A stretch of DNA of 64,000 bases from Pseudomonadota bacterium (lineage in GTDB: Bacteria > Verrucomicrobiota > Verrucomicrobiia > Limisphaerales > SXTU01). A model generated the notes under the pieces. The model ran no database searches and had not been told where the DNA came from. It saw only the letters and a program-made list of their open reading frames with translations. Shown in pieces: positions 1 through 64,000 of the stretch (position 1 is its first letter; each line of letters begins with the position of its first letter). The DNA is taken from positions 10,612 to 74,611 of the forward strand of contig RFVF01000016.1 in NCBI GenBank assembly GCA_009922615.1, given 5' to 3'. Made by a program: the position numbers and the translations under genes.

Positions 1-1192
<1,192 letters not shown>

Positions 1193-1284
1193 TCGAGCGG
1201 CGGATGGTGCGGATGCGCGCAGCGGGGCGCAAGGGGAGTATTTGGTGCTCTAAAATCAGTGGCACAACTCCCGCCGGGTGATCT

Positions 1285-1313
1285 CTGAAACCTGAAGCCT
1301 GAGACCTGAAACC
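1285..1313. repeat. four tandem heptamers ctgaaac/ctgaagc/ctgagac/ctgaaac in the intergenic space
   Basis: Read directly from the sequence. It has the same 7-nt periodic style as the arms of the palindromic elements elsewhere in the window, but I could find no inverted partner here. Confidence 0.6.
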
Positions 1314-1320
1314 TTCCCCT

Positions 1321-2253
1321 TTAAAACACCTCCGGCACGCCTTCCTCCATGATGCGCAGGTGCGACGTGAGCTTGTCCCGGCGGGCGAGCTCGCGCAGCC
1401 AGCGCGGCGGCTCGTCCATTTCCTCGAAAGACAACTTGAACGTCCCGTAGTGCATCGGCACAAACCACTTCGCCTTCACTTCGCGGAACACCTTCACCGC
1501 CTCGTCCGGCCCCATGTGGACGTTGCGGAAGCTCTCCGGATAATAAGCGCCGATGGGCAGCAGCGCGATCTCCGGCGCAAGGCGCGCACCGATCTCCTTG
1601 AAGCCATCGAAGTAAGCGCTGTCGCCCGCGTGATAGACCGTGCGGCCTTGGTGCTCCAGCACGAAGCCGCCATAGCCACGGTGCTTGTCCGTGATCGTGC
1701 GAGCGCCCCAGTGTTTGCACGGCGTGAGCGTCACCTTCCAGTCGCCATGGCTGAAGCTTTCCCACCATTGCAGCTCGACGATCCGGCTGAAGCCAAGTCC
1801 GCGCGCGAGATCGCCCATGCCCCACGGCATCACGCCGATCTTGGGATGCGGCAGCTTGCGGATGGACGGTTTGTGGAAGTGGTCAAAGTGCGCGTGCGTC
1901 AGCAGCACCAGGTCGATCGGTGGCAGATCGTCGATCTTCAAACCCGAGCGCCGCAGCCGCTTCAGCAGAAACAGCCAGTTCGCGAAATTCGGGTCGATGA
2001 GGCAATTCAGATCGTTGAACTGCACCAGAAACGACGCATGGCCGATCCACGTCAACGCGAGCTGGCCGCGCGTGAGCTTGGGGAACTTCGGCGGCTGATG
2101 CTCGCCCAGGCGCCGCGTGATCAGCGCCTTCCACACCATTTCCCGGAAGAACGTGCGCGGATTGAAAGCTTTCGTCGGGGTAAGTTCCTTGAACGACCGC
2201 GGCAGCTTGCGCCGCCCGGTGGCACCGTGACCATGACCTGAACCTGACTCCAT
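1321..2253 (-). CDS. MBL-fold metallo-hydrolase
   Basis: 310-aa ORF with LVLLTHAHFDHF (HxHxDH metal motif), later HAGDS and a C-terminal His. Confidence 0.8.
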   Translation of the reverse strand: MESGSGHGHGATGRRKLPRSFKELTPTKAFNPRTFFREMVWKALITRRLGEHQPPKFPKLTRGQLALTWIGHASFLVQFNDLNCLIDPNFANWLFLLKRLRRSGLKIDDLPPIDLVLLTHAHFDHFHKPSIRKLPHPKIGVMPWGMGDLARGLGFSRIVELQWWESFSHGDWKVTLTPCKHWGARTITDKHRGYGGFVLEHQGRTVYHAGDSAYFDGFKEIGARLAPEIALLPIGAYYPESFRNVHMGPDEAVKVFREVKAKWFVPMHYGTFKLSFEEMDEPPRWLRELARRDKLTSHLRIMEEGVPEVF

Positions 2254-2354
2254 AACCGTGATCGTGCCGACACGGGGATTAAGGCGCAGGCCGCTGCCGC
2301 TGGAAACTCAAATTTGCGCTTTGCTCCGCCGCGCCGCCGCCGTTTCATCGCCGC

Positions 2355-2906
2355 ATGACTTTGGACGAACGCTTCGCCACCTACCTCCGCAAACAACCCG
2401 TGCTCGGCCCCGGCGTCTATCTCGCCAAGACCGCCGTCGTCCTCGGCGACGTGACCCTTGGTGCCAACTCCAGCGTGTGGTTTGGGGCCGTCCTGCGCGG
2501 CGACATCAACCGCATCGTCGTCGGTGCCCACTCCAACATCCAGGATAACGCCGTCGTCCACCTCGCCGACGACTTCCCCTGCCTTATCGGCGAGTGGGTC
2601 ACGGTGGGCCACAGCGCCATCGTCCACGCCTGCACCATCGGCGACGAATGCCTCATCGGCATGGGCGCGACCGTCCTCGATGGCGCGGAGGTCGGCGCGC
2701 AAAGCATCGTCGGGGCGAACGCCCTCGTGACCGGAGGAACGAAAGTGCCGCCCGGCTCGCTCGTCCTCGGCTCCCCGGCGAAAGTCGTGCGCGCCCTCAC
2801 GCCCGAGGAACGCGCCGGCCTGAAATACTGGGCCGAGAAATACGTGGCCAACGGAGCCTATTGCCTCAAGCACCACCTCAACGTCGGCGCGCCCCTAGCG
2901 ACGTGA
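2355..2906 (+). CDS. gamma-class carbonic anhydrase family protein (hexapeptide-repeat, YrdA/PaaY-like)
   Basis: ATG start. Left-handed beta-helix repeats are visible: VWFGAVLRGDINRIVVGAHSNIQDNAVVH and VTVGHSAIVHACTIGDECLIGMGATV. Confidence 0.85.
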   Translation: MTLDERFATYLRKQPVLGPGVYLAKTAVVLGDVTLGANSSVWFGAVLRGDINRIVVGAHSNIQDNAVVHLADDFPCLIGEWVTVGHSAIVHACTIGDECLIGMGATVLDGAEVGAQSIVGANALVTGGTKVPPGSLVLGSPAKVVRALTPEERAGLKYWAEKYVANGAYCLKHHLNVGAPLAT

Positions 2907-3284
2907 TCGAGGGCGTCAGCCATCCTTGAAACCCCGCTAGCCAAGGTGGGGCGAGCATCTGCTCGCCGGCAATAGCCGGAAATTTTCCAGCTCCATCTTG
3001 CGATGCGTGTGGCCGACGAGATGCATCCGCACATGGGCAACTCCGCGCCCTCCAGCCATGTGACAGGCTACTACGTGAAAACGTAGCGGCACGCCGTGAG
3101 CCACCGCCAGCACCACTACGACCACCATCGTCGTGCGTTCGAGGAGGAACAGCAGGGCCGGGTGGATTGCGTGTAAGGAGCTCCCACACCTGCCCAGCCA
3201 GCGTGATGAACGCCAGCAACACCGAGCCTATCATTGCCTGCTGGAGCAGCACTTTCAGCCAGAGCGCAATCGGCTCGCCCACGC

Positions 3285-4235
3285 TCAGGCCTGCAAGGCT
3301 TTGCCCCTCCTAGACAGGGCGGCGAACGACTTGAGCTTCTGGCGGAACGAGGCCACGGCTTCGTCGATAAGCGGGTTGCCAAACCTCCGGGCCATGGTGA
3401 TGGCGTAAAATCGTTCGGCCAGCCCGGGCACGCGGATGAGTGTGCGGAGCTGGGGTGATTGGAGTTCCCGTTCGACGACGATGCTGGGCACTAAGGCCAG
3501 TCCCTGACCGGAGAGCGCCAGCAGGCGCAGCAGCGCCATGTCGTCCACCTCGGCCCGGATTTCAGGTTCAATCCGCGCTCCGGCCAGCAACTGGTCAAAG
3601 TCCGCACGCACATGACTCTGGCGGGTGGGCAGCAACAACGGCACGCCCCGGAGCCATGCCGGGAATTTGCCCCGGCCCGGGCGGATTTTCGTGCTGCCAG
3701 CCAGAAAGACCGGGGCCTCGCCGAGCAGATGGTTGTGGATCGTGTGCTCCTGATCGGCGCGCATGGGGATGTTCGAGAGGACTAGGTCGAGCTTGTGCTC
3801 CTGCAGCAGGCGCACCAGCTCAGTCAATCCTCCAGCCAGCACTGTCACGCGCGTGTCGCCACACTCCAGCAACGGTTGAATGAAATCAAACTGAAGGTTC
3901 TTCGACAACGGTCCGACTGCGCCGATGCGCAACTGCTTCTTCTCCTTCCCCGTCTGCCGGAGCCGGTCGAGCAATTCGCGGCCGGTGGCGAAGATGGACT
4001 CGGCATGCTCGAAGGCGATACGACCGGCTTCGGTCAGGTGCAGTTGCCGGCTGCGCCGCTCGAAGAGTGGCTGGCCCAGCCAGCCTTCCAGTTCGCGCAC
4101 CTGCTCGCTCAGAGTGGACTGTGAGACCCGTAGCGCCTCCGCCGCCCGCGTCATGCTGGGGTGCCGGGCGATGACCCAGAAATGCCGCAGGTGGTGGTAG
4201 TTCAGCCAGGTCTGGCCGGATTCTTCGTTCTTCAA
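3285..4235 (-). CDS. LysR-family transcriptional regulator (NhaR-like N-terminus)
   Basis: wHTH region LNYHHLRHFWVIARHPSMTRAAEALRVSQSTLSEQVRELE followed by an LTTR effector domain. The start is uncertain: the ORF track begins at TTG 4271, while a TTG at 4235 gives a family-typical N-terminus (MKNEESGQTWLNYHHL). Confidence 0.85.
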   Translation of the reverse strand: MKNEESGQTWLNYHHLRHFWVIARHPSMTRAAEALRVSQSTLSEQVRELEGWLGQPLFERRSRQLHLTEAGRIAFEHAESIFATGRELLDRLRQTGKEKKQLRIGAVGPLSKNLQFDFIQPLLECGDTRVTVLAGGLTELVRLLQEHKLDLVLSNIPMRADQEHTIHNHLLGEAPVFLAGSTKIRPGRGKFPAWLRGVPLLLPTRQSHVRADFDQLLAGARIEPEIRAEVDDMALLRLLALSGQGLALVPSIVVERELQSPQLRTLIRVPGLAERFYAITMARRFGNPLIDEAVASFRQKLKSFAALSRRGKALQA

Positions 4236-4238
4236 TCG

Positions 4239-4255
4239 GTTCGGAATAACCGAAC
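4239..4255. promoter_or_regulatory. inverted repeat gttcgg-aataa-ccgaac in the LysR / beta-CA divergent region; candidate LTTR operator
   Basis: 6-bp arms with a 5-bp spacer, read directly. It sits in an AT-rich stretch of about 80 bp between the divergent starts (4235 and 4316). Its function is inferred only. Confidence 0.35.
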
Positions 4256-4315
4256 GATAGAATCGTAACAATCTATTATTCCATTCCTAAAATCGGACCT
4301 AGGTTGCGGCCGCAT

Positions 4316-5047
4316 ATGAAACAGCTCATGCAAAAAACATCATCTACCACTGGGGCAGCCCTGTTGCTCGCCCTCTCCCTCCTGACCGTCGGCTGCCAGA
4401 CCGGCGGCCGCCCAGCCTCTACCACGCCGCCCACGCGAACCGAACAACAGACCAGCACGCCTGCCCAGGTGCGGCAGCGCCTAGCGGACGGTAACGCACG
4501 ATATGTCGCGGGCACGCCGTTGGCGCGGGACTGGGCCATGGCCCGCGCCGCAACGGCGGGCGGACAATTCCCTTATGCCGCAGTCTTGAGTTGCCTGGAC
4601 TCTCGGACCTCGGCCGAGATCATCTTCGACCAGGGACACGGCGAAATCTTCAACGCCCGCGTGGCCGGCAACATCCTGAACGATGACATTCTCGGGAGCT
4701 TGGAATTTGCCTGCCAGGTCGCGGGTGCAAAGCTCATCGCCGTGATTGGGCATGCGGAATGCGGAGCGGTCAAGGGCGCGTGCAGTGGGGCAAAACTCGG
4801 GCACCTTACAGGGCTGCTGGAGCGCATCAAACCCGCCGTGACCCAGGTAAGCGGTGGGCAGGCTGTGGACGCAGCCACCCAGCCCCACATCGTCAACGCT
4901 GTGGCCGAGGCCAACGTCCGGCTCGTCTTGCGGCAGATTCGTGAGCGCAGCCCCGTGCTGCGCGCCCTGCTGGACACCGGCAAAATCGCCCTCGCAGGCG
5001 GCCTTTATGACCTCCACTCGGGTCGCGTCAACTTCCTGAACGACTAA
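4316..5047 (+). CDS. beta-class carbonic anhydrase, predicted exported lipoprotein
   Basis: MKQLMQKTSSTTGAALLLALSLLTVGC (signal peptide plus lipobox Cys). Beta-CA zinc-ligand motifs SCLDSR and GHAECGAV are present. Confidence 0.85.
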   Translation: MKQLMQKTSSTTGAALLLALSLLTVGCQTGGRPASTTPPTRTEQQTSTPAQVRQRLADGNARYVAGTPLARDWAMARAATAGGQFPYAAVLSCLDSRTSAEIIFDQGHGEIFNARVAGNILNDDILGSLEFACQVAGAKLIAVIGHAECGAVKGACSGAKLGHLTGLLERIKPAVTQVSGGQAVDAATQPHIVNAVAEANVRLVLRQIRERSPVLRALLDTGKIALAGGLYDLHSGRVNFLND

Positions 5048-5055
5048 GGATCACC

Positions 5056-6036
5056 ATGGACCTCCTGCACGCCCTCAGTTCGAACCTGCTTTCGCCCGCC
5101 GTCCTGTTCTTCGCACTCGGGTTGATCGCCGCGCTCACCAAAAGCGATCTCAAATTCCCTGAAAGCCTTTACGCCAGCCTGACGATTTACCTGCTTGTCG
5201 CCATCGGGTTCAAAGGCGGGGTTGCCATCAATGAAGCCGGCCTCGGCAAGGTCTGGCTCCCGGCGCTGGCCGCGATCACATTGGGAGCGCTCATCCCATT
5301 GTGGACTTATCCACTGCTGCGGTTCGGCGGAAAATTCACCGCCGTGGATGCCTCCGCCATCGCAGCGCACTATGGGTCCGTAAGTGCCGTGACATTCATC
5401 GCAGCTACGAATTATCTGAAAGCCGTGAATCAGCCCTACGAAAGCTACGCCACGGCATTCCTCGCCGTGATGGAATCCCCTGCGATTCTCGTCGGGGTCG
5501 TGCTCGGGAAGCTCGGCTCAAAGCGTAATGGCCCGTTGGACTTGGCAACGCTGAAGTCCACGGTTCATGAAGCTCTCTTCGGGCGTAGCATCTTCCTGCT
5601 CGTTGGCGCGCTCGTGGTTGGAGCGTTGTGCGGCAAGGCGGGTATGGACAAGGTGGAATCATTCTTCGTAACTCCGTTTCAAGGCGTGCTCGCGTTGTTC
5701 CTGCTGGAAATGGGTTTGGTCGCCGGCCGGCGGCTGGAAGACCTTCGAAAGGTTGGCCCATTCCTGCTCGCCTTTGGCGTGGTCATGCCCCTCCTGCACG
5801 GAGCCCTCGGTGTGTATCTGGGCCGATTAGCAGGCTTGGAACTGGGCGGGGCAACACTTTTGGGTGTGCTTTCAGCTAGTGCGAGTTACATAGCAGCTCC
5901 GGCGGCCATCCGCATGTCGCTCCCCGAGGCAAACCCGACGTATTACCTCACCGCCTCGCTGGCCATTACCTTCCCGTTCAACATCACCGTGGGCATTCCG
6001 ATTTACTTCGCCATGGCCGGTTGGCTTTATTCCTGA
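5056..6036 (+). CDS. sbtA: SbtA-family sodium-dependent bicarbonate transporter
   Basis: 326-aa polytopic protein. It starts MDLLHALSSNLLSPAVLFFALG, has FKGGVAI, and has a C-terminal half with PEANPTYYLTASLAITFPFN that mirrors the cyanobacterial SbtA pattern (ANPSAY). Confidence 0.8.
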   Translation: MDLLHALSSNLLSPAVLFFALGLIAALTKSDLKFPESLYASLTIYLLVAIGFKGGVAINEAGLGKVWLPALAAITLGALIPLWTYPLLRFGGKFTAVDASAIAAHYGSVSAVTFIAATNYLKAVNQPYESYATAFLAVMESPAILVGVVLGKLGSKRNGPLDLATLKSTVHEALFGRSIFLLVGALVVGALCGKAGMDKVESFFVTPFQGVLALFLLEMGLVAGRRLEDLRKVGPFLLAFGVVMPLLHGALGVYLGRLAGLELGGATLLGVLSASASYIAAPAAIRMSLPEANPTYYLTASLAITFPFNITVGIPIYFAMAGWLYS

Positions 6037-6038
6037 AC

Positions 6039-6341
6039 ATGAACCACCACCCAATGAAGCTCGTAACCATCGTCTGTGAATCCCACGCTCGCGAGGCAGT
6101 AACAAAAATGCTCCGCGAAGCCGGTGCGCATGGCTGGACACTCTTCCCTGTGGAAGGCGACGGTGCACATGGAAGGCGTCCGGCAGACATCCCCGAATAT
6201 ACCAACGTGCAGGTCGAAGTCATCGTGCCGCCAGAAGTGTCAAACACGCTATTTGAGCGTCTCGGTCGAGAATTCTTCCCGCGCTACGCGATGATTGCCT
6301 TTGAATCCGATGTGCGTGTGTTGCGCCCAGGAAAGTTTTAA
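6039..6341 (+). CDS. sbtB: PII-like signalling protein SbtB
   Basis: The ATG lies 2 nt after the sbtA stop. About 100 aa reading MNHHPMKLVTIVCESHAREAVTKMLREAGAHGWTLFPVEG, a PII-like beta-alpha-beta pattern, in the conserved position after sbtA. Confidence 0.7.
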   Translation: MNHHPMKLVTIVCESHAREAVTKMLREAGAHGWTLFPVEGDGAHGRRPADIPEYTNVQVEVIVPPEVSNTLFERLGREFFPRYAMIAFESDVRVLRPGKF

Positions 6342-6376
6342 GCGAATCACCAGTGCGGGTCCAAGTCTGGATGCAG

Positions 6377-7216
6377 TCATTTGCGCTCATGCGCAAGGAA
6401 CCACTCGTAGAGCTTTGGGTTGTTATAAGTCTCCGTCCAAGAGTCGTGCTGGGCGTCGGGATAGACGGTGAGTTGCACATCTTTCACGCCGAGTTTTTTT
6501 AGAAGGTTCACGAGCCGCTCGGATTCGTTGGGCGGCACCACGCCGTCCTTCGCACCGTGGAAGGCCCAGACAGGCGTGGTCTTGAGCGCGGTGCCTTTCC
6601 CGCCGCCGGCCAGCAAAAAGTCAATCGTGTCCCCGCCGCCGCAGATGGGCGCGACGGCCGCGAAGCGCTCGGGGGCCCGGGCCAGCAGCGCCCACGAGCC
6701 GTAACCGCCCATGCTCAGGCCGGTGAGGTAAACCCGGCGGGGGTCCACACGATGCGCGGCTTGGACGGTGGCGAGCAGTTCCAACAAAACCTCGGCATCC
6801 CATCGTTCATCGTTCGGGCACTGCGGCGAGATGATGATGAAGTTCTCGGCGGCCAGTTTGGTGGCGGCCTCACGGTTGGTCTTCGCCTCGGCGGTTTCGT
6901 TTTTTGGCGCAGGCGGGTTTTTCTTCACCAGCTTGGGCGGGCCGTGGACAGCGACCTGAGCCAGATTAGTGCCGCGCTCGCCCGAGCCATGCAGGAAGAG
7001 GATGAGCGGCCATTGTTTCGCGGCCTTGGCGTCGTAGCCGGGCGGCAGATAGAGCAGATAACCGAGTTCAACTTTTTTGGTGCGGACGATTGAGAGCTTC
7101 TGGCGCGTTTGCATGAGGTCAGGGTCGGGGGTTTCGGCGGCGGTCACGGTTGCGGCGGCCAGCAGGCAGCCAACCGCGCACCACCAGTGGAGCGGGCGAA
7201 GGGCAAGCAATGTCAT
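6377..7216 (-). CDS. secreted alpha/beta hydrolase (carboxylesterase / PHB-depolymerase-like)
   Basis: Signal peptide, LILFLHGSGERG, nucleophile elbow GLSMGG, and C-terminal HGAKDGVV plus His. Confidence 0.75.
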   Translation of the reverse strand: MTLLALRPLHWWCAVGCLLAAATVTAAETPDPDLMQTRQKLSIVRTKKVELGYLLYLPPGYDAKAAKQWPLILFLHGSGERGTNLAQVAVHGPPKLVKKNPPAPKNETAEAKTNREAATKLAAENFIIISPQCPNDERWDAEVLLELLATVQAAHRVDPRRVYLTGLSMGGYGSWALLARAPERFAAVAPICGGGDTIDFLLAGGGKGTALKTTPVWAFHGAKDGVVPPNESERLVNLLKKLGVKDVQLTVYPDAQHDSWTETYNNPKLYEWFLAHERK

Positions 7217-7312
7217 AGGAACGCGGGCAGTATTGCGGAGCGCAAGGGCGTCGGCAAGCGGCGGGGCAAAAGGCTTGTGACGCTTCCGCGTGCCACGCTA
7301 CGTTGGCGGCGC

Positions 7313-7849
7313 ATGAGTGACGGTCCGGAAGCCGCCCCCGCTTGGTTTTGCGTGCGGTCGCAGATAAAGCACGAGCACATCGCCGCCGGCCACTTGCGGC
7401 AACTGCCGGGGGTGGACGTGTTCTGCCCGCGCGTGCGCTTCCAGCGGGCCACGCGGCGCGGCAAGGTGTGGTTCACCGAGGCGATGTTTCCGAACTACCT
7501 CTTTGCGCACTTCGCGTTGCGGGAGCTGCGCGTCATCCAGGCCGCGCATGGCGTCGCGGGCGTCGTCCACTTTGGTGATTACTTTTCACCCGTGCCCGAC
7601 GAGGTGATCGCCGACCTGCGCACGCGGCTGGACGAAACCGATCTCAAGGTGTTTCCCGACGCGGTGCAGCCGGGCGATGAAGTGGTCATCGCGGACGGCA
7701 CTTTCATGGGCATCACGGCCGTGGTGCAACGGCTCCTGCCAGCCAAAGACCGCGTGCGGGTGCTGCTCGAATTTCTCGGCCGCCCAGTGGAAGCCGAAAT
7801 GGCCGCTGCCAGCCTGGTCAAAACTGGTGTCAATCCGCGCCTCGACTAA
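7313..7849 (+). CDS. NusG-paralog transcription antiterminator (RfaH/UpxY-like, NGN + KOW)
   Basis: From ATG 7313: WFCVRSQIKHEHIAAGHLRQL, VWFTEAMFPNYLFAHF, GVAGVVHFG, then a KOW-like segment PGDEVVIADGTFMGITAVVQ. Confidence 0.7.
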   Translation: MSDGPEAAPAWFCVRSQIKHEHIAAGHLRQLPGVDVFCPRVRFQRATRRGKVWFTEAMFPNYLFAHFALRELRVIQAAHGVAGVVHFGDYFSPVPDEVIADLRTRLDETDLKVFPDAVQPGDEVVIADGTFMGITAVVQRLLPAKDRVRVLLEFLGRPVEAEMAAASLVKTGVNPRLD

Positions 7850-7866
7850 ACCAACCTCGCTTCTCC

Positions 7867-9021
7867 ATGGCCGTCCCGCTCTTCGATACCAAGCTGCAAA
7901 ACAATGCCCTCGCCCCCGAGCTGCAAGCCGCCTTCGCGCGCGTGCTCGCCTCGGGCCAGTTCATCCTCGGTGCCGAAGTGCAAGGCTTCGAGCGGCAGTG
8001 CGCAGCGTATCTTGGCGTGCGGCATGCGCTGGGCATTTCCTCCGGCACGGACGCCATTCTGCTCGCGCTCATGGCGCTGGGCATCGGGCCGGGCGACGAG
8101 GTGATTTGCCCGAGCTTCACGTTCTTCGCCACGGCTGGCTGCGTGACGCGCACGGGCGCGAGGCCCGTGTTCTGCGATGTGAGCGCCGACAGCTTCAACC
8201 TCGACGTGACTGATGTTGCGCGCCGCATCACGCCGCGCACCAAGGCCATTATGCCCGTGCATCTTTACGGGCAAGCGGCGGACATGACGGCGCTCAATGA
8301 ACTCGCGCGAAAGCACGGCGTGAAAGTTATCGAGGACGCCTGCCAGGCCGTGGGCGCGACGCAAAACGGCCGGCCCGTCGGCGGCCTCGGCGACTTCGGC
8401 GCGTTCAGTTTTTTCCCGACAAAAAACCTCGGCGCGTTTGGCGACGCCGGCCTGCTCACGACGAATGATGATGCGTTGGCCGAACGCGCCCTGCTCCTGC
8501 GCAACCATGGCGCGCAGCCGAAGTATTACCACCAGTTCGTGGGCGGGAACTTCCGGCTCGACGCCGTTCAAGCCGCGTTGCTCGCGGTGAAGCTGCCGCA
8601 CTTGCACGCCTACGCGCAGCGCCGTGCAGCGAACGCGGCGCGTTACACGGAACAGTTCGCCAATCTGCCCGGCGTCGGCACAAAGCTGATCCTCCCGACA
8701 GCCCAACCGGGCAACGGCCACACCTGGAACCAATACACGCTGCGTCTCCCCGGCGCGGGTGGCCTCCCCGGCGCGGGCCGGCGCGAGGCGTTGCGTGCGT
8801 GGCTCACAGCGCGGCAGATCGGCACGGAGATTTACTATCCGGTGCCGCTGCACGCGCAGGCGTGCTTCGCGCCGCTCGGTCAGACGGATGCGGACTTGCC
8901 CGTGTCGGCGCGGTTGGCCGGGGAAGTGTTGAGCATTCCCATTTTCCCCGAACTGACGCCCGTGCAGCAGGACGAGGTGATCACGGCGGTGCGAGAATTC
9001 CTCGCGACGGAACGGCATTAG
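7867..9021 (+). CDS. DegT/DnrJ/EryC1/StrS-family sugar aminotransferase
   Basis: 384 aa with FILGAEVQGFERQCAAYLG, ALGISSGTDAILLAL, FSFFPTKNLGAFGDAG (PLP-Lys region) and YYPVPLH. Confidence 0.9.
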   Translation: MAVPLFDTKLQNNALAPELQAAFARVLASGQFILGAEVQGFERQCAAYLGVRHALGISSGTDAILLALMALGIGPGDEVICPSFTFFATAGCVTRTGARPVFCDVSADSFNLDVTDVARRITPRTKAIMPVHLYGQAADMTALNELARKHGVKVIEDACQAVGATQNGRPVGGLGDFGAFSFFPTKNLGAFGDAGLLTTNDDALAERALLLRNHGAQPKYYHQFVGGNFRLDAVQAALLAVKLPHLHAYAQRRAANAARYTEQFANLPGVGTKLILPTAQPGNGHTWNQYTLRLPGAGGLPGAGRREALRAWLTARQIGTEIYYPVPLHAQACFAPLGQTDADLPVSARLAGEVLSIPIFPELTPVQQDEVITAVREFLATERH

Positions 9022-10496
9022 CGCGCAGCCGCTGGCCGAGAGAAGGTATGCACGCGGAACGGCAGCGCGGGCAATTCTTCGCGTCGGTGCGTCACGACAA
9101 TCAACGCGACGCGCTGGGCTGCGAGCGCCGCCAGGTGTTCCCGCATCCGGGCCAGCGACTCGGCATCCAACCCATCGAGCGGCTCGTCCAGCAGCAGCAC
9201 TTCGGGATCATGCACCACGGCGCGGGCCAGCAACACGCGGCGGCGCTGGCCGTAGGAGAGTTGGAGGTAGTTGCGCTCTGCCAGCTCCGCCAGCCCAAAC
9301 TCGGCGAGCAATTCCCGCACGCGCCGCCATTGCACGGGCGTCACAGCGTCGAGCAGGCCGATGCTGGCGAACCAGCCAGACGCCACGACTTGCGCGACCG
9401 TGAGGCCATCGCGGTAGGCGGTCTGCAAGTCCGGTCCCGCGTAGCCGGTGCGCGCGCGGATTTCCCAGAGCGTGTGCCGCCGCGTTTCGTTGAAGCGATG
9501 GATGCTGCCGCCCACCGCCGGATGCTGCTCGCCGAGAAGCAGCTTGAGAAACGTGCTTTTGCCGGAGCCGTTTGGACCCATTACGGCCCAGTGCTCGCCT
9601 GGCCGCATCTCCCAATCCAAGTCGCGCAGAACCGCGCGCCGGTCCAGATACACACTCGCGCCGCGCAGCCGGAAGAGGAAGGGATTAGCCGCGAAAGAAC
9701 GCAAAGGACGCAAAGAGGAATCAACTTCGGAGGCACACGCTCCAGCATGACTCTGGGAAATCTTTGCTTCTTTGTGCCCTTTGCGCTCTTTCGCGGCGAA
9801 ACTTTTTTTCGCTGTCACCACGCGGCCTTGCTCCAACACCACTTCATGGCGCAGCGCGGGGAAACGTTCATCCTCGCGATGCGTCGCGCAGAGCACACTC
9901 GTGCCGGTGGCGGCGGCGCGCTGGACGGCAGCAAGCAACGCATCGCGCATTGCGGTGTCGAGGCCGTCGGTGAATTCATCGAGCAACAGCACGCGTGGTT
10001 TGGCCAGCAGCGCGCGGGCGATGAGGAGCCGGCGGAACTCGCCTTGCGAAAGTGTCTGAACGTCGCGTCGCAGCAGCGGGCCGAGGCGCAGTTCATCCGT
10101 GATTTTCTCGGCCGCCAACTTCTGCTCTGCGGTGAGGCGACGATAAAGGTAGTCCGTCTGGTGAAAGCCGGTGAGCAGCACGTCGCGGCCGGTGCGGGCC
10201 CATTCGAGGTTCAGGTAACGCTCCTGCTGCTCGGGCGAGACGAACGCGAGCTGATCGCGCACGCCGATGGCGCTGGGATTGGCGGTGCCGTCGAGCCAGT
10301 AGGTGCGCCGCCCGCCATCCCCGGGATCGGGGGCCAGCTCGCCGGCGACGAGACGGAGAAAGGTGCTCTTGCCGGAGCCGTTCGCGCCGCGCAACGACCA
10401 GCATTCACCGGGCTGCCAGCGCCAGTTCACGCCGTGCAGCACGCGCTTTCCGGCGAGGGAAACATTGACGTTTTCGAGCTGAACGATCGGCGGCAT
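9018..10496 (-). CDS. ModF-like ABC ATPase with two nucleotide-binding domains and no adjacent permease
   Basis: Walker A GANGSGKST and GPNGSGKST; signatures LSQGE and LSYGQ; Walker B LLLDEF and LLLDEP. The inter-domain linker carries the repeat at 9688-9797. Confidence 0.8.
   Translation of the reverse strand: MPPIVQLENVNVSLAGKRVLHGVNWRWQPGECWSLRGANGSGKSTFLRLVAGELAPDPGDGGRRTYWLDGTANPSAIGVRDQLAFVSPEQQERYLNLEWARTGRDVLLTGFHQTDYLYRRLTAEQKLAAEKITDELRLGPLLRRDVQTLSQGEFRRLLIARALLAKPRVLLLDEFTDGLDTAMRDALLAAVQRAAATGTSVLCATHREDERFPALRHEVVLEQGRVVTAKKSFAAKERKGHKEAKISQSHAGACASEVDSSLRPLRSFAANPFLFRLRGASVYLDRRAVLRDLDWEMRPGEHWAVMGPNGSGKSTFLKLLLGEQHPAVGGSIHRFNETRRHTLWEIRARTGYAGPDLQTAYRDGLTVAQVVASGWFASIGLLDAVTPVQWRRVRELLAEFGLAELAERNYLQLSYGQRRRVLLARAVVHDPEVLLLDEPLDGLDAESLARMREHLAALAAQRVALIVVTHRREELPALPFRVHTFSRPAAAR
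9688..9797. repeat. about 110-bp imperfect palindromic element, in frame inside the ModF-like gene
   Basis: Left arm gccgcgaaagaacgcaaaggacgcaaagagga and right arm tctttgcttctttgtgccctttgcgctctttcgcggc. It shares the core aggacgcaRagaggaatca with the element at 13451-13562. A T7 run at 9803-9809 follows on the + (antisense) strand. Confidence 0.75.
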
Positions 10497-10614
10497 CGGG
10501 CGCGGAGCCTAGGGGGAGCGAGCGGGAGGCGTCACGAACAGAGTGTGGTGGGTGAGGCTGGCTGAGTTTGAATAATCAGTGTGGGCGGTGATTCTCTCCT
10601 TCACCACGTCACCG

Positions 10615-12129
10615 ATGAAATCGCCTCGCATTGCCCGCCGCAAATTTCTCCAAGCCTCGGCCGTCACTGCCGCCACCCTCGCCACCAGTGAGGGCGCGGC
10701 CCAGCGTCGGCGCACACTCATCGCCGAGGAGAACGCCCGGCCCGGCTCACTCGACTGGCAACTCACGCGGGTGAGGTTGGAGAAGAACCTGGGCTATCGC
10801 GCGCTCGCCATCGAGGGCTATTGCTCGCGACAGAGCGTCAAGGCCGGCGACACGCTGGACTTCATGGTGAGCACCAACCCTGAATCGAAGTTCATCTGCG
10901 AGGTTTTCCGCACTGGCTATTACGGCGGACGGGGCGCACGGCTGATGCTCACGCAAGGCCCCATTCCCGGCACCAAGCAACCCGACCCGCCCATCGGCGA
11001 GAACCGGCTGCGCGAGTGCAAATGGTCGCCGACGCTCTCAATCAAGATTCCGTCCGACTGGGTCAGCGGCGTTTACCTCGCCCGCCTCACGACGGTGCCC
11101 GACAAAGCCATCGAGCCTTACTGGCAGAGCTACATGGTCTTCATTGTTCGCGATGATCGTCCGGCAGATTTCCTCTTCCAGTGCAGCGACAACACCTGGC
11201 AAGCCTACAACCGCTGGCCCAACGACTATTCGCTCTACACGGACCCGCGCGGAGCGCACGCGCTCGGCACCGAGGTGAGCTTCGACCGGCCTTACGGCAA
11301 GTATGCGCAGATTTACGAGCACCCGCTCTCCATCGGCTCGGGCGAATATCTGCTGTGGGAATTCCCGCTCGCCTACTGGCTGGAGCAGCACGGCTACGAC
11401 GTGACCTACTGCTCGAATAGCGATTGCCTCGCCGCCGCGAACATCACGCGCTGCATGACGTTCCTCAGCGTCGGTCACGACGAGTATTGGGACGTGCGGC
11501 AATATGACGCGATGAAATCGGCCATCGCCTCGGGCACCAACGCGCTGTGGCTCTCGGGCAATTCCGTCTTCGGTCGCACGCCGTTCAAGCCCTCATCCAG
11601 CGGGCAGCCGAATCGAATTCTCCAGCGCACCGGCATCTATGCCGGGCTGACGGACAAGGAAATCGAGGAGTCGATCAGCGTCTTCACGAAGGACTGGAAA
11701 CGCGACGCGCGCAACGAGAGCGACATCATCGGTGCGCGGAGCATCGTGCCCTTCAACGGCGGCGGCGACTGGGTCTGCACCAAGCCGGAGCACTGGATTT
11801 TCGAGGGCACCGGGATGAAGAAGGGCGACTCCGTGCGCGGCCTCGTCGGCTGGGAGCACCACGGTTCGCCCGCGAACATCCCGGGGCTCGAAGTCGTGGC
11901 TGAGGGGACCGTATGGCGCGGCGGCACCACGCCTGCGCACTGGACCGCGACCATTTTTCCCGGCCCGAAGAACAACCTCGTCTTCAACGCCGCGACGATT
12001 TGGTGGCCGCAAGCCCTCAGCTCGCCGCCCGGCCACATCCTTCCATGGAGCCACTGGAGTCGCCCGCACGGCCCCGACGCCCGCGTGCAGCGCATCACGG
12101 AGAATTTGTTGAAGCGCTGCGGGGCGTGA
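10615..12129 (+). CDS. Tat-exported protein of the N,N-dimethylformamidase large-subunit-like (DUF6605-type) family
   Basis: Twin-arginine signal MKSPRIARRKFLQASAVTAATLA, then ENARPGSLDWQL, IEGYCSRQSVKAGD and FRTGYYGGRGAR. The family name is from memory. Confidence 0.55.
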   Translation: MKSPRIARRKFLQASAVTAATLATSEGAAQRRRTLIAEENARPGSLDWQLTRVRLEKNLGYRALAIEGYCSRQSVKAGDTLDFMVSTNPESKFICEVFRTGYYGGRGARLMLTQGPIPGTKQPDPPIGENRLRECKWSPTLSIKIPSDWVSGVYLARLTTVPDKAIEPYWQSYMVFIVRDDRPADFLFQCSDNTWQAYNRWPNDYSLYTDPRGAHALGTEVSFDRPYGKYAQIYEHPLSIGSGEYLLWEFPLAYWLEQHGYDVTYCSNSDCLAAANITRCMTFLSVGHDEYWDVRQYDAMKSAIASGTNALWLSGNSVFGRTPFKPSSSGQPNRILQRTGIYAGLTDKEIEESISVFTKDWKRDARNESDIIGARSIVPFNGGGDWVCTKPEHWIFEGTGMKKGDSVRGLVGWEHHGSPANIPGLEVVAEGTVWRGGTTPAHWTATIFPGPKNNLVFNAATIWWPQALSSPPGHILPWSHWSRPHGPDARVQRITENLLKRCGA

Positions 12130-12132
12130 GCG

Positions 12133-12215
12133 GGAAAGTAATTGGTGATTAGTAGTCGGCTTGCAAACCGCCAACACTAATGTGCGGGGCCTTTGGTGAC
12201 TAATTACTTTCTACT
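12133..12215. repeat. AT-rich inverted-repeat element upstream of hisC
   Basis: gggaaagtaattggtgattagtag and ggtgactaattactttctac share the inverted core gaaagtaatt, about 40 bp apart. Confidence 0.5.
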
Positions 12216-12292
12216 CCATCTGCACTGCTTCGGGATTTGTGCGAGTGCGCGTTGACTCGACTTTCTCCCCCTCCCGACGCGACACTCCCCGC

Positions 12293-13450
12293 ATGGCAGT
12301 TCGCGCCCAACGTCCTTTGATTCGTCCGCTCGTCCAGCGGTTGCACGCCTATGTCCCCGGCGAGCAGCCGAAGATTCCCGGCCTCATCAAGCTCAACACC
12401 AACGAGAATCCCTATCCGCCCTCGCCCAAAGTCCTCGCGGCGGTGAAGGCCGCTGTGGACGGACGGCTTCGGCTTTACCCCAACCCCACTGCGTCCGGGT
12501 TGCGCGAAAAGCTCGCCCAACTCCACCGCTGCGCTCCCGAGAACATCATCGTCGGCAACGGCTCGGATGAACTGCTCGCACTGGCAACGCGCACGTTTGT
12601 TGAACCTGTGGCCGCGTTTGTGAGCACGCGGGACGAATCAACCAAGTCAGCCGCACTCTCACGAGCGCTGCCACCGAGCGAGGGGAAGGTCCAGTATTTC
12701 AACCCCAGCTATTCGCTCTATCCCGTGCTGGCGGAGATCGCAGGCGCGGTAACCAACGCCGTCCCGCTCAACGCGGACTTCACCTTGCCAGCGCTCTCGT
12801 CTCTCGCGAAACGAGGCTGGGACTTCAAAGCCGCGCTCTCACTCATTACCACGCCGAACGCCCCGAGCGGACGTGGTTTCAGCACGGCGGAGTTGGATGC
12901 GCTTTGCGCCAAGTCAAAGGGCGTCGTGGTGCTCGACGAGGCTTACGTGGATTTCGCCCGCGAGCAGGCGATGGCGCTCGCGCTAAAGCATTCGCACGTC
13001 CTCGTCTCTCGCACGTTCTCGAAGGCCTACTCACTGTGCTTTCAGCGCGTGGGTTACTTCGTCGGTCATGCGGACCTCATCGCCGCGTTGGACAAGGTGC
13101 GCGACAGTTACAACGTCAACGGTCTCGGCCAGATCGCTGCGCTGGCGACGCTCGCCGACCTGCCCTACTACCGGCGCAATTTCCGGCGCATCATCACCAC
13201 CCGCGAGCAAGTCACGCGTGAGTTGACCGGCATGGGCTGGACCGTGCTGCCGAGCCAGACGAATTTTCTCCTAGCGAGGCCGACGCGTTTCTCCGCCGAG
13301 GATTGGCTTGCGAAATTACGCGCGAAGAAACTGCTGGTGCGCTGGTTCAAGTATCCCGAGGTGCGCGATTACCTGCGCATCACTATCGGCTCGGAGGCGG
13401 AGATGGAAGTATTCGTCAAGACGGTCCGAGCAATCGCGGCGGGGAGTTGA
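12293..13450 (+). CDS. hisC: histidinol-phosphate aminotransferase
   Basis: LNTNENPYPPSP, GNGSDELL, and SRTFSKAYSLCFQRVGY (PLP-lysine motif). The internal ATG at 12293 is preferred over the GTG at 12239. Confidence 0.9.
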   Translation: MAVRAQRPLIRPLVQRLHAYVPGEQPKIPGLIKLNTNENPYPPSPKVLAAVKAAVDGRLRLYPNPTASGLREKLAQLHRCAPENIIVGNGSDELLALATRTFVEPVAAFVSTRDESTKSAALSRALPPSEGKVQYFNPSYSLYPVLAEIAGAVTNAVPLNADFTLPALSSLAKRGWDFKAALSLITTPNAPSGRGFSTAELDALCAKSKGVVVLDEAYVDFAREQAMALALKHSHVLVSRTFSKAYSLCFQRVGYFVGHADLIAALDKVRDSYNVNGLGQIAALATLADLPYYRRNFRRIITTREQVTRELTGMGWTVLPSQTNFLLARPTRFSAEDWLAKLRAKKLLVRWFKYPEVRDYLRITIGSEAEMEVFVKTVRAIAAGS

Positions 13451-13562
13451 ACCACCGAGGCACCGAGGACGCAGAGAGGAATCAGGAAAGCAGTAAGGCA
13501 GGAACTTAACCGCTTTCTTACTGTCCGGTTTCTTCTCTGTGTCCTCGGTGCCTCGGTGGTTT
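13451..13562. repeat. about 112-bp palindromic element that doubles as a terminator-like hairpin after hisC
   Basis: Arms aaccaccgaggcaccgaggacgcagagaggaatcagg and ccggtttcttctctgtgtcctcggtgcctcggtggtt, followed by ttttctttcc on the + strand. Confidence 0.8.
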
Positions 13563-13606
13563 TCTTTCCGGTTGCGCGAGGCACGGTCGACTTTCAGATT
13601 GGCCAC

Positions 13607-14110
13607 ATGAAATTGAAACTGCTGCCTCCAATTTGCCTCGCCATCCTCGCGGTTGCTTTCCCCGTTGCCGCACAGGACGACAAGCCGGCGAGCACCCTCA
13701 GCGTTGAGGTGCCCGCGACCGTGAAGGCCGCCATCCAAAAGGAGGCCGAGGGCGGACGCGTCGTCGAGCTGAACCGGGTGAACGAAGACGGCAAGCAACA
13801 ATACGAAGCCACGGTAAGCCACGAGGGCTTGGAATATGCCGTTCGCGTGGACTTGCGCGGCGTCGTGGTGCGCGTGGAGCTGAAGAACTACAACGACGCG
13901 GAGGACCAGAGTTTGAACCAGCTCCCGGCGGCGGTGCGCGACTCGTTCAAGAAACTCGCACGCGGCGGCTCGGTGGAGAACACCCGGCGGCAACGCCTCG
14001 CCTACACCTGCGAAACGCGCCTAGACGGCAAGCGCTACGCCATCACGACGGACGAGCAGGGGCGTTTGCTGAAGAAGGAACTCCAGCAGGACGACAACGA
14101 GAACAAGTAG
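13607..14110 (+). CDS. small secreted protein, PepSY-like repeats (tentative)
   Basis: Signal peptide MKLKLLPPICLAILAVAFPVAAQ, followed by two similar beta-rich halves (AAIQKEAEGGRVVELNRV and YEATV). Confidence 0.4.
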   Translation: MKLKLLPPICLAILAVAFPVAAQDDKPASTLSVEVPATVKAAIQKEAEGGRVVELNRVNEDGKQQYEATVSHEGLEYAVRVDLRGVVVRVELKNYNDAEDQSLNQLPAAVRDSFKKLARGGSVENTRRQRLAYTCETRLDGKRYAITTDEQGRLLKKELQQDDNENK

Positions 14111-14118
14111 GCGCGCAA

Positions 14119-15897
14119 CTACTTCTTCTTGAAGTAAAGCTCCTCCGCGTTCCACGAGATGCGGTAGTAGCTCAGGACCGACGGGCGGAGGTTGCCGAGG
14201 TCGTTGCGCACCGCCACATAGCTGATGGGTGAGACGGTGTAGATCAACGGGACTTGCGTGCTCATGATCTGCTGCACCTCGTCGAAGAGCGCCTTGCGTT
14301 TGGTGAAGTCCAGCGTCTTGTGCTGCTCGTCCATGAGCTGGTCCATGCGCGCCTCCCACGGCGTCGAGGGCGTCTTTTGCTTGGGGAACCACTCGTGCGT
14401 GTAGCCGTCGGACTTGAGGACGTTCATCGAGGACGAGGGATCCGTGCTGCCGCCGCCCAGGCTCAGGAGCACGCACTCGTATTCGTAGGTGTCGTTGATG
14501 CGCGAGATGAGCGTGTTGAACTCGATGGGCTGGTAATTGACCTTGATGCCCAGCTTTTTCAGGTCGGCTTGCACGATGACGGCGATGCGGTCGCGGCTGC
14601 TGTTGCCGGTGTTGGTATTGAAGGTGAACTCAATCTCGTTGCCCTGCGCGTCTTCGAGAATGCCGTTGCCATCGCGGTCCATGATGCCGATTTCCTTCAG
14701 TAACGCGCGGGCCTTCGCAGGATCGAACGGATACTCGGGCAGGCCGGGAGCGAGCCACTTTTTATTCGCGGCGGTGATGTAGCCGAAGTTGGCTTGCGCG
14801 CGGCCGGCGTAGACGGACTTGACGATGCTGGGCCGGTCCACCGCGTGCGCCATGGCCTGGCGAAACTTCTGGTTGCGGAACCACGCGACTTTCTTCGGGT
14901 CCACGATGGGCTTGCCGGTCTTGGGGTTGAGGTTCGTGTTTTGGTTGAACCAGAAGAAACCGCGCTCCAGACCGATGCCCAGCTCCTGCACTTGGAAGCG
15001 GCCGGTCTTCGTCGCCTCATTCTTGAAGCGCACCACCTCGTCGGGCCGCAGGAACTCATGCAGGTCGTTCTCGCCTTTGAGGAAGCGCAGCGACATCGCG
15101 TTCATGTCGGGCACGACCTGATACATCACGTTGTCGAGGTAGGGCAGGCGCGTGCCGGCCTTGTCCACGACGAAGTAATTCGGGTTGCGCTCCAGCAGCG
15201 TGAACTCACCGGCCTTGTATTGCTTTAGTTTGAAGGGGCCGCTGCCCACCAGACCTTCCGGCGGCGTGTCCACTCCGTAGGCCGAGACGAATTTCTTCTC
15301 GGCCAGCGCCTTGGCGAGCACGTGCTTGGGCAGGATGGGAATGCTGCCGACGTTTTCCTCGAACGGCGCGCACGGCTCCGGCGTGACGAACTGCACGGTG
15401 AGGTTGTCCAGCTTGGTGACTTGGAAAGGCTTGCCGTCCACCTTGAGCAGGTCAATGGCCGGGTTCGGCACGTCAGGGTCATAGATGACCTTGAAGGTGA
15501 ACACCACATCCTCGGCGTTGAGCGGCTTGCCATCGCTCCAGAGCAGGCCCTGCCGGAGCTTGAAGGTCCACGTCTTCTGGTCGGCGGCTACGGACCACTT
15601 GTCCGCGAGGCCCGGCAGCATCTTTTGCGTCTGCATATCCAGCGTCAGCAGCGACGCGAAGATGAACCGGTAAATGTCCTCGGAGGAACCCTCGTTGGAG
15701 GCGATGGGGTTAAATGTCTTCGGGTCGCCGAAGGTGGACATGACCAGCCGCCCACCGCGCACGCCGGGCGAACATTCCGCGACCAGCGGCGGCACGGGCA
15801 AGGGGCCTTGAGCCGGTGTGGCGGCGAAGGTGCTTGTGTCGGTGAACAACAGCGTCGCCACTGCGACCGATGCGAGGCGGAGAGAACTGGTTTTCAT
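14119..15897 (-). CDS. ABC transporter substrate-binding protein, family 5 (peptide/nickel, OppA/DppA-like)
   Basis: 592 aa with a signal peptide. Length and sequence pattern are typical of SBP_bac_5. It is divergent from the permease genes. Confidence 0.85.
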   Translation of the reverse strand: MKTSSLRLASVAVATLLFTDTSTFAATPAQGPLPVPPLVAECSPGVRGGRLVMSTFGDPKTFNPIASNEGSSEDIYRFIFASLLTLDMQTQKMLPGLADKWSVAADQKTWTFKLRQGLLWSDGKPLNAEDVVFTFKVIYDPDVPNPAIDLLKVDGKPFQVTKLDNLTVQFVTPEPCAPFEENVGSIPILPKHVLAKALAEKKFVSAYGVDTPPEGLVGSGPFKLKQYKAGEFTLLERNPNYFVVDKAGTRLPYLDNVMYQVVPDMNAMSLRFLKGENDLHEFLRPDEVVRFKNEATKTGRFQVQELGIGLERGFFWFNQNTNLNPKTGKPIVDPKKVAWFRNQKFRQAMAHAVDRPSIVKSVYAGRAQANFGYITAANKKWLAPGLPEYPFDPAKARALLKEIGIMDRDGNGILEDAQGNEIEFTFNTNTGNSSRDRIAVIVQADLKKLGIKVNYQPIEFNTLISRINDTYEYECVLLSLGGGSTDPSSSMNVLKSDGYTHEWFPKQKTPSTPWEARMDQLMDEQHKTLDFTKRKALFDEVQQIMSTQVPLIYTVSPISYVAVRNDLGNLRPSVLSYYRISWNAEELYFKKK

Positions 15898-16002
15898 GTG
15901 CGTTGTGGCTGGGAGATTTCCACTCCGGGCCGGGCGAGTCGAGGAAACAAGCTGCTTTGAAGCTTGGAGCGGGGCGGGGCCGTCTCTACGCTTCGCTCAC
16001 AC

Positions 16003-16971
16003 ATGGGCACGTTCATCCTGAAACGCCTGCTGCACATGATTCCGATCCTGCTCGGAGTCTCGCTGCTGACGTTTCTGCTCATGTCGCTCACGCCCGGCGG
16101 CTACTTGCAGAGCCTCCGCCAGAACCCGCAAATCTCCGCCGAGACCGTCGAGCGCCTGCTCGCCAAGTATCACTACGACAAGCCGTGGTATGTCCAATAC
16201 CTCTACTGGCTCAAGAATGCCGCGCAGGGCGACTTCGGCTATTCCATCCAATACAAAATCCCCGCCACCGATCTCATCACGGCGCGGCTCTGGAACACCT
16301 TCCTGCTCTCGCTCTTCGCCACGATCGTCGCGTGGTGCATTGCTGTGCCGTTGGGGATTTGGGCGGCGGTGAACAAGGATTCCCTCGTGGACCGCGCGTG
16401 CGCGATGGTCGCGTTCGTCGGCTTGTCCGTGCCGGAAATTTTGCTGGCGCTGCTCGCGCTGATGTTCGCGGCGGCGACGGGTTGGTTCCCCATTGGCGGC
16501 GCGCAAAGCTCGCGCTACGACGAATTGACCACCCTGCAACGCCTCTGGGACCGCGCGCATCATCTCGTGCTCCCAGTGCTCGTCCTCGCGGCGAGCGAAC
16601 TCGCCGGCATCATGCGCCAGATGCGCTCGAACCTCCTCGACACCCTGCGCGCCGAATACGTCACTGCCGCGCGCGCCAAGGGCTTGCCTGAGGGCTGGGT
16701 CATCTACAAGCACGCGCTGCGCAACGCCATCAACCCGCTGCTGACCATCTTCGGCTACTCGCTGGCGCACCTGCTCTCCGGCGCGTTCATCGTCGAGAAC
16801 ATCATGGCCTGGCCTGGCCTCGGCCGCCTGACCATCGAGGCTTACACCGCGAAGGACTCCATGCTCGTCGTGGATTCCGTGGTGATGGCCACGGCGTTGC
16901 TCATCGTGGGCAACTTTGTCGCGGACGTCATGCTGGCGTGGAGTGATCCGCGGATTCGGTTGAAGGAATGA
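16003..16971 (+). CDS. peptide ABC transporter permease (OppB/DppB-like)
   Basis: MGTFILKRLLHMIPILLGVSLLTFLLM start, and the EAA-region AARAKGLPEGWVIYKHALRNAINPLLT. Confidence 0.9.
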   Translation: MGTFILKRLLHMIPILLGVSLLTFLLMSLTPGGYLQSLRQNPQISAETVERLLAKYHYDKPWYVQYLYWLKNAAQGDFGYSIQYKIPATDLITARLWNTFLLSLFATIVAWCIAVPLGIWAAVNKDSLVDRACAMVAFVGLSVPEILLALLALMFAAATGWFPIGGAQSSRYDELTTLQRLWDRAHHLVLPVLVLAASELAGIMRQMRSNLLDTLRAEYVTAARAKGLPEGWVIYKHALRNAINPLLTIFGYSLAHLLSGAFIVENIMAWPGLGRLTIEAYTAKDSMLVVDSVVMATALLIVGNFVADVMLAWSDPRIRLKE

Positions 16972-18038
16972 GCTCGCCCGCCCCCAACACCCCGCTCTCC
17001 CCGCGCCAGCTCTTCTGGCGACGCCTTCGCGCGCGGCGCATGGCGATGGCTGGCGGCGTCATCCTCGGCGTGCTTTATCTCACGGCCATTCTCGCCGGCT
17101 TCGTCGCGCCGTATCACTATGAGAGCGACGACCGTGACCGCTTCTTCCATCCGCCGATCCTCCCGCAACTCGATGGCCTGCGCCTCGTCGTGCCGAAGTA
17201 TGAAGCCGTCGAAGGCGAGCAGTTCAAGTATCTGCCCAAGCGCACCGACACCAAACCCCTGCGCTGCTTCATCAAGGGTGACAAATACAAACTCTTCGCC
17301 CTCATCCCCTGCGAGACGCACCTCTTCGGCACCGGCGAAAAAGATTACCCGCTCTACCTGTTCGGCACGGATCAGTTCGGCCGCTGCGTCTTCTCGCGCA
17401 TCCTCTACGGCTCGCAGATTTCCCTGAGCATCGGGCTCATCGGTATTACACTGTCGTTCACGTTCGGCATGTTGAACGGCGGCGTCTCCGGCTACTTCGG
17501 CGGGCACGTGGACACCGTCATCATGCGTGTGTGCGAGCTGATCATGTCCATCCCGTCGCTCTACCTCATCCTCGCGCTTCGCAACACCTTTCCCTCGAAC
17601 ATCTCTTCCACCCAAGCCTACGCGATGATTATCGCCATCCTCAGCCTTATCGGCTGGGCGAGCATGGCGCGCGTGGTGCGCGGCATGGCCTTGAGCCTGC
17701 GCGAACGGCAGTTCGTCCTCGCCGCCCGCGCGCTGGGTGCGACCCCGTGGCGCATCATCACGCGGCACATTCTCCCGAGCACGTTCAGCTACGTCATCGT
17801 CGCCGCGACCCTCAGCGTGCCCTACTACATCCTCGGTGAAGTCGTCCTGAGCTACCTCGCCGTCGGCATCCAGGAACCGCAGGCGAGCTGGGGCAACATG
17901 CTCACCGCTGCGCAAAACACCGAGCACCTCCAGAGCTACCCGTGGCTCCTTGCCCCCGGCGCGGCCATTTTCATCACCGTTCTGGCTTTCAACTTCCTCG
18001 GCGACGGCTTACGAGATGCGGCCGATGCCAAGTCATAA
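16968..18038 (+). CDS. peptide ABC transporter permease (OppC/DppC-like)
   Basis: 4-nt overlap with the upstream permease gene. Contains [27 protein letters not shown]. Confidence 0.9.
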
Positions 18039-18040
18039 AT

Positions 18041-18134
18041 GAACCGAGAATCCAGAATTCAGAAGCTAGAAGTTGGAAGGCGTTTGTTCGTGCCCGCGCA
18101 GTATGCTGGCTTCTGAATTCCGACTCCAGACTCC
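18041..18134. repeat. palindromic element with heptamer-periodic arms, filling the oppC-oppD spacer
   Basis: Left arm gaatcca/gaattca/gaagcta/gaagttg/gaagg; right arm gctggcttctgaattccgactccagactcc (inverted core gaattcagaagc). No T-run follows. Confidence 0.75.
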
Positions 18135-18140
18135 TTTCCC

Positions 18141-19097
18141 ATGCCCCTCCTCGACATCCGCAACCTCCAGCTCGAATTCGGCACCGGCCGCGACGCCGTG
18201 CGCGCCGTGGACGGCGTGTCCTTCACTATTGCCGAGGGCGAGACGCTCTGCCTCGTGGGCGAGAGCGGCTGCGGCAAGAGCGTTTCCGCCCTGTCCATCG
18301 CGCGCCTCGTGCCCACGCCGCCCGCGCGCTACGTCGGCGGCGAAATTCTTCTCAACGGTTGCGACGTGCTGAAGATGGACCAGCGCGAACTCCGCTCCAT
18401 TCGCGGCGGCGTGGTGAGCTACGTCTTCCAGGAGCCGAGCGCCTCGCTCAATCCCGTCTTCCGCGTCGGTAACCAAATCAAGGAATCGCTCAAGCTCCAC
18501 CGCCCGCAGTTCGCCACCGACGACGAGGTCATCCGCCTGCTGAAACTCGTCGGCATCCCTGCGCCCGAGTCGCGCATCCGCGACTACCCGCACCAGATGT
18601 CCGGCGGCATGCAGCAACGCATCATGATTGCGATGGCGCTGGCCAGCGAACCGAAGCTCCTCGTGGCCGACGAGCCCACCACCGCGCTGGACGTGACCAT
18701 CCAGGCGCAAATCCTCGAACTGCTCCGCGACCTCAAGGCCCGCCTGCGCATGAGCATCCTGCTCATCACGCACAACCTCGGCATCGTGGGCGACATCGCC
18801 GACCGCGTGGCCGTGATGTATGCCGGGCAGATCGTCGAGCTGTCCCCTGCGCGCGCCCTGCTCCAGCGCCCGCTGCACCCCTACACGCAGGCCTTGATGA
18901 ACTCCGTGCCACAGCTCGGCCACGAGCTCGACCGTCTCCAAGCCATCCCCGGCAACGTGCCCAACCTCGGCCAGTTCCCCCGCGGCTGCCGCTTCCATCC
19001 GCGCTGCCCCAAGGCGCAGAGCGATTGCTCGCAGAAAGCGCCGGAGCTGGTGGAAGTCGAGCCGGGCCGGTGGGTCCGGTGTCCGTATTGGAAATGA
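18141..19097 (+). CDS. peptide ABC transporter ATP-binding protein (OppD/DppD-like)
   Basis: [32 protein letters not shown], and a C-terminal HPYTQAL plus CRFHPRC extension. Confidence 0.9.
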
Positions 19098-19135
19098 AGT
19101 TGGAGATTTCGTTTAGATACGATGCCTGACCGAGA

Positions 19136-19936
19136 ATGATAACCTTCAGCGAGCCAGCCGTAGAAGACTACGTGAGGGCGCTTGCAGAATTGCCCGAGAA
19201 GAACCGGGAGATTCTCGTGGCCCAATACACTTTCCCCGGACGCTCGGCATCTGCTCGGCAATTGGCTGCTGCGGTCGGCTACCAAGGTTACGGCGGAGCG
19301 AACAGCCTTTACGGCAACACGGCAAAGATGGTCTGTGAGTTCCTGCACTTGGAGAAGCCAAAGGAAGATGATTGGCCGCAGTGGTGGCCGACGCTCGCGG
19401 AGGGAGACGACAGTCACGCGGAATTCCACTGGGTGATGCGAAAGAAAGTGGCTGAAGCCTTGGAAAGGCTTGGCTGGGTCAGGAAGCCGTCTGTTGGCGT
19501 CACCATCTTCTCAGACGAATACTCGGACAGCGACGAATACTCCGAAGGTAAGCTGGTGTCCGTCAGGGTGAACATCTACGAGCGAAGTCGTAAAGGACGA
19601 GAAGCGTGCCTCCGGCATCACGGCGACCGGTGCGCTGTGTGCCAGTTTGATTTTAGCGCTGTTTATGGCTCAATCGGTGCCGGCTTCATCCACGTTCACC
19701 ATCTCAAGCCTTTGAGCGAAGTCGGCGAGCAGTATGTCCTCGACCCGCTGAACGACTTGAATCCAGTTTGTCCCAATTGCCACGCGATGCTTCACCGCCG
19801 CGAGCCACCGTTCACTATCGAAGAGTTGAAAGCTCAATTACTGAGGACTTCTACTAGTGTCGCAGACCGGGCGCAGCGCGTTGATAAGGTCCTCGCGAAG
19901 ATTCCAACCAAACCTCCACTACAGGGAGACGAATGA
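19136..19936 (+). CDS. HNH endonuclease (COG3183-like predicted restriction endonuclease)
   Basis: The C-terminus has [14 protein letters not shown] and [12 protein letters not shown] (CxxC / HH / CxxCH, a beta-beta-alpha-Me finger). Visibly more A/T-ending codons than its neighbours. Its stop overlaps the oppF start (ATGA). Confidence 0.8.
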
Positions 19937-20898
19937 AACTCCTCGAAGTCAAAAATCTCAAAGTCCACTTCCCGGTCAAGCACGGGGTCTTCAGCCGTGT
20001 CAACGCATGGGTGAAGGCCGTGGATGACGTGAGCCTCACCGTCGCGCCGGGCGAGACCGTCGGCCTCGTGGGCGAGAGCGGTTGCGGCAAGACCACGCTG
20101 GGCCGCGCCATCATCCGCCTGCTGGAGCCGACGGGCGGCAGCGTCACGTTCGAGGGCGAGGACATCACCACGCTGGAGGGGGCGGCGTTGCGCGAGCGGC
20201 GGCGGCGCTTCCAGATGATTTTCCAGGACCCCGTCGGCTCGCTGAACCCGCGCATGACCGTCGGCCAGATCATCGGCGAGGCGTTGGACATCCACAAACT
20301 CGTGGCGGACGAGCAGGCGCGTGAGCAGCGCATCGGCAAGTTGCTCAGGGACGTGGGACTGGACCCGGTCCACGCGCAGCGTTACCCGCACGAGTTCAGC
20401 GGCGGCCAGCGTCAGCGCATCGGCATTGCGCGCGCGCTCGCGGTGGAGCCGAAGTTGATTGTCTGCGACGAACCGGTCAGCGCGCTCGACGTGTCCGTGC
20501 AGGCGCAGATCATCAACCTCCTGCAAGACCTCCAGCGCGAGCACGGTTTGGCCTATCTCTTCATCGCGCACGACCTCGCGGTGGTGGAGCACATCAGCCA
20601 TCGCGTCGTGGTGATGTATCTCGGCAAAGTCGTCGAGAGCGCCCCGTCGAAGAGCATCATCAACGCGCCGAAGCATCCCTACACGCAGGCGCTGCTCTCC
20701 GCCGTGCCCGTCGTGGACCCGGACTCGAAGCGCCAGCGCATCGTCCTGCCCGGCGACGTGCCTTCGCCCATCAACCCGCCCGGCGGTTGTCCCTTCCACC
20801 CGCGCTGTCCGGTGGCCGAGGCGCGGTGCAAGACGGAGGTGCCGGCGTTGCGCGAGGTGTCGGCCGGGCATTTCACGGCGTGTCATTTGGCGAAGTGA
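19933..20898 (+). CDS. peptide ABC transporter ATP-binding protein (OppF/DppF-like)
   Basis: [52 protein letters not shown]. Confidence 0.9.
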
Positions 20899-20911
20899 AC
20901 TGAAACTCACC

Positions 20912-21763
20912 GTGAGCGCATCGCTGCCAGCGTGGGTGAACGTGCTGCCGGATGAGGATTACCAGCACAGCTTCGGGCTCAAGGCAGGGAGTGCGGAAAA
21001 GTTTTTTGCGCGAACGGATCGACATGATGAACTGCTCGCGCAACGTCGCCACTGGCTGCGGAACAATCCTGAGCACTGTGCCGCGCTCCTGCCGGGGGCC
21101 GAGCCGTTGCTGGAGGAAACCATCGCGTTGGGACGACAGTGGAATTCGCTGCCGACGCGGTTCGTGTTCCCCGATGGAAATGCTTTCGCCCGCTGCCTCG
21201 CACTCGGTGAAGCGTGGGAGCCGGACTACGTGCTGTTGAAGCAAGACGCAGCAACCGGGCGGTTCCACTTGGTCGGCGGCTGCGTGTGTTTTCCGTCCTC
21301 GTGGCGCTTCGAGGAGAAAGTGGGCCAGCCGCTGGAAGTCATCCACACGCCGGTGCCGCACTTGAACGAGCAACTCGCGTCGCCCATCCACAACTTTCTC
21401 AGCCGCCTGAAGCCGGGCGTCGCGTGGTGTCGCGCGAACTGGGGCCTGAGCCGTTCACCCGAGTTGAATCAACATCCGGCGCGCGGCCTGCCGAAGCTCA
21501 CGCCGCCGCTGCGCGAGGACGAAGTCTGGCTGCGCGTGGAAGACCAAGCACTCGTTGCGTTGCCGGAGAGTCGGGGTGTGCTTTTTGGCATCCGCATGAC
21601 GGTGATTCCGCTCGCCGAGGTGAAGCGCCATCCCGCCGCCGTGCGCGGGCTCGCCCGCGCGTTGCGCACGATGCCGGACGCGATGCTCGAATACAAAAGC
21701 CTGCTGGCGGCGAAAGAGAATTTGCTTACCCTGCTTGAACATGATCTGGCGGTGTCATTCTGA
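20912..21763 (+). CDS. DUF3445-like protein (heme-dependent oxidative N-demethylase alpha-subunit family; tentative)
   Basis: 283 aa with a GTG start. VGGCVCFPSSWRFEEKVG, HTPVP and WCRANWGL resemble DUF3445 as I remember it. Confidence 0.45.
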   Translation: MSASLPAWVNVLPDEDYQHSFGLKAGSAEKFFARTDRHDELLAQRRHWLRNNPEHCAALLPGAEPLLEETIALGRQWNSLPTRFVFPDGNAFARCLALGEAWEPDYVLLKQDAATGRFHLVGGCVCFPSSWRFEEKVGQPLEVIHTPVPHLNEQLASPIHNFLSRLKPGVAWCRANWGLSRSPELNQHPARGLPKLTPPLREDEVWLRVEDQALVALPESRGVLFGIRMTVIPLAEVKRHPAAVRGLARALRTMPDAMLEYKSLLAAKENLLTLLEHDLAVSF

Positions 21764-22412
21764 AGGAGAAATTGCGTCGAATCCACAACCTGAAAGGTTG
21801 CAAAGGAAACCATCGCGATTGTTTCAGACCGCAGTGACGTGTGGCTTGCTACCACTAGTTTGTGGCGCAGCCATTCTCGGCGCTTGGCTCGCAACCCAGT
21901 GGGATTGGTTGATGTATGCCGGCATAGGCACTGTTGGCGGAGGTTTGGTGCTCTTTACTGGCGGGAGTGTTTGCTTGGTCATTCATGCCTGCCAGGTTTT
22001 GATCGATCGGCGCGGGACGCTTTCGCGCGAGTTGGTGAAGGTTTCTTTTTGTGCGCTGCTCCTGTTGGTAAACTTCCCTGCTGCCTACTTCTGCCTAGGC
22101 ACCGCCGCGCGAATCCAACAGCAATACACGGTCATTGCCACTAATTATTCCAGCGTTCGGGTGGAGAAGTTCGTAGTGACTGGCCCGGGAGTGAAGGTGG
22201 ACCTTGGCCCCATCAAGCCAGGGCACACTGTCAAACGCCACCTGGATTTTCGCGGCAGCGGGCCGTTGTTGTGTTTGGCCGAGCAAGAGGGAATCTCTAC
22301 AACGGCCAAACTGGAAGAGCTTGTGGACAACAGCTTCAGATCCTACAAGCGAATCCAGATTCCTCAGAAGGGAGTGATTTCGGTTACGCCCACCGAACAC
22401 CTTCGCGACTGA
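21735..22412 (+). CDS. hypothetical membrane protein (4 predicted TM helices plus a beta-rich C-terminal domain)
   Basis: Intact ORF with hydrophobic segments (LLPLVCGAAILGAWL, GGGLVLFTGGSVCLVI, FCALLLLVNFPAAYFCL). Codon usage is markedly A/T-ending compared with flanking genes. Confidence 0.5.
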   Translation: MNMIWRCHSEGEIASNPQPERLQRKPSRLFQTAVTCGLLPLVCGAAILGAWLATQWDWLMYAGIGTVGGGLVLFTGGSVCLVIHACQVLIDRRGTLSRELVKVSFCALLLLVNFPAAYFCLGTAARIQQQYTVIATNYSSVRVEKFVVTGPGVKVDLGPIKPGHTVKRHLDFRGSGPLLCLAEQEGISTTAKLEELVDNSFRSYKRIQIPQKGVISVTPTEHLRD

Positions 22413-22418
22413 CCATGG

Positions 22419-23594
22419 TCACTCCGAAACCTCCTCCGTCGTCGGCGTCGCTGGTTTCGCCTTCCGGCCGAGCGGCACCTCCGTCCCCAGCATCACAACA
22501 CTCACGGCGATGAGCGCGGTGCACATCCAGGCCATGTTCGTCATGCCCATCGTGCCGACGAGGTGGAACGCGATGAGCGGCGCGGCCACGCCCCGCACGC
22601 CGGTGAAGAAGGTGTGCACGCTCATGTAGTCGGCCACGCGCTCGGGCGGCGCAAACTTCGTCACCCACAGACTCCACGCCACGTCGCCGCCGGCGTTGGA
22701 CACGCCGAAGATGACCGCGCCCAGCGCCAACCCTGCGTAGCTGTCACTCACGAAGAACGACAGGATGCCCAGCGCGAAGCCGACGTTGAGCACCGCACGC
22801 AACGTAAAGAAATTCATCCGGTCGAAGAGCCAGCCCCAGACCGGGCTGCATACAAGTCGAGCTGCGTTGGGAATGACGCCGACGAAGAGCGCGACCATCG
22901 TCACGTCCAGCTTGAGGCCGTAGCGTTCGTTGGCGAGATACTCGACGCGCAGCGGATACATCATGAGGTTGCCCATGCCCATGAACATCCACGAGATGAG
23001 CGTGAGCCGAAACAGCCGGTCCTCGCGCGCGTAATGCAGCGCGCGCAACGGATGCGTGCCCGCGCTGGCTGTGAGCGGCTCCGAGGGAATCCGCGACTGG
23101 CACCACGCGCCGAACGCGAACGCCGCGGCGAAGAACAGCAGCAAGGCACGGAAGTATTCCAGATGCACCGCGAGCAGGCGGCCGCCCAGTTCGTTGGCCA
23201 GCGCGGCCATGCCGATGCGGACGACCATCGCCTTGGAGAACAGCCGACCGCGCTCCATCGGCGGATAGTTCGTCTGGTAAACCTGCGTCATCAACGGGAT
23301 GGCCGCCGAAGCGCACGTCGTGGCGATGACGCTGCCGAGCACGTAGAGCGGCAGGCCCGGCGCGAACACTGCCAGCAACAGCGCTCCCGCGCCGACGAAA
23401 CCAACCCGTGAGGCCGCCTGCGCCACGGGCCAGCCGAGCTGGGTGGCGCGGTTCACGACGAACGGGCTGATGAGATGCCCCACGCTGCCGCCGGCGGCGA
23501 TGAGCGCCTTGGCCGTCGGCCCCGCATTGAAGTGTCGCACGGCTATGAGCAGGAGAAACGTTGTGCCCGCCGCCTCCATGATGCCCGTGGTCAC
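22419..23594 (-). CDS. MFS transporter
   Basis: About 12 hydrophobic helices with a loop resembling the MFS TM2-TM3 motif (GHLISPFVVNRATQLGW). The start is ambiguous (ATG 23579, GTG 23594, ATG 23756). The 763-aa ORF to 24710 is a chimera with antisense sequence. Confidence 0.75.
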   Translation of the reverse strand: MTTGIMEAAGTTFLLLIAVRHFNAGPTAKALIAAGGSVGHLISPFVVNRATQLGWPVAQAASRVGFVGAGALLLAVFAPGLPLYVLGSVIATTCASAAIPLMTQVYQTNYPPMERGRLFSKAMVVRIGMAALANELGGRLLAVHLEYFRALLLFFAAAFAFGAWCQSRIPSEPLTASAGTHPLRALHYAREDRLFRLTLISWMFMGMGNLMMYPLRVEYLANERYGLKLDVTMVALFVGVIPNAARLVCSPVWGWLFDRMNFFTLRAVLNVGFALGILSFFVSDSYAGLALGAVIFGVSNAGGDVAWSLWVTKFAPPERVADYMSVHTFFTGVRGVAAPLIAFHLVGTMGMTNMAWMCTALIAVSVVMLGTEVPLGRKAKPATPTTEEVSE

Positions 23595-23765
23595 GGCGCG
23601 CAGGCGCTCGTAGTGAAACGTGACTTGGGTGTGTTGCAGCGACACGCACCGAGAGTGCGGGAAAGGCGGAGCGGAGAGAAGCGCCCAATGCGCGCCGGCG
23701 AACGCGCGGCGCGGCACTTCATTTCGCAGGTTGATGCAGTGCCGCGTTGCCGGCATGATCCGCGC

Positions 23766-24758
23766 ATGATTCGCACCACTCTGCTCTTGGCTGGATGCTG
23801 CATGGCTTTCGCCACTCCGATTTTCTCCGCTGATCCGCCAGCGAAAACTGACACTAAACCCAAAGTCCCCGCCAAACCTGCCGAGCCGCAGCGCGCACCC
23901 ACGCAGGCGAACGTCCCCTACGGCACGCACGAGCGGCAGGTGCTGGACTTTTACCGCGCGGAGTCTGCCACACCTACGCCGGTCGTCTTCCACATCCACG
24001 GAGGCGGCTGGGTCGCGGGCGACAAGAAAGGTGTCGCTGGTATGGAGAAGTATCTTGCGGCGGGCATCTCGGTCGTCTCCATCAACTACCGCTACAGCAC
24101 GCAGGCGCAGCTCGCCGGCGTGAAGCCGCCCGTCGAGTGGCCCATCCACGACGCCGCGCGGGCGCTGCAATTCGTGCGCAGCAAGGCGAAGGAATGGAAC
24201 CTCGACAAGCAACGCATCGGTGCCACTGGTGGCAGCGCGGGCGCGTGTTCGAGCCTGTGGCTCGCCTTCCACAACGATCTCGCCGACGCTAAGAGCACCG
24301 ATCCCGTTGCGCGCGAATCCACGCGGCTGTGGTGCGCGGCGGTCATCGGCGCGCAGACTTCGCTTGATCCGATTCAACTCAAGGAATGGACGCCCAACAG
24401 CCGTTACGGCGGCCACGCGTTTGGGTTCATGCCGGACCCCAAGGACAACAAGACGCGCGACACGCAGTTCGCCGCGTTCCTCGCCGGGCGCGAGTCCGTG
24501 CTGCCGTGGATCAAGGAGTATTCGCCCATCGAGCACGTGACGGCCGACGATCCGCCGATCTGGATGATCTACTCCACACCGCCCGCGCTGGGCCAGGAGC
24601 AGAAAGACCCGACGCACACGGCCAATTATGGCGTGAAGCTCCAGGAGAAGTGCAAAGCCATCGGCGTCGAATGCGAACTCGTCTATCCCGGCGCGCCCGA
24701 TGTGAAGCACCCGAAGGTCGAGGACTACCTCATCACGAAACTCAAGGCGCAGCGGTAA
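23766..24758 (+). CDS. secreted alpha/beta hydrolase (esterase/lipase, HGGG type)
   Basis: Signal peptide MIRTTLLLAGCCMAFATPIFSA, oxyanion HIHGGGW and nucleophile GGSAGA. Confidence 0.8.
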   Translation: MIRTTLLLAGCCMAFATPIFSADPPAKTDTKPKVPAKPAEPQRAPTQANVPYGTHERQVLDFYRAESATPTPVVFHIHGGGWVAGDKKGVAGMEKYLAAGISVVSINYRYSTQAQLAGVKPPVEWPIHDAARALQFVRSKAKEWNLDKQRIGATGGSAGACSSLWLAFHNDLADAKSTDPVARESTRLWCAAVIGAQTSLDPIQLKEWTPNSRYGGHAFGFMPDPKDNKTRDTQFAAFLAGRESVLPWIKEYSPIEHVTADDPPIWMIYSTPPALGQEQKDPTHTANYGVKLQEKCKAIGVECELVYPGAPDVKHPKVEDYLITKLKAQR

Positions 24759-25016
24759 AGCTGCGGGACTGTGTGATTCAGGAGCGGTAATTCCCCACGT
24801 CAGGTGCGCATGAGACCGGGGTGGAATTTACCTTGAATTGACGGGCGGGGTTCGCTTGCGTAGTCGCCAGTGAAACGCCTCCTGCTCAAGGTCTATCCCC
24901 TGCTTGTGGCGTTGGCAGCGATGGCGCCGCTGCTCTGGGTCATGGACCATGATGCCAGCGTGCCCGGGACGCCAACGCCGTTCCAGTGGCTGTAGTGGCA
25001 GACGCACGACTGGCGG

Positions 25017-27071
25017 GTGAGGTGGAACTTCCGCCGTGAGGTGCCCACGGCGGCGACCAACTTCGCGGTAATCCTCATCGATGATCAAACGTCCGCCTAC
25101 CTGTCCAAGGCGATTGCCAACGATGCGCCGCGCTGGCCGTTCAGCCACCTGTATCACGGGAAGCTGGTGGAGGAGTTGAAGCAGCAGGGCGTGGCGGCGG
25201 TGGCGTTCGATGTTTTTTTTGGCACCCCGGATGACTGTCAACAGCTTCGCTTGCGCAGTGGGGGCACGACCACCGGTCAACAGTTTTTGGCGAACCAACT
25301 GCACGAGGCCAACAACGTAATTCTCCATGTCGGCCAGCAGTCGGCAGCAGATCGGGCGGTTCAACTCCCCGTGACTCAACTGGCCACCAACGCGTTGGCG
25401 GTCGGGAATGCCTATGCGTTTTCGGACCGAGACGGCGTCATCCGGCGCTTTCCACCCTTCGTGGATGCGCCTGCCCAAGGTCGTTTCTGGGCGATGGGTT
25501 TTTTGCTGGCGGCGCACCGGCTGGGCTTGGATTTGCGACGCGCGCAGGTCGAAGCCAGCCGGTTGGTGCTGCCAGGAACCAACGGCGTGGGGCGTGAAGT
25601 GCCGCTGAATCGGAAGGGAGATTCCTATCTGGACTGGGGTGTTTATCCCGACCGCAAGGCCCCGCTCTCGCGGCAGCTACAGGTGGTGAAATTCGTGGAC
25701 GTGTTCAACTGCATCCGCCAGCGTGACCGGGGTGAAGTGCCGTTCAATCTGGAGTTAAGTAACAAGCTGGTGGTCGTGGGGGCCGGGGGGACAGGAGTTA
25801 ACCTCAACGACCAAGGCCCCACCTCGCTGGCCCGGATTACGTTGCGCTGCATCACTCACATCAACGTGGCCAACGCCTTGCTGACCGATCGCTTCGTGCA
25901 GCGGCTTCCCCTGCCGTGGGAGCGCGCAGTTGTCTTTTCGTTTGTGCTCTTCGCCACCCTGGCTGGCTGGCGGTTGCGCACGCTGTGGGCCACGATCGCC
26001 GTGTTGGTGCTGGCGGGTGTGTATGTGGGGTTGTCGTTCTGGGTGTATGCGGAACACCGGTATCTGCTGCCGGTGGCGTTGCCGGTCGTCGGAGCACTGT
26101 TGGCCACGCATCTGGTGATGAGCACCGGCCGGGAGGTGGAAAACGCGGACCGTCGGCGCTTGGAGCGGCTCCTGAAGAAAGTCGTTTCCCCCAAGGTCAT
26201 TGACGCGCTGCTGGAGCAGGCTTGGCCGGCGCCACAAACGCGTCGGATGGAAATCACCGTGCTGTTCGCGGATTTGCGAGGCTTCACGCACTTTGCCGAG
26301 GAATCGCAAAACCGGGCCGAGGCAATCGCCCGTGAACTCGCGATGTCGTCCGCCGAGGCGCGGGCTCTCACCGATGAGGCGGCCCGAGAGGCGATGTCCA
26401 GCGTTAACCGCTATCTCGCTGCCGCCGTGGACGAGATCAAGGCGACCGACGGCACGCTGGACAAATACATGGGCGATTGCGTGATGGCTTTTTGGGGTGC
26501 TCCCATCGAGGAGTCGAGCCATGCGGCGCAGGCGCTCAAATGCGCTGCCGCCATCCAGCAGGCGGTGGAGCGAATCAACCGCGCGAACGCGGCGGAAAAT
26601 GATTTCCACCTCGCGGAGAACAAGCTGCGGACGCAGAAGCGGCTGCCGCCCCGGCCAATGCTGCCGGTGTTGACTTTTGGGGTCGGCGTGAACTCCGGGC
26701 TGGCGATTGTCGGATTCATGGGTTCGGAAGAACATTTGTCGAGCTACACGGTCTTTGGCCATGTCGTGAACGTGGCGAGCCGGCTCGAGGGGCTCGCCCG
26801 CGGCGGGCAAATCCTGCTGACCGAACAGGCCGTGCTGACGGCGGCGCGCAACGACGCCCGGATCATGGATCGCTGCACGCGCCGCGAGGCTTTGATGCTC
26901 AAAGGCATGACCGCCGAGGTGAACATTTTCGATTTCCGGTGGAAGGACGGCTCCTTGGCCCCCACCGGCAAACCGTCGGCATGGTTTACCTGCACAGCTT
27001 CTGGTCGCAGCCAAAACGAGGTGCGGCGGGCGAGGACAAGGACATCGGCCTCAAGGATTTTGAGGCCATGA
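25017..27071 (+). CDS. CHASE2 sensor / class III adenylate-guanylate cyclase, as annotatable from GTG 25017 (see the finding on the upstream in-frame TAG)
   Basis: CHASE2-like VILIDDQTSAYL, WPFSHLYHGKLVEELKQQGVAAVAFDVFF; three TM helices; cyclase core VLFADLRGFT, MGDCVMAFWGAP, GVNSGLAIVGFMG, YTVFGHVVNVASRLE. Confidence 0.85.
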   Translation: MRWNFRREVPTAATNFAVILIDDQTSAYLSKAIANDAPRWPFSHLYHGKLVEELKQQGVAAVAFDVFFGTPDDCQQLRLRSGGTTTGQQFLANQLHEANNVILHVGQQSAADRAVQLPVTQLATNALAVGNAYAFSDRDGVIRRFPPFVDAPAQGRFWAMGFLLAAHRLGLDLRRAQVEASRLVLPGTNGVGREVPLNRKGDSYLDWGVYPDRKAPLSRQLQVVKFVDVFNCIRQRDRGEVPFNLELSNKLVVVGAGGTGVNLNDQGPTSLARITLRCITHINVANALLTDRFVQRLPLPWERAVVFSFVLFATLAGWRLRTLWATIAVLVLAGVYVGLSFWVYAEHRYLLPVALPVVGALLATHLVMSTGREVENADRRRLERLLKKVVSPKVIDALLEQAWPAPQTRRMEITVLFADLRGFTHFAEESQNRAEAIARELAMSSAEARALTDEAAREAMSSVNRYLAAAVDEIKATDGTLDKYMGDCVMAFWGAPIEESSHAAQALKCAAAIQQAVERINRANAAENDFHLAENKLRTQKRLPPRPMLPVLTFGVGVNSGLAIVGFMGSEEHLSSYTVFGHVVNVASRLEGLARGGQILLTEQAVLTAARNDARIMDRCTRREALMLKGMTAEVNIFDFRWKDGSLAPTGKPSAWFTCTASGRSQNEVRRARTRTSASRILRP

Positions 27072-27756
27072 CATGGCTCGTGAGCGCGCTGCAGGCACGG
27101 CGACACGGTCGGATCCGGATGCTCACCGATGCGCGCGGCCTGCGGTTTTTGCGGCGGACCGGGCTGGAGTGGATTTACAACGGCGGCGTCTCCACCGCGC
27201 TGGACGACACGCCCGCCGACATCCACCCCAAGGTTTTCTGGACGGCCGGTCGAATGTTTGCGTTTGCCTTGATGGATGAGCCGTTCGCCAGCGTGGACAC
27301 GGATGCGATCTTGTGGCAGCCGTTGGCAGCGACCGGGCAGGTGCTGGCGCTGCATCACGAGGATCGGCGCAGGGTGTCATACGCGAGCAACCGCGCCAAT
27401 TTTGAGCGGTCCGGCTTCACCGGTCCGGGGTGGAACTGGCGCCTGCAACCGGTGAATCTGGGCGTCGTCGCATTCCCCTCGCCGACGGCGGCAAGCTCAG
27501 CAACGGCAGCCCCATCAACGGCAATCAAGTCCTCACCCTTGGGCCCAAGACGCTCGCGGGTGTCTGCGCGGCCCCCGGCGGCAAGCGCTTCATCCTCATG
27601 GAGCGAAAGGCTTTCGGCCCCACCAGCATCAAAACCCGTCACCCCATGGTGAAACTGGGTGGTTCGCTCGTCAGCCTCCGCAAGGACAAGACCCTGGGCA
27701 TTGTCAGCCTGGTGCTCGCCGGTCGCACAAAGCACCCGCGCCATCTGGGCAGGTGA
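26981..27756 (+). pseudogene. conserved hypothetical gene with a frame switch near 27466-27472 (N-terminus resembles DUF6734-type proteins; tentative)
   Basis: MVYLHSFWSQPKRG runs to NLGVVAF in one frame. G/C-ending codon bias then moves to the frame of ORF 27430..27756 (IPLADGGKLSNGSPING to GIVSLVLAG), which ends just before a terminator. Confidence 0.5.
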
Positions 27757-27787
27757 GCGTGAAACTGTAATCCGTTCCTCCTCTTTT

Positions 27788-27827
27788 CCCGGCGTCTGGT
27801 CGCAAACCAGTCGCCGGGATTTTTCTT
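27788..27827 (+). terminator. rho-independent terminator (+ strand)
   Basis: cccggcgtctggt / cgcaa / accagtcgccggg pairs at 12 of 13 positions and is followed by atttttctt. Confidence 0.8.
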
Positions 27828-27894
27828 CCTGGGGATCAGCGGCGAAACCTCAAACCGATGCCGCCGCGTGAACTGCGTGCGTCGAATCCCCGGG

Positions 27895-28686
27895 CTATCT
27901 TGCGAAGCAGAGAATCACCAAACCGCCCGCCAAGATGCGATACCAGCCGAAGTTCTCGAACGAATGCGAGCGCACATAACGCAGCAACCATTTCACAGCA
28001 AAGAATGACACGACGGCGGACACCAGCGTGCCAAGCAACACCATGTCCCAATGCTCGGGTGCGCCTGGCACTGGGTGGCGCAAGGCCTTGAAAATCTTCA
28101 GCCCGCTGGCCGCGAGCATCGTCGGGATGCCGATGAGAAAGGAGAATTCCGTCGCCGTCGGCCGGGCGAGACCCATCGCCAGCGCGAGCATGATCGTGGT
28201 GCCCGAACGCGAGGCGCCGGGAAACACGGCGGCGATCAACTGCCCCGCGCCCATCGCCAGTGCGATGGCCCACGTCACCTGATCGTTCAACGGTTTGTCG
28301 CGCAGCCAACGTTCGACGAGCACGAAAATAATCCCACCGATCAACAACGCGCAGCCGACAGGAAAAGGCTGTTCCGGCAGCTTGAAGTGCATTTTCTCCA
28401 GCACCAGCCCACCGGCACCGGTGAGGCCGAAGGCCACGATGACCTTCAGTAGCAAATCCATCGTGGCCGGTTCGCGCCAATGAAGGGCGAACTGTTTCAG
28501 CCGCGCTGAAAACAGCGGCAGCACGGCCAGCACGGCCCCGCCCTGGATGACGACGTTGAACAGGTCCGATTGCCGGCAGTTGAACAGCTTTTCGACGATG
28601 AGGAGATGCCCGGTGGAAGACACCGGAATGAATTCGGTGATGCCTTCAACGATGCCGAGAATGATGACCGCGAGCCAGTCTTGCAC
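27895..28686 (-). CDS. uppP: undecaprenyl-diphosphate phosphatase
   Basis: WLAVIILGIVEGITEFIPVSSTGHLLIV and polytopic helices. The GTG at 28686 gives the family-typical N-terminus; the ORF track extends to 28782. Confidence 0.9.
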   Translation of the reverse strand: MQDWLAVIILGIVEGITEFIPVSSTGHLLIVEKLFNCRQSDLFNVVIQGGAVLAVLPLFSARLKQFALHWREPATMDLLLKVIVAFGLTGAGGLVLEKMHFKLPEQPFPVGCALLIGGIIFVLVERWLRDKPLNDQVTWAIALAMGAGQLIAAVFPGASRSGTTIMLALAMGLARPTATEFSFLIGIPTMLAASGLKIFKALRHPVPGAPEHWDMVLLGTLVSAVVSFFAVKWLLRYVRSHSFENFGWYRILAGGLVILCFAR

Positions 28687-28805
28687 GCGCGGTGTTAGAC
28701 GCGAAAAATCAAGTCGAAGCAAGCGGAATAGGGGCCGGTCATGGGGAATGGGTTGAGCGACGAAGCTCCCATTTCCTATCACCTATTCCTGATTCCCGGC
28801 CCATC

Positions 28806-30227
28806 TCACCCCACCGGCAGCAACTCGGGAATTGGCTCACCGAACGGGAGAATCGGCATCGGCCGACCCGTGTGATCGGGGAACGATTGCTCCCAGTCGA
28901 TGCCGAGATGCTGATACACCGTGGCCCAGAGGTCGTTGGGCGTCATGGGGCGTTCGATCGGGTGTTCGCCGCGGCTGTTCGTCGCGCCGACGATCTGTCC
29001 GGTGCGCATTTTCGCGCCAGCCACGATGAAGGACATCGCCCCGGGCCAGTGATCGCGGCCCGGCTGCATCACGCCCGTCTGCGTGCCGATGGAGTTGGAA
29101 ATGCGGGGCGTGCGACCAAATTCGCCGGTGACGATGAGCAGGGTTTTCTCATCCAGGCCGCGTGCGTAAAGATCTTCAATGAGCGCGGACACCGCCTGGT
29201 CGTAGGGCGGGAAGCGCCATCGTGCGTCGTCGAAGATATGACAATTCACCGCGTGCGAATCCCAGTTGTAGGAGCCGTATTTCGGAGCGGTTGTGCCGGG
29301 GTGTTCCCAGACCATCGTGACGAAGCGGCAGCCCGATTCAATGAGCCGGCGGGCCATGAGGCCGCGCTGGCCGTAGGCGTTCATGCCGTAGCGCTCGCGG
29401 ACGGACTGCGGCTCGCGCGTAAGATCGAATGCCTCGCGCACGGGCTCGCTGGTGAGCATGTCGAAGGCGCGCTGACTGTATTGATCCATCGCCTCCATCA
29501 GGCCCGTGCGATCCGCGTCGCGGCGCAAGCGGTCCATGCCTTGCAGCAGGTGCAGACGGTCATCCAGCCGCGTTTCCATGTCCCGTGTGAGGCCTAGGTT
29601 CTGGACCTTGAACGTGGGTGAAGCGGGATCGCCGCCCACGACAAACGGCGTGTTCACCGAGCCAAGCCACGCGGCCCCGAGGCTAAACGTGTCAATCTGC
29701 GCACGTCCGCCGTCCACGCCCAGCACGCAGGGCGGCATGCCCTTGGGGCCGGTGTGGCGTTCATTGAAAATCTTGCTGATGTAGGACGTGACCGCAGGAG
29801 CGTCGTTCACGAAGCCCGTCGGTTCAGCCGGCAGGCGACCGGTCATGAAGCGCTTATGACCGCCACCGTGATCCGCAAAGGTGTGATGGCAGGAGCGGAC
29901 GATGGTGAACTTGTCCGCGATCTTGGCCTGCATCGGGAACAGCTCGGAAATCTCGATGCCCGGAACGTTTGTCTTGATCGGCCGGAAGATGCCCCGGTAA
30001 TCGGACGGCGCATTCGGCTTCAGGTCGTAGGTCTCCATGTGGGGTGGCCCGCCGGGCAGCCAGACGAAGATGACGGACGTGTCGTGCAAGTTTTTGCCGG
30101 TCTGCTTGGCGATGGATTCGAGACGGAAAAGGTCGCTGAGGCCAAGGCCGGTGCCGGCCAGCGCGCCAGCTTGGAGGAAGCTGCGACGCGAAACGGGGCC
30201 GCGACAGGAGGGGGAGCCAGTGATCAT
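28806..30227 (-). CDS. DUF1501 domain protein (sulfatase-fold, Tat signal)
   Basis: SRRSFLQAGALAGTGLG twin-arginine signal. The 473-aa length and the GRDHW and TGEFGRTP patterns are typical of DUF1501. Confidence 0.8.
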   Translation of the reverse strand: MITGSPSCRGPVSRRSFLQAGALAGTGLGLSDLFRLESIAKQTGKNLHDTSVIFVWLPGGPPHMETYDLKPNAPSDYRGIFRPIKTNVPGIEISELFPMQAKIADKFTIVRSCHHTFADHGGGHKRFMTGRLPAEPTGFVNDAPAVTSYISKIFNERHTGPKGMPPCVLGVDGGRAQIDTFSLGAAWLGSVNTPFVVGGDPASPTFKVQNLGLTRDMETRLDDRLHLLQGMDRLRRDADRTGLMEAMDQYSQRAFDMLTSEPVREAFDLTREPQSVRERYGMNAYGQRGLMARRLIESGCRFVTMVWEHPGTTAPKYGSYNWDSHAVNCHIFDDARWRFPPYDQAVSALIEDLYARGLDEKTLLIVTGEFGRTPRISNSIGTQTGVMQPGRDHWPGAMSFIVAGAKMRTGQIVGATNSRGEHPIERPMTPNDLWATVYQHLGIDWEQSFPDHTGRPMPILPFGEPIPELLPVG

Positions 30228-30446
30228 GGTGACAAAATAGTCTGGGAACCGACGCCTGTCAGTGGGGAAAATTCAGGAGCCTTCCCGCCGCCCGTTGGCG
30301 CGTCGCCCACGGTCTGGCCCTTGTTTGGCGCTCGAATTGGTGACCGAGTCTGCGGTGACCTTGGTCGGTTCACCACTTGACGGCTTTTCGCACGCCGCTA
30401 ACCTGCCGCGTCTCTCCGGCCTGCCGGACGACTCGTTCCCAACTGA

Positions 30447-31766
<1,320 letters not shown>

Positions 31767-31794
31767 ACGGCGTCCGGCAATCTAAATCACATCA

Positions 31795-31826
31795 GGGGCG
31801 GCCACTCGGCCGCCCCTTTTGATTCT
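31795..31826 (+). terminator. rho-independent terminator after eno
   Basis: ggggcggcc / actc / ggccgcccc followed by ttttgattct. Confidence 0.85.
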
Positions 31827-31922
31827 CCGGGGACCGTCGTCGGCGCGGTGCATTGCGGGCTTGAAGTCGCCGCGCGGTTCTTGTCGTCTAGCCCTCGTGC
31901 AAGCCCCGCCAGTGCAACCGCG

Positions 31923-32327
31923 ATGAATGGCTCGTCCACCATCCCACCGGTTCCCCCGCCCGCGCCGCGGCCATTTGAGCCAATCGTGTTTTGGATTGCC
32001 GTGGTCGTCGGAGGACTGGCCGCGTTGTTTGGCGCAGCGGGCATCTACGATGCCGCGCAATCTTCGGGGAGCGGAGAGTGGTCTGGCCTGGGCGTGCTGG
32101 CGACGATGGCGGTGGATATTCCGACCGGCTTGGTGGTGCTCGGCCTCGCTTTCACGCAGCGCCGCCGGCGACGTCGCCTTGGTTTGGTGGCCGGGGCAAT
32201 CATCTTGATCGCGCTGCCCTTTCTGGCCGCCAACGCGCTCCACCAGCACCGCGCGCAGCAACGTCGTGAGGCCGAAGAACGTGTCTTGCGCCGCACGCGC
32301 GAAGTGCTCGACGAACAACCCAAATAG
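31923..32327 (+). CDS. small membrane protein, 3 predicted TM helices, basic C-terminal tail
   Basis: From ATG 31923: IVFWIAVVVGGLAALFGAAGI, GVLATMAVDIPTGLVVLGLAF, LVAGAIILIALPFLAA. No family recognised. Confidence 0.5.
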   Translation: MNGSSTIPPVPPPAPRPFEPIVFWIAVVVGGLAALFGAAGIYDAAQSSGSGEWSGLGVLATMAVDIPTGLVVLGLAFTQRRRRRRLGLVAGAIILIALPFLAANALHQHRAQQRREAEERVLRRTREVLDEQPK

Positions 32328-32337
32328 CAACCCACCC

Positions 32338-33216
32338 ATGGCCCACTCCACTTTCAAAGTCGGTGACCTCACGGCAGTCATCGGCGACAACGCCGCTCAC
32401 GACCAGCATCGCGCCGGCTACAACGGCGTCTGGAGCCTCGTCCACAACACCCACGCGGCACGGAGCCTCTTCGTGCCGGGCATCGCCGGGCTGAACTTCG
32501 AGCACATCTTCAACGGCGAGGAACCGCCCGACGGGAAGACCTTCTTCGAGCCACGCAACGCGGAGATGCGCTTCACGCAGACTGCGGAGGCCGAGGCCGA
32601 GCTGCACCAGCCGCCGACGCCCACATATCACGTCGAGAGTTGGACGCGCTTTCGGCTCGTCGCACCGCACTACCTGGACATGAGCTTTCGCTGCGTGGCG
32701 CATCAGCACGTTTTTCCGCGCGGTTACCTGGGGCTCTTTTGGGCCAGCTACATCCATGCGCCGTTGGACAAGGCGATGTATTTCATCGGCGGCCCGGCGG
32801 ACCAGCCCGTGCCGCTGTGGACGCAGCATTGCACGCCGTTCCACAACCGTGATGCCACGGTGCTGCACCGCGAGGACAAGCAGGCGCTCACGTTTGCCCA
32901 GGGCCGCGACACGCTCTACAAGAGCCTGTCGTTCCTGCGCTATCACCTGCCGTTTTTCTACGGCCATCATGATGGGTTGACGTGGATTGTGATGTTTGAC
33001 CGCACGGCCGGCATCCGTTTCGCACATTCACCCGGCGGCGGCGGCGTGAACGCAGACCTCAAGACCACGAACCCGGCGTGGGATTTTCAATTCATCGTGC
33101 CCAAGCCCGAGGTGATGCAGGAATACGGCTTCAAGATTCGCACCGTCCTGCGCCCGCGCTGCTCGCGGGACGAGGTGCTGGAGGAATACAGGCGCTGGAC
33201 CGGGCTGGCCGGTTGA
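32338..33216 (+). CDS. conserved hypothetical protein
   Basis: 292-aa ORF from ATG 32338 with strong G/C-ending codon bias (MAHSTFKVGDLTAVIGDNAAHDQHRAGYNGVW, GLNFEHIF). No family recognised. Confidence 0.6.
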   Translation: MAHSTFKVGDLTAVIGDNAAHDQHRAGYNGVWSLVHNTHAARSLFVPGIAGLNFEHIFNGEEPPDGKTFFEPRNAEMRFTQTAEAEAELHQPPTPTYHVESWTRFRLVAPHYLDMSFRCVAHQHVFPRGYLGLFWASYIHAPLDKAMYFIGGPADQPVPLWTQHCTPFHNRDATVLHREDKQALTFAQGRDTLYKSLSFLRYHLPFFYGHHDGLTWIVMFDRTAGIRFAHSPGGGGVNADLKTTNPAWDFQFIVPKPEVMQEYGFKIRTVLRPRCSRDEVLEEYRRWTGLAG

Positions 33217-33236
33217 AACCGGACAAGCTTCACCAA

Positions 33237-33824
33237 TCAATCGCGTCGGCGTCGCCAGACCTCGACGATGTGGTAGAGCCCTGGCTCACCTCGCGGCGGC
33301 TTACCGGGAATTTCCATCGTGGGCGCAAGTGCGAAAACTTCTTCAGCAGTGTCCAGCAGAAAGTAGCGGTTTGTGGGGACTTCGGCGGCAAGGTTGTTGC
33401 ATGAGAGCGGGGAGCACCCGAAGAACGGAGCACACTCCGAAACGCTTTCAAATGCGCGCTCGAACAAGTCGTAGCCGAGCCGCTCGTAGTGGCTACTCAA
33501 TGGAGCTGTATTTACTTCGGGGAAAGAATAGGGCGTCCGAATGCCTTTGATGAATCGCACCGGGTAGAGCCGGTAGGCGTAGAGGTCGCAGGCCGGAAGC
33601 GCTTCCGCAGGCACGACACTCAAGGCAAGTTCGGGTGTGTCATAAAGCCAGATTACGTTGTGCTTCCAATCGTTTATCCAATCCCAGTCAGCGCGGGACA
33701 TGCAGGTGCTGGCGCTGCAAATCTCATCCACTTGCGTAGCCTTCAGCCAGTCGGGCCTCTTCAAGGTCAACTTGGCGAAGTAGCCAATCAGTGTTGGCTC
33801 CGGGATGATCACACCAGTTTTCAC
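33237..33824 (-). CDS. hypothetical protein, atypical codon usage
   Basis: 195-aa intact ORF with a GTG start and many A/T-ending codons. No motif recognised (CSPLSCNNLAAEV, EPGLYHIVEV). Confidence 0.45.
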   Translation of the reverse strand: MKTGVIIPEPTLIGYFAKLTLKRPDWLKATQVDEICSASTCMSRADWDWINDWKHNVIWLYDTPELALSVVPAEALPACDLYAYRLYPVRFIKGIRTPYSFPEVNTAPLSSHYERLGYDLFERAFESVSECAPFFGCSPLSCNNLAAEVPTNRYFLLDTAEEVFALAPTMEIPGKPPRGEPGLYHIVEVWRRRRD

Positions 33825-33840
33825 TACGGTCCGCCGATGA

Positions 33841-34914
33841 TCACCCTTTGCCCTTGGCCGTGCGCAAATCCTTCCGGCACTTTGGGTCGGCCGGCGTTGG
33901 GTCCCCAGTCTGCTCGATGGGGTGCGTGAAGAGATAGCGCCACACGTCCTCGTGGATGAACTTGCCCGCCGCGTCCTTCACCGCCGCGCCGCCGGGCACT
34001 ACGGAGCTGTGCGCGCGCTTGGCGTCGCCCTTCACGTTCGCGTCGGTGATGAGGCGGCGGGTGTTGCCGTAGGGCGCGGCGACCTTGTCCACGTTCACGA
34101 TGGGGCCGAATTGGTGCAGGCCGAGCAATTCCCACGAGCGGCAGTAGTGGTCGCCGGACCAGCCGCCGTCGAGCACGTGGCTGAAGCCAAAGTAGCGGTT
34201 CGCGGGCGTGGCGGAAGGCAGCGCCTGCCAGCTCTCCAACTGGTCACGTGGACCGCAGAACATCACCACGCGGTCCACCTTCACGTGCTTCGCGAAGCGT
34301 GCCGCCGTGGTCGAGCCATGGGAACTGCCGGAGATGATGACGCGGTCCCAGCGCAGGCCGGTCTTGTCCTCGGTCAGAAAATAATCCCAGCGCCCGGCGG
34401 GGTTTTCCTTCGCCAGCCATTTCACGAACTGCAACGCGCGCTCCATCATGCCGTCCGGCTTGGGGATGCTGACCAACGGGCTGAAGTCTTCGCCGGTCGC
34501 GGCTTCGAGGCGGATTTTGCCGAGCAGCAAGCCGTCGTCGCCGGGCGATTGATCCGCGAACTTGCCGAACCAGCCGTTCGCGTAATGCACGCGCAGGAAG
34601 TGCAGGCCGTAGCTGTTCACGCGCTCGGCCAGCGGCGCGCTGTGGCCCATGAGCCAGATGACGAGCTTGCCCTGCGGCTTCACCCGCGTGTCCACGGACG
34701 CATGCTGCGTGTCCGCCGGCTTGCCGTCCTTTTCGAAGCCGAACTCGATCTCCGGATGCGGCTTCGCACGCGGGTCAAGCTGGCTGGCGCGAGAGGTGAG
34801 TTCGTAACGCTTCGGCGTGGAGTCGTTGAAGGTCAGCGGCGCGGCGGCGAGAGCTTGGCCACCAGAGAGCGCAAAGAGAGCAATGAAAAGGGCGAAAGGA
34901 CTAAACGTGTTCAT
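33841..34914 (-). CDS. secreted alpha/beta-hydrolase-fold protein
   Basis: Signal peptide MNTFSPFALFIALFALSGGQALA and a GxSxG-type elbow in VIISGSSHGST. Confidence 0.6.
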   Translation of the reverse strand: MNTFSPFALFIALFALSGGQALAAAPLTFNDSTPKRYELTSRASQLDPRAKPHPEIEFGFEKDGKPADTQHASVDTRVKPQGKLVIWLMGHSAPLAERVNSYGLHFLRVHYANGWFGKFADQSPGDDGLLLGKIRLEAATGEDFSPLVSIPKPDGMMERALQFVKWLAKENPAGRWDYFLTEDKTGLRWDRVIISGSSHGSTTAARFAKHVKVDRVVMFCGPRDQLESWQALPSATPANRYFGFSHVLDGGWSGDHYCRSWELLGLHQFGPIVNVDKVAAPYGNTRRLITDANVKGDAKRAHSSVVPGGAAVKDAAGKFIHEDVWRYLFTHPIEQTGDPTPADPKCRKDLRTAKGKG

Positions 34915-34975
34915 AAGGTGGATAATGCGAAGTGCTAAAGCGGGTTAACAACTTTCCAAGCGATCCAAGGGCTGG

Positions 34976-35431
34976 TCAGCAGGTCTTGGGGTGAATCCTC
35001 AGAAGGAAGATTTCCATTTTGATGACCGACTCTCGATCAATGCCGTAAACTTTGTGCATGGTGTGGGCAAACAAGTGGGGTGGAATCGCCACATGTCGGT
35101 AACCCATCGTCCGCATTCCAAGAATTGAGTAATAGATTCCCGGCAGCACGTCCGCTTGCCTTGCCAGTGAACGGTCCCGCTCGAAAACGACGTTCGACCT
35201 GTGCAGCTTGGCCGCACCCCAAGCGATTGTCGGTTTTCCGTCCACGTCAGTAATGTAGGGGATGGGGTCCTGTAGTAGCGTTTCAAACTCCAACGGTTCA
35301 CCCCGATTTCTGTAGAACTTCAAGACTCCATCAAACCGATCTGAGTCCTGGATTGGAGCCCCGTATCCCTCAATCTCGGCCAATAGCTTAATGCCCGCCT
35401 GGATTTTCAAGAGTATGTTGGAAGCCTCCAC
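34976..35431 (-). CDS. divergent FKBP-like domain protein (tentative)
   Basis: GIKLLAEIEGYGAPIQDSDRFDGVLKFYRNRGEPL and VLPGIYYSILGMRTMGYRHVAIPPHLF to VIKMEIFLLRI follow the FKBP-type PPIase pattern. GTG start and A/T-rich codons. Confidence 0.4.
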   Translation of the reverse strand: MEASNILLKIQAGIKLLAEIEGYGAPIQDSDRFDGVLKFYRNRGEPLEFETLLQDPIPYITDVDGKPTIAWGAAKLHRSNVVFERDRSLARQADVLPGIYYSILGMRTMGYRHVAIPPHLFAHTMHKVYGIDRESVIKMEIFLLRIHPKTC

Positions 35432-35452
35432 TCAGTTGGAAGCCTCCACTCA
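35417..35452. repeat. perfect 2 x 18-bp tandem duplication gttggaagcctccactca
   Basis: Read directly. The copies cover the stop of the upstream small gene, a GGAGG Shine-Dalgarno-like motif and the GTG start plus the first four sense codons of the FKBP-like gene. Confidence 0.9.
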
Positions 35453-35641
35453 ATCCGCGACTGCCGCGCGATGGCCGGCGGCCAGCCGCAGCCGCGCTTC
35501 CTCGGCGTTGGCACACCGATAGACTGCCTTGAGGCAGACAGTGCAAACGCGGATGTCGCGCTCGCCAGCGAGCGGGAGCTTTTCCCAATCAGCCGGGCAG
35601 TCGCCGCTCTTGAGCTCTTCACATTCCAAAATACGTGTCAT
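35450..35641 (-). CDS. small Cys-rich (zinc-ribbon-like) protein, 63 aa
   Basis: MTRILECEELKSGDCPADWEKLPLAGERDIRVCTVCLKAVYRC has a CxxxxxxxC / CxxC arrangement. ATG start, with its stop abutting the next gene. Confidence 0.45.
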   Translation of the reverse strand: MTRILECEELKSGDCPADWEKLPLAGERDIRVCTVCLKAVYRCANAEEARLRLAAGHRAAVAD

Positions 35642-35703
35642 GCGCGAAGGCTGCCGGGATGCGGGAAAACGTCAAGCCGTGGCGGGCTGCGTGCGTCCCT
35701 GTG

Positions 35704-36633
35704 TCAGGGTTTGAGATGCCGATCCAGCAATTCCTCGGCGGCGGCTTGCGCGTCCGCCGGATAGCGGTGGCCTTGGCGGTGGTTCAAGAGGCGGACGCGG
35801 TCCTTCGCGCCCAGCAGCTCATAGACGGGCCGCGCGGCTTCGACGAATGCGGCGCTCTTGTCGCTGTCGGCGGAGTTCCCGGCGAGCAGTAGAAACGGTC
35901 GCGGCGCGATCAGCGCGATGAGTTCGTGATGTTCGTGCCCGAAGCCGGGCTGCTTGATACGTGAGCCCAGATACCACGGTGCGTCCCAGTTGCTAAAGGT
36001 CAGCCCGATGCCGCCTTCGCTGAACACGGCGACCTTGAACCGCTCGTCGAACGCAGCGGCGTAGAGCACTTCCTTCGCACCCAGCGAGTGACCGAGGCAG
36101 CCGATGCGCTCTCGGTCCACCAGCGGCAGCGACTCCAAGTAGTCCACCGCGCGGATGCCGTCCCATGTCATGCGCACCATGCCAGTCCACGTGGGGTGTT
36201 GCTGCTGCACGCGCTTCACCCAATCGGCGTAGCCCGCGCCGTCCGCAAAGATGAAGCACCGCGGGCAGACGACCACGTAGCCGCGCTTCACGAGCTGCAC
36301 GCCGTGCATGAGTTCGGGCACGGAGGCATCAATGCCCGCCGCCTGCTGCGCCTGCGTCTTCACGGTCTGATGGAACACCACGACGCCGGGGAGTTTGTCC
36401 GTGGCGTTTTTCGGGATAAGCACGTAAGCATCGGTGAACACGCCGTCCTCGACCTGATACTTCACGTGCTGCCGCGTGAAGTCGGGAAGCGTCTCGGTGG
36501 CCAGCACCTCTGCCTTCAACGGGACGCGTTCTTGGGAGAACTCACCGAGGAACGCTTGCCATTCTGCGCGCAGGGCGGTGCGCCGCTTCATCCATGCCGC
36601 TGCGGAAGTGATGGGTTGCCCGCCTTCATCCAC
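35704..36633 (-). CDS. alpha/beta hydrolase (dienelactone-hydrolase / acetyl-esterase-like)
   Basis: GVVVFHQT, nucleophile GHSLGA, and C-terminal HRQGHRYP. The start is uncertain (GTG 36633 or ATG 36591). The ORF track extension to 36918 overlaps the upstream ceramidase-like gene. Confidence 0.7.
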   Translation of the reverse strand: MDEGGQPITSAAAWMKRRTALRAEWQAFLGEFSQERVPLKAEVLATETLPDFTRQHVKYQVEDGVFTDAYVLIPKNATDKLPGVVVFHQTVKTQAQQAAGIDASVPELMHGVQLVKRGYVVVCPRCFIFADGAGYADWVKRVQQQHPTWTGMVRMTWDGIRAVDYLESLPLVDRERIGCLGHSLGAKEVLYAAAFDERFKVAVFSEGGIGLTFSNWDAPWYLGSRIKQPGFGHEHHELIALIAPRPFLLLAGNSADSDKSAAFVEAARPVYELLGAKDRVRLLNHRQGHRYPADAQAAAEELLDRHLKP

Positions 36634-36671
36634 GAGCAGCGAGCGGAGCTGGGCCGCCGGCGTCGGGCTGG

Positions 36672-38105
36672 CTATTTCGCGTCGGCTTTCAACTGCGCGA
36701 GCATCTCCAGCAGATGCTGGGTGAGAATGACGGTGGTGTCCTCCTGCACCACGTTGGTGCCCAGCCAAGTTTCGTAACCGCCGAGCTGGTGCTGCTCCGG
36801 AGTCGGGAGGTAGCCGTGGCGGCCGTTGGCGAGGCCGATGACCATGGTCTGTGGGAACGGACTCCGATGCTTCAAGTCGAGCCCCGTCTCGGCGAAGGTC
36901 TCGAACGGGATGCCGCACACCGCCAGGTCACCAATGCGCAGGGCCTGCAACTTCACGGTCAGCGTTTCTTCTTTCCGTTCGGCGGCGGAGACGGTGCTCC
37001 GCGCGTAATTCTCTGCCAGGCGTGGGAGCTTCTCCTTGGCCGCGGGATCAGTGACAGCGAGGACGGCCCGCGCCTCGGCCAGTTGTTGGGCCGTCGGCCG
37101 GCGATACTTCAGGACGACCTCGCGCTGCAACATGCCGAGCCGGGCTTCGCCCAGATGCTTCCCGATCTTCTGCTGCGCGTGCCACGCGGTGTCGGCGGCT
37201 TTGCCTGCCACGATGCGAATCTGTTCGAAGGGCGCACGCGGCGGGCGGACGACGCCGAAGGGGATGTTGTTAATGTCCCCGGACGTGCCGTTGGACATCA
37301 TCGCAACGAAATCATCGTCCGCGCGCACCCGGGCGGGCATGAGCCGGGCGAACTCGCCAAAATAATCCGCCGAGACCTGTGCCGGTGGCATCCCGCCGAC
37401 GTAGTGGAGCGAGTAGTTCGCAAAGAGCGCCAGCGGCCGGCGCTTCGCGTCCTGCACAGAGAGGATCGTGATGTCGGGATCGGTCGGCCCGGCGGGGTGA
37501 TCCAGCACGGTGGGGCTGGTGCCGGGATTCATTTTCACGGTGTCGAGCTTGCCAAAGGGATTCAGTGGCATCTGGCCCGGCTTGAGATACCAGCGCCGGT
37601 TGAACACCTCGTCCGGCAACGGGTGCGCCGCCGCGCCGACCAGGGCGGGCCGCAACGCCGCATGGGCCCGGATGATCGCTTCGGCGATGCCCTCGATGAG
37701 GAGCTTGCGATACGCCACAGCGGGCGCGGGTCCGGTCTTGGTGTTAGAGGACGGCGCGGTGTGCGAGTGCGTGGACGCAATGAGCATCTTGTCCGGGGCC
37801 ATGCCGGTGCGCTTCGCGGCGATGTCCTTGGCCTCGTCCTGCACCTCCGGCGCGAGGCCGAGATTGTCCACGACCACCATGGCCAGCGTGGTCGTGCCGT
37901 CGTCGAGCACCAGCGCGCGGGCATGCAGCGGGTCATGCGCGTTGGTTGCCATGTTGGCCGCAAACCCGCCGGGCATGTTCAGCGGAAACTCCCGCGGCGT
38001 GATGTCCACGGCGGCAGCTCCGGCGCGCAGGACTGGTTTGTCCGCCGCGTGCAGTGCTAGCGAAAGGGTGAAGAGGCCAACGAACAGGAAATGTTTCAGA
38101 AGCAT
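36672..38105 (-). CDS. neutral/alkaline ceramidase-like hydrolase, secreted (paralog 1)
   Basis: Signal peptide, AGAAAVDITP, DPLHARALVLDDG, IASTHSHTAPS. Confidence 0.7.
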   Translation of the reverse strand: MLLKHFLFVGLFTLSLALHAADKPVLRAGAAAVDITPREFPLNMPGGFAANMATNAHDPLHARALVLDDGTTTLAMVVVDNLGLAPEVQDEAKDIAAKRTGMAPDKMLIASTHSHTAPSSNTKTGPAPAVAYRKLLIEGIAEAIIRAHAALRPALVGAAAHPLPDEVFNRRWYLKPGQMPLNPFGKLDTVKMNPGTSPTVLDHPAGPTDPDITILSVQDAKRRPLALFANYSLHYVGGMPPAQVSADYFGEFARLMPARVRADDDFVAMMSNGTSGDINNIPFGVVRPPRAPFEQIRIVAGKAADTAWHAQQKIGKHLGEARLGMLQREVVLKYRRPTAQQLAEARAVLAVTDPAAKEKLPRLAENYARSTVSAAERKEETLTVKLQALRIGDLAVCGIPFETFAETGLDLKHRSPFPQTMVIGLANGRHGYLPTPEQHQLGGYETWLGTNVVQEDTTVILTQHLLEMLAQLKADAK

Positions 38106-38116
38106 GAAAAAATCGG

Positions 38117-39457
38117 TTACTGGGCCGGCTTGGTCGCAGGCAGAAGTTCACGAACAGACTTCAACGCCTCGTTCACCAAACGTTCACCTGCATCGGCGGC
38201 GAGAAAGCTGCACTCGGCCGCACCGTAGCCGCCTTCCTTCACGGCTTGCACCGTGGGCAGGTAAACGGTGAACGGCGTGCCGCGCCCGCTGTAGGTCAGG
38301 CCGAGGATGAAGGCGTTCGGCACGGGCGACTTCGCCGTGAGGTCAAGCTGGTGCTGCACGAACGGCTCGCCGGGGATGGCCACGAGCGCGAGATCGCGCT
38401 GGATGACCACCGTCAACAGGCCGACCTCGGTGCTCTGCGGACCGTTGCGGTGCGGGATGGTGAGGAGGCTTTCTTTAACCTGAAGCACGGGCTGCGCGCT
38501 GGCGGGCGGGGCTTTCAGGGTCGCCGCGAGCTGAAGGGCGGCCTTGCCGAGCGCGACGCCGGCTTGCTTCACGATGTTGAATCGGTTTTCGCCGCGCAGA
38601 TTGTGGAGGTCGTAGGGGTCGAGATCACCGGACGCGCCTTGCAGAAACATCGCCATGCAATCGCTGCCCAGCTCCTGCTCGAGGTGGTCCACCATCGCGC
38701 CGGGATAATCGCGAGAGACTACGCCGGCGGCCATCAGCGCGACGGGATGGCAGGCGTAATGCACCGCAAAGGCACGCGGCTTGCCGGACAAGTCCTCGAC
38801 GCGCAGCACGCCGACGGTCGGGTCCACGGGCTGTGTGGGTCGGCGGTTGGGATTTTCCCAAAGTGGCAGCACGCGGTCGGGCCGGACGTCGCGGCGGTTG
38901 TGCGCCATGTAAGCGCTTTCATACGGGCCTCGTCCCGCAGCGAGACGGGCGGGGAAGAGGCTTTGCATCGCGCGGCCGATGGCGGCGATGATCTTTGTCT
39001 CGGTCGCGGCATACCACGGGTCGTCGGAGAGCTTGAGCCAGTTGACAGTGGTGGAGGGACCGTTGGCGTGGCGCGTCCAGTCGGGAGCGGCGGGCGGCTT
39101 GATGAGCAGGCCGCGCGGAGCCATCGCGGCGTGTGTGTGCGTCGCGCAGAGGATGACGTGGTCCACGCCCCACTGGCGCTTCGCCTCGGCGATGACTTTC
39201 GGCGACGCGAAGACGATCAGGTCCGCCGACACGATGGCCACGGAGGTCTTCGCGTCCTTGAGCACGAGCACGCGGGCGAAGAGCGGGTCGCGCAGGCGCA
39301 AGGGCTGGCCGGACAAGTTCACAGCGGCGTCCTCGGCGGGCGTGATCTCGACCTTCGCCGTGCCGGCCCAGAGGCCCGACGGCGACTCGGCGGCGCGGGT
39401 GGCGACGATGGGAATCAGCCACACCAGCAGGGCGAACAAGAAGTGAATTGGTTTCAT
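38117..39457 (-). CDS. neutral/alkaline ceramidase-like hydrolase, secreted (paralog 2)
   Basis: From ATG 39457: MKPIHFLFALLVWLIPIVATRAAE signal, AGTAKVEITP, DPLFARVLVLKD, LCATHTHAAMA. It has the same architecture as paralog 1. Confidence 0.7.
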   Translation of the reverse strand: MKPIHFLFALLVWLIPIVATRAAESPSGLWAGTAKVEITPAEDAAVNLSGQPLRLRDPLFARVLVLKDAKTSVAIVSADLIVFASPKVIAEAKRQWGVDHVILCATHTHAAMAPRGLLIKPPAAPDWTRHANGPSTTVNWLKLSDDPWYAATETKIIAAIGRAMQSLFPARLAAGRGPYESAYMAHNRRDVRPDRVLPLWENPNRRPTQPVDPTVGVLRVEDLSGKPRAFAVHYACHPVALMAAGVVSRDYPGAMVDHLEQELGSDCMAMFLQGASGDLDPYDLHNLRGENRFNIVKQAGVALGKAALQLAATLKAPPASAQPVLQVKESLLTIPHRNGPQSTEVGLLTVVIQRDLALVAIPGEPFVQHQLDLTAKSPVPNAFILGLTYSGRGTPFTVYLPTVQAVKEGGYGAAECSFLAADAGERLVNEALKSVRELLPATKPAQ

Positions 39458-39513
39458 GGGCAGCCGCCACGGCTCGAAAGCCGCGCATGGGAACCATGCA
39501 CCTGAAAGAGTCG

Positions 39514-39574
39514 CACCCCTCACCCCATCCCTTTCCCCTCCTCCGAGGAGGGGAAAGGGATGGGGTGAGGGGTG
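39514..39574. repeat. perfect 61-bp palindrome (30-bp arms, 1-nt centre)
   Basis: cacccctcaccccatccctttcccctcctc c gaggaggggaaagggatggggtgaggggtg, read directly. Same family as the arms at 47738-47860. Confidence 0.95.
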
Positions 39575-39607
39575 GCTGGGCAAGGACAGGTTCATGAAAG
39601 TTTGTGG

Positions 39608-40954
39608 CTATGGTTTCAGCGCCGCCTGCGTTTCCTGATGCTGCGCCCACGCGGCTGCTTGCAACTCCTTGGCGACCGTCGCCGGGATGTCCGCCGGAGC
39701 GGCGAGGCCCACGGGACCGCGCCCGGTCAGCACGCTGTAGATGCCGCACGCGTAGATATACGAGCCCCACAGGTCGGGATGCATCTTATCCTTCGCAAAG
39801 AGGCTTTCCATCCGCTCGGCCGAGGGCTGGGGGCCGAAGTATTTCGTGTAGGCGGGACTCGCGTCCACCAAGGCGGCCTTGAGCTCGCGCGCCATGTCGA
39901 GGTGCAGCCGATGCTGCCGCTCGAAGCACGCCGGGTAGTCGCTCAGGATCGAAGCGGTGCCGAACAGCAGCGTCTTCGCGCCCTTGCCCTGGATGAACTC
40001 GTGGAACTGCCGCGCGTAAGGCTGAAACGCCGGGGCCTGCACATTGTAGATGTCCTGCAACACGACGTAATCCCACGCGCCGCTGGCGATCATTCCGCGC
40101 GCCGTGTTCGTCGCGGTGCCGGCCTCCCAATGACTGCGCAGCGACGCGCCGCCCTTGATGCAGCCGGTGATCTGGATGGGGGGCGCGCCCGGGTCGGACG
40201 CTGCGAGATTTTCGATGAGCTTGTTGCCCACCATGAGCGGGCACTGGCTGTTGCCGATCATCAGCACGCGCAGCGGCTTCACCGGCACTGGCAGCAACGG
40301 CGCGATGACCTGCGCGACCTGCTTCGACTGCAACGCCGTGCCCTCCGCCGTGTAATGCACGCCGCCGCCATCCCACAGCTTCTTCGGATGATTCGCGACC
40401 AGCGTGTAGAGGTCGTCCACGACCAGCCCGGCCTTGGCGATGTGCGCGGCGGCGATCTGGTTGCGTGCGATCACACCCTTGTCCGGCGTGTCGTCTTTCT
40501 GCTGGCAAGGCGTGGTGGTGGCCCAGACGAGCTTCGCGCTGGGCGCGTAGCGTTGCAGCGTGGCCAGCACGTCCGCGAAGCCCTTCCGGTAGCCCTCGAT
40601 GCCGCCGTGCAGGCCGTAATTGAAGTGGATGACAGCGTAAACATTCTGCCGGAGCACGAGCTTGATCTCATCAAGCAACGCCGGGTCGCCGACGGCCTTG
40701 GACGTGCCGAGCAACGAGACGTAAGCCTTGTCCTTGAGCGCGGCGCCCACCTCGGAGGCGTAGCGCACGGTGATCGAATCGCCGATCAGCAGCACGAGCG
40801 GCAAGTCCGGGCCGTTGGCGGGCTTGGTGCGGATGCTGATGGTGCACCAGTCCTGCGACTCGCGCGGCGTGCGGTAGTCGTAGAGGTCCTCGGCTTGGAT
40901 GCGCGGTGTGGCGAACGCAATGAGCGTCGCGAGCGTGAGGAGGAGTTTGGTCAT
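39608..40954 (-). CDS. secreted SGNH/GDSL-family hydrolase with two SGNH-like halves
   Basis: Signal peptide, LLIGDSITVRY (block I Ser), and a second half beginning LMIGNSQ. Confidence 0.75.
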   Translation of the reverse strand: MTKLLLTLATLIAFATPRIQAEDLYDYRTPRESQDWCTISIRTKPANGPDLPLVLLIGDSITVRYASEVGAALKDKAYVSLLGTSKAVGDPALLDEIKLVLRQNVYAVIHFNYGLHGGIEGYRKGFADVLATLQRYAPSAKLVWATTTPCQQKDDTPDKGVIARNQIAAAHIAKAGLVVDDLYTLVANHPKKLWDGGGVHYTAEGTALQSKQVAQVIAPLLPVPVKPLRVLMIGNSQCPLMVGNKLIENLAASDPGAPPIQITGCIKGGASLRSHWEAGTATNTARGMIASGAWDYVVLQDIYNVQAPAFQPYARQFHEFIQGKGAKTLLFGTASILSDYPACFERQHRLHLDMARELKAALVDASPAYTKYFGPQPSAERMESLFAKDKMHPDLWGSYIYACGIYSVLTGRGPVGLAAPADIPATVAKELQAAAWAQHQETQAALKP

Positions 40955-40971
40955 GGCGAGTCAGTGGTGGG

Positions 40972-42543
40972 TCAAGGGCGAGGTTCCAGCGCCAGGGCCT
41001 CGCGGAACTTCGCGAGCGATTCCTTCTCCTTGCCCTGCGCGGCGTAGGCATGGCCGTAGGCGCGCAGCAATTGGATGCGCCAGGTCGGGGCCATGCTGGA
41101 GAGATCGCCGCATTGATCGAGCACGGCGAGCGCCTCGTCGGGCTTCACCTGGCTCGTGAGGATGCGCGCGATGGACACCGTCGCCGTCAGCGGCTGCCAG
41201 CCGTGGCCCTTGCCGGTGATCACCAAGGCCCGCCGATACGCGGCCAGCGCCTGCTCGTCGTCGCCGAGGTTGTTCACGTAATTGTCGCCGAACGTGAGCC
41301 AGATGGCGGAGTCGTTGGGCGCGAGCTGCGTGGCCGCTTTCAAGTCAGCCTCGGCCTTCGCGCCGTCCTTCAGGAAGGAGTAAATCTGCCCACGCAAATG
41401 CAGCGCCTCGCCGGCCTTCACCTTCGCCGGCCAGGCCGCGAAGTCTTCCGTGCCGAACTGCTCGATGAGCTCCTTCCACTTCCGCTCCTGCTGCAAAGCC
41501 CGCATCCGACCGAGCACCGCGTCCGGGTCCGCCGTGTAGCGGGCGTATTGCGCGGCGACTTGCGCGAGCTGCGCGTCGCCGTGGTGGAAGTAGAAGCGGT
41601 TGCGCAGCGTGAGCGTCTGGCCGGCGGCGAGCGTGAAGTCCCCCGAGTGCGAGTTGCACGCGGGACAGTTCGTGCCGTGCGGGCGACAGATGACCGTCTT
41701 GTGGTCGCCGTAGTTGCCCTTGAAGTGATCCGTGCCGAAACGGTTGGCCGTCATCAGCCCGTAGGTGCGCGCGTGCCAGTGCGTGGGGAAACGCAGGTTC
41801 GCCGGATGGTCAAACATCGCGATGCCCACCGTCTTTCCGCTCGCGTCCGGCCCGAAGTAATCCGTCCACTCGGCACGCTTGCCCCACGCGGCCTCGTTGC
41901 GGTCGCCGCGGCTGTTCACGATGGTGCCGCTGCCTTTCTCGCCCTTCTCCGACTCAACCTTCATCGTGCTTGCCACGCGCACGAGCAGCCCGCCGTCGCG
42001 CTTGTCGCCGAAGACGACCGGCGCGTTCGCCGCCTGCAACTCCACGTCGTAATCCATCAACACCTGCCGGTTCGCCAGCGGTGTGAACGCCAGCCGCACC
42101 TTCTCGCGGAGCACCAGCTTGCCGTCGCCGAGCCATTGGTTCCACAAGACCACCTCGCCCGTCGGACCCGAGCTGATGCGCTCGATCTTCTCCAGCTTCA
42201 CCTCGGCGGACTGGCCGGGCTTGGGCTTGGCCGGCGACCACCAGAAGTTGAACCCGTTCACGTCGCTGTGGGAAAAGCGGATGGAGCGATGGTGCGGATG
42301 ATCCGCATCCTCGCCCGGGACGCCCGGCTTCATCGGGAAATGCCGCGTGACGTTCTTGCCGTTGGGCCCGATGACGGGATAGAGATAGGGCCCGACCCAA
42401 TCCTGATGCCGCCACTCCGTGAACACCTCGCCGTCAATCGCCACGCGGAGGCGATCCGGCAGCTCGGTGATGGCGACGGCGGCGGACAGGCGGCCGACGA
42501 GCGCAACGGCGATGATGAAGGCGGAGAGCGCGGCGTTTCTCAT
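40972..42543 (-). CDS. PmoA-family (DUF6807) protein fused to C-terminal TPR repeats
   Basis: GPYLYPVIGPNGKNVTR, DADHPHHRSIRFSHSDVNGFNFWW, then TPR-like AEADLKAATQLAPND and AYRRALVI. Confidence 0.65.
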   Translation of the reverse strand: MRNAALSAFIIAVALVGRLSAAVAITELPDRLRVAIDGEVFTEWRHQDWVGPYLYPVIGPNGKNVTRHFPMKPGVPGEDADHPHHRSIRFSHSDVNGFNFWWSPAKPKPGQSAEVKLEKIERISSGPTGEVVLWNQWLGDGKLVLREKVRLAFTPLANRQVLMDYDVELQAANAPVVFGDKRDGGLLVRVASTMKVESEKGEKGSGTIVNSRGDRNEAAWGKRAEWTDYFGPDASGKTVGIAMFDHPANLRFPTHWHARTYGLMTANRFGTDHFKGNYGDHKTVICRPHGTNCPACNSHSGDFTLAAGQTLTLRNRFYFHHGDAQLAQVAAQYARYTADPDAVLGRMRALQQERKWKELIEQFGTEDFAAWPAKVKAGEALHLRGQIYSFLKDGAKAEADLKAATQLAPNDSAIWLTFGDNYVNNLGDDEQALAAYRRALVITGKGHGWQPLTATVSIARILTSQVKPDEALAVLDQCGDLSSMAPTWRIQLLRAYGHAYAAQGKEKESLAKFREALALEPRP

Positions 42544-42559
42544 GACTCAGTGAGCCTGG

Positions 42560-45241
42560 CTATTTTGCACCCGCGCCGACGAAAGGAAGCTCCCCGAAGT
42601 CGTTGCGGTCATCGAGGCTCTTCGTGCCGGGGGTGGTGGACCAGAGCGAGCGTTCGAGGCGATTCGTGGCCACGACGTGGACGCGAGCGAAGTTCGCGCG
42701 CCAGAAGGACTCGGGCTTGGGTGCTTCCACGCCAAGGGTCTTGAAGGGGATTTTCAGCAGGGCCAGCCAGCGGTTCTTCCCCGGCTCGAGCCGCGACTCG
42801 TATTGCCAATCGCCACGCCAGTCCGGATCGAACTGTCCGTGGCGTGGGTCCATCGCATCGGTCACGAAGCCGGCGGCGGCCGTGGCCTTGGCGTCCGCGC
42901 GCAGGCCGGCGGTGAAGCGAAACGCGAGGTCGCGTCCCGCCACGGGCGCGAGGTAGAGCGCGAAGGACTCCTGGTTGGTGCCCGTGCCGGCTGGCTGCAA
43001 CGCGGCGGGCAGCTCGCACTCGGCGAGCACGTAGAGATGCGTGGCGTCCACCACGGCGCGCACCGTGGTCTTGCGCGTGAGCGGCGCGGCACCGGGAAGG
43101 GCGACCAGTTCGCCCGCTGTCGCCTTGGCCCAATGCGCGGAGTCAAAGGTGACGGGGCTGGCGATGACGTTGGCGGGCAGGCGTTTCGCCCCGGCCAACG
43201 GCGCGTTGCGCATGGTCTTGGTGTCCCAGTTGAACGGCGTGTTCGAGTAAGGCTCCTGATAGCCGTCGTGGCTGAGGCGCAGGTGCGCGGCGTTGTGGCC
43301 GGCGGGCGGGAAGGGCACGTAGGACCACGTGCCGAAGGGCTTCGTGCGGCCGCGCTCATCGAAGTAGGTGGCAATCTCCGCGTTGCGCGCGTCGATGGCG
43401 TCGAGCAGGCGGTCGCGTGATGCGCGGTCGGGCTGGATTTGGAAGGCGTGGTTCAGATGCACGACGCGCGCGACGCCGCGCAGGTAGTCGAACTCGCGGC
43501 GGACGAGCGCGAGGCGGGTCTTCACCTTGTCCGTGGGCGCGAGCTTCTCGGCCTGCGCGAGCTGGGCTTCGAGCGAGGCCAGCAGCGTGGGGGTGTAGAA
43601 GAAACCGAGGAACTGCATCGGGTCGGTGAGGTGCTTGCGGCGGCGGCCGTAGATGTCGGTGTAAACCCAGGCCGGGTCGCGCGTGCCGAGCTGGCGCGCG
43701 TAGAGTTCGATGGCGTGGTAGAGCTGGTCGTAGAACTGAAGCATCGGCGGGGCGGCCTTGCCAAACGCCGCGCCGCAGAACTCATGCACGAGCACCTTGG
43801 CCTGGTTGTTGGTCACGTCGTCGAACATGCGGCCCATCGTGTAATAGACCGGGCCTTCCAAGCCTTGCAGAGTGCCGGGGCCGTCCTGGTAGATGGACTG
43901 AATGCGGTTCGCGACGAGCCGCTTGGCCTGCGTCTCGACAAAGCCGGGCGTGCGCATGGGCGTGTAGCGCGTGCTGAGGTTCGGGCACCAGTTGTAGATG
44001 TAGCCGGTGAAGCCCTGCGGCACGACGTGCCCGCGCCACGGGGCGAGATCGTCGTCGTTCGTGCCGGTGAGCATGATCTGGGTGTTGGCAGGAAACTCGC
44101 GGAAGGACTTCGGCGGATTCGCGGTAAGGATGTAGGACATCAGGCAAACGGTCTTGCCCGGCCGCGCAGCGAGCACGCGTTCGGCGAGCTTGCGGTGAAG
44201 AAGCCAGAGCTTCTCGCTCCAGTCGCCGCCAGTATCGAAGAGCTTGGCGCACGCTTCGCACTGGCAGGCGCGGAAGCCGTCCGGTTGCCCGAGGTCCACC
44301 GACTGAAAACCCTCGTCGAGCCACGCGATGAGATCCTGGTAGAACAGCTCCTGCACCTCGGGATTGGAAATGCAGTATTGGGCGTTCTCGTTCTTGGGCT
44401 TCATCCGCTGGCCGCCGAGGAGCGCGAAGTATTCCGGGTGCGTGGCCACATATTTTTCCGGCGGCACGGCGCGTTCGTAGGTGTGCCCGCCAAACGGGTC
44501 GTCCACGCGCGGGAAGCGGTTGTTCGCAATCTCGTAAAAGCCGCCGCGTGGCGGATACGCGGTCCACGAGTCGAACACCGGCGTCTTCTCCACGCGCAAG
44601 TCCGCCGGCACTGCAACGCGCGGCGTGGGCAGGAACTCGATGGCTGGCGACGCGAGCAGGTTCACCCCCGCCGCGTCCTTCACGGCCTGACGCGCCGGAA
44701 GGTCCGGGTAGAGGAAGCGCGTGCCGAGGTATTGTCGGAGGAAGTCCGTGACGCCCTTCGCGGTGCCGACGCGGTCCCACTCGGCCTTGCGCGCGCCCAC
44801 GCCCGGCCCCACCTGCTCGCGGCCTGCGATGATGACGTCGCGTCCGCTGGCCCGCAGGACATAGCTCCAGCCCTTGAGCTTGGCGACCGCGACGCCTTGC
44901 TGCCGGGCGAACGCGGTGTCGCCGAGGAAAATGGCGGGCTTGGCGGCGTCGCGCTTGGCCTCGCTCACGATGGCGAGGTCCGCGCCGTTGGCCTTGAACG
45001 CGGTCTGCAACAAGCGCGCCGTCTGGGCTAGCGCGTTGGAGAGGGCCGGGCTTGGCGCTGTGTCCGGGACGACGATTTGGTAGTCGGACTTGCCGTCAGC
45101 AGCGAGGACGAGTTCAGCGCCACGGGCGATGGTCATCGTCCCGCCTGAGAGGGCGAGGCAGGAGAGCAGGAGTGACAGCGCCCACCGCCAGTGCGGTAAG
45201 GGCGCGATCTGGAGAATGGAGCCGAGCGCGGGTGACGACAT
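42560..45241 (-). CDS. DUF4838-like glycoside-hydrolase-related protein with a C-terminal CBM9-like domain
   Basis: Signal region, DYQIVVPD, CISNPEV, and ACQCEACAK. The C-terminal WAKATAGELV, HLYVLAECE and WRANFARV resemble family-9 carbohydrate-binding modules. ATG 45241 is preferred over TTG 45277. Confidence 0.55.
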   Translation of the reverse strand: MSSPALGSILQIAPLPHWRWALSLLLSCLALSGGTMTIARGAELVLAADGKSDYQIVVPDTAPSPALSNALAQTARLLQTAFKANGADLAIVSEAKRDAAKPAIFLGDTAFARQQGVAVAKLKGWSYVLRASGRDVIIAGREQVGPGVGARKAEWDRVGTAKGVTDFLRQYLGTRFLYPDLPARQAVKDAAGVNLLASPAIEFLPTPRVAVPADLRVEKTPVFDSWTAYPPRGGFYEIANNRFPRVDDPFGGHTYERAVPPEKYVATHPEYFALLGGQRMKPKNENAQYCISNPEVQELFYQDLIAWLDEGFQSVDLGQPDGFRACQCEACAKLFDTGGDWSEKLWLLHRKLAERVLAARPGKTVCLMSYILTANPPKSFREFPANTQIMLTGTNDDDLAPWRGHVVPQGFTGYIYNWCPNLSTRYTPMRTPGFVETQAKRLVANRIQSIYQDGPGTLQGLEGPVYYTMGRMFDDVTNNQAKVLVHEFCGAAFGKAAPPMLQFYDQLYHAIELYARQLGTRDPAWVYTDIYGRRRKHLTDPMQFLGFFYTPTLLASLEAQLAQAEKLAPTDKVKTRLALVRREFDYLRGVARVVHLNHAFQIQPDRASRDRLLDAIDARNAEIATYFDERGRTKPFGTWSYVPFPPAGHNAAHLRLSHDGYQEPYSNTPFNWDTKTMRNAPLAGAKRLPANVIASPVTFDSAHWAKATAGELVALPGAAPLTRKTTVRAVVDATHLYVLAECELPAALQPAGTGTNQESFALYLAPVAGRDLAFRFTAGLRADAKATAAAGFVTDAMDPRHGQFDPDWRGDWQYESRLEPGKNRWLALLKIPFKTLGVEAPKPESFWRANFARVHVVATNRLERSLWSTTPGTKSLDDRNDFGELPFVGAGAK

Positions 45242-45332
45242 GGTGCAATCGGACGAGCGCGAAGCAATTCGCTTCAAGAATGCGGACGCGCGAAGGCCAG
45301 CCGCGCTATCGGGGTGGTCGCACCCTTTCGCT

Positions 45333-46208
45333 TCACTTCTTCAGTGCATCCGTTACGAACTCGAAGAGCACCTTTGTCGCCGGATCGTCGGGTCGGCCGA
45401 GGTTTTCATTGATCTTGGGATGGTTCGTCTCCTTCGCGCCGAAGGCCTTGGCCGGAATGCCCGCGTCCTTGAGCACGGCCTCGAGGCGGCGCGCCTGCAT
45501 CGTGTTGTCCGGGTGATCGGCGACGTGGAGGATCAGGAACGGCGGAATGCCCTTGCCCTTGGCCACGTGCGTGACGGCGGAGTATTCGCGATGCAGCTCC
45601 GGCGTGTTGCCGAACTTCACGCGATGACCCTGCTTCGGCATGGGGAAGCCATGCACGCGCAACCGCGTCTCGGCGGTCTCAATCATCGCGGGCACGTCGT
45701 AGGTGTCGCCATCCACGGGGAAGCAGCCTTTGAGCACGGAGAAAGGCACGCCTTCGGCCTTGAGATAGCGGTCATCAATGCAAATCAGCGCGGCGAGCTG
45801 CGCGCCGGCGGAGTGGCCGCCGACAATGATGCGAGTCGGATCGCCGCCGTGCTTGGCGATGTTCTTGTGCACCCAGCCGAGCGACTTGGCGATGTCGCGG
45901 AAGATCGTGACCATGTCCACCTCGGGCAACAGGCGGTAGCCCGTGGAAACAAAAACAAAACCTTTTTCCACGAATGCCTGCGGCTTGAGCTGGATCAACG
46001 TGCGATCACCTCCCTGCCAGCCGCCGCCGTGAATCCAAAAGATGACCGGCAAACCCTTGGCGCCAGCGGGTGAGTAGATGTCCACCTTCTGGCGCGGGTT
46101 GGCGGGATCGCCGTAAGGCACGTCGGCGGCCGTGGCCTTGATCGTGGGCGTGTCGGCGGCGCAGAGCAGGTTGATCGAGGCAAACAGGGCGAAGGCAGTG
46201 GCTTTCAT
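45333..46208 (-). CDS. secreted alpha/beta hydrolase (esterase, HGGG type)
   Basis: [17 protein letters not shown] signal, WIHGGGW and GHSAGA. Confidence 0.8.
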
Positions 46209-46450
46209 GCAAGGATGCTTGCAGGAACCGGGCTCGTGGAACAAGCGGAAGTTAAAGCCCGCCTCCGGGGTTGCTGCCTTGGGTTGGGCTTACCGAAGGT
46301 TCATCCCACGACTATACACATTCAAAGCCTGCGGGATTGCGGTAGAATCATTTCCCCGAGGGCGTGAATCTGTGATGCGCTCTAGGCGCATCTGCGGCGC
46401 AAGGTGAACGAAAAGCCGCTCGACGAAAACTCGTCCCGTGCACCCCGAGG

Positions 46451-46798
46451 CTAGGCCTCAAATGACTTTCCACAGCCGCAGCTTTGTTTGGCGTTGGGGT
46501 TGGTGATCTTGAACCCGCCGCCCGTCAGCTCGTCCTTGAAATCGATCACGCAGCCGCGCAGGACTTGGGCACTAATGGGGTCGGTGAGCACGCCGACGCC
46601 GTGGAACTCGCCGAGCGCGTCGCCGTCGCGGGGCTCGTCGAAGACCATGCCGTATTGCATGCCGGAGCAGCCGCCTTTCTCCACATACACGCGGAGGCGC
46701 TTGCCGGCGCTGTCCTTCTCGTTCGCGAGCATGGTCCGCACTTGCTCGGCGGCGCTGGGCGTGAGGCTGACGACGGGTTCGGCGGTGGTAGTGCTCAT
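46451..46798 (-). CDS. erpA: iron-sulfur cluster insertion protein (ErpA/IscA/HesB family)
   Basis: 115 aa with GGCSGMQYGM and C-terminal NPNAKQSCGCGKSF. Confidence 0.9.
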   Translation of the reverse strand: MSTTTAEPVVSLTPSAAEQVRTMLANEKDSAGKRLRVYVEKGGCSGMQYGMVFDEPRDGDALGEFHGVGVLTDPISAQVLRGCVIDFKDELTGGGFKITNPNAKQSCGCGKSFEA

Positions 46799-46838
46799 CT
46801 GAATCGTGAGGCGAACGTAGTGGCGGAGTGCGGGGCTG

Positions 46839-49703
<2,865 letters not shown>

Positions 49704-49755
49704 TGCCTGAGACCGCCAACCTTGCCAGCCAGGCGCGAGGTGCTACGTTGCGATC

Positions 49756-50458
49756 GTGCGCCGCTTCTTCACGCCGCTTTGCTTGAGGCTTTATGCCTTG
49801 CTCGCGATTTGCGTTGGTCTCAACGCCACGTGGCCGCGAGCGGTTCGCAGCGAGTGGAACCGCGATCGGCTCTACCGGGAAATGCTTGCGGGCAATGACA
49901 AGGAACGCATTGCCGCCGCCGAGGCGCTCGTGGCCGCCGGCGGGCGCGAGCAACTGATGAAGGCACTCCAATCCGACTCGGCCTCGATTCGCACGGTGGC
50001 GGCCAGCGCGCTCTACGACATTTGGATGACGCAGGAGGGCGAAGAGGCGGCCTTTCTCCTTCAGGTGGCGGGCAATTCGCTCGAACATAAGAACCTCAAG
50101 GGGGCGTTGAACCACTTGAACCGGCTGACTTCCACACATCCGTTCTTAGCCGAGGGCTGGAACCGGCGGGCGACGCTGCTCTGGCAGTTGGGTTTGGTGG
50201 AAAAGGCGCTGGCGGACTGCCGCAAGGTCGTTCTGTTGAACCCCGACCATTTCGCCGCTTGGCAGCGGCATGGGCACGTGTCATCTCCGCCTCGGCAATT
50301 ACGAGCCGGCAGTGAAGGCGTTTGAACAGGCAGCCAAGCTGATGCCGTATGACCGCACGGTGCAGCGGAACCTGCGCCTGAGCCAGGAAATGCTCCAGCG
50401 GGAGAAAAAAAGACCGGCTCCGACGCGGGCGCCGGAGCCGGTGGGGGAAGCGGTTTAA
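49756..50458 (+). pseudogene. TPR/HEAT-repeat protein split by an apparent 1-nt frameshift near 50263-50270
   Basis: Frame 1 reads VVLLNPDHFAAWQ and then becomes junk. The next frame from 50270 reads MGTCHLRLGNYEPAVKAFEQAAKLMP. Together these give one uninterrupted TPR motif. Confidence 0.6.
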
Positions 50459-50475
50459 CGCACCTGAGCGCTGGC

Positions 50476-51441
50476 TCAGTCAAACGCGTGGCCGGCGCAG
50501 CAGAGGACGTTGCGCAGCTTGTGGCGCACGAGTTCCTTCACGGCCTTGCGGGCAGGGCCGAGATACTTGCGGGGATCAAATTCCTTTGGCTTGGTGAACA
50601 TCACTTCGCGGATCGCGGCGGTCATGGCCAAGCGCAGGTCGGTGTCGATGTTGACCTTGGTGCAGCCGGTGCGCCGGGCGACTTCGATGTCGGACTCGGG
50701 CACGCCGGCGGTCTCCTCGCCGAGGTCCCCGCCGTATTTGTTGATCTTCTGGGCGAGATCCTTGGGCACCGAGCTGGCCCCGTGGAGCACGAGCGGATAA
50801 TCGCCGAGGCCGGCATCCATGAGGGCTTTCTTGATGGCCTTGAGGCGCTCAAGGTCGAGGTGTTGTTCGCCCTTGAACTTGTAAGCGCCGTGGCTGTTGC
50901 CGATGGCGACGGCCAGTGAGTCCACGCCGGACGCTTTCACGAAATCCACGGCTTCCTGCGGGTGGGTGTAGCAGCCGCCCTTGGAGTAGGAGCCGCCTTC
51001 TTCGCCATCGTCATGCTGCGCGCCAACGAGCATGCCGAGTTCGCCTTCGACGACGCAGTTGTGCCTGTGGGCGTATTCCACGACCTTGCGACAGACCTCG
51101 ACGTTTTTCTCAAAAGGATCGTGAGAGGCGTCAATCATCACGCTGGTGAAGCCCTCATCAATGCACTGCTTGCACAGCTCAAAGCTGTCGCCGTGGTCGA
51201 GGTGGATGGCGATGGGGATGTGGCTCAGGCTGACGGCGGCCTCGATGAGTTTCTTGAGATAGACGGGGTGAGCGTAGTCGCGCGCGCCCTTGGAGATTTG
51301 CAGCATCAGCGGGGCCTTTTCCTCTTCGGCGGCCTCCACGATGGCTTGGATGAACTCCATGTTGTTCACGTTGAAGGCGCCGAGGGCGTATTTGCCCTTG
51401 AGGGCCTTGGCGAACAGGTCGGTTGTGTGTGTCAGTGGCAT
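50476..51441 (-). CDS. fba: class II fructose-bisphosphate aldolase
   Basis: MPLTHTTDLFAKALKGKYALGAFNVNNMEF, IAIHLDHG, VMIDASH, HGASSVP. Confidence 0.93.
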   Translation of the reverse strand: MPLTHTTDLFAKALKGKYALGAFNVNNMEFIQAIVEAAEEEKAPLMLQISKGARDYAHPVYLKKLIEAAVSLSHIPIAIHLDHGDSFELCKQCIDEGFTSVMIDASHDPFEKNVEVCRKVVEYAHRHNCVVEGELGMLVGAQHDDGEEGGSYSKGGCYTHPQEAVDFVKASGVDSLAVAIGNSHGAYKFKGEQHLDLERLKAIKKALMDAGLGDYPLVLHGASSVPKDLAQKINKYGGDLGEETAGVPESDIEVARRTGCTKVNIDTDLRLAMTAAIREVMFTKPKEFDPRKYLGPARKAVKELVRHKLRNVLCCAGHAFD

Positions 51442-51553
51442 AATCGGTTCTGGTTGAGCGCGCCGGGGCGCGAATGACAAGCGCGCACAGTAGGTAAGCG
51501 CACGGGAAAGGGAAATGAATTTTCTGAGTGCTGGGGATGACCAAAGCGTTCGT

Positions 51554-53062
51554 TCAACGCCGGTCCAGCGCCGGGAACGGAAACTCGGCGGACGCCGTGT
51601 GCTGGGCCCGCATCACGTCGGCCAGCTTGTTCACCACGTCGGGATACTTCGCGGCCACGTCGGTGGTTTCGGCAGGGTCGTCGCGGAGGTTGAACAGCTG
51701 GATGGCGAAGTCCGGCGACTGCTTCTTCGCCGGGGCGGGCTTGAGGTTGCGGCGCAAACCTTTCCAGTCACCGATGCGCACGCACTGCTGGCCGCCGTAG
51801 CCCGGAAACTCGCGATACAGGAACGCCCGCTCCGGCTGGCGCTGCCCGAGCAGCGTCGGTGCGAAGCTCATGCCGTCGATCTCCTTCGGCGTGGTCGCGG
51901 TGGCCCCGGTGAGTTCGAGCAACGTGGGCAACCAGTCCTCAAAGCCCGTCACGCGATCGCTCGTCTGGCCGGGCTTGATCCGGCCTGTCCAGCGCACGAT
52001 GCCCGGCACGCGGAAGCCTCCCTCGAAGAGCGTGCCCTTGCCATCGCGCAAGCCGCCGCTGGAGTTGAAGAACGTCGCGTCCGTGCCCGCCAGACCTTCG
52101 TGGAAACCGTGCAACGGGCCGTTGTCCGACGTGAACACGAAGATCGTGTTCTCCTCCAGGCCCAGGTCGGCGACGAGCTTCATGAACGAGCCGATTTCCT
52201 TGTCCATGCGCGTGATCATCGCGGCGTAGGCGGCACGTGGCTTGAAGTGCGGCAGATAACCTTTGCCGCCCACATAAGGCGGGTCGGGAAACTTTCCGAC
52301 ATACTCCGCGAGGGAATCCTCCGGCACTTGCAACGCGAGATGCGGCACCGTCGTGGGCACGTAGCATAAGAACGGTTTGTCCCGGTGCTCCCGGATGAAC
52401 GCGCGCGTCTGCTCGGCGATCAGGTCGGGCGCGTAATCCTTGCCGGTGAAGCGCGCGTAGGTCTTCGGGTCGTTCGGGTCTTCGCCAGGCTTGAGCTTGT
52501 CGTGCGCGGGAAAATCCACGTTGCGCGTGGGCACCTTGTGATCATTGTCCCACAGATAAGTCGGGTAGAAATTGTGCGCCACGGCCTGGCAGTTGTAGCC
52601 GAACCAGCGCGTGAAGCCCTGCTTGAGCGGCTCGCCCGAAGTGCCCGGCCCGCCAAGGCCCCACTTGCCGAAGCCACCCGTCGCGTAGCCGCGTTGCTGG
52701 AACAGCTTTGCCATCGTCACCGTGTCCGCCGGGATGGGCACCTGGCCTTCCTCGTCCTTCTTGAACTGCCGGTTGTCGCGGATGTAGGCGTGGCCCGGAT
52801 GCCGGCCGGTCATCAGGACGCAGCGCGAAGGCGCGCAGACGGCGTTGCCCGCGTAGTGATGCGTGAATCGCACGCCCTCGGCGGCCAGGCGGTCGATGTT
52901 CGGGGTGCGAATGATTTTCTGGCCGTAACAGCCGAGGTCGCCGTAGCCCAAGTCATCGGCGATGATGAAGATGACATTCGGCGGACGCGTGGCGGCAGCG
53001 GCGGGGGCAATGCAAAGACGCAACGCCGCAACCGCGACGGCGAGAACAAGCAACGGGCGCAT
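51554..53062 (-). CDS. arylsulfatase-family sulfatase (Cys-type, formylglycine-dependent), secreted
   Basis: From ATG 53062: signal peptide, NVIFIIADDLGYGDLGCYG, and CAPSR in GNAVCAPSRCVLMTGR. Confidence 0.9.
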   Translation of the reverse strand: MRPLLVLAVAVAALRLCIAPAAAATRPPNVIFIIADDLGYGDLGCYGQKIIRTPNIDRLAAEGVRFTHHYAGNAVCAPSRCVLMTGRHPGHAYIRDNRQFKKDEEGQVPIPADTVTMAKLFQQRGYATGGFGKWGLGGPGTSGEPLKQGFTRWFGYNCQAVAHNFYPTYLWDNDHKVPTRNVDFPAHDKLKPGEDPNDPKTYARFTGKDYAPDLIAEQTRAFIREHRDKPFLCYVPTTVPHLALQVPEDSLAEYVGKFPDPPYVGGKGYLPHFKPRAAYAAMITRMDKEIGSFMKLVADLGLEENTIFVFTSDNGPLHGFHEGLAGTDATFFNSSGGLRDGKGTLFEGGFRVPGIVRWTGRIKPGQTSDRVTGFEDWLPTLLELTGATATTPKEIDGMSFAPTLLGQRQPERAFLYREFPGYGGQQCVRIGDWKGLRRNLKPAPAKKQSPDFAIQLFNLRDDPAETTDVAAKYPDVVNKLADVMRAQHTASAEFPFPALDRR

Positions 53063-53141
53063 GGACGGAAGATGGGCCAATCGCACTGCGCAGCGCAAGT
53101 CGCCAACTGGGCTGCCAGTCGTGCCCGATTGGCTCGATAGG

Positions 53142-53975
53142 TCAGAAACCAAAGCGCACGTCCGACCCGCCGGGGTCGCCGGTCGAGTCCTGCCGGATAA
53201 ACAATTTGGGCGTGGGCCCGGTCCAGAGCGAGGGACCATTTTTGGCATCACCGATCTGGCCGAGGTCTGGCGTGGGATAGCTGGCCGCCGGAGCATTTGG
53301 GATCACGGCGGGAACTTTGAGCATCTCCGCGTGGCCGTCGGCACCACCGGCCACGGCCGTGTTGCTGTGTCGGTAGAGGCCGGTGCCGTAGGTGGCACTG
53401 GGATTATTCCAGTGCGTGCGGACCCAATTGAAGTCATTGGCGTGCCACTGGTAGTTGTTCATCGTGCGGGAGTCCTCGGTGCTGATCAAAAACTCGGACG
53501 GGGCGGGTAACTGGGTCGTTCGCAGCGGACTGGGTTGACTCGTCGCCGGCCAACCGGGCCAAAGCGCACGAATGATATGTGCATTCACGACGTAATCCAC
53601 CGGGTAGGGCAGACTGGCGAAGGTTGTCGCCGCCATGTTCGCTGGACACTTGTAAGCGTTCGTGTTGCCGCCGAGATATGACAAATGAGATTTGAACCAC
53701 ACCGTCGGACTGGTGGTGAGCATCCCGTCACGCGCCCACTGGTCGTTGCAATGGAAGCGATCGTCCTGATCGCCCGGGTAAAGCTGGAGCGCCAAGCCGA
53801 GCTGCTTTTGGTTGCTCAGACACGAGATCTGCTTGCCCTTGGCCTTGGCCTTGGACAGCGCGGGTAGAAGCATCCCTGCCAAGATGGCGATGATGGCGAT
53901 GACCACCAGCAATTCGATCAAGGTGAAACCTGAACACCAGCTCTTCCGGTTGTGTGGCTTGGCAAGTGTGAACAT
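53142..53975 (-). CDS. prepilin-type N-terminal cleavage/methylation domain protein with a C-terminal H-X9-DG motif
   Basis: [25 protein letters not shown], and [12 protein letters not shown] (H, nine residues, DG). Confidence 0.85.
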
Positions 53976-54052
53976 GGGCCTTTGCTACGCCGCCACGGGA
54001 TCGGTGGCAACTTTGTTTTGAACGCCCCAATGGTCAGCGGTTCCAACCCCGC

Positions 54053-54754
54053 ATGAAAACCGCCCGTTGGCAGCCCACTGCTCGCCGCATCTGGCTCGAA
54101 TGGCTCAAGCCCGCGCTGCTCATCCTGTTTGTCACCAGTGCGCTTCGCTCGGCACTCGCCGACTGGAACGACGTGCCCACCGGCTCGATGAAGCCGACGA
54201 TTCTCGAAGGCGACCGCCTGTGGGTGAACAAGCTGGCTTACGATTTGAAAGTGCCGTTCACCACCTGGCATATCGCGGAGTGGGGCGAGCCGGCGCGCGG
54301 CGAAGTCGTCGTGTTCTTCTCGCCAGCGAATGGCCAGCGACTCGTGAAACGGGTCATTGGCTTGCCTGGCGACACCGTGGAGTTGCGCGAGAACCGGCTC
54401 TTCCTCAATGGCCGCCCGGTGGATTACGCGCCGCTTGACGCGGCGACGATGAACGCGATCCCCGCCGCGCAGCAGTCGGCGCACGAGTTCGCGCGTGAGC
54501 AATTGCCGGAACGCAAACATCCCGTGATGACGACGCCGGCGCTGGACGCGCGCCGCAGCTTCGGCGCGACGGCTGTGCCTGCGGGCCACTACTTCATGCT
54601 GGGCGACAATCGTGATAATAGCCTCGACTCGCGCTATTTCGGCACGGTGCCGCGCGATCAAATCGTGGGCCGTGCGACGGCGGTGGTGCTGTCCGTGGAC
54701 CGCGAGCGATGGTTGGCTCCGAGGTGGGAGCGCTGGTTCAGGGCGATGGAGTGA
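54053..54754 (+). CDS. lepB: signal peptidase I
   Basis: GSMKPT (catalytic Ser), KRVIGLPGD (catalytic Lys), GDNRDNSLDSRYFG. Confidence 0.92.
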   Translation: MKTARWQPTARRIWLEWLKPALLILFVTSALRSALADWNDVPTGSMKPTILEGDRLWVNKLAYDLKVPFTTWHIAEWGEPARGEVVVFFSPANGQRLVKRVIGLPGDTVELRENRLFLNGRPVDYAPLDAATMNAIPAAQQSAHEFAREQLPERKHPVMTTPALDARRSFGATAVPAGHYFMLGDNRDNSLDSRYFGTVPRDQIVGRATAVVLSVDRERWLAPRWERWFRAME

Positions 54755-54766
54755 GGGAAATTCCGC

Positions 54767-55456
54767 TTACTTTTCCAGCGGTGCGGGTGAGATGGTGAGG
54801 TGCTGAATTTCCTGCAACTGCGCTTCGAGTGAGAAGGAGACGCCCATCGCCAGGTAGATCAGCGAGCCGAGCGCATTCATGTTCGCATCTTGCTCGGAGG
54901 CGGCGTCGATGCGGCCCTTGAAGCAGCGGTTAACTTCCTGGAGTTGCTCGTAAAGCAGGTTCAAGCCCTTGAGCTCCCAGTCCGGCTCGCCGCCGTTCTT
55001 GTGGACTAGGAATTGTTGGATGAGGTAGCCGCCCACGGTGCGGAAGATGGTTTCTTCCATCGTGGAAAACGGCAGGTGCGTGCGGGCCAGCCCCTTGAGC
55101 CGCGAGAGGATTGGACAGCCGCTGGTGGCCATCACAAGGCCGAAGAGCGCACGCAGGCCGGTCTGCGCGTCGGTGCGCTTCACGTAGGTGCGCTCGGGGG
55201 TGCGGACTTCCAGCGTGACCTCGACGTAGGAGAGCATCGCGCGGAAGGTCTCGGTGATTTTCTTCGCGTCCAGTGCCGCCGGGCAGTGGCGGAACTGCTC
55301 GCTGGAAAGTGGACAGAGCGTGCATTTCTGAAACTCCAGCTTGGTCCAGAAAGGATGTTCCACCTTGTCAAAGCGGGCCTGCTGGGTGCGTTCCGTGTCC
55401 ACCTCGAACGTGAAGACCTGGCCGTCGTCGAGTTTGAAGGCGTATGCGATGGTCAC
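54767..55456 (-). CDS. conserved hypothetical protein with several Cys motifs
   Basis: From GTG 55456: TIAYAFKLDDGQVFTFEVD, FQKCTLCPL, HCPAA, MATSGCPIL. No family name recalled with confidence. The ORF track start is 55516. Confidence 0.55.
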   Translation of the reverse strand: MTIAYAFKLDDGQVFTFEVDTERTQQARFDKVEHPFWTKLEFQKCTLCPLSSEQFRHCPAALDAKKITETFRAMLSYVEVTLEVRTPERTYVKRTDAQTGLRALFGLVMATSGCPILSRLKGLARTHLPFSTMEETIFRTVGGYLIQQFLVHKNGGEPDWELKGLNLLYEQLQEVNRCFKGRIDAASEQDANMNALGSLIYLAMGVSFSLEAQLQEIQHLTISPAPLEK

Positions 55457-55566
55457 GGCACGCAGCGTAGCGAACCGACCCGGCACGGGCCAAGGTTTTC
55501 CGGCCCGCCCACCCAAACAAAGTTTTTGTCTAGGCCGCAGTTTTTCGTTACGGTCCCGCTCGTCGT

Positions 55567-57123
55567 ATGGATTTTGTTGGGATCGTCATGTTCGCGATCT
55601 TCCTGTATGTGCGCCCACAGGATTTCGTCGGCTTTCTCGACACCTTCCGGCCGGCCTTCCTTTCGCTGGCCATTGCGGGACTAGGCATTTTCATCCGGCC
55701 CGGCGGAGTGACTTGGAAGCAGATCATCCGCACACCGCAAGACTGGATGGTGACGAGCTACTTTCTCTACATATTATTCTTCACGCCCGGCTCGTTCGGC
55801 GACTTATGGGGGCAGATCTACCAATACGTCGGCTTCTACTTTCTGGTCGTCATCGCGCTCTCGAACTTTCAGCGCATCTACCAGTATCTGGGCTGGTGGC
55901 TCGGGTGCATCATGTTCATCGCGATCATGGCGTTGTTGAGCTTGATCGGCATCGATCCGCTCGGTTCGGAGGCGACGACTGCCGGTTCGCTGGGCCGGTT
56001 GACCCTGAACACGTCGCTTTTCAGTAATCCAAACGGCTTGGGTCACTCCGTCATGGTGGCCGTGCCGCTGATTTATTTCTTCATGTTCTGGAACCGCCCC
56101 GTTTTCATCAAGGAAGTGGGGGCCGCCGTGCTGTTCTTCCCGCTGCTGTGCACCTACTTTACTCAGTCGAAGGGGGCGTTCATCTCAGGTTTTGGTGCCA
56201 TCGTAGCCACGCTGGCGTTTGGCCGTCCGAAGTGGGTGCAGATACTGATCGTTTCCGGGGCCTTCTTCTTCGGTGTCGGTGGTCTCCAATTGCTTCCCCG
56301 ATTTGGTGAAGTGCAACTGGGTGGCGGCGGCGGGCGTAAGGACGAAGCCGTGGCCGGGCGCCTTGATGCATTCGAGTTTGGCAAGTGGGCCTTTGAAACC
56401 CAGCCCTATGGCGTGGGCTACGGCAACTTTTACAGCGCGTTTCTACGCAAAGAGGGTGACATCAAGGCGCGCGCTTCACACTCCTCGTTCAACCAGGTGC
56501 AGGCCGAATTCGGCTACTGGGGCCTGCTCATCTTCTCCGGCATTCTCTACACCTGCTTTCACTCGCTCGCTCGCGCCAAGACAGCGGACGACAATGAGGA
56601 ACGGGTGCGCCGCATGTTGTTTTGCATGGTCACAGCCTACTTCGTGTCTTCATGGATGATCGACTTCGGCTTCCGCGCGGCATTCTTCGTAATGGTGGCG
56701 ATGGTCAGCGCGTTTCACCGCATCCTCATGGATCGCACGCCGGGCTACACTGCTCCGATTGCGGGTGAATCGGGCGAGAGCTGGGGCGGCATCATCGGCC
56801 TGAACACCGCGCCGCTTACCGTCGCCGGTGGAATGGCGCTGACCCCGGTCAGCGCGCGGGACTACCTCGCTGAACGCAAGGTCGTCCGCGGCGCTCCCAG
56901 CCGCCCGCGTCAGGCCCTGTCTGCACAGACCGGGGTAATGAGGGTGCAAACGCAGGGCGGACCAGTCGGCTTCGTGGCCCCCATCAAAGACCCCGGTGAA
57001 ATGCCGGACGTCCCTTCGCCTTACATGCCTTGGCCAAAATTCCGTTGGTATGACGCCATCGGCATCTACCTCAGCCTCCAGCTCGTGTTGCAAATCCGCG
57101 ACTACGTCATCGCCAATCTCTGA
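55567..57123 (+). CDS. O-antigen ligase / Wzy-like polymerase family membrane protein with a long C-terminal extension
   Basis: About 10 TM helices, YFTQSKGAFISGFGAI, and a periplasmic loop with ASHSSFNQVQAEFGYWGLLIF (Wzy_C-like). Confidence 0.7.
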   Translation: MDFVGIVMFAIFLYVRPQDFVGFLDTFRPAFLSLAIAGLGIFIRPGGVTWKQIIRTPQDWMVTSYFLYILFFTPGSFGDLWGQIYQYVGFYFLVVIALSNFQRIYQYLGWWLGCIMFIAIMALLSLIGIDPLGSEATTAGSLGRLTLNTSLFSNPNGLGHSVMVAVPLIYFFMFWNRPVFIKEVGAAVLFFPLLCTYFTQSKGAFISGFGAIVATLAFGRPKWVQILIVSGAFFFGVGGLQLLPRFGEVQLGGGGGRKDEAVAGRLDAFEFGKWAFETQPYGVGYGNFYSAFLRKEGDIKARASHSSFNQVQAEFGYWGLLIFSGILYTCFHSLARAKTADDNEERVRRMLFCMVTAYFVSSWMIDFGFRAAFFVMVAMVSAFHRILMDRTPGYTAPIAGESGESWGGIIGLNTAPLTVAGGMALTPVSARDYLAERKVVRGAPSRPRQALSAQTGVMRVQTQGGPVGFVAPIKDPGEMPDVPSPYMPWPKFRWYDAIGIYLSLQLVLQIRDYVIANL

Positions 57124-57147
57124 GCCACCTTCGGGCGTTTCTTTATC

Positions 57148-58290
57148 ATGCCAAGCGCCGACGGGTGCCAACTCCTCTTCTGGTTAAGCCTGGTCGCGCT
57201 GGGCTACACCTTTCTGGGCTACCCGATGCTGATCGGGCTGCTCGCGAAGGTCGCGGGACGCCCCCCGGCAAAATCTTCCCCGGCCCAGCCCCCGCTCGTC
57301 TCCGTGGTGTTGGTTGCGTTCAACGAGGAAGACCGCATCCTGCCGCGCGTCGCCAACCTGCTCGCCGCCAGTTATCCCGCCGACCGGCTCGAAGTTCTCG
57401 TCGTTACCGACGGCTCGACTGACGGCACTGTGGGCAAGCTCCGCGCGCTCGCCGAGCCGCGCGTGCGTGTGCTGGCCCGTGAGCAGCGCTCGGGCAAATC
57501 CGCCTGCCTCAACGCCGCCATCCCGCAAGCGCACGGCGAAATCGTGGTGCTCTGCGATGCCCGTCAGCGTTTTGCGCCGCACACGATCTCCGAGCTTGTC
57601 GCGAACTTCTCCGACGCGGCGCTGGGCGCGGTGAGCGGCTCGCTGGAGATTGATCCGGCGGCGACGGGCGTGGGCGGCGGCGTGGATTTGTATTGGAAGC
57701 TTGAGAAGTTCATCCGCGCCAGCGAAGGCCGGTTTAGCTCGACCATCGGGGCGACCGGCGCGGTCTATGCCATTCGCCGTGAACTCTTCCAGCTCATCCC
57801 CGAGGACACGTTGCTCGACGACGTGGTCATCCCAATGCAGATCGCCGTGAACCACGGCAAGCGCGTGAGCTTCGATCCCACTGCGCCGGCCTACGATCCG
57901 CAGACGACCGATCCGGTGAAGGAAAAGCGCCGTAAGTTGCGCACGCTGGCCGGGAACTTCCAGATGCTGGCGCAGCATCCGGGCTGGCTGTTGCCGTGGC
58001 GCACCGGGCTGTGGTGGCAATTGCTTTCGCACAAGTATTCCCGCATCGTCGCACCCGTGTTCATGGTGACGATGTTTGCGAGCAACGCCGCACTGACCGG
58101 GCAGCCGTTTTACCGGCTGGTCTTCACGGCGCACCTGGCTTTCTACGCGCTGGCAGTGCTCGGGCTCGCGCTGCCCGCCCTCAGGTGGAAGCCGTTCTCC
58201 GTCCCCGCTGGCTTCGTATTTCTCAATCTCATGACCGTGGGCGGCTGCTTGAACTGGCTGCGGGGCGCGTATCGACAGGGGAAGTGGTGA
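57148..58290 (+). CDS. family 2 glycosyltransferase, membrane-embedded processive type (PgaC/NodC/CesA-like layout)
   Basis: N-terminal TM, VSVVLVAFNEEDRI, VVTDGSTDGT, VLCDARQ, TLLDDVV, KRRKLRTLAGNFQ (degenerate Q-x-x-R-W position), and C-terminal TM helices. Confidence 0.8.
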   Translation: MPSADGCQLLFWLSLVALGYTFLGYPMLIGLLAKVAGRPPAKSSPAQPPLVSVVLVAFNEEDRILPRVANLLAASYPADRLEVLVVTDGSTDGTVGKLRALAEPRVRVLAREQRSGKSACLNAAIPQAHGEIVVLCDARQRFAPHTISELVANFSDAALGAVSGSLEIDPAATGVGGGVDLYWKLEKFIRASEGRFSSTIGATGAVYAIRRELFQLIPEDTLLDDVVIPMQIAVNHGKRVSFDPTAPAYDPQTTDPVKEKRRKLRTLAGNFQMLAQHPGWLLPWRTGLWWQLLSHKYSRIVAPVFMVTMFASNAALTGQPFYRLVFTAHLAFYALAVLGLALPALRWKPFSVPAGFVFLNLMTVGGCLNWLRGAYRQGKW

Positions 58291-58297
58291 TGAACTC

Positions 58298-58410
58298 GCA
58301 AATCCCCAATCCCAAGCTCCAAGCGCCAAACTTGGGTTCGCGTGCCCGTTGCGCGGCTTGGAGTTTGGAGCTTGGAGCTTATTTGGTTTTTGGAACGTGG
58401 GATTTGGAAC
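58298..58410. repeat. palindromic element with heptamer-periodic arms between the GT2 gene and the first Fem-like gene
   Basis: Left arm aatcccc/aatccca/agctcca/agcgcca/aacttgg; right arm cttggag/tttggag/cttggag and gggatttgg. Confidence 0.8.
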
Positions 58411-58422
58411 TTCGACCGATCC

Positions 58423-59178
58423 ATGCTGCGGTTTGAATTTCCCTTGCAACGCCTGCCCGTCGGCAAGGCCACGCACACTTGGTTCGCCGAGCGGCCGGAC
58501 CCTGCCGACGCCTGGGGGCTGGCCATTTATTACCAAGCCAAGTCCACCGAGCCAGTGCGCGGTTTCGTTCGCGAGCCCAAGCACACCAAGTTCATCAGCC
58601 TGCTCGGCAGCGAAGAGGATATCTTCGACCAGATCGGCAAGAATACGAAGCCGAAGATCAAGCGTGCGCTCTCCGAGGGCGGCCTGCGCTTCACGCTTCT
58701 CGACAACGCCGAGGAAGTCCGCGACCTCTACAATGAGTTCGCCCGTGGCAAGGGCCGTCCGCCGCTGGATGAGCGCACCTTCCGCGCCTACTGGCCCAAG
58801 ATGGTGGCGACCAAGATCAGCGCCGACGGTGACTCGCTGGTGATGCATGCGTTCCTCGTGGACGAGAGTCTCAAGCGTGCCAACCACCTCTATTCCGCGT
58901 CGCTCTTCCGCAGCACGGATGACAGCGACCGGCGCAGCCTGATTGGGCGGGCCAACCGCGCGTTGCACTACTTGAACATGCTGCACTTCAAGGACCGGAG
59001 CCTCACGACCTACGATCTCGGCGGTTACGCGCTGGGCACGCAGGACCCGGAATTGCAGGAGATCAACGAGTTCAAGGACAGCTTCGGCGGCCAGCTCATC
59101 GAGGAGAGCAATTACCTTTCGCTGCCGCTCTACTGGATGCGGAGGATTAACAAATTACTGCGCGGCAAACGCGACTGA
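58423..59178 (+). CDS. FemAB-like / GNAT-fold acyl- or aminoacyl-transferase (paralog 1)
   Basis: IGKNTKPKIKRALSEGGLRF, LIGRANRALHYLNM and INEFKDSFGGQLIEESNY follow the FemAB-like pattern. ATG 58423 lies after the repeat. Confidence 0.6.
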   Translation: MLRFEFPLQRLPVGKATHTWFAERPDPADAWGLAIYYQAKSTEPVRGFVREPKHTKFISLLGSEEDIFDQIGKNTKPKIKRALSEGGLRFTLLDNAEEVRDLYNEFARGKGRPPLDERTFRAYWPKMVATKISADGDSLVMHAFLVDESLKRANHLYSASLFRSTDDSDRRSLIGRANRALHYLNMLHFKDRSLTTYDLGGYALGTQDPELQEINEFKDSFGGQLIEESNYLSLPLYWMRRINKLLRGKRD

Positions 59179-59180
59179 TC

Positions 59181-59948
59181 ATGCTCACCATCCCTCTAGC
59201 GCTCCGGCGCACCAAAGCCGTCTCGGCCGCGCACATCTGGTTCGCCGCGAAGCCGCGGCCCGGTGACGCGCTCAAGCTCACCTACTATTACCACTGCAAG
59301 TTCACGGGCCCGGTGAAGGGCTTTGAGCGGCACGCCAAGTTCACCAAGCTCGTGAACGTGGACCGCACGGACGAGGCGATACAGAAGGACTTCCGCAAGA
59401 ACACGCAATACGAGGTGCGCCGTGCGCAGAAGGAGGGCCTGGCCTTCAGCCTCGTGGACAATCCGGATGTGTTCCTCCAGTTTTACAACGGCTTCGCCGC
59501 CACGAAGGACATGGAAGCGATGGATGCGAAAATCCTCCGCGCCTACTGGCCGCACCTCGCCGTCACGCAGATGACCAACGCCGCCGAGGTGCTCGTCATG
59601 CACTGCTACGTGATGGACAAGCTAGCCGGCCGCGCGACGCTCTGGCACTCGGCCTCGCAGTTCCGCGGCGCGGATGGCGAGGACGCCCAGCAGCGGCGCA
59701 ACTTGATCGGCCGCGCAAACCGTCTGCTGCACTTCCGCGACATGACCTGGCTGCGCGATCAAGGTTTCAAGACCTATGACTTCGGCGGCTACGCGGCGAA
59801 CACGACCGATCCCGCGCTCCAGCACATCAACGAGTTCAAGGATAGTTTCGGCGGCGAACTCGTCGAGGAGAGCAACTACGCCTCCGCCGCGATCACGCTA
59901 TTGCGCCGGGTCAAATCCGCCTTCTCCGGCAAGGCCAAGGCCGGTTAA
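59181..59948 (+). CDS. FemAB-like / GNAT-fold acyl- or aminoacyl-transferase (paralog 2)
   Basis: FRKNTQYEVRRAQKEGLAF, LIGRANRLLHFRDM, INEFKDSFGGELVEESNY. It is clearly paralogous to the upstream gene and lies 2 nt after its stop. Confidence 0.6.
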   Translation: MLTIPLALRRTKAVSAAHIWFAAKPRPGDALKLTYYYHCKFTGPVKGFERHAKFTKLVNVDRTDEAIQKDFRKNTQYEVRRAQKEGLAFSLVDNPDVFLQFYNGFAATKDMEAMDAKILRAYWPHLAVTQMTNAAEVLVMHCYVMDKLAGRATLWHSASQFRGADGEDAQQRRNLIGRANRLLHFRDMTWLRDQGFKTYDFGGYAANTTDPALQHINEFKDSFGGELVEESNYASAAITLLRRVKSAFSGKAKAG

Positions 59949-59959
59949 GTCGCTCACGC

Positions 59960-60898
59960 ATGGGTCTCAAGTCTCTCATCGCGCCGGTCATCCACTGGGC
60001 CGCCCATGCGAGCGGGGAATCCGCCCGGCGCGCGCTGCGGCAGCACGCCGGGCGCATCATCACCTTCCATGCTGTTGGTGTGGCCGACTGCCCGGCGAAG
60101 GTCTTCGAGGCGCAAATCCGTTTCCTCCAACAGCATTTCAAAATCGTCCCCCTCGCCACGCTCGTTGAAAACCTCCGCACCGCCAACCCCGCCATCGACG
60201 GCCAGGTGGCGCTGACGTTCGACGACGGCCTGCGCAACAACGGGCTGGTGGCCTATCCCATTCTCCAGCGCCTCGGCGCGCCGGCCACGTTCTTCATCTG
60301 CCCCGGCGTGGTGGACAGCGGTCAGTGGTTGTGGAATCAGGATTGCCGCCGCCGCTTGCTGTCCCTGCCCGCCGCCACCGCCGCCGCGCTGGCGGACAGC
60401 CTCGGCCATCCCGGAGCGTGTCCGGTCGAGTTGGTGGATTGGATGAAGACACTACCCACGCCTTCGCGCCAGCATGTCGAGCAGATCATCCGCAATGCGA
60501 CGCCCAACTTCCAGCCGCGTGACAGCGAACGCCTGCAAAACGACCTCATGACCTGGGAGGAGTTGAAGGCGCTCGATCCCGCCCTCATCACGCTCGGCGC
60601 GCACAGCACCAACCACCCGATCCTTGCCAACTGCACGCCCGGCGAACTGATTGGCGAAATTCAGCAGTGCCGCTCGTTGATCGAGCGGCGCATCGGCCGG
60701 CCCGTCGAGTTCTTCTGCTATCCGAATGGCGACTTTAACCCCGCTGTCGTGAAATTCGCCGCCCGCACCTACGCCGCTGCCGTCACCACGCGGCCCGGCT
60801 TCGTGCGGCCCGGCCTGGACCTGCACCAGTTGCCCCGGCTCAACACCGCCAACACCCTCCCCCATTTCACCTGGCGGCTCTTCCGCCCCAGCGCCTGA
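59960..60898 (+). CDS. polysaccharide deacetylase (CE4 / NodB homology)
   Basis: VALTFDDGLRNN (the DD motif), GAHSTNHP (His motif), FCYPNGDFN. Confidence 0.8.
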   Translation: MGLKSLIAPVIHWAAHASGESARRALRQHAGRIITFHAVGVADCPAKVFEAQIRFLQQHFKIVPLATLVENLRTANPAIDGQVALTFDDGLRNNGLVAYPILQRLGAPATFFICPGVVDSGQWLWNQDCRRRLLSLPAATAAALADSLGHPGACPVELVDWMKTLPTPSRQHVEQIIRNATPNFQPRDSERLQNDLMTWEELKALDPALITLGAHSTNHPILANCTPGELIGEIQQCRSLIERRIGRPVEFFCYPNGDFNPAVVKFAARTYAAAVTTRPGFVRPGLDLHQLPRLNTANTLPHFTWRLFRPSA

Positions 60899-60902
60899 CC
60901 CG

Positions 60903-62021
60903 ATGGCTGACCAACTCCTGACCGCGAACCTCTGGCTGCCGGCCTATCTACGGCAGCGATCCGTCCCGTGGCCAGAGGGCGTCCGCGACATCCTGCTGTG
61001 CGTCTGCGATCACTTCGAGCCGCTGCACCATGCGGACAAAACCGAGGCCCTCCGCCGCATGGCTTTGTGGAACGATGCGTTTCCCAAGAACATCGCCCCG
61101 TTCCGCGACGCCGACGGCATTCGCCCGCGCCACACTTGTTTCTACCCCATCGAGCAATACGACCGGGACATCCTCAACGAAATCCGCACTCTGGTGAAAG
61201 CCTCCGGCGCGGAAGTCGAACTCCACCTGCACCACGACCGCGACACCCCGGAAAACCTTCGCGCCCGATTGCTCGAGGGCAAAGCCCGCTTTGAAAGCCA
61301 CGACTTCCTGAGCCTGGACGCGCAGGGCCGCTCTCGCTACGGCTTCGTCCACGGCGACTGGGCGCTCGACAACGCCCATCCCGATGGCCTCCAGTGCGGC
61401 GTTAACAATGAGCTCTCCATCCTCAACGAGACCGGTTGTTACGCCGATTTCACCCTGCCGTCCGCTCCCGACCCCACCCAGACGCGCACCGTCAACCGCC
61501 TTTACTACGCCCTCGACCATCAACACCCCAAATCTCACGACCGTGGCGTGCAAGTGCGCGTGATGAATCCGGTGGGCTCCGCCCCGTTCCGGGGCGACCC
61601 CGTCCGCCCGCGCTACGGGGACCTGCTCATTGTGCAAGGCCCGCTGGCGTTGAACTGGGAGCGCCGCAAATTCGGCCTGCTGCCGCGCCTGGAAAACGCC
61701 GACCTTACCATGGTGAACCCCCCGCGCCCGGACCGGATGCGCCTGTGGCTCAAGCAACACATCCACGTCCTGGGCCGGCCCGAGTGGTTCTTCATCAAGC
61801 TGCACACCCACGGCGCCCCGCCGCCCAACTCCGGTGTCTTCCTCGGCGAGCCCTACCGCGCGTTTCACCAGCACCTCGCCGAAACTTACACCGAGAAAAA
61901 CGGCTGGCGGCTCCACTACGTCACCGCGCGCGAGTTGGTCAACATCCTCCACGCTGCCGAAGATGGCCACCGCGGCAACCCCGCCCTGTTCCGCGACTAC
62001 CGCTACAAACTGCCCGGTTGA
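60903..62021 (+). CDS. hypothetical protein, possibly a metal-dependent deacetylase/hydrolase-fold enzyme
   Basis: Intact 372-aa ORF. Strand-end acidic/His motifs LCVCDHFEP, ELHLHHDRD, VHGDWALDN and IKLHTHG suggest a metal site. The fold assignment is inference only. Confidence 0.4.
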   Translation: MADQLLTANLWLPAYLRQRSVPWPEGVRDILLCVCDHFEPLHHADKTEALRRMALWNDAFPKNIAPFRDADGIRPRHTCFYPIEQYDRDILNEIRTLVKASGAEVELHLHHDRDTPENLRARLLEGKARFESHDFLSLDAQGRSRYGFVHGDWALDNAHPDGLQCGVNNELSILNETGCYADFTLPSAPDPTQTRTVNRLYYALDHQHPKSHDRGVQVRVMNPVGSAPFRGDPVRPRYGDLLIVQGPLALNWERRKFGLLPRLENADLTMVNPPRPDRMRLWLKQHIHVLGRPEWFFIKLHTHGAPPPNSGVFLGEPYRAFHQHLAETYTEKNGWRLHYVTARELVNILHAAEDGHRGNPALFRDYRYKLPG

Positions 62022-62083
62022 CCGTGCACGGTGAAGATTGACTTGCGGTGATTTTGGGTGAATAAACCCGGGAACAGCAACGC

Positions 62084-62938
62084 ATGAAAGCGCCACTTTC
62101 CCCACAAACTTGTCGCCAGGCTGGCTTCACCCTCATCGAACTGCTCGTCGTCATCGCAATCATCGCCATCTTGGCGGGAATGCTATTGCCGGCGTTGGCT
62201 AATGCAAAAAGTCAGGCAGCTGGGGCTAAGTGTGCCAATAATGCCAAGCAGTTTGCGTTGGCTTGGCATCTCTACCACGGAGATTTCGATGGAAGAGTAG
62301 TGTGTAACGCCGACGGTGGAGCGGCGGGTTCCGCTGGCAACCCTGGCTGGGTGCGAGGCTGGCTAACTACCGGGAGCACGACCGACAATACTAACACGGA
62401 TTACCTAATTGGTTCGGCTGAAAGAGACAATGGTTCCATTGGTGCGGGCTACGTGCGCAGCGCACAGGTTTACAAGTGCCCGATGGACAAAAGCCTCGAT
62501 ACGGGGGGATACGGAGCCCGGGTGCGCACAATTTCCATGAATGGCTGGATGAATAATCGCAACCGTGCGACCGGCAGTGTCACTGGAAGCAATTTTGGCC
62601 AGAAAAAATTCATCCGCGAAACCGACATCCCTGTGCCATCCAACATCTTCGTCACCCTAGATGAGCGTATCGGCAGTATCAACGACGGTTGGTTTGCTGT
62701 TTCCGTGGACGCTTGGACGGCTCCCGGCACGATCAATTTGGCCAGCGCCAACATCACCGATTGGCCGGCTAATTACCACAACAAGGCCACTAGTTTCTCA
62801 TTCGCTGATGGTCACACCGAGATACACAAATGGAAAGACCCCCTGACTATTCCAAAACTGGAGCCGCCTGCTGGCACCGTTTCCCTGCCAGGTGACGCTG
62901 ATGTCGACTGGCTGATGCAGCATGCGACAACTTTTTAG
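62084..62938 (+). CDS. prepilin-type N-terminal cleavage/methylation domain protein with a C-terminal H-X9-DG motif
   Basis: [25 protein letters not shown], and [12 protein letters not shown] (H, nine residues, DG). More A/T-ending codons than the EPS genes. Confidence 0.85.
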
Positions 62939-62960
62939 TCAGCGCGCTCAAGCTAGAACT

Positions 62961-63287
62961 ATGAGAGGACTTGCTCTACTGTCACCGCTGCTGGCGATTA
63001 TGCTGGCTTCGTTCTGCGCTTGCCGAAAAAAGGCACCGGCTCAAGATCTGGCTGTTCCACCCGCTGAAGAAGTGGCGGCCAAACTTGGTATCCAGCCTGC
63101 CATGCTGCCCAATCGTGATGCTCTATACGACGCGATCACTAAGTTTATGATGGCCAACAAAGGCCGGGCGGCGAAAGATGTTCATGAGCTGGTAGAAAAG
63201 GGTTTTCTCAAACCTTTGCCGACACTGCCTCCGGGGAAACGCTATGAGTTGGACCAGCGCGGTGCGACGTTGAGGATCGTGGACTGA
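62961..63287 (+). CDS. small lipoprotein-like hypothetical protein
   Basis: MRGLALLSPLLAIMLASFCAC (signal with a Cys) followed by about 85 hydrophilic residues. It sits immediately after the prepilin-like gene. Confidence 0.5.
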   Translation: MRGLALLSPLLAIMLASFCACRKKAPAQDLAVPPAEEVAAKLGIQPAMLPNRDALYDAITKFMMANKGRAAKDVHELVEKGFLKPLPTLPPGKRYELDQRGATLRIVD

Positions 63288-63644
63288 CTTCGCCTTCTAA
63301 AACACCGTCGGTCATCGCCGCCAAGGGGGGAGCACACATGCGGGGAAAGCAAGTCAAACAGGGAACCGGGCCATCTGGCCCGGTGTCGCCCGTTTCCGCT
63401 GCCCGCTATCCCTTGTCCTCGTCAAGAATGACGACTCACCCGCTCCCTCTGGTTCAGATACCTCTCCCGGAACTCAAGCGGCGACGGCTCCGAGTGCGGC
63501 TTGGCCACGGTGAATGTGGTGTGAGCTGATGCGCCCGCAGGCGTGGCGAAATTACTTGTCGGCGCTTTTTGGCAACGCGTAGTATCCGCCCCCGTCGCGC
63601 GATGTCCCGGTGGCCGGGACCGGTGCGCGGGAGGTTGACGGTGT

Positions 63645-63720
<76 letters not shown>

Positions 63721-64000
63721 CTTCTCAAAAACACCAATTAAATCAAGGTTTTCTAGCGTTTTTGATGGTTTCAAGAGGCTCCAGTGCTAACGCCTAGTGC
63801 TAACACTGCCACCGATTTCAAGGATGTTTGGGCAGAGCAGGGATGAAGAATTATTTGGGGGATTTTTGGGGAAAACTCTCGCTGGCGGGACCGTGCGCGC
63901 ATGGAGCAGCGCATCGGGGAACCGTGGAGAGGGACCCTAAAATTTCTCCGCAGGGTGTTCACTTGTCACGCTCCGCGAACTGGCGGCTAGTTGCTTCCAA

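Follow-up and report, generated by a model that had tools for sequence, protein, structure and literature searches.

The window analysed here, a stretch of DNA of 64,000 nucleotides from a freshwater member of the Verrucomicrobiota, contains, at 3285–6341, a LysR-type regulator gene divergent from three close-packed genes for a β-carbonic anhydrase (β-CA) with an export signal, an SbtA-like permease and a PII-like SbtB homologue. We consider it reasonably probable that this LysR-controlled operon furnishes the carboxylases of biosynthesis and anaplerosis with bicarbonate in the cytoplasm and does not serve autotrophy. The LysR/CA/sbtA/sbtB arrangement recurs across species and phyla and thus lies far beyond chance, and an operator-like region is common to five loci; judged from this conservation it is a real unit, as had been proposed from the window. 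No prior description of such an operon was found in the literature, in agreement with the original prediction of an uncharacterised arrangement. However, PMC10880623 had already put forward, as a hypothesis on autotrophs, that an extracellular CA could help DIC transporters; the idea that such an enzyme keeps the periplasmic DIC equilibrated for uptake is found there as well.

Organization of the locus

All five genes, including a γ-CA-family gene beyond the regulator, were confirmed at their predicted positions (Table 1). The β-CA stop codon and the sbtA ATG are separated by 8 nt, and the ATG of the PII-like gene follows the sbtA stop codon after 2 nt, exactly as predicted. Terminator-like sites between the three genes were not detected in a sequence scan. 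The γ-CA gene, originally listed alongside the module, is indeed found 378 nt past the LysR stop codon, but adjoins the unit in only one of 81 loci, that of the window species, and is therefore placed outside of it.

Table 1. Features of the locus (window coordinates)
Feature	Position	Strand	Basis and remarks
γ-CA-family hexapeptide protein	2355–2906	+	NF050158, 184 bits, below the 250-bit cutoff
LysR-type transcriptional regulator	3285–4235	-	316 aa from probable start TTG 4235; longest ORF extends to 4271
Extended dyad TTCGGAATAACCGAA around the candidate LysR site	4240–4254
Candidate LysR recognition site TCGGAATAACCGA, T-N11-A dyad	4241–4253	.	Spacer conservation
Promoter-like site of the CA-sbtA-sbtB operon	4265–4293	+	Consensus scan: -35 GTAACA, 17-nt spacer, -10 TAAAAT
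Second conserved box ACAATCTATTATT	4268–4280		Overlapped by the promoter-like site
β-class CA, PRK15219/NF011765 subfamily	4316–5047	+	243 aa; PF00484, 128 bits; NF011765/PRK15219, 245 bits, above the 221-bit cutoff
Predicted β-CA lipoprotein signal peptide	4316–4396	+	Direct sequence reading: MKQLMQK, hydrophobic core, lipobox L-T-V-G-C, Cys27
SbtA-family permease (Sbt_1, TC 2.A.83), 'short' form	5056–6036	+	326 aa; PF05982, 397 bits, profile positions 1–307 of 308
PII-like SbtB homologue	6039–6341	+	100 aa (95 aa from alternative ATG 6054); PF00543, 67 bits

The predicted divergent regulator with an NhaR-like helix-turn-helix was recovered in the profile search (HTH_1, 76 bits; LysR_substrate, 85 bits). 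As its top NCBIfam match, NhaR, scores 133 bits against a cutoff of 219, the protein is regarded as NhaR-like only and not as an NhaR equivalog; CynR (84 bits) is also among the matches. Regulator orthologues with 65–66% identity lie divergent from sbtA or CA-sbtA in four related loci (L017, L022, L025 and L046), where their start codons are 3–5 nt away from a conserved box. TTG 4235 fits this spacing in the window and is most likely the start codon. The spacer between the regulator and its target gene contains two conserved boxes, one of which is a T-N11-A dyad. The sequence TCGGAWTWACCGA is kept in the spacers of the window and the same four loci, and the box ACAATCTRTTWTT is (nearly) invariant in all five, irrespective of whether CA or sbtA is the first gene. 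A regulatory function of the second box and the promoter-like site appears plausible on this basis.

Properties of the encoded proteins

The family assignments of the β-CA, the permease and the PII-like protein were confirmed in profile searches (Table 1). The N-terminus of the β-CA reads MKQLMQKTSSTTGAALLLALSLLTVGC, with the lipobox (LLTVGC) cysteine as residue 27 (nt 4394–4396), and is followed by a Pro/Thr-rich linker of ca. 25 residues. The zinc site is intact, its SCLDSR and GHAECG motifs aligning to those of Mycobacterium tuberculosis Rv3588c (PDB 1ym3, E 6e-28). Among the 120 closest homologues, 95 carry a lipobox (PROSITE-style pattern) and 114 a hydrophobic N-terminus, which supports the predicted signal peptide and lipobox; a signal peptide is furthermore present in all same-clade sbtA-adjacent CAs, other phyla included, whose N-terminus is on the contig. 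The β-CA is thus presumably located outside the cytoplasm. Its lipobox predicts lipidation and leaves the membrane carrying the enzyme unspecified, so that the originally envisaged position at the transporter entrance was an over-reading.

The permease, named 'sodium-dependent bicarbonate transport family permease' by NCBI, matches the structure of Synechocystis SbtA (PDB 7cye, E 1e-32) with 31–37% identity and belongs to a 'short' SbtA clade. According to the Na+-site and HCO3− ligand residues assigned in Synechocystis SbtA (PMC8352866), at least 132 of the 136 clade members retain the crossover residues G107, S110, S275 and S277, and at least 134 retain the proposed HCO3− ligands S110 and S277, while the other two proposed ligands, Y140 and S327, are replaced by L/M/V and A, respectively, throughout the clade. 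Bicarbonate is the putative substrate. Published transport, localisation or expression results for any member of the 'short' clade were not found in the literature.

The PII-like protein matches TTHA0516 (PDB 2cz4, E 6e-16), Cyanobium SbtB (6mm2, E 2e-8) and Synechocystis SbtB (E 7e-4) and contains no C-terminal CGPxGC R-loop. The hallmark residues of the nucleotide pocket described for SbtB7001 (bioRxiv 10.1101/762807), G31, T33, R46, Y57, N59 and I90, correspond in the alignment to G27, T29, R42, Y49, N51 and I81 of the window protein.

Conservation in related loci

The comparison comprised 81 species-level sbtA loci, 78 of which were testable for the gene following sbtA. A PII-like gene is located directly 3′ of sbtA in 68 of these 78. 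A β-CA gene is adjacent in 13 of the 81 loci (directly upstream in 10, just after sbtB in 3), in 12 loci with a signal peptide and distributed over several phyla; CA-adjacent loci were found in Verrucomicrobiota, Acidobacteriota, Bacteroidota, Chlorobi-like and alphaproteobacterial MAGs. Since ca. 84% of the sbtA-sbtB loci have no adjacent CA gene, the enzyme is to be considered as an optional accessory. Reciprocal look-ups starting from CA homologues revealed the order CA, Sbt_1 and a small gene in six of seven cases; the small gene is PII-like in five, and LysR is divergent in five. In one locus (L088) the small gene encodes a 128-aa product without a Pfam match.

Genes recurring in the neighbourhood of the relatives encode PurK, PurE, pyruvate carboxylase, LysR and ICDH. 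Specifically, purK and/or purE adjoin in 18 of 81 loci, the order being purK-purE-CA-sbtA-sbtB in L087 and LysR/CA-sbtA-sbtB-purK-purE-pyruvate carboxylase in L089, L090 and one further CA look-up locus. Four loci (L036, L038, L041 and L044) show the order sbtA-sbtB-LysR-dabB-dabA. In the window itself, purK, purE and pyc were not found near the operon.

Proposed function and alternatives

We propose the following scenario. The β-CA would be exported via the Sec/lipoprotein route and tethered outside the cytoplasm by its Pro/Thr-rich linker, where it might hydrate external CO2 as well as CO2 leaked from the cell's own metabolism. The resulting HCO3− would be brought in by the SbtA-like permease, probably together with Na+, and the SbtB homologue might dock at the cytoplasmic face and gate the permease by the adenine-nucleotide status. 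The divergent LysR protein would bind to the T-N11-A site and turn the operon on at inorganic-carbon shortage. The net outcome would equal the vectorial CO2 hydration by DabAB/MpsAB, but divided between two compartments. Ion coupling, transport direction, CA processing, SbtB ligands and the regulator signal are what we infer for this scenario, and a heterotrophic host is suggested by the two indications considered, its taxonomy and the neighbouring genes. PurK and pyruvate carboxylase both consume HCO3−. The use of HCO3− by PurK is also covered in PMC10880623, and growth of heterotrophs in air requires a CA or a DIC transporter, as described for MpsAB (PMC6689103).

The original prediction left open a carbon-concentrating or an anaplerotic device. 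On the former view, the unit would handle uptake within a genuine CO2-concentrating mechanism (CCM) that feeds RuBisCO, its host being auto- or mixotrophic in the manner of cyanobacteria and sulfur-oxidising Pseudomonadota. SbtA/SbtB belongs to the cyanobacterial CCM, Thiomicrospira pelophila sbtA is induced 280-fold at low DIC (PMC12628692), and DabAB adjoins sbtAB in the four relatives mentioned. However, tblastn searches with RbcL, BMC-shell and likewise manually entered phosphoribulokinase query peptides gave no match in either the window or the 93 loci searched (881 kb), the recurrent neighbours are those listed above instead, and the contig genes (sulfatase, DUF1501, peptide ABC transporter and lipase) are typical of heterotrophic PVC bacteria. 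A CCM is accordingly very improbable and this part of the prediction unsupported, whereas the anaplerotic or biosynthetic option is favoured because the unit is linked to purK-purE and pyruvate carboxylase in relatives, where neither RuBisCO nor carboxysome genes were seen. Bicarbonate supply for heterotrophic carboxylations is therefore the best reading, above a carbon-concentrating mechanism.

The same linkage, which implies that HCO3− is consumed and not cycled, also speaks against pH or Na+ homeostasis by means of a CO2/HCO3− shuttle, in which Na+-coupled HCO3− import, proton-consuming dehydration in the cytoplasm, outward diffusion of CO2 and rehydration by the exported CA would, on balance, expel protons or buffer the periplasm. 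Such a cycle would fit the Na+/pH-responsive nhaA activator NhaR as the regulator's nearest named relative, the nearby γ-CA-family gene and the buffering of the periplasm by periplasmic CAs in other bacteria, e.g. Helicobacter; given the NhaR match under the family cutoff and the γ-CA adjacency in a single locus, we regard it as unlikely. Transport of another small anion, with a different role of the CA as for CynT in the cyanate operon cynR-cynTSX of Escherichia coli, is suggested by the clade-wide replacement of two residues among the four proposed HCO3− ligands, the limited identity to characterised SbtA and the CynR match of the regulator, LysR and a β-CA being likewise paired in cynR-cynTSX. 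Yet neither cyanase nor any other enzyme specific for a substrate accompanies the unit, its CA is exported and CynT is not, and the recurrent partners (β-CA, DabAB, PurK/PurE, pyruvate carboxylase and ICDH) all handle inorganic carbon. We know of no PF05982 member with a substrate other than bicarbonate and consider a different anion quite unlikely. A merely coincidental adjacency of four unrelated genes, which does apply to the γ-CA gene, is scarcely conceivable and effectively refuted for CA, sbtA, sbtB and LysR by the counts given above, including six of seven reciprocal look-ups with Sbt_1 directly after the CA, by the conserved regulatory boxes, and by a chance of well below 1%, in our own estimate, for a CA to flank a given gene.

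Comparison with known systems

The cyanobacterial SbtA/SbtB pairs (Synechocystis slr1512/slr1513 and Cyanobium PCC7001) share the Pfam family, the fold and the sbtA-then-sbtB order with the window proteins. The Na+-site residues at the TM4/TM9 crossover and two proposed HCO3− ligands of Synechocystis SbtA are kept, and the nucleotide-pocket residues of SbtB are largely conserved. Synechocystis sbtA is likewise under LysR-type control, by CcmR/NdhR. In contrast, the window permease is shorter (326 versus 374 aa), lacks the cytoplasmic loop of ca. 45 residues and carries L and A at the equivalents of Y140 and S327, and the T-loop of its SbtB homologue is four residues shorter and the R-loop absent. 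Moreover, the host probably lives heterotrophically, the operon begins with the gene of an exported CA, and the linkage in relatives is to purK-purE and pyruvate carboxylase, not to CCM genes. The best structural relative of the PII-like protein, TTHA0516 of Thermus thermophilus (40% identity), is a protein of unknown function from another phylum. Its 75% identity to the PII-like protein encoded behind an SbtA-like gene in Meiothermus (L062), a locus in which no CA was seen, places it in the same SbtA-partner subfamily.

Exported CAs are known from the Salmonella virulence plasmid (PRK15219-type β-CA), from cyanobacteria (EcaA/EcaB) and from the periplasm of Rhodopseudomonas palustris. The Salmonella enzyme is 46.6% identical to the window β-CA and also has an N-terminal export signal, but of the Tat type (SRRAILK) instead of the Sec/lipoprotein type, and its gene has no sbtA neighbour, whereas the window CA gene is promoter-proximal in an sbtA-sbtB operon. 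E. coli cynR/cynTSX resembles the unit in its divergent LysR gene and an operon starting with a β-CA and continuing with a membrane transporter; it differs by the presence of cyanase, the cytoplasmic location of CynT and the MFS transporter CynX in place of an SbtA-like permease.

A functional parallel in our proposal is DabAB/MpsAB, as in Staphylococcus aureus MpsAB (PMC6689103), with cytoplasmic HCO3− for anabolic carboxylation at air-level CO2 as the proposed role; the carbon would ultimately stem from CO2 and the energy from an ion gradient. The proteins are, however, not related: in Dab, a single complex hydrates CO2 at the cytoplasmic face, whereas in the window hydration by the exported CA and translocation by the SbtA-like permease would be assigned to separate proteins in separate compartments.

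Gene content and operon organization

The ORF list and the raw sequence, together with Pfam and NCBIfam searches, confirm that all genes named in the original prediction are present (see the table). The stop codon of the β-carbonic anhydrase (CA) gene and the ATG of sbtA are separated by 8 nt, and the sbtA stop codon and the ATG of the PII-like gene by 2 nt. A sequence scan detected no terminator-like site between the CA, sbtA and sbtB genes, and the gene downstream of the PII-like gene is convergent. The three genes thus look like a single transcription unit divergent from the regulator gene. In an Rfam search the sole match was a tRNA at 63645-63717; neither a riboswitch nor any other RNA turned up close to the operon.

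Genes of the unit and its γ-CA neighbour (window coordinates)
Gene product	Position	Strand	Evidence
γ-CA-family hexapeptide-repeat protein	2355-2906	+	ORF list, Pfam, NCBIfam
LysR-type regulator (maximal ORF)	3285-4271	-	ORF list, Pfam, NCBIfam
β-CA	4316-5047	+	ORF list, Pfam, NCBIfam
Sbt_1/SbtA-family permease, full length	5056-6036	+	PF05982, 397 bits
PII-family protein, SbtB homologue	6039-6341	+	PF00543, 67 bits

The unit is surrounded by genes for a sulfatase, a DUF1501 protein, a peptide ABC transporter, a lipase and a prepilin-type protein, a setting typical of heterotrophic PVC bacteria, and identical contigs were found in several freshwater metagenome assemblies. In “Verrucomicrobia bacterium” MAGs the NCBI names are carbonic anhydrase, sodium-dependent bicarbonate transport family permease and gamma carbonic anhydrase family protein; the PII-like protein is labelled “transcriptional regulator”, probably an annotation error propagated across MAGs, and its gene is called at 77, 95 or 100 aa by different pipelines. 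The GC content is 0.54–0.60 over sbtA-sbtB (window 5001-6500) versus 0.62–0.68 in the flanks, and GC3 is 0.71–0.76 for sbtA and the CA gene versus 0.78–0.90 for most neighbours; the dip at sbtA-sbtB may reflect either membrane-protein composition or a foreign origin. The 378 nt between the γ-CA gene and the LysR stop codon (2907-3284) contain no called gene. A minus-strand ORF (2878-3282) with a GTG start directly past the LysR stop and a TM-like N-terminus, as well as a His/Cys-rich peptide in another frame, can be read there; in a conservation test neither the ORFs nor the DNA of this spacer were conserved beyond the same species.

Permease and PII-like protein

The assignment of the transporter to the SbtA family was substantiated by the profile search, in which it covers positions 1–307 of the 308 of Sbt_1 (TC 2.A.83), and by its homology to the characterized Synechocystis SbtA (PDB 7cye; E = 1e-32, with 31% and 37% identity across the two halves). 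With 326 aa it is shorter than the latter and lacks its cytoplasmic loop of ca. 45 residues. The Na+-site and HCO3−-ligand residues used for mapping are those described for Synechocystis SbtA, whose HCO3− site was defined by docking and mutagenesis (PMC8352866). The TM4/TM9 crossover residues forming the Na+ site are conserved: F110/G111/A112 and A320/S322 of Synechocystis correspond to Y106/G107/S108 and S273/S275 of the window permease, G107 and S275 being near-invariant among the 136 aligned members of the clade of “short” SbtA permeases to which it belongs. The proposed HCO3− ligands S114 and S324 are retained as S110 and S277 in at least 134 of these 136 sequences, whereas Y140 and S327 are replaced by L136 and A280 in the window and by L/M/V and A, respectively, throughout the clade. 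Bicarbonate is the likely substrate. The clade comprises 2820 clusters at 50% identity in an exhaustive HMMER search (E ≤ 1e-3) and at least 7995 clusters at 90% identity in a word-indexed search. Between members of different Verrucomicrobiota orders the permease keeps about 80% identity, an unusually high degree of conservation.

The best structural relative of the PII-like protein is TTHA0516 of Thermus (PDB 2cz4; E = 6e-16), and the SbtB proteins of Cyanobium and Synechocystis match with E-values of 2e-8 and 7e-4. TTHA0516 shares 75% identity with the PII-like protein encoded behind an SbtA-like gene in Meiothermus, so this orphan structure falls into the SbtA-partner subfamily. The adenine-nucleotide pocket and the T-loop arginine were mapped by combining the structure-search alignment with the SbtB7001 residues described in bioRxiv 10.1101/762807. 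G31, T33, R46, Y57, N59 and I90 of SbtB7001 are kept as G27, T29, R42, Y49, N51 and I81; S30, R43, S88 and H102, in contrast, are changed to H, H, A and G, and the T-loop is four residues shorter. The window protein, ending with ...VLRPGKF, does not contain the C-terminal redox R-loop (CGPxGC). As this extension is confined to a subset of cyanobacterial SbtBs (bioRxiv 10.1101/762807), it is not a defining feature of the SbtB family overall.

Carbonic anhydrase and its predicted export

The β-CA scores 244.7 bits against the NF011765/PRK15219 subfamily model, above the cutoff of 221, and carries the zinc-ligand/catalytic motifs C-x-D-x-R and H-x-x-C as SCLDSR and GHAECG, as aligned to Rv3588c of M. 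tuberculosis (PDB 1ym3). Two Lys mark the n-region of its N-terminus, MKQLMQKTSSTTGAALLLALSLLTVGC; a hydrophobic core and a lipobox (LTVGC) come next, and then a linker rich in Pro and Thr. By sequence pattern this is a textbook lipoprotein signal, from which export and processing are predicted. The lipobox-type signal peptide originally noticed is thus present, and a PROSITE-style search retrieves the lipobox in 95 of the 120 closest CA homologues (53–100% identity). A hydrophobic N-terminal segment is found in 114 of the 120, and most of those lacking a lipobox have AxA-type signal peptides. The lipid anchor does not say which membrane carries the protein.

A distant member of the same subfamily is the CA of the Salmonella virulence plasmid (2372-3112 in its locus, L093; NZ_CP075123.1), which is 46.6% identical to the window CA, has no sbtA neighbour and carries a Tat-type (twin-arginine) signal, SRRAILK, instead of a lipoprotein signal. 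Since even this member has an export signal, export appears to be a property of the entire CA subfamily. The Salmonella CA occurs in 389 Salmonella plasmid records.

Conservation of the unit

The gene context was analysed in 80 species-representative loci (designated by L numbers, coordinates being those within the respective locus) with permease relatives at 51–83% identity, and in the window contig, giving 81 in total. They were gathered with a 9-sequence alignment; a 26-sequence alignment had no stretch conserved enough. The set belongs mostly to Verrucomicrobiota and includes MAGs labelled Gemmatimonadota, Chloroflexota, Deinococcota, Bacteroidota, Bdellovibrionota, Chlorobi-like and Nitrospirota, many of the loci being MAG contigs with unreliable taxonomic labels. 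Context was counted by tblastn; greedy ORF calling proved noisy in these high-GC loci owing to antisense ORFs.

In 68 of the 78 loci whose flank is long enough, a PII-like gene lies directly 3′ of sbtA, on the same strand and at a distance of at most 120 nt. Together with the Pfam match and the position immediately behind the sbtA stop codon, this upholds the call of an SbtB homologue. The β-CA gene is found directly upstream of sbtA in 10 of the 81 loci and just past sbtB in three, most sbtA-sbtB pairs having no adjacent CA, and a related LysR gene (≥47% identity) adjoins in about 10 of 81. Every adjacent CA that belongs to the clade of the window CA and is complete on its contig has a signal peptide, irrespective of phylum: one with a lipobox in four cases (window, L010, L022, L034) and one of the signal-peptidase-I type in six. 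Two adjacent CAs without a signal (L081, L019) belong to another β-CA type. When the look-up was reversed, starting from seven CA homologues located on long contigs, Sbt_1 and then a small gene directly followed in six cases, and one CA was not beside sbtA; the small gene is annotated as PII in five of the six and encodes in the other, L088, a 128-aa product with no Pfam match. A divergent LysR gene is present in five of these CA-Sbt_1 loci. Reverse look-ups and locus counts together indicate that most CAs of the clade are dedicated to sbtA.

The γ-CA, also considered as a member of the module, was rejected as such: it adjoins the unit on the window's own contig only (1 of 81 loci), so that the adjacency pointed out originally recurs in no other locus. 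Its score of 184 bits is below the NF050158 cutoff of 250; the protein is YrdA/PaaY-like with an H...H-x4-H pattern. If it were an active cytoplasmic CA, this would matter for models with bicarbonate accumulation.

The locus of a Chloroherpetonaceae MAG (L074, 6001-9300) contains a signal-peptide CA followed by two successive SbtA-like/PII-like pairs. Several MAGs bear implausible labels: “Akkermansia muciniphila” (L012, L016, L035), “Klebsiella pneumoniae” (L021), “Hyphomicrobiales” (L019), “Gemmatimonadetes” (L020), “Schlesneria paludicola” (L026) and “Kapaibacterium” (L040). Their SbtA-like proteins are 71–82% identical to that of the window and have Verrucomicrobia-type neighbourhoods, which suggests wrong labels or contamination of the bins, or else a recent horizontal transfer.

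Regulator and candidate operator region

The regulator contains HTH_1 and the LysR substrate-binding domain. Its description as a LysR protein with an NhaR-like HTH stands; membership in the NhaR equivalog family does not, the score being 133 bits versus a cutoff of 219. A PDB search retrieved generic LysR matches only (CatM, BenM, GcvA and the NdhR HTH) and hence gave no clue to the effector. From the start-codon positions of orthologues, the window regulator most likely starts at TTG 4235 and comprises 316 aa; these positions disfavour the maximal ORF of 328 aa, and the NCBI call of 289 aa would cut into the HTH.

Alignment of the LysR-target spacers of the window and of loci L022, L017, L046 and L025 revealed two boxes common to all five. 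The first, TCGGAWTWACCGA, is a T-N11-A dyad, reads TCGGAATAACCGA at window 4241-4253 and is conserved in the five loci. T-N11-A dyads are the kind of site that LysR proteins recognize. The second, ACAATCTRTTWTT, is located at 4268-4280 and overlaps the −35 element of a promoter-like site at 4265-4293 (GTAACA, 17 nt, TAAAAT; + strand), the only one on that strand. Both TCGGAATAACCGA and ACAATCTATTATT lie within the LysR–CA region 4236-4315. A repeat search of the LysR–CA spacer found nothing at its length threshold; the dyad, with 6-nt arms, emerged from the cross-species comparison. The two boxes do not differ between loci in which the CA gene is the first to be regulated and those in which sbtA is, which suggests that the CA gene was inserted into a regulated operon at the promoter-proximal position.

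Linkage to bicarbonate-consuming enzymes

The neighbour families in the relatives, verified by Pfam, bear on the function of the unit. In 18 of the 81 loci purK, purE or both are neighbours, usually in the order purK-purE-sbtA-sbtB. The order purE-CA-sbtA-sbtB occurs in L010 and L087, the latter reading purK-purE-CA-sbtA-sbtB (2108-6041), and in three further loci (L089, 2984-8753; L090, 2988-8729; L091, 2999-7807) LysR is divergent from CA-sbtA-sbtB-purK-purE. In L089, L090 and one further locus of this order, purK-purE is followed by the gene for a 1156-aa protein that has all pyruvate carboxylase domains. Four Verrucomicrobiaceae loci (L036, L038, L041, L044) have the order sbtA-sbtB-LysR-dabB-dabA, in a stretch ca. 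300–5500 nt 3′ of sbtA, DabA matching PF10070 with 900 bits; the LysR protein there is 49% identical to that of the window, and its gene lies on the strand opposite sbtA-sbtB and divergent from dabB-dabA. A motif distinct from the boxes above, ...CAAAGCGAACGAT...GGCAAAACATGAATTGGAG, is conserved among the LysR-dabB spacers of these four loci. Another CO2/HCO3−-linked neighbour, an NADP-isocitrate dehydrogenase with the bacterial C-terminal domain, is encoded just upstream of sbtA-sbtB in three loci (Meiothermus luteus L062, 365-3167; L081; L085). PurK and pyruvate carboxylase use bicarbonate, and DabAB is an inorganic-carbon pump. Mutants in purK need high CO2 (PMC10880623).

The original prediction had left the choice between a carbon-concentrating and an anaplerotic device. 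The anaplerotic alternative gains from the linkage to purK-purE and pyruvate carboxylase genes, and the CO2-concentrating one loses from the outcome of the tblastn searches, in which query peptides for RbcL, BMC-shell proteins and phosphoribulokinase matched neither the window nor 93 related loci (881 kb). Given also the DabAB linkage and the heterotroph-type surroundings, we favour, on the basis of homology and gene context, a unit that would supply bicarbonate for ordinary carboxylations. As its 64 kb contain neither purK nor purE nor pyc, the window carries a minimal version of it.

Proposed mechanism and implications

Gene identities, catalytic and crossover motifs, export signal, tight spacing, the conserved unit with its operator boxes and the linkage to bicarbonate consumers are observed, and upon them we propose the following scenario. 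The tethered CA would hydrate CO2 outside the cytoplasm, which either diffuses in from outside or leaks from respiration and decarboxylation, and the permease would import the resulting HCO3− with Na+. Uncatalysed hydration being slow, the CA might thereby open the membrane-permeant CO2 pool to the transporter. SbtB would gate the permease by the adenine-nucleotide status, and the LysR protein would activate the operon under inorganic-carbon limitation. The net result would match that of a vectorial CA, with two proteins, each in its own compartment, doing the work.

The gene families of the unit are ordinary and already annotated; what is new is how they are wired together and the role that this implies for heterotrophs. 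SbtA-family genes have been noted earlier in non-cyanobacteria including heterotrophs (PMC10880623) and in SAR11 (PMC10030771), sbtA of Thiomicrospira is strongly induced at low DIC (PMC12628692), and an extracellular CA assisting DIC transporters has been suggested for autotrophs (PMC10880623). In the literature on Verrucomicrobia and on purK or pyruvate carboxylase with SbtA we found no description of an operon combining an exported CA with sbtA-sbtB, in agreement with the original view of an uncharacterized arrangement, nor of its linkage to purK-purE and pyruvate carboxylase or of its LysR operator. The SbtA family is very large outside cyanobacteria, and its neighbours there (exported CA, PurK/PurE, pyruvate carboxylase and DabAB) point to another task, the feeding of bicarbonate to the housekeeping carboxylases of heterotrophs. 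If confirmed, this would explain the bicarbonate supply of some heterotrophs that are poor in CA or adapted to low CO2, be relevant to dark DIC fixation in lakes and make a role of SbtB outside photosynthesis directly testable; the compact three-gene cassette of exported CA, transporter and regulator protein might find use in engineering bicarbonate uptake.

In its most extended form, the proposal is that exported CA and SbtA/SbtB constitute a two-compartment CO2-recapture pump equivalent in function to DabAB/MpsAB and, together with purK-purE and pyruvate carboxylase, a LysR-controlled “bicarbonate regulon” of abundant freshwater Verrucomicrobiota; we advance it tentatively, considering it somewhat more probable that one or another part of it fails. 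If true, these heterotrophs would possess a dedicated and regulated route for dark inorganic-carbon assimilation, and the large non-cyanobacterial SbtA clade would obtain its first physiological role. The same supply role is played by MpsAB/DabAB in Staphylococcus (PMC6689103), of which the window unit would be the SbtA-type counterpart.
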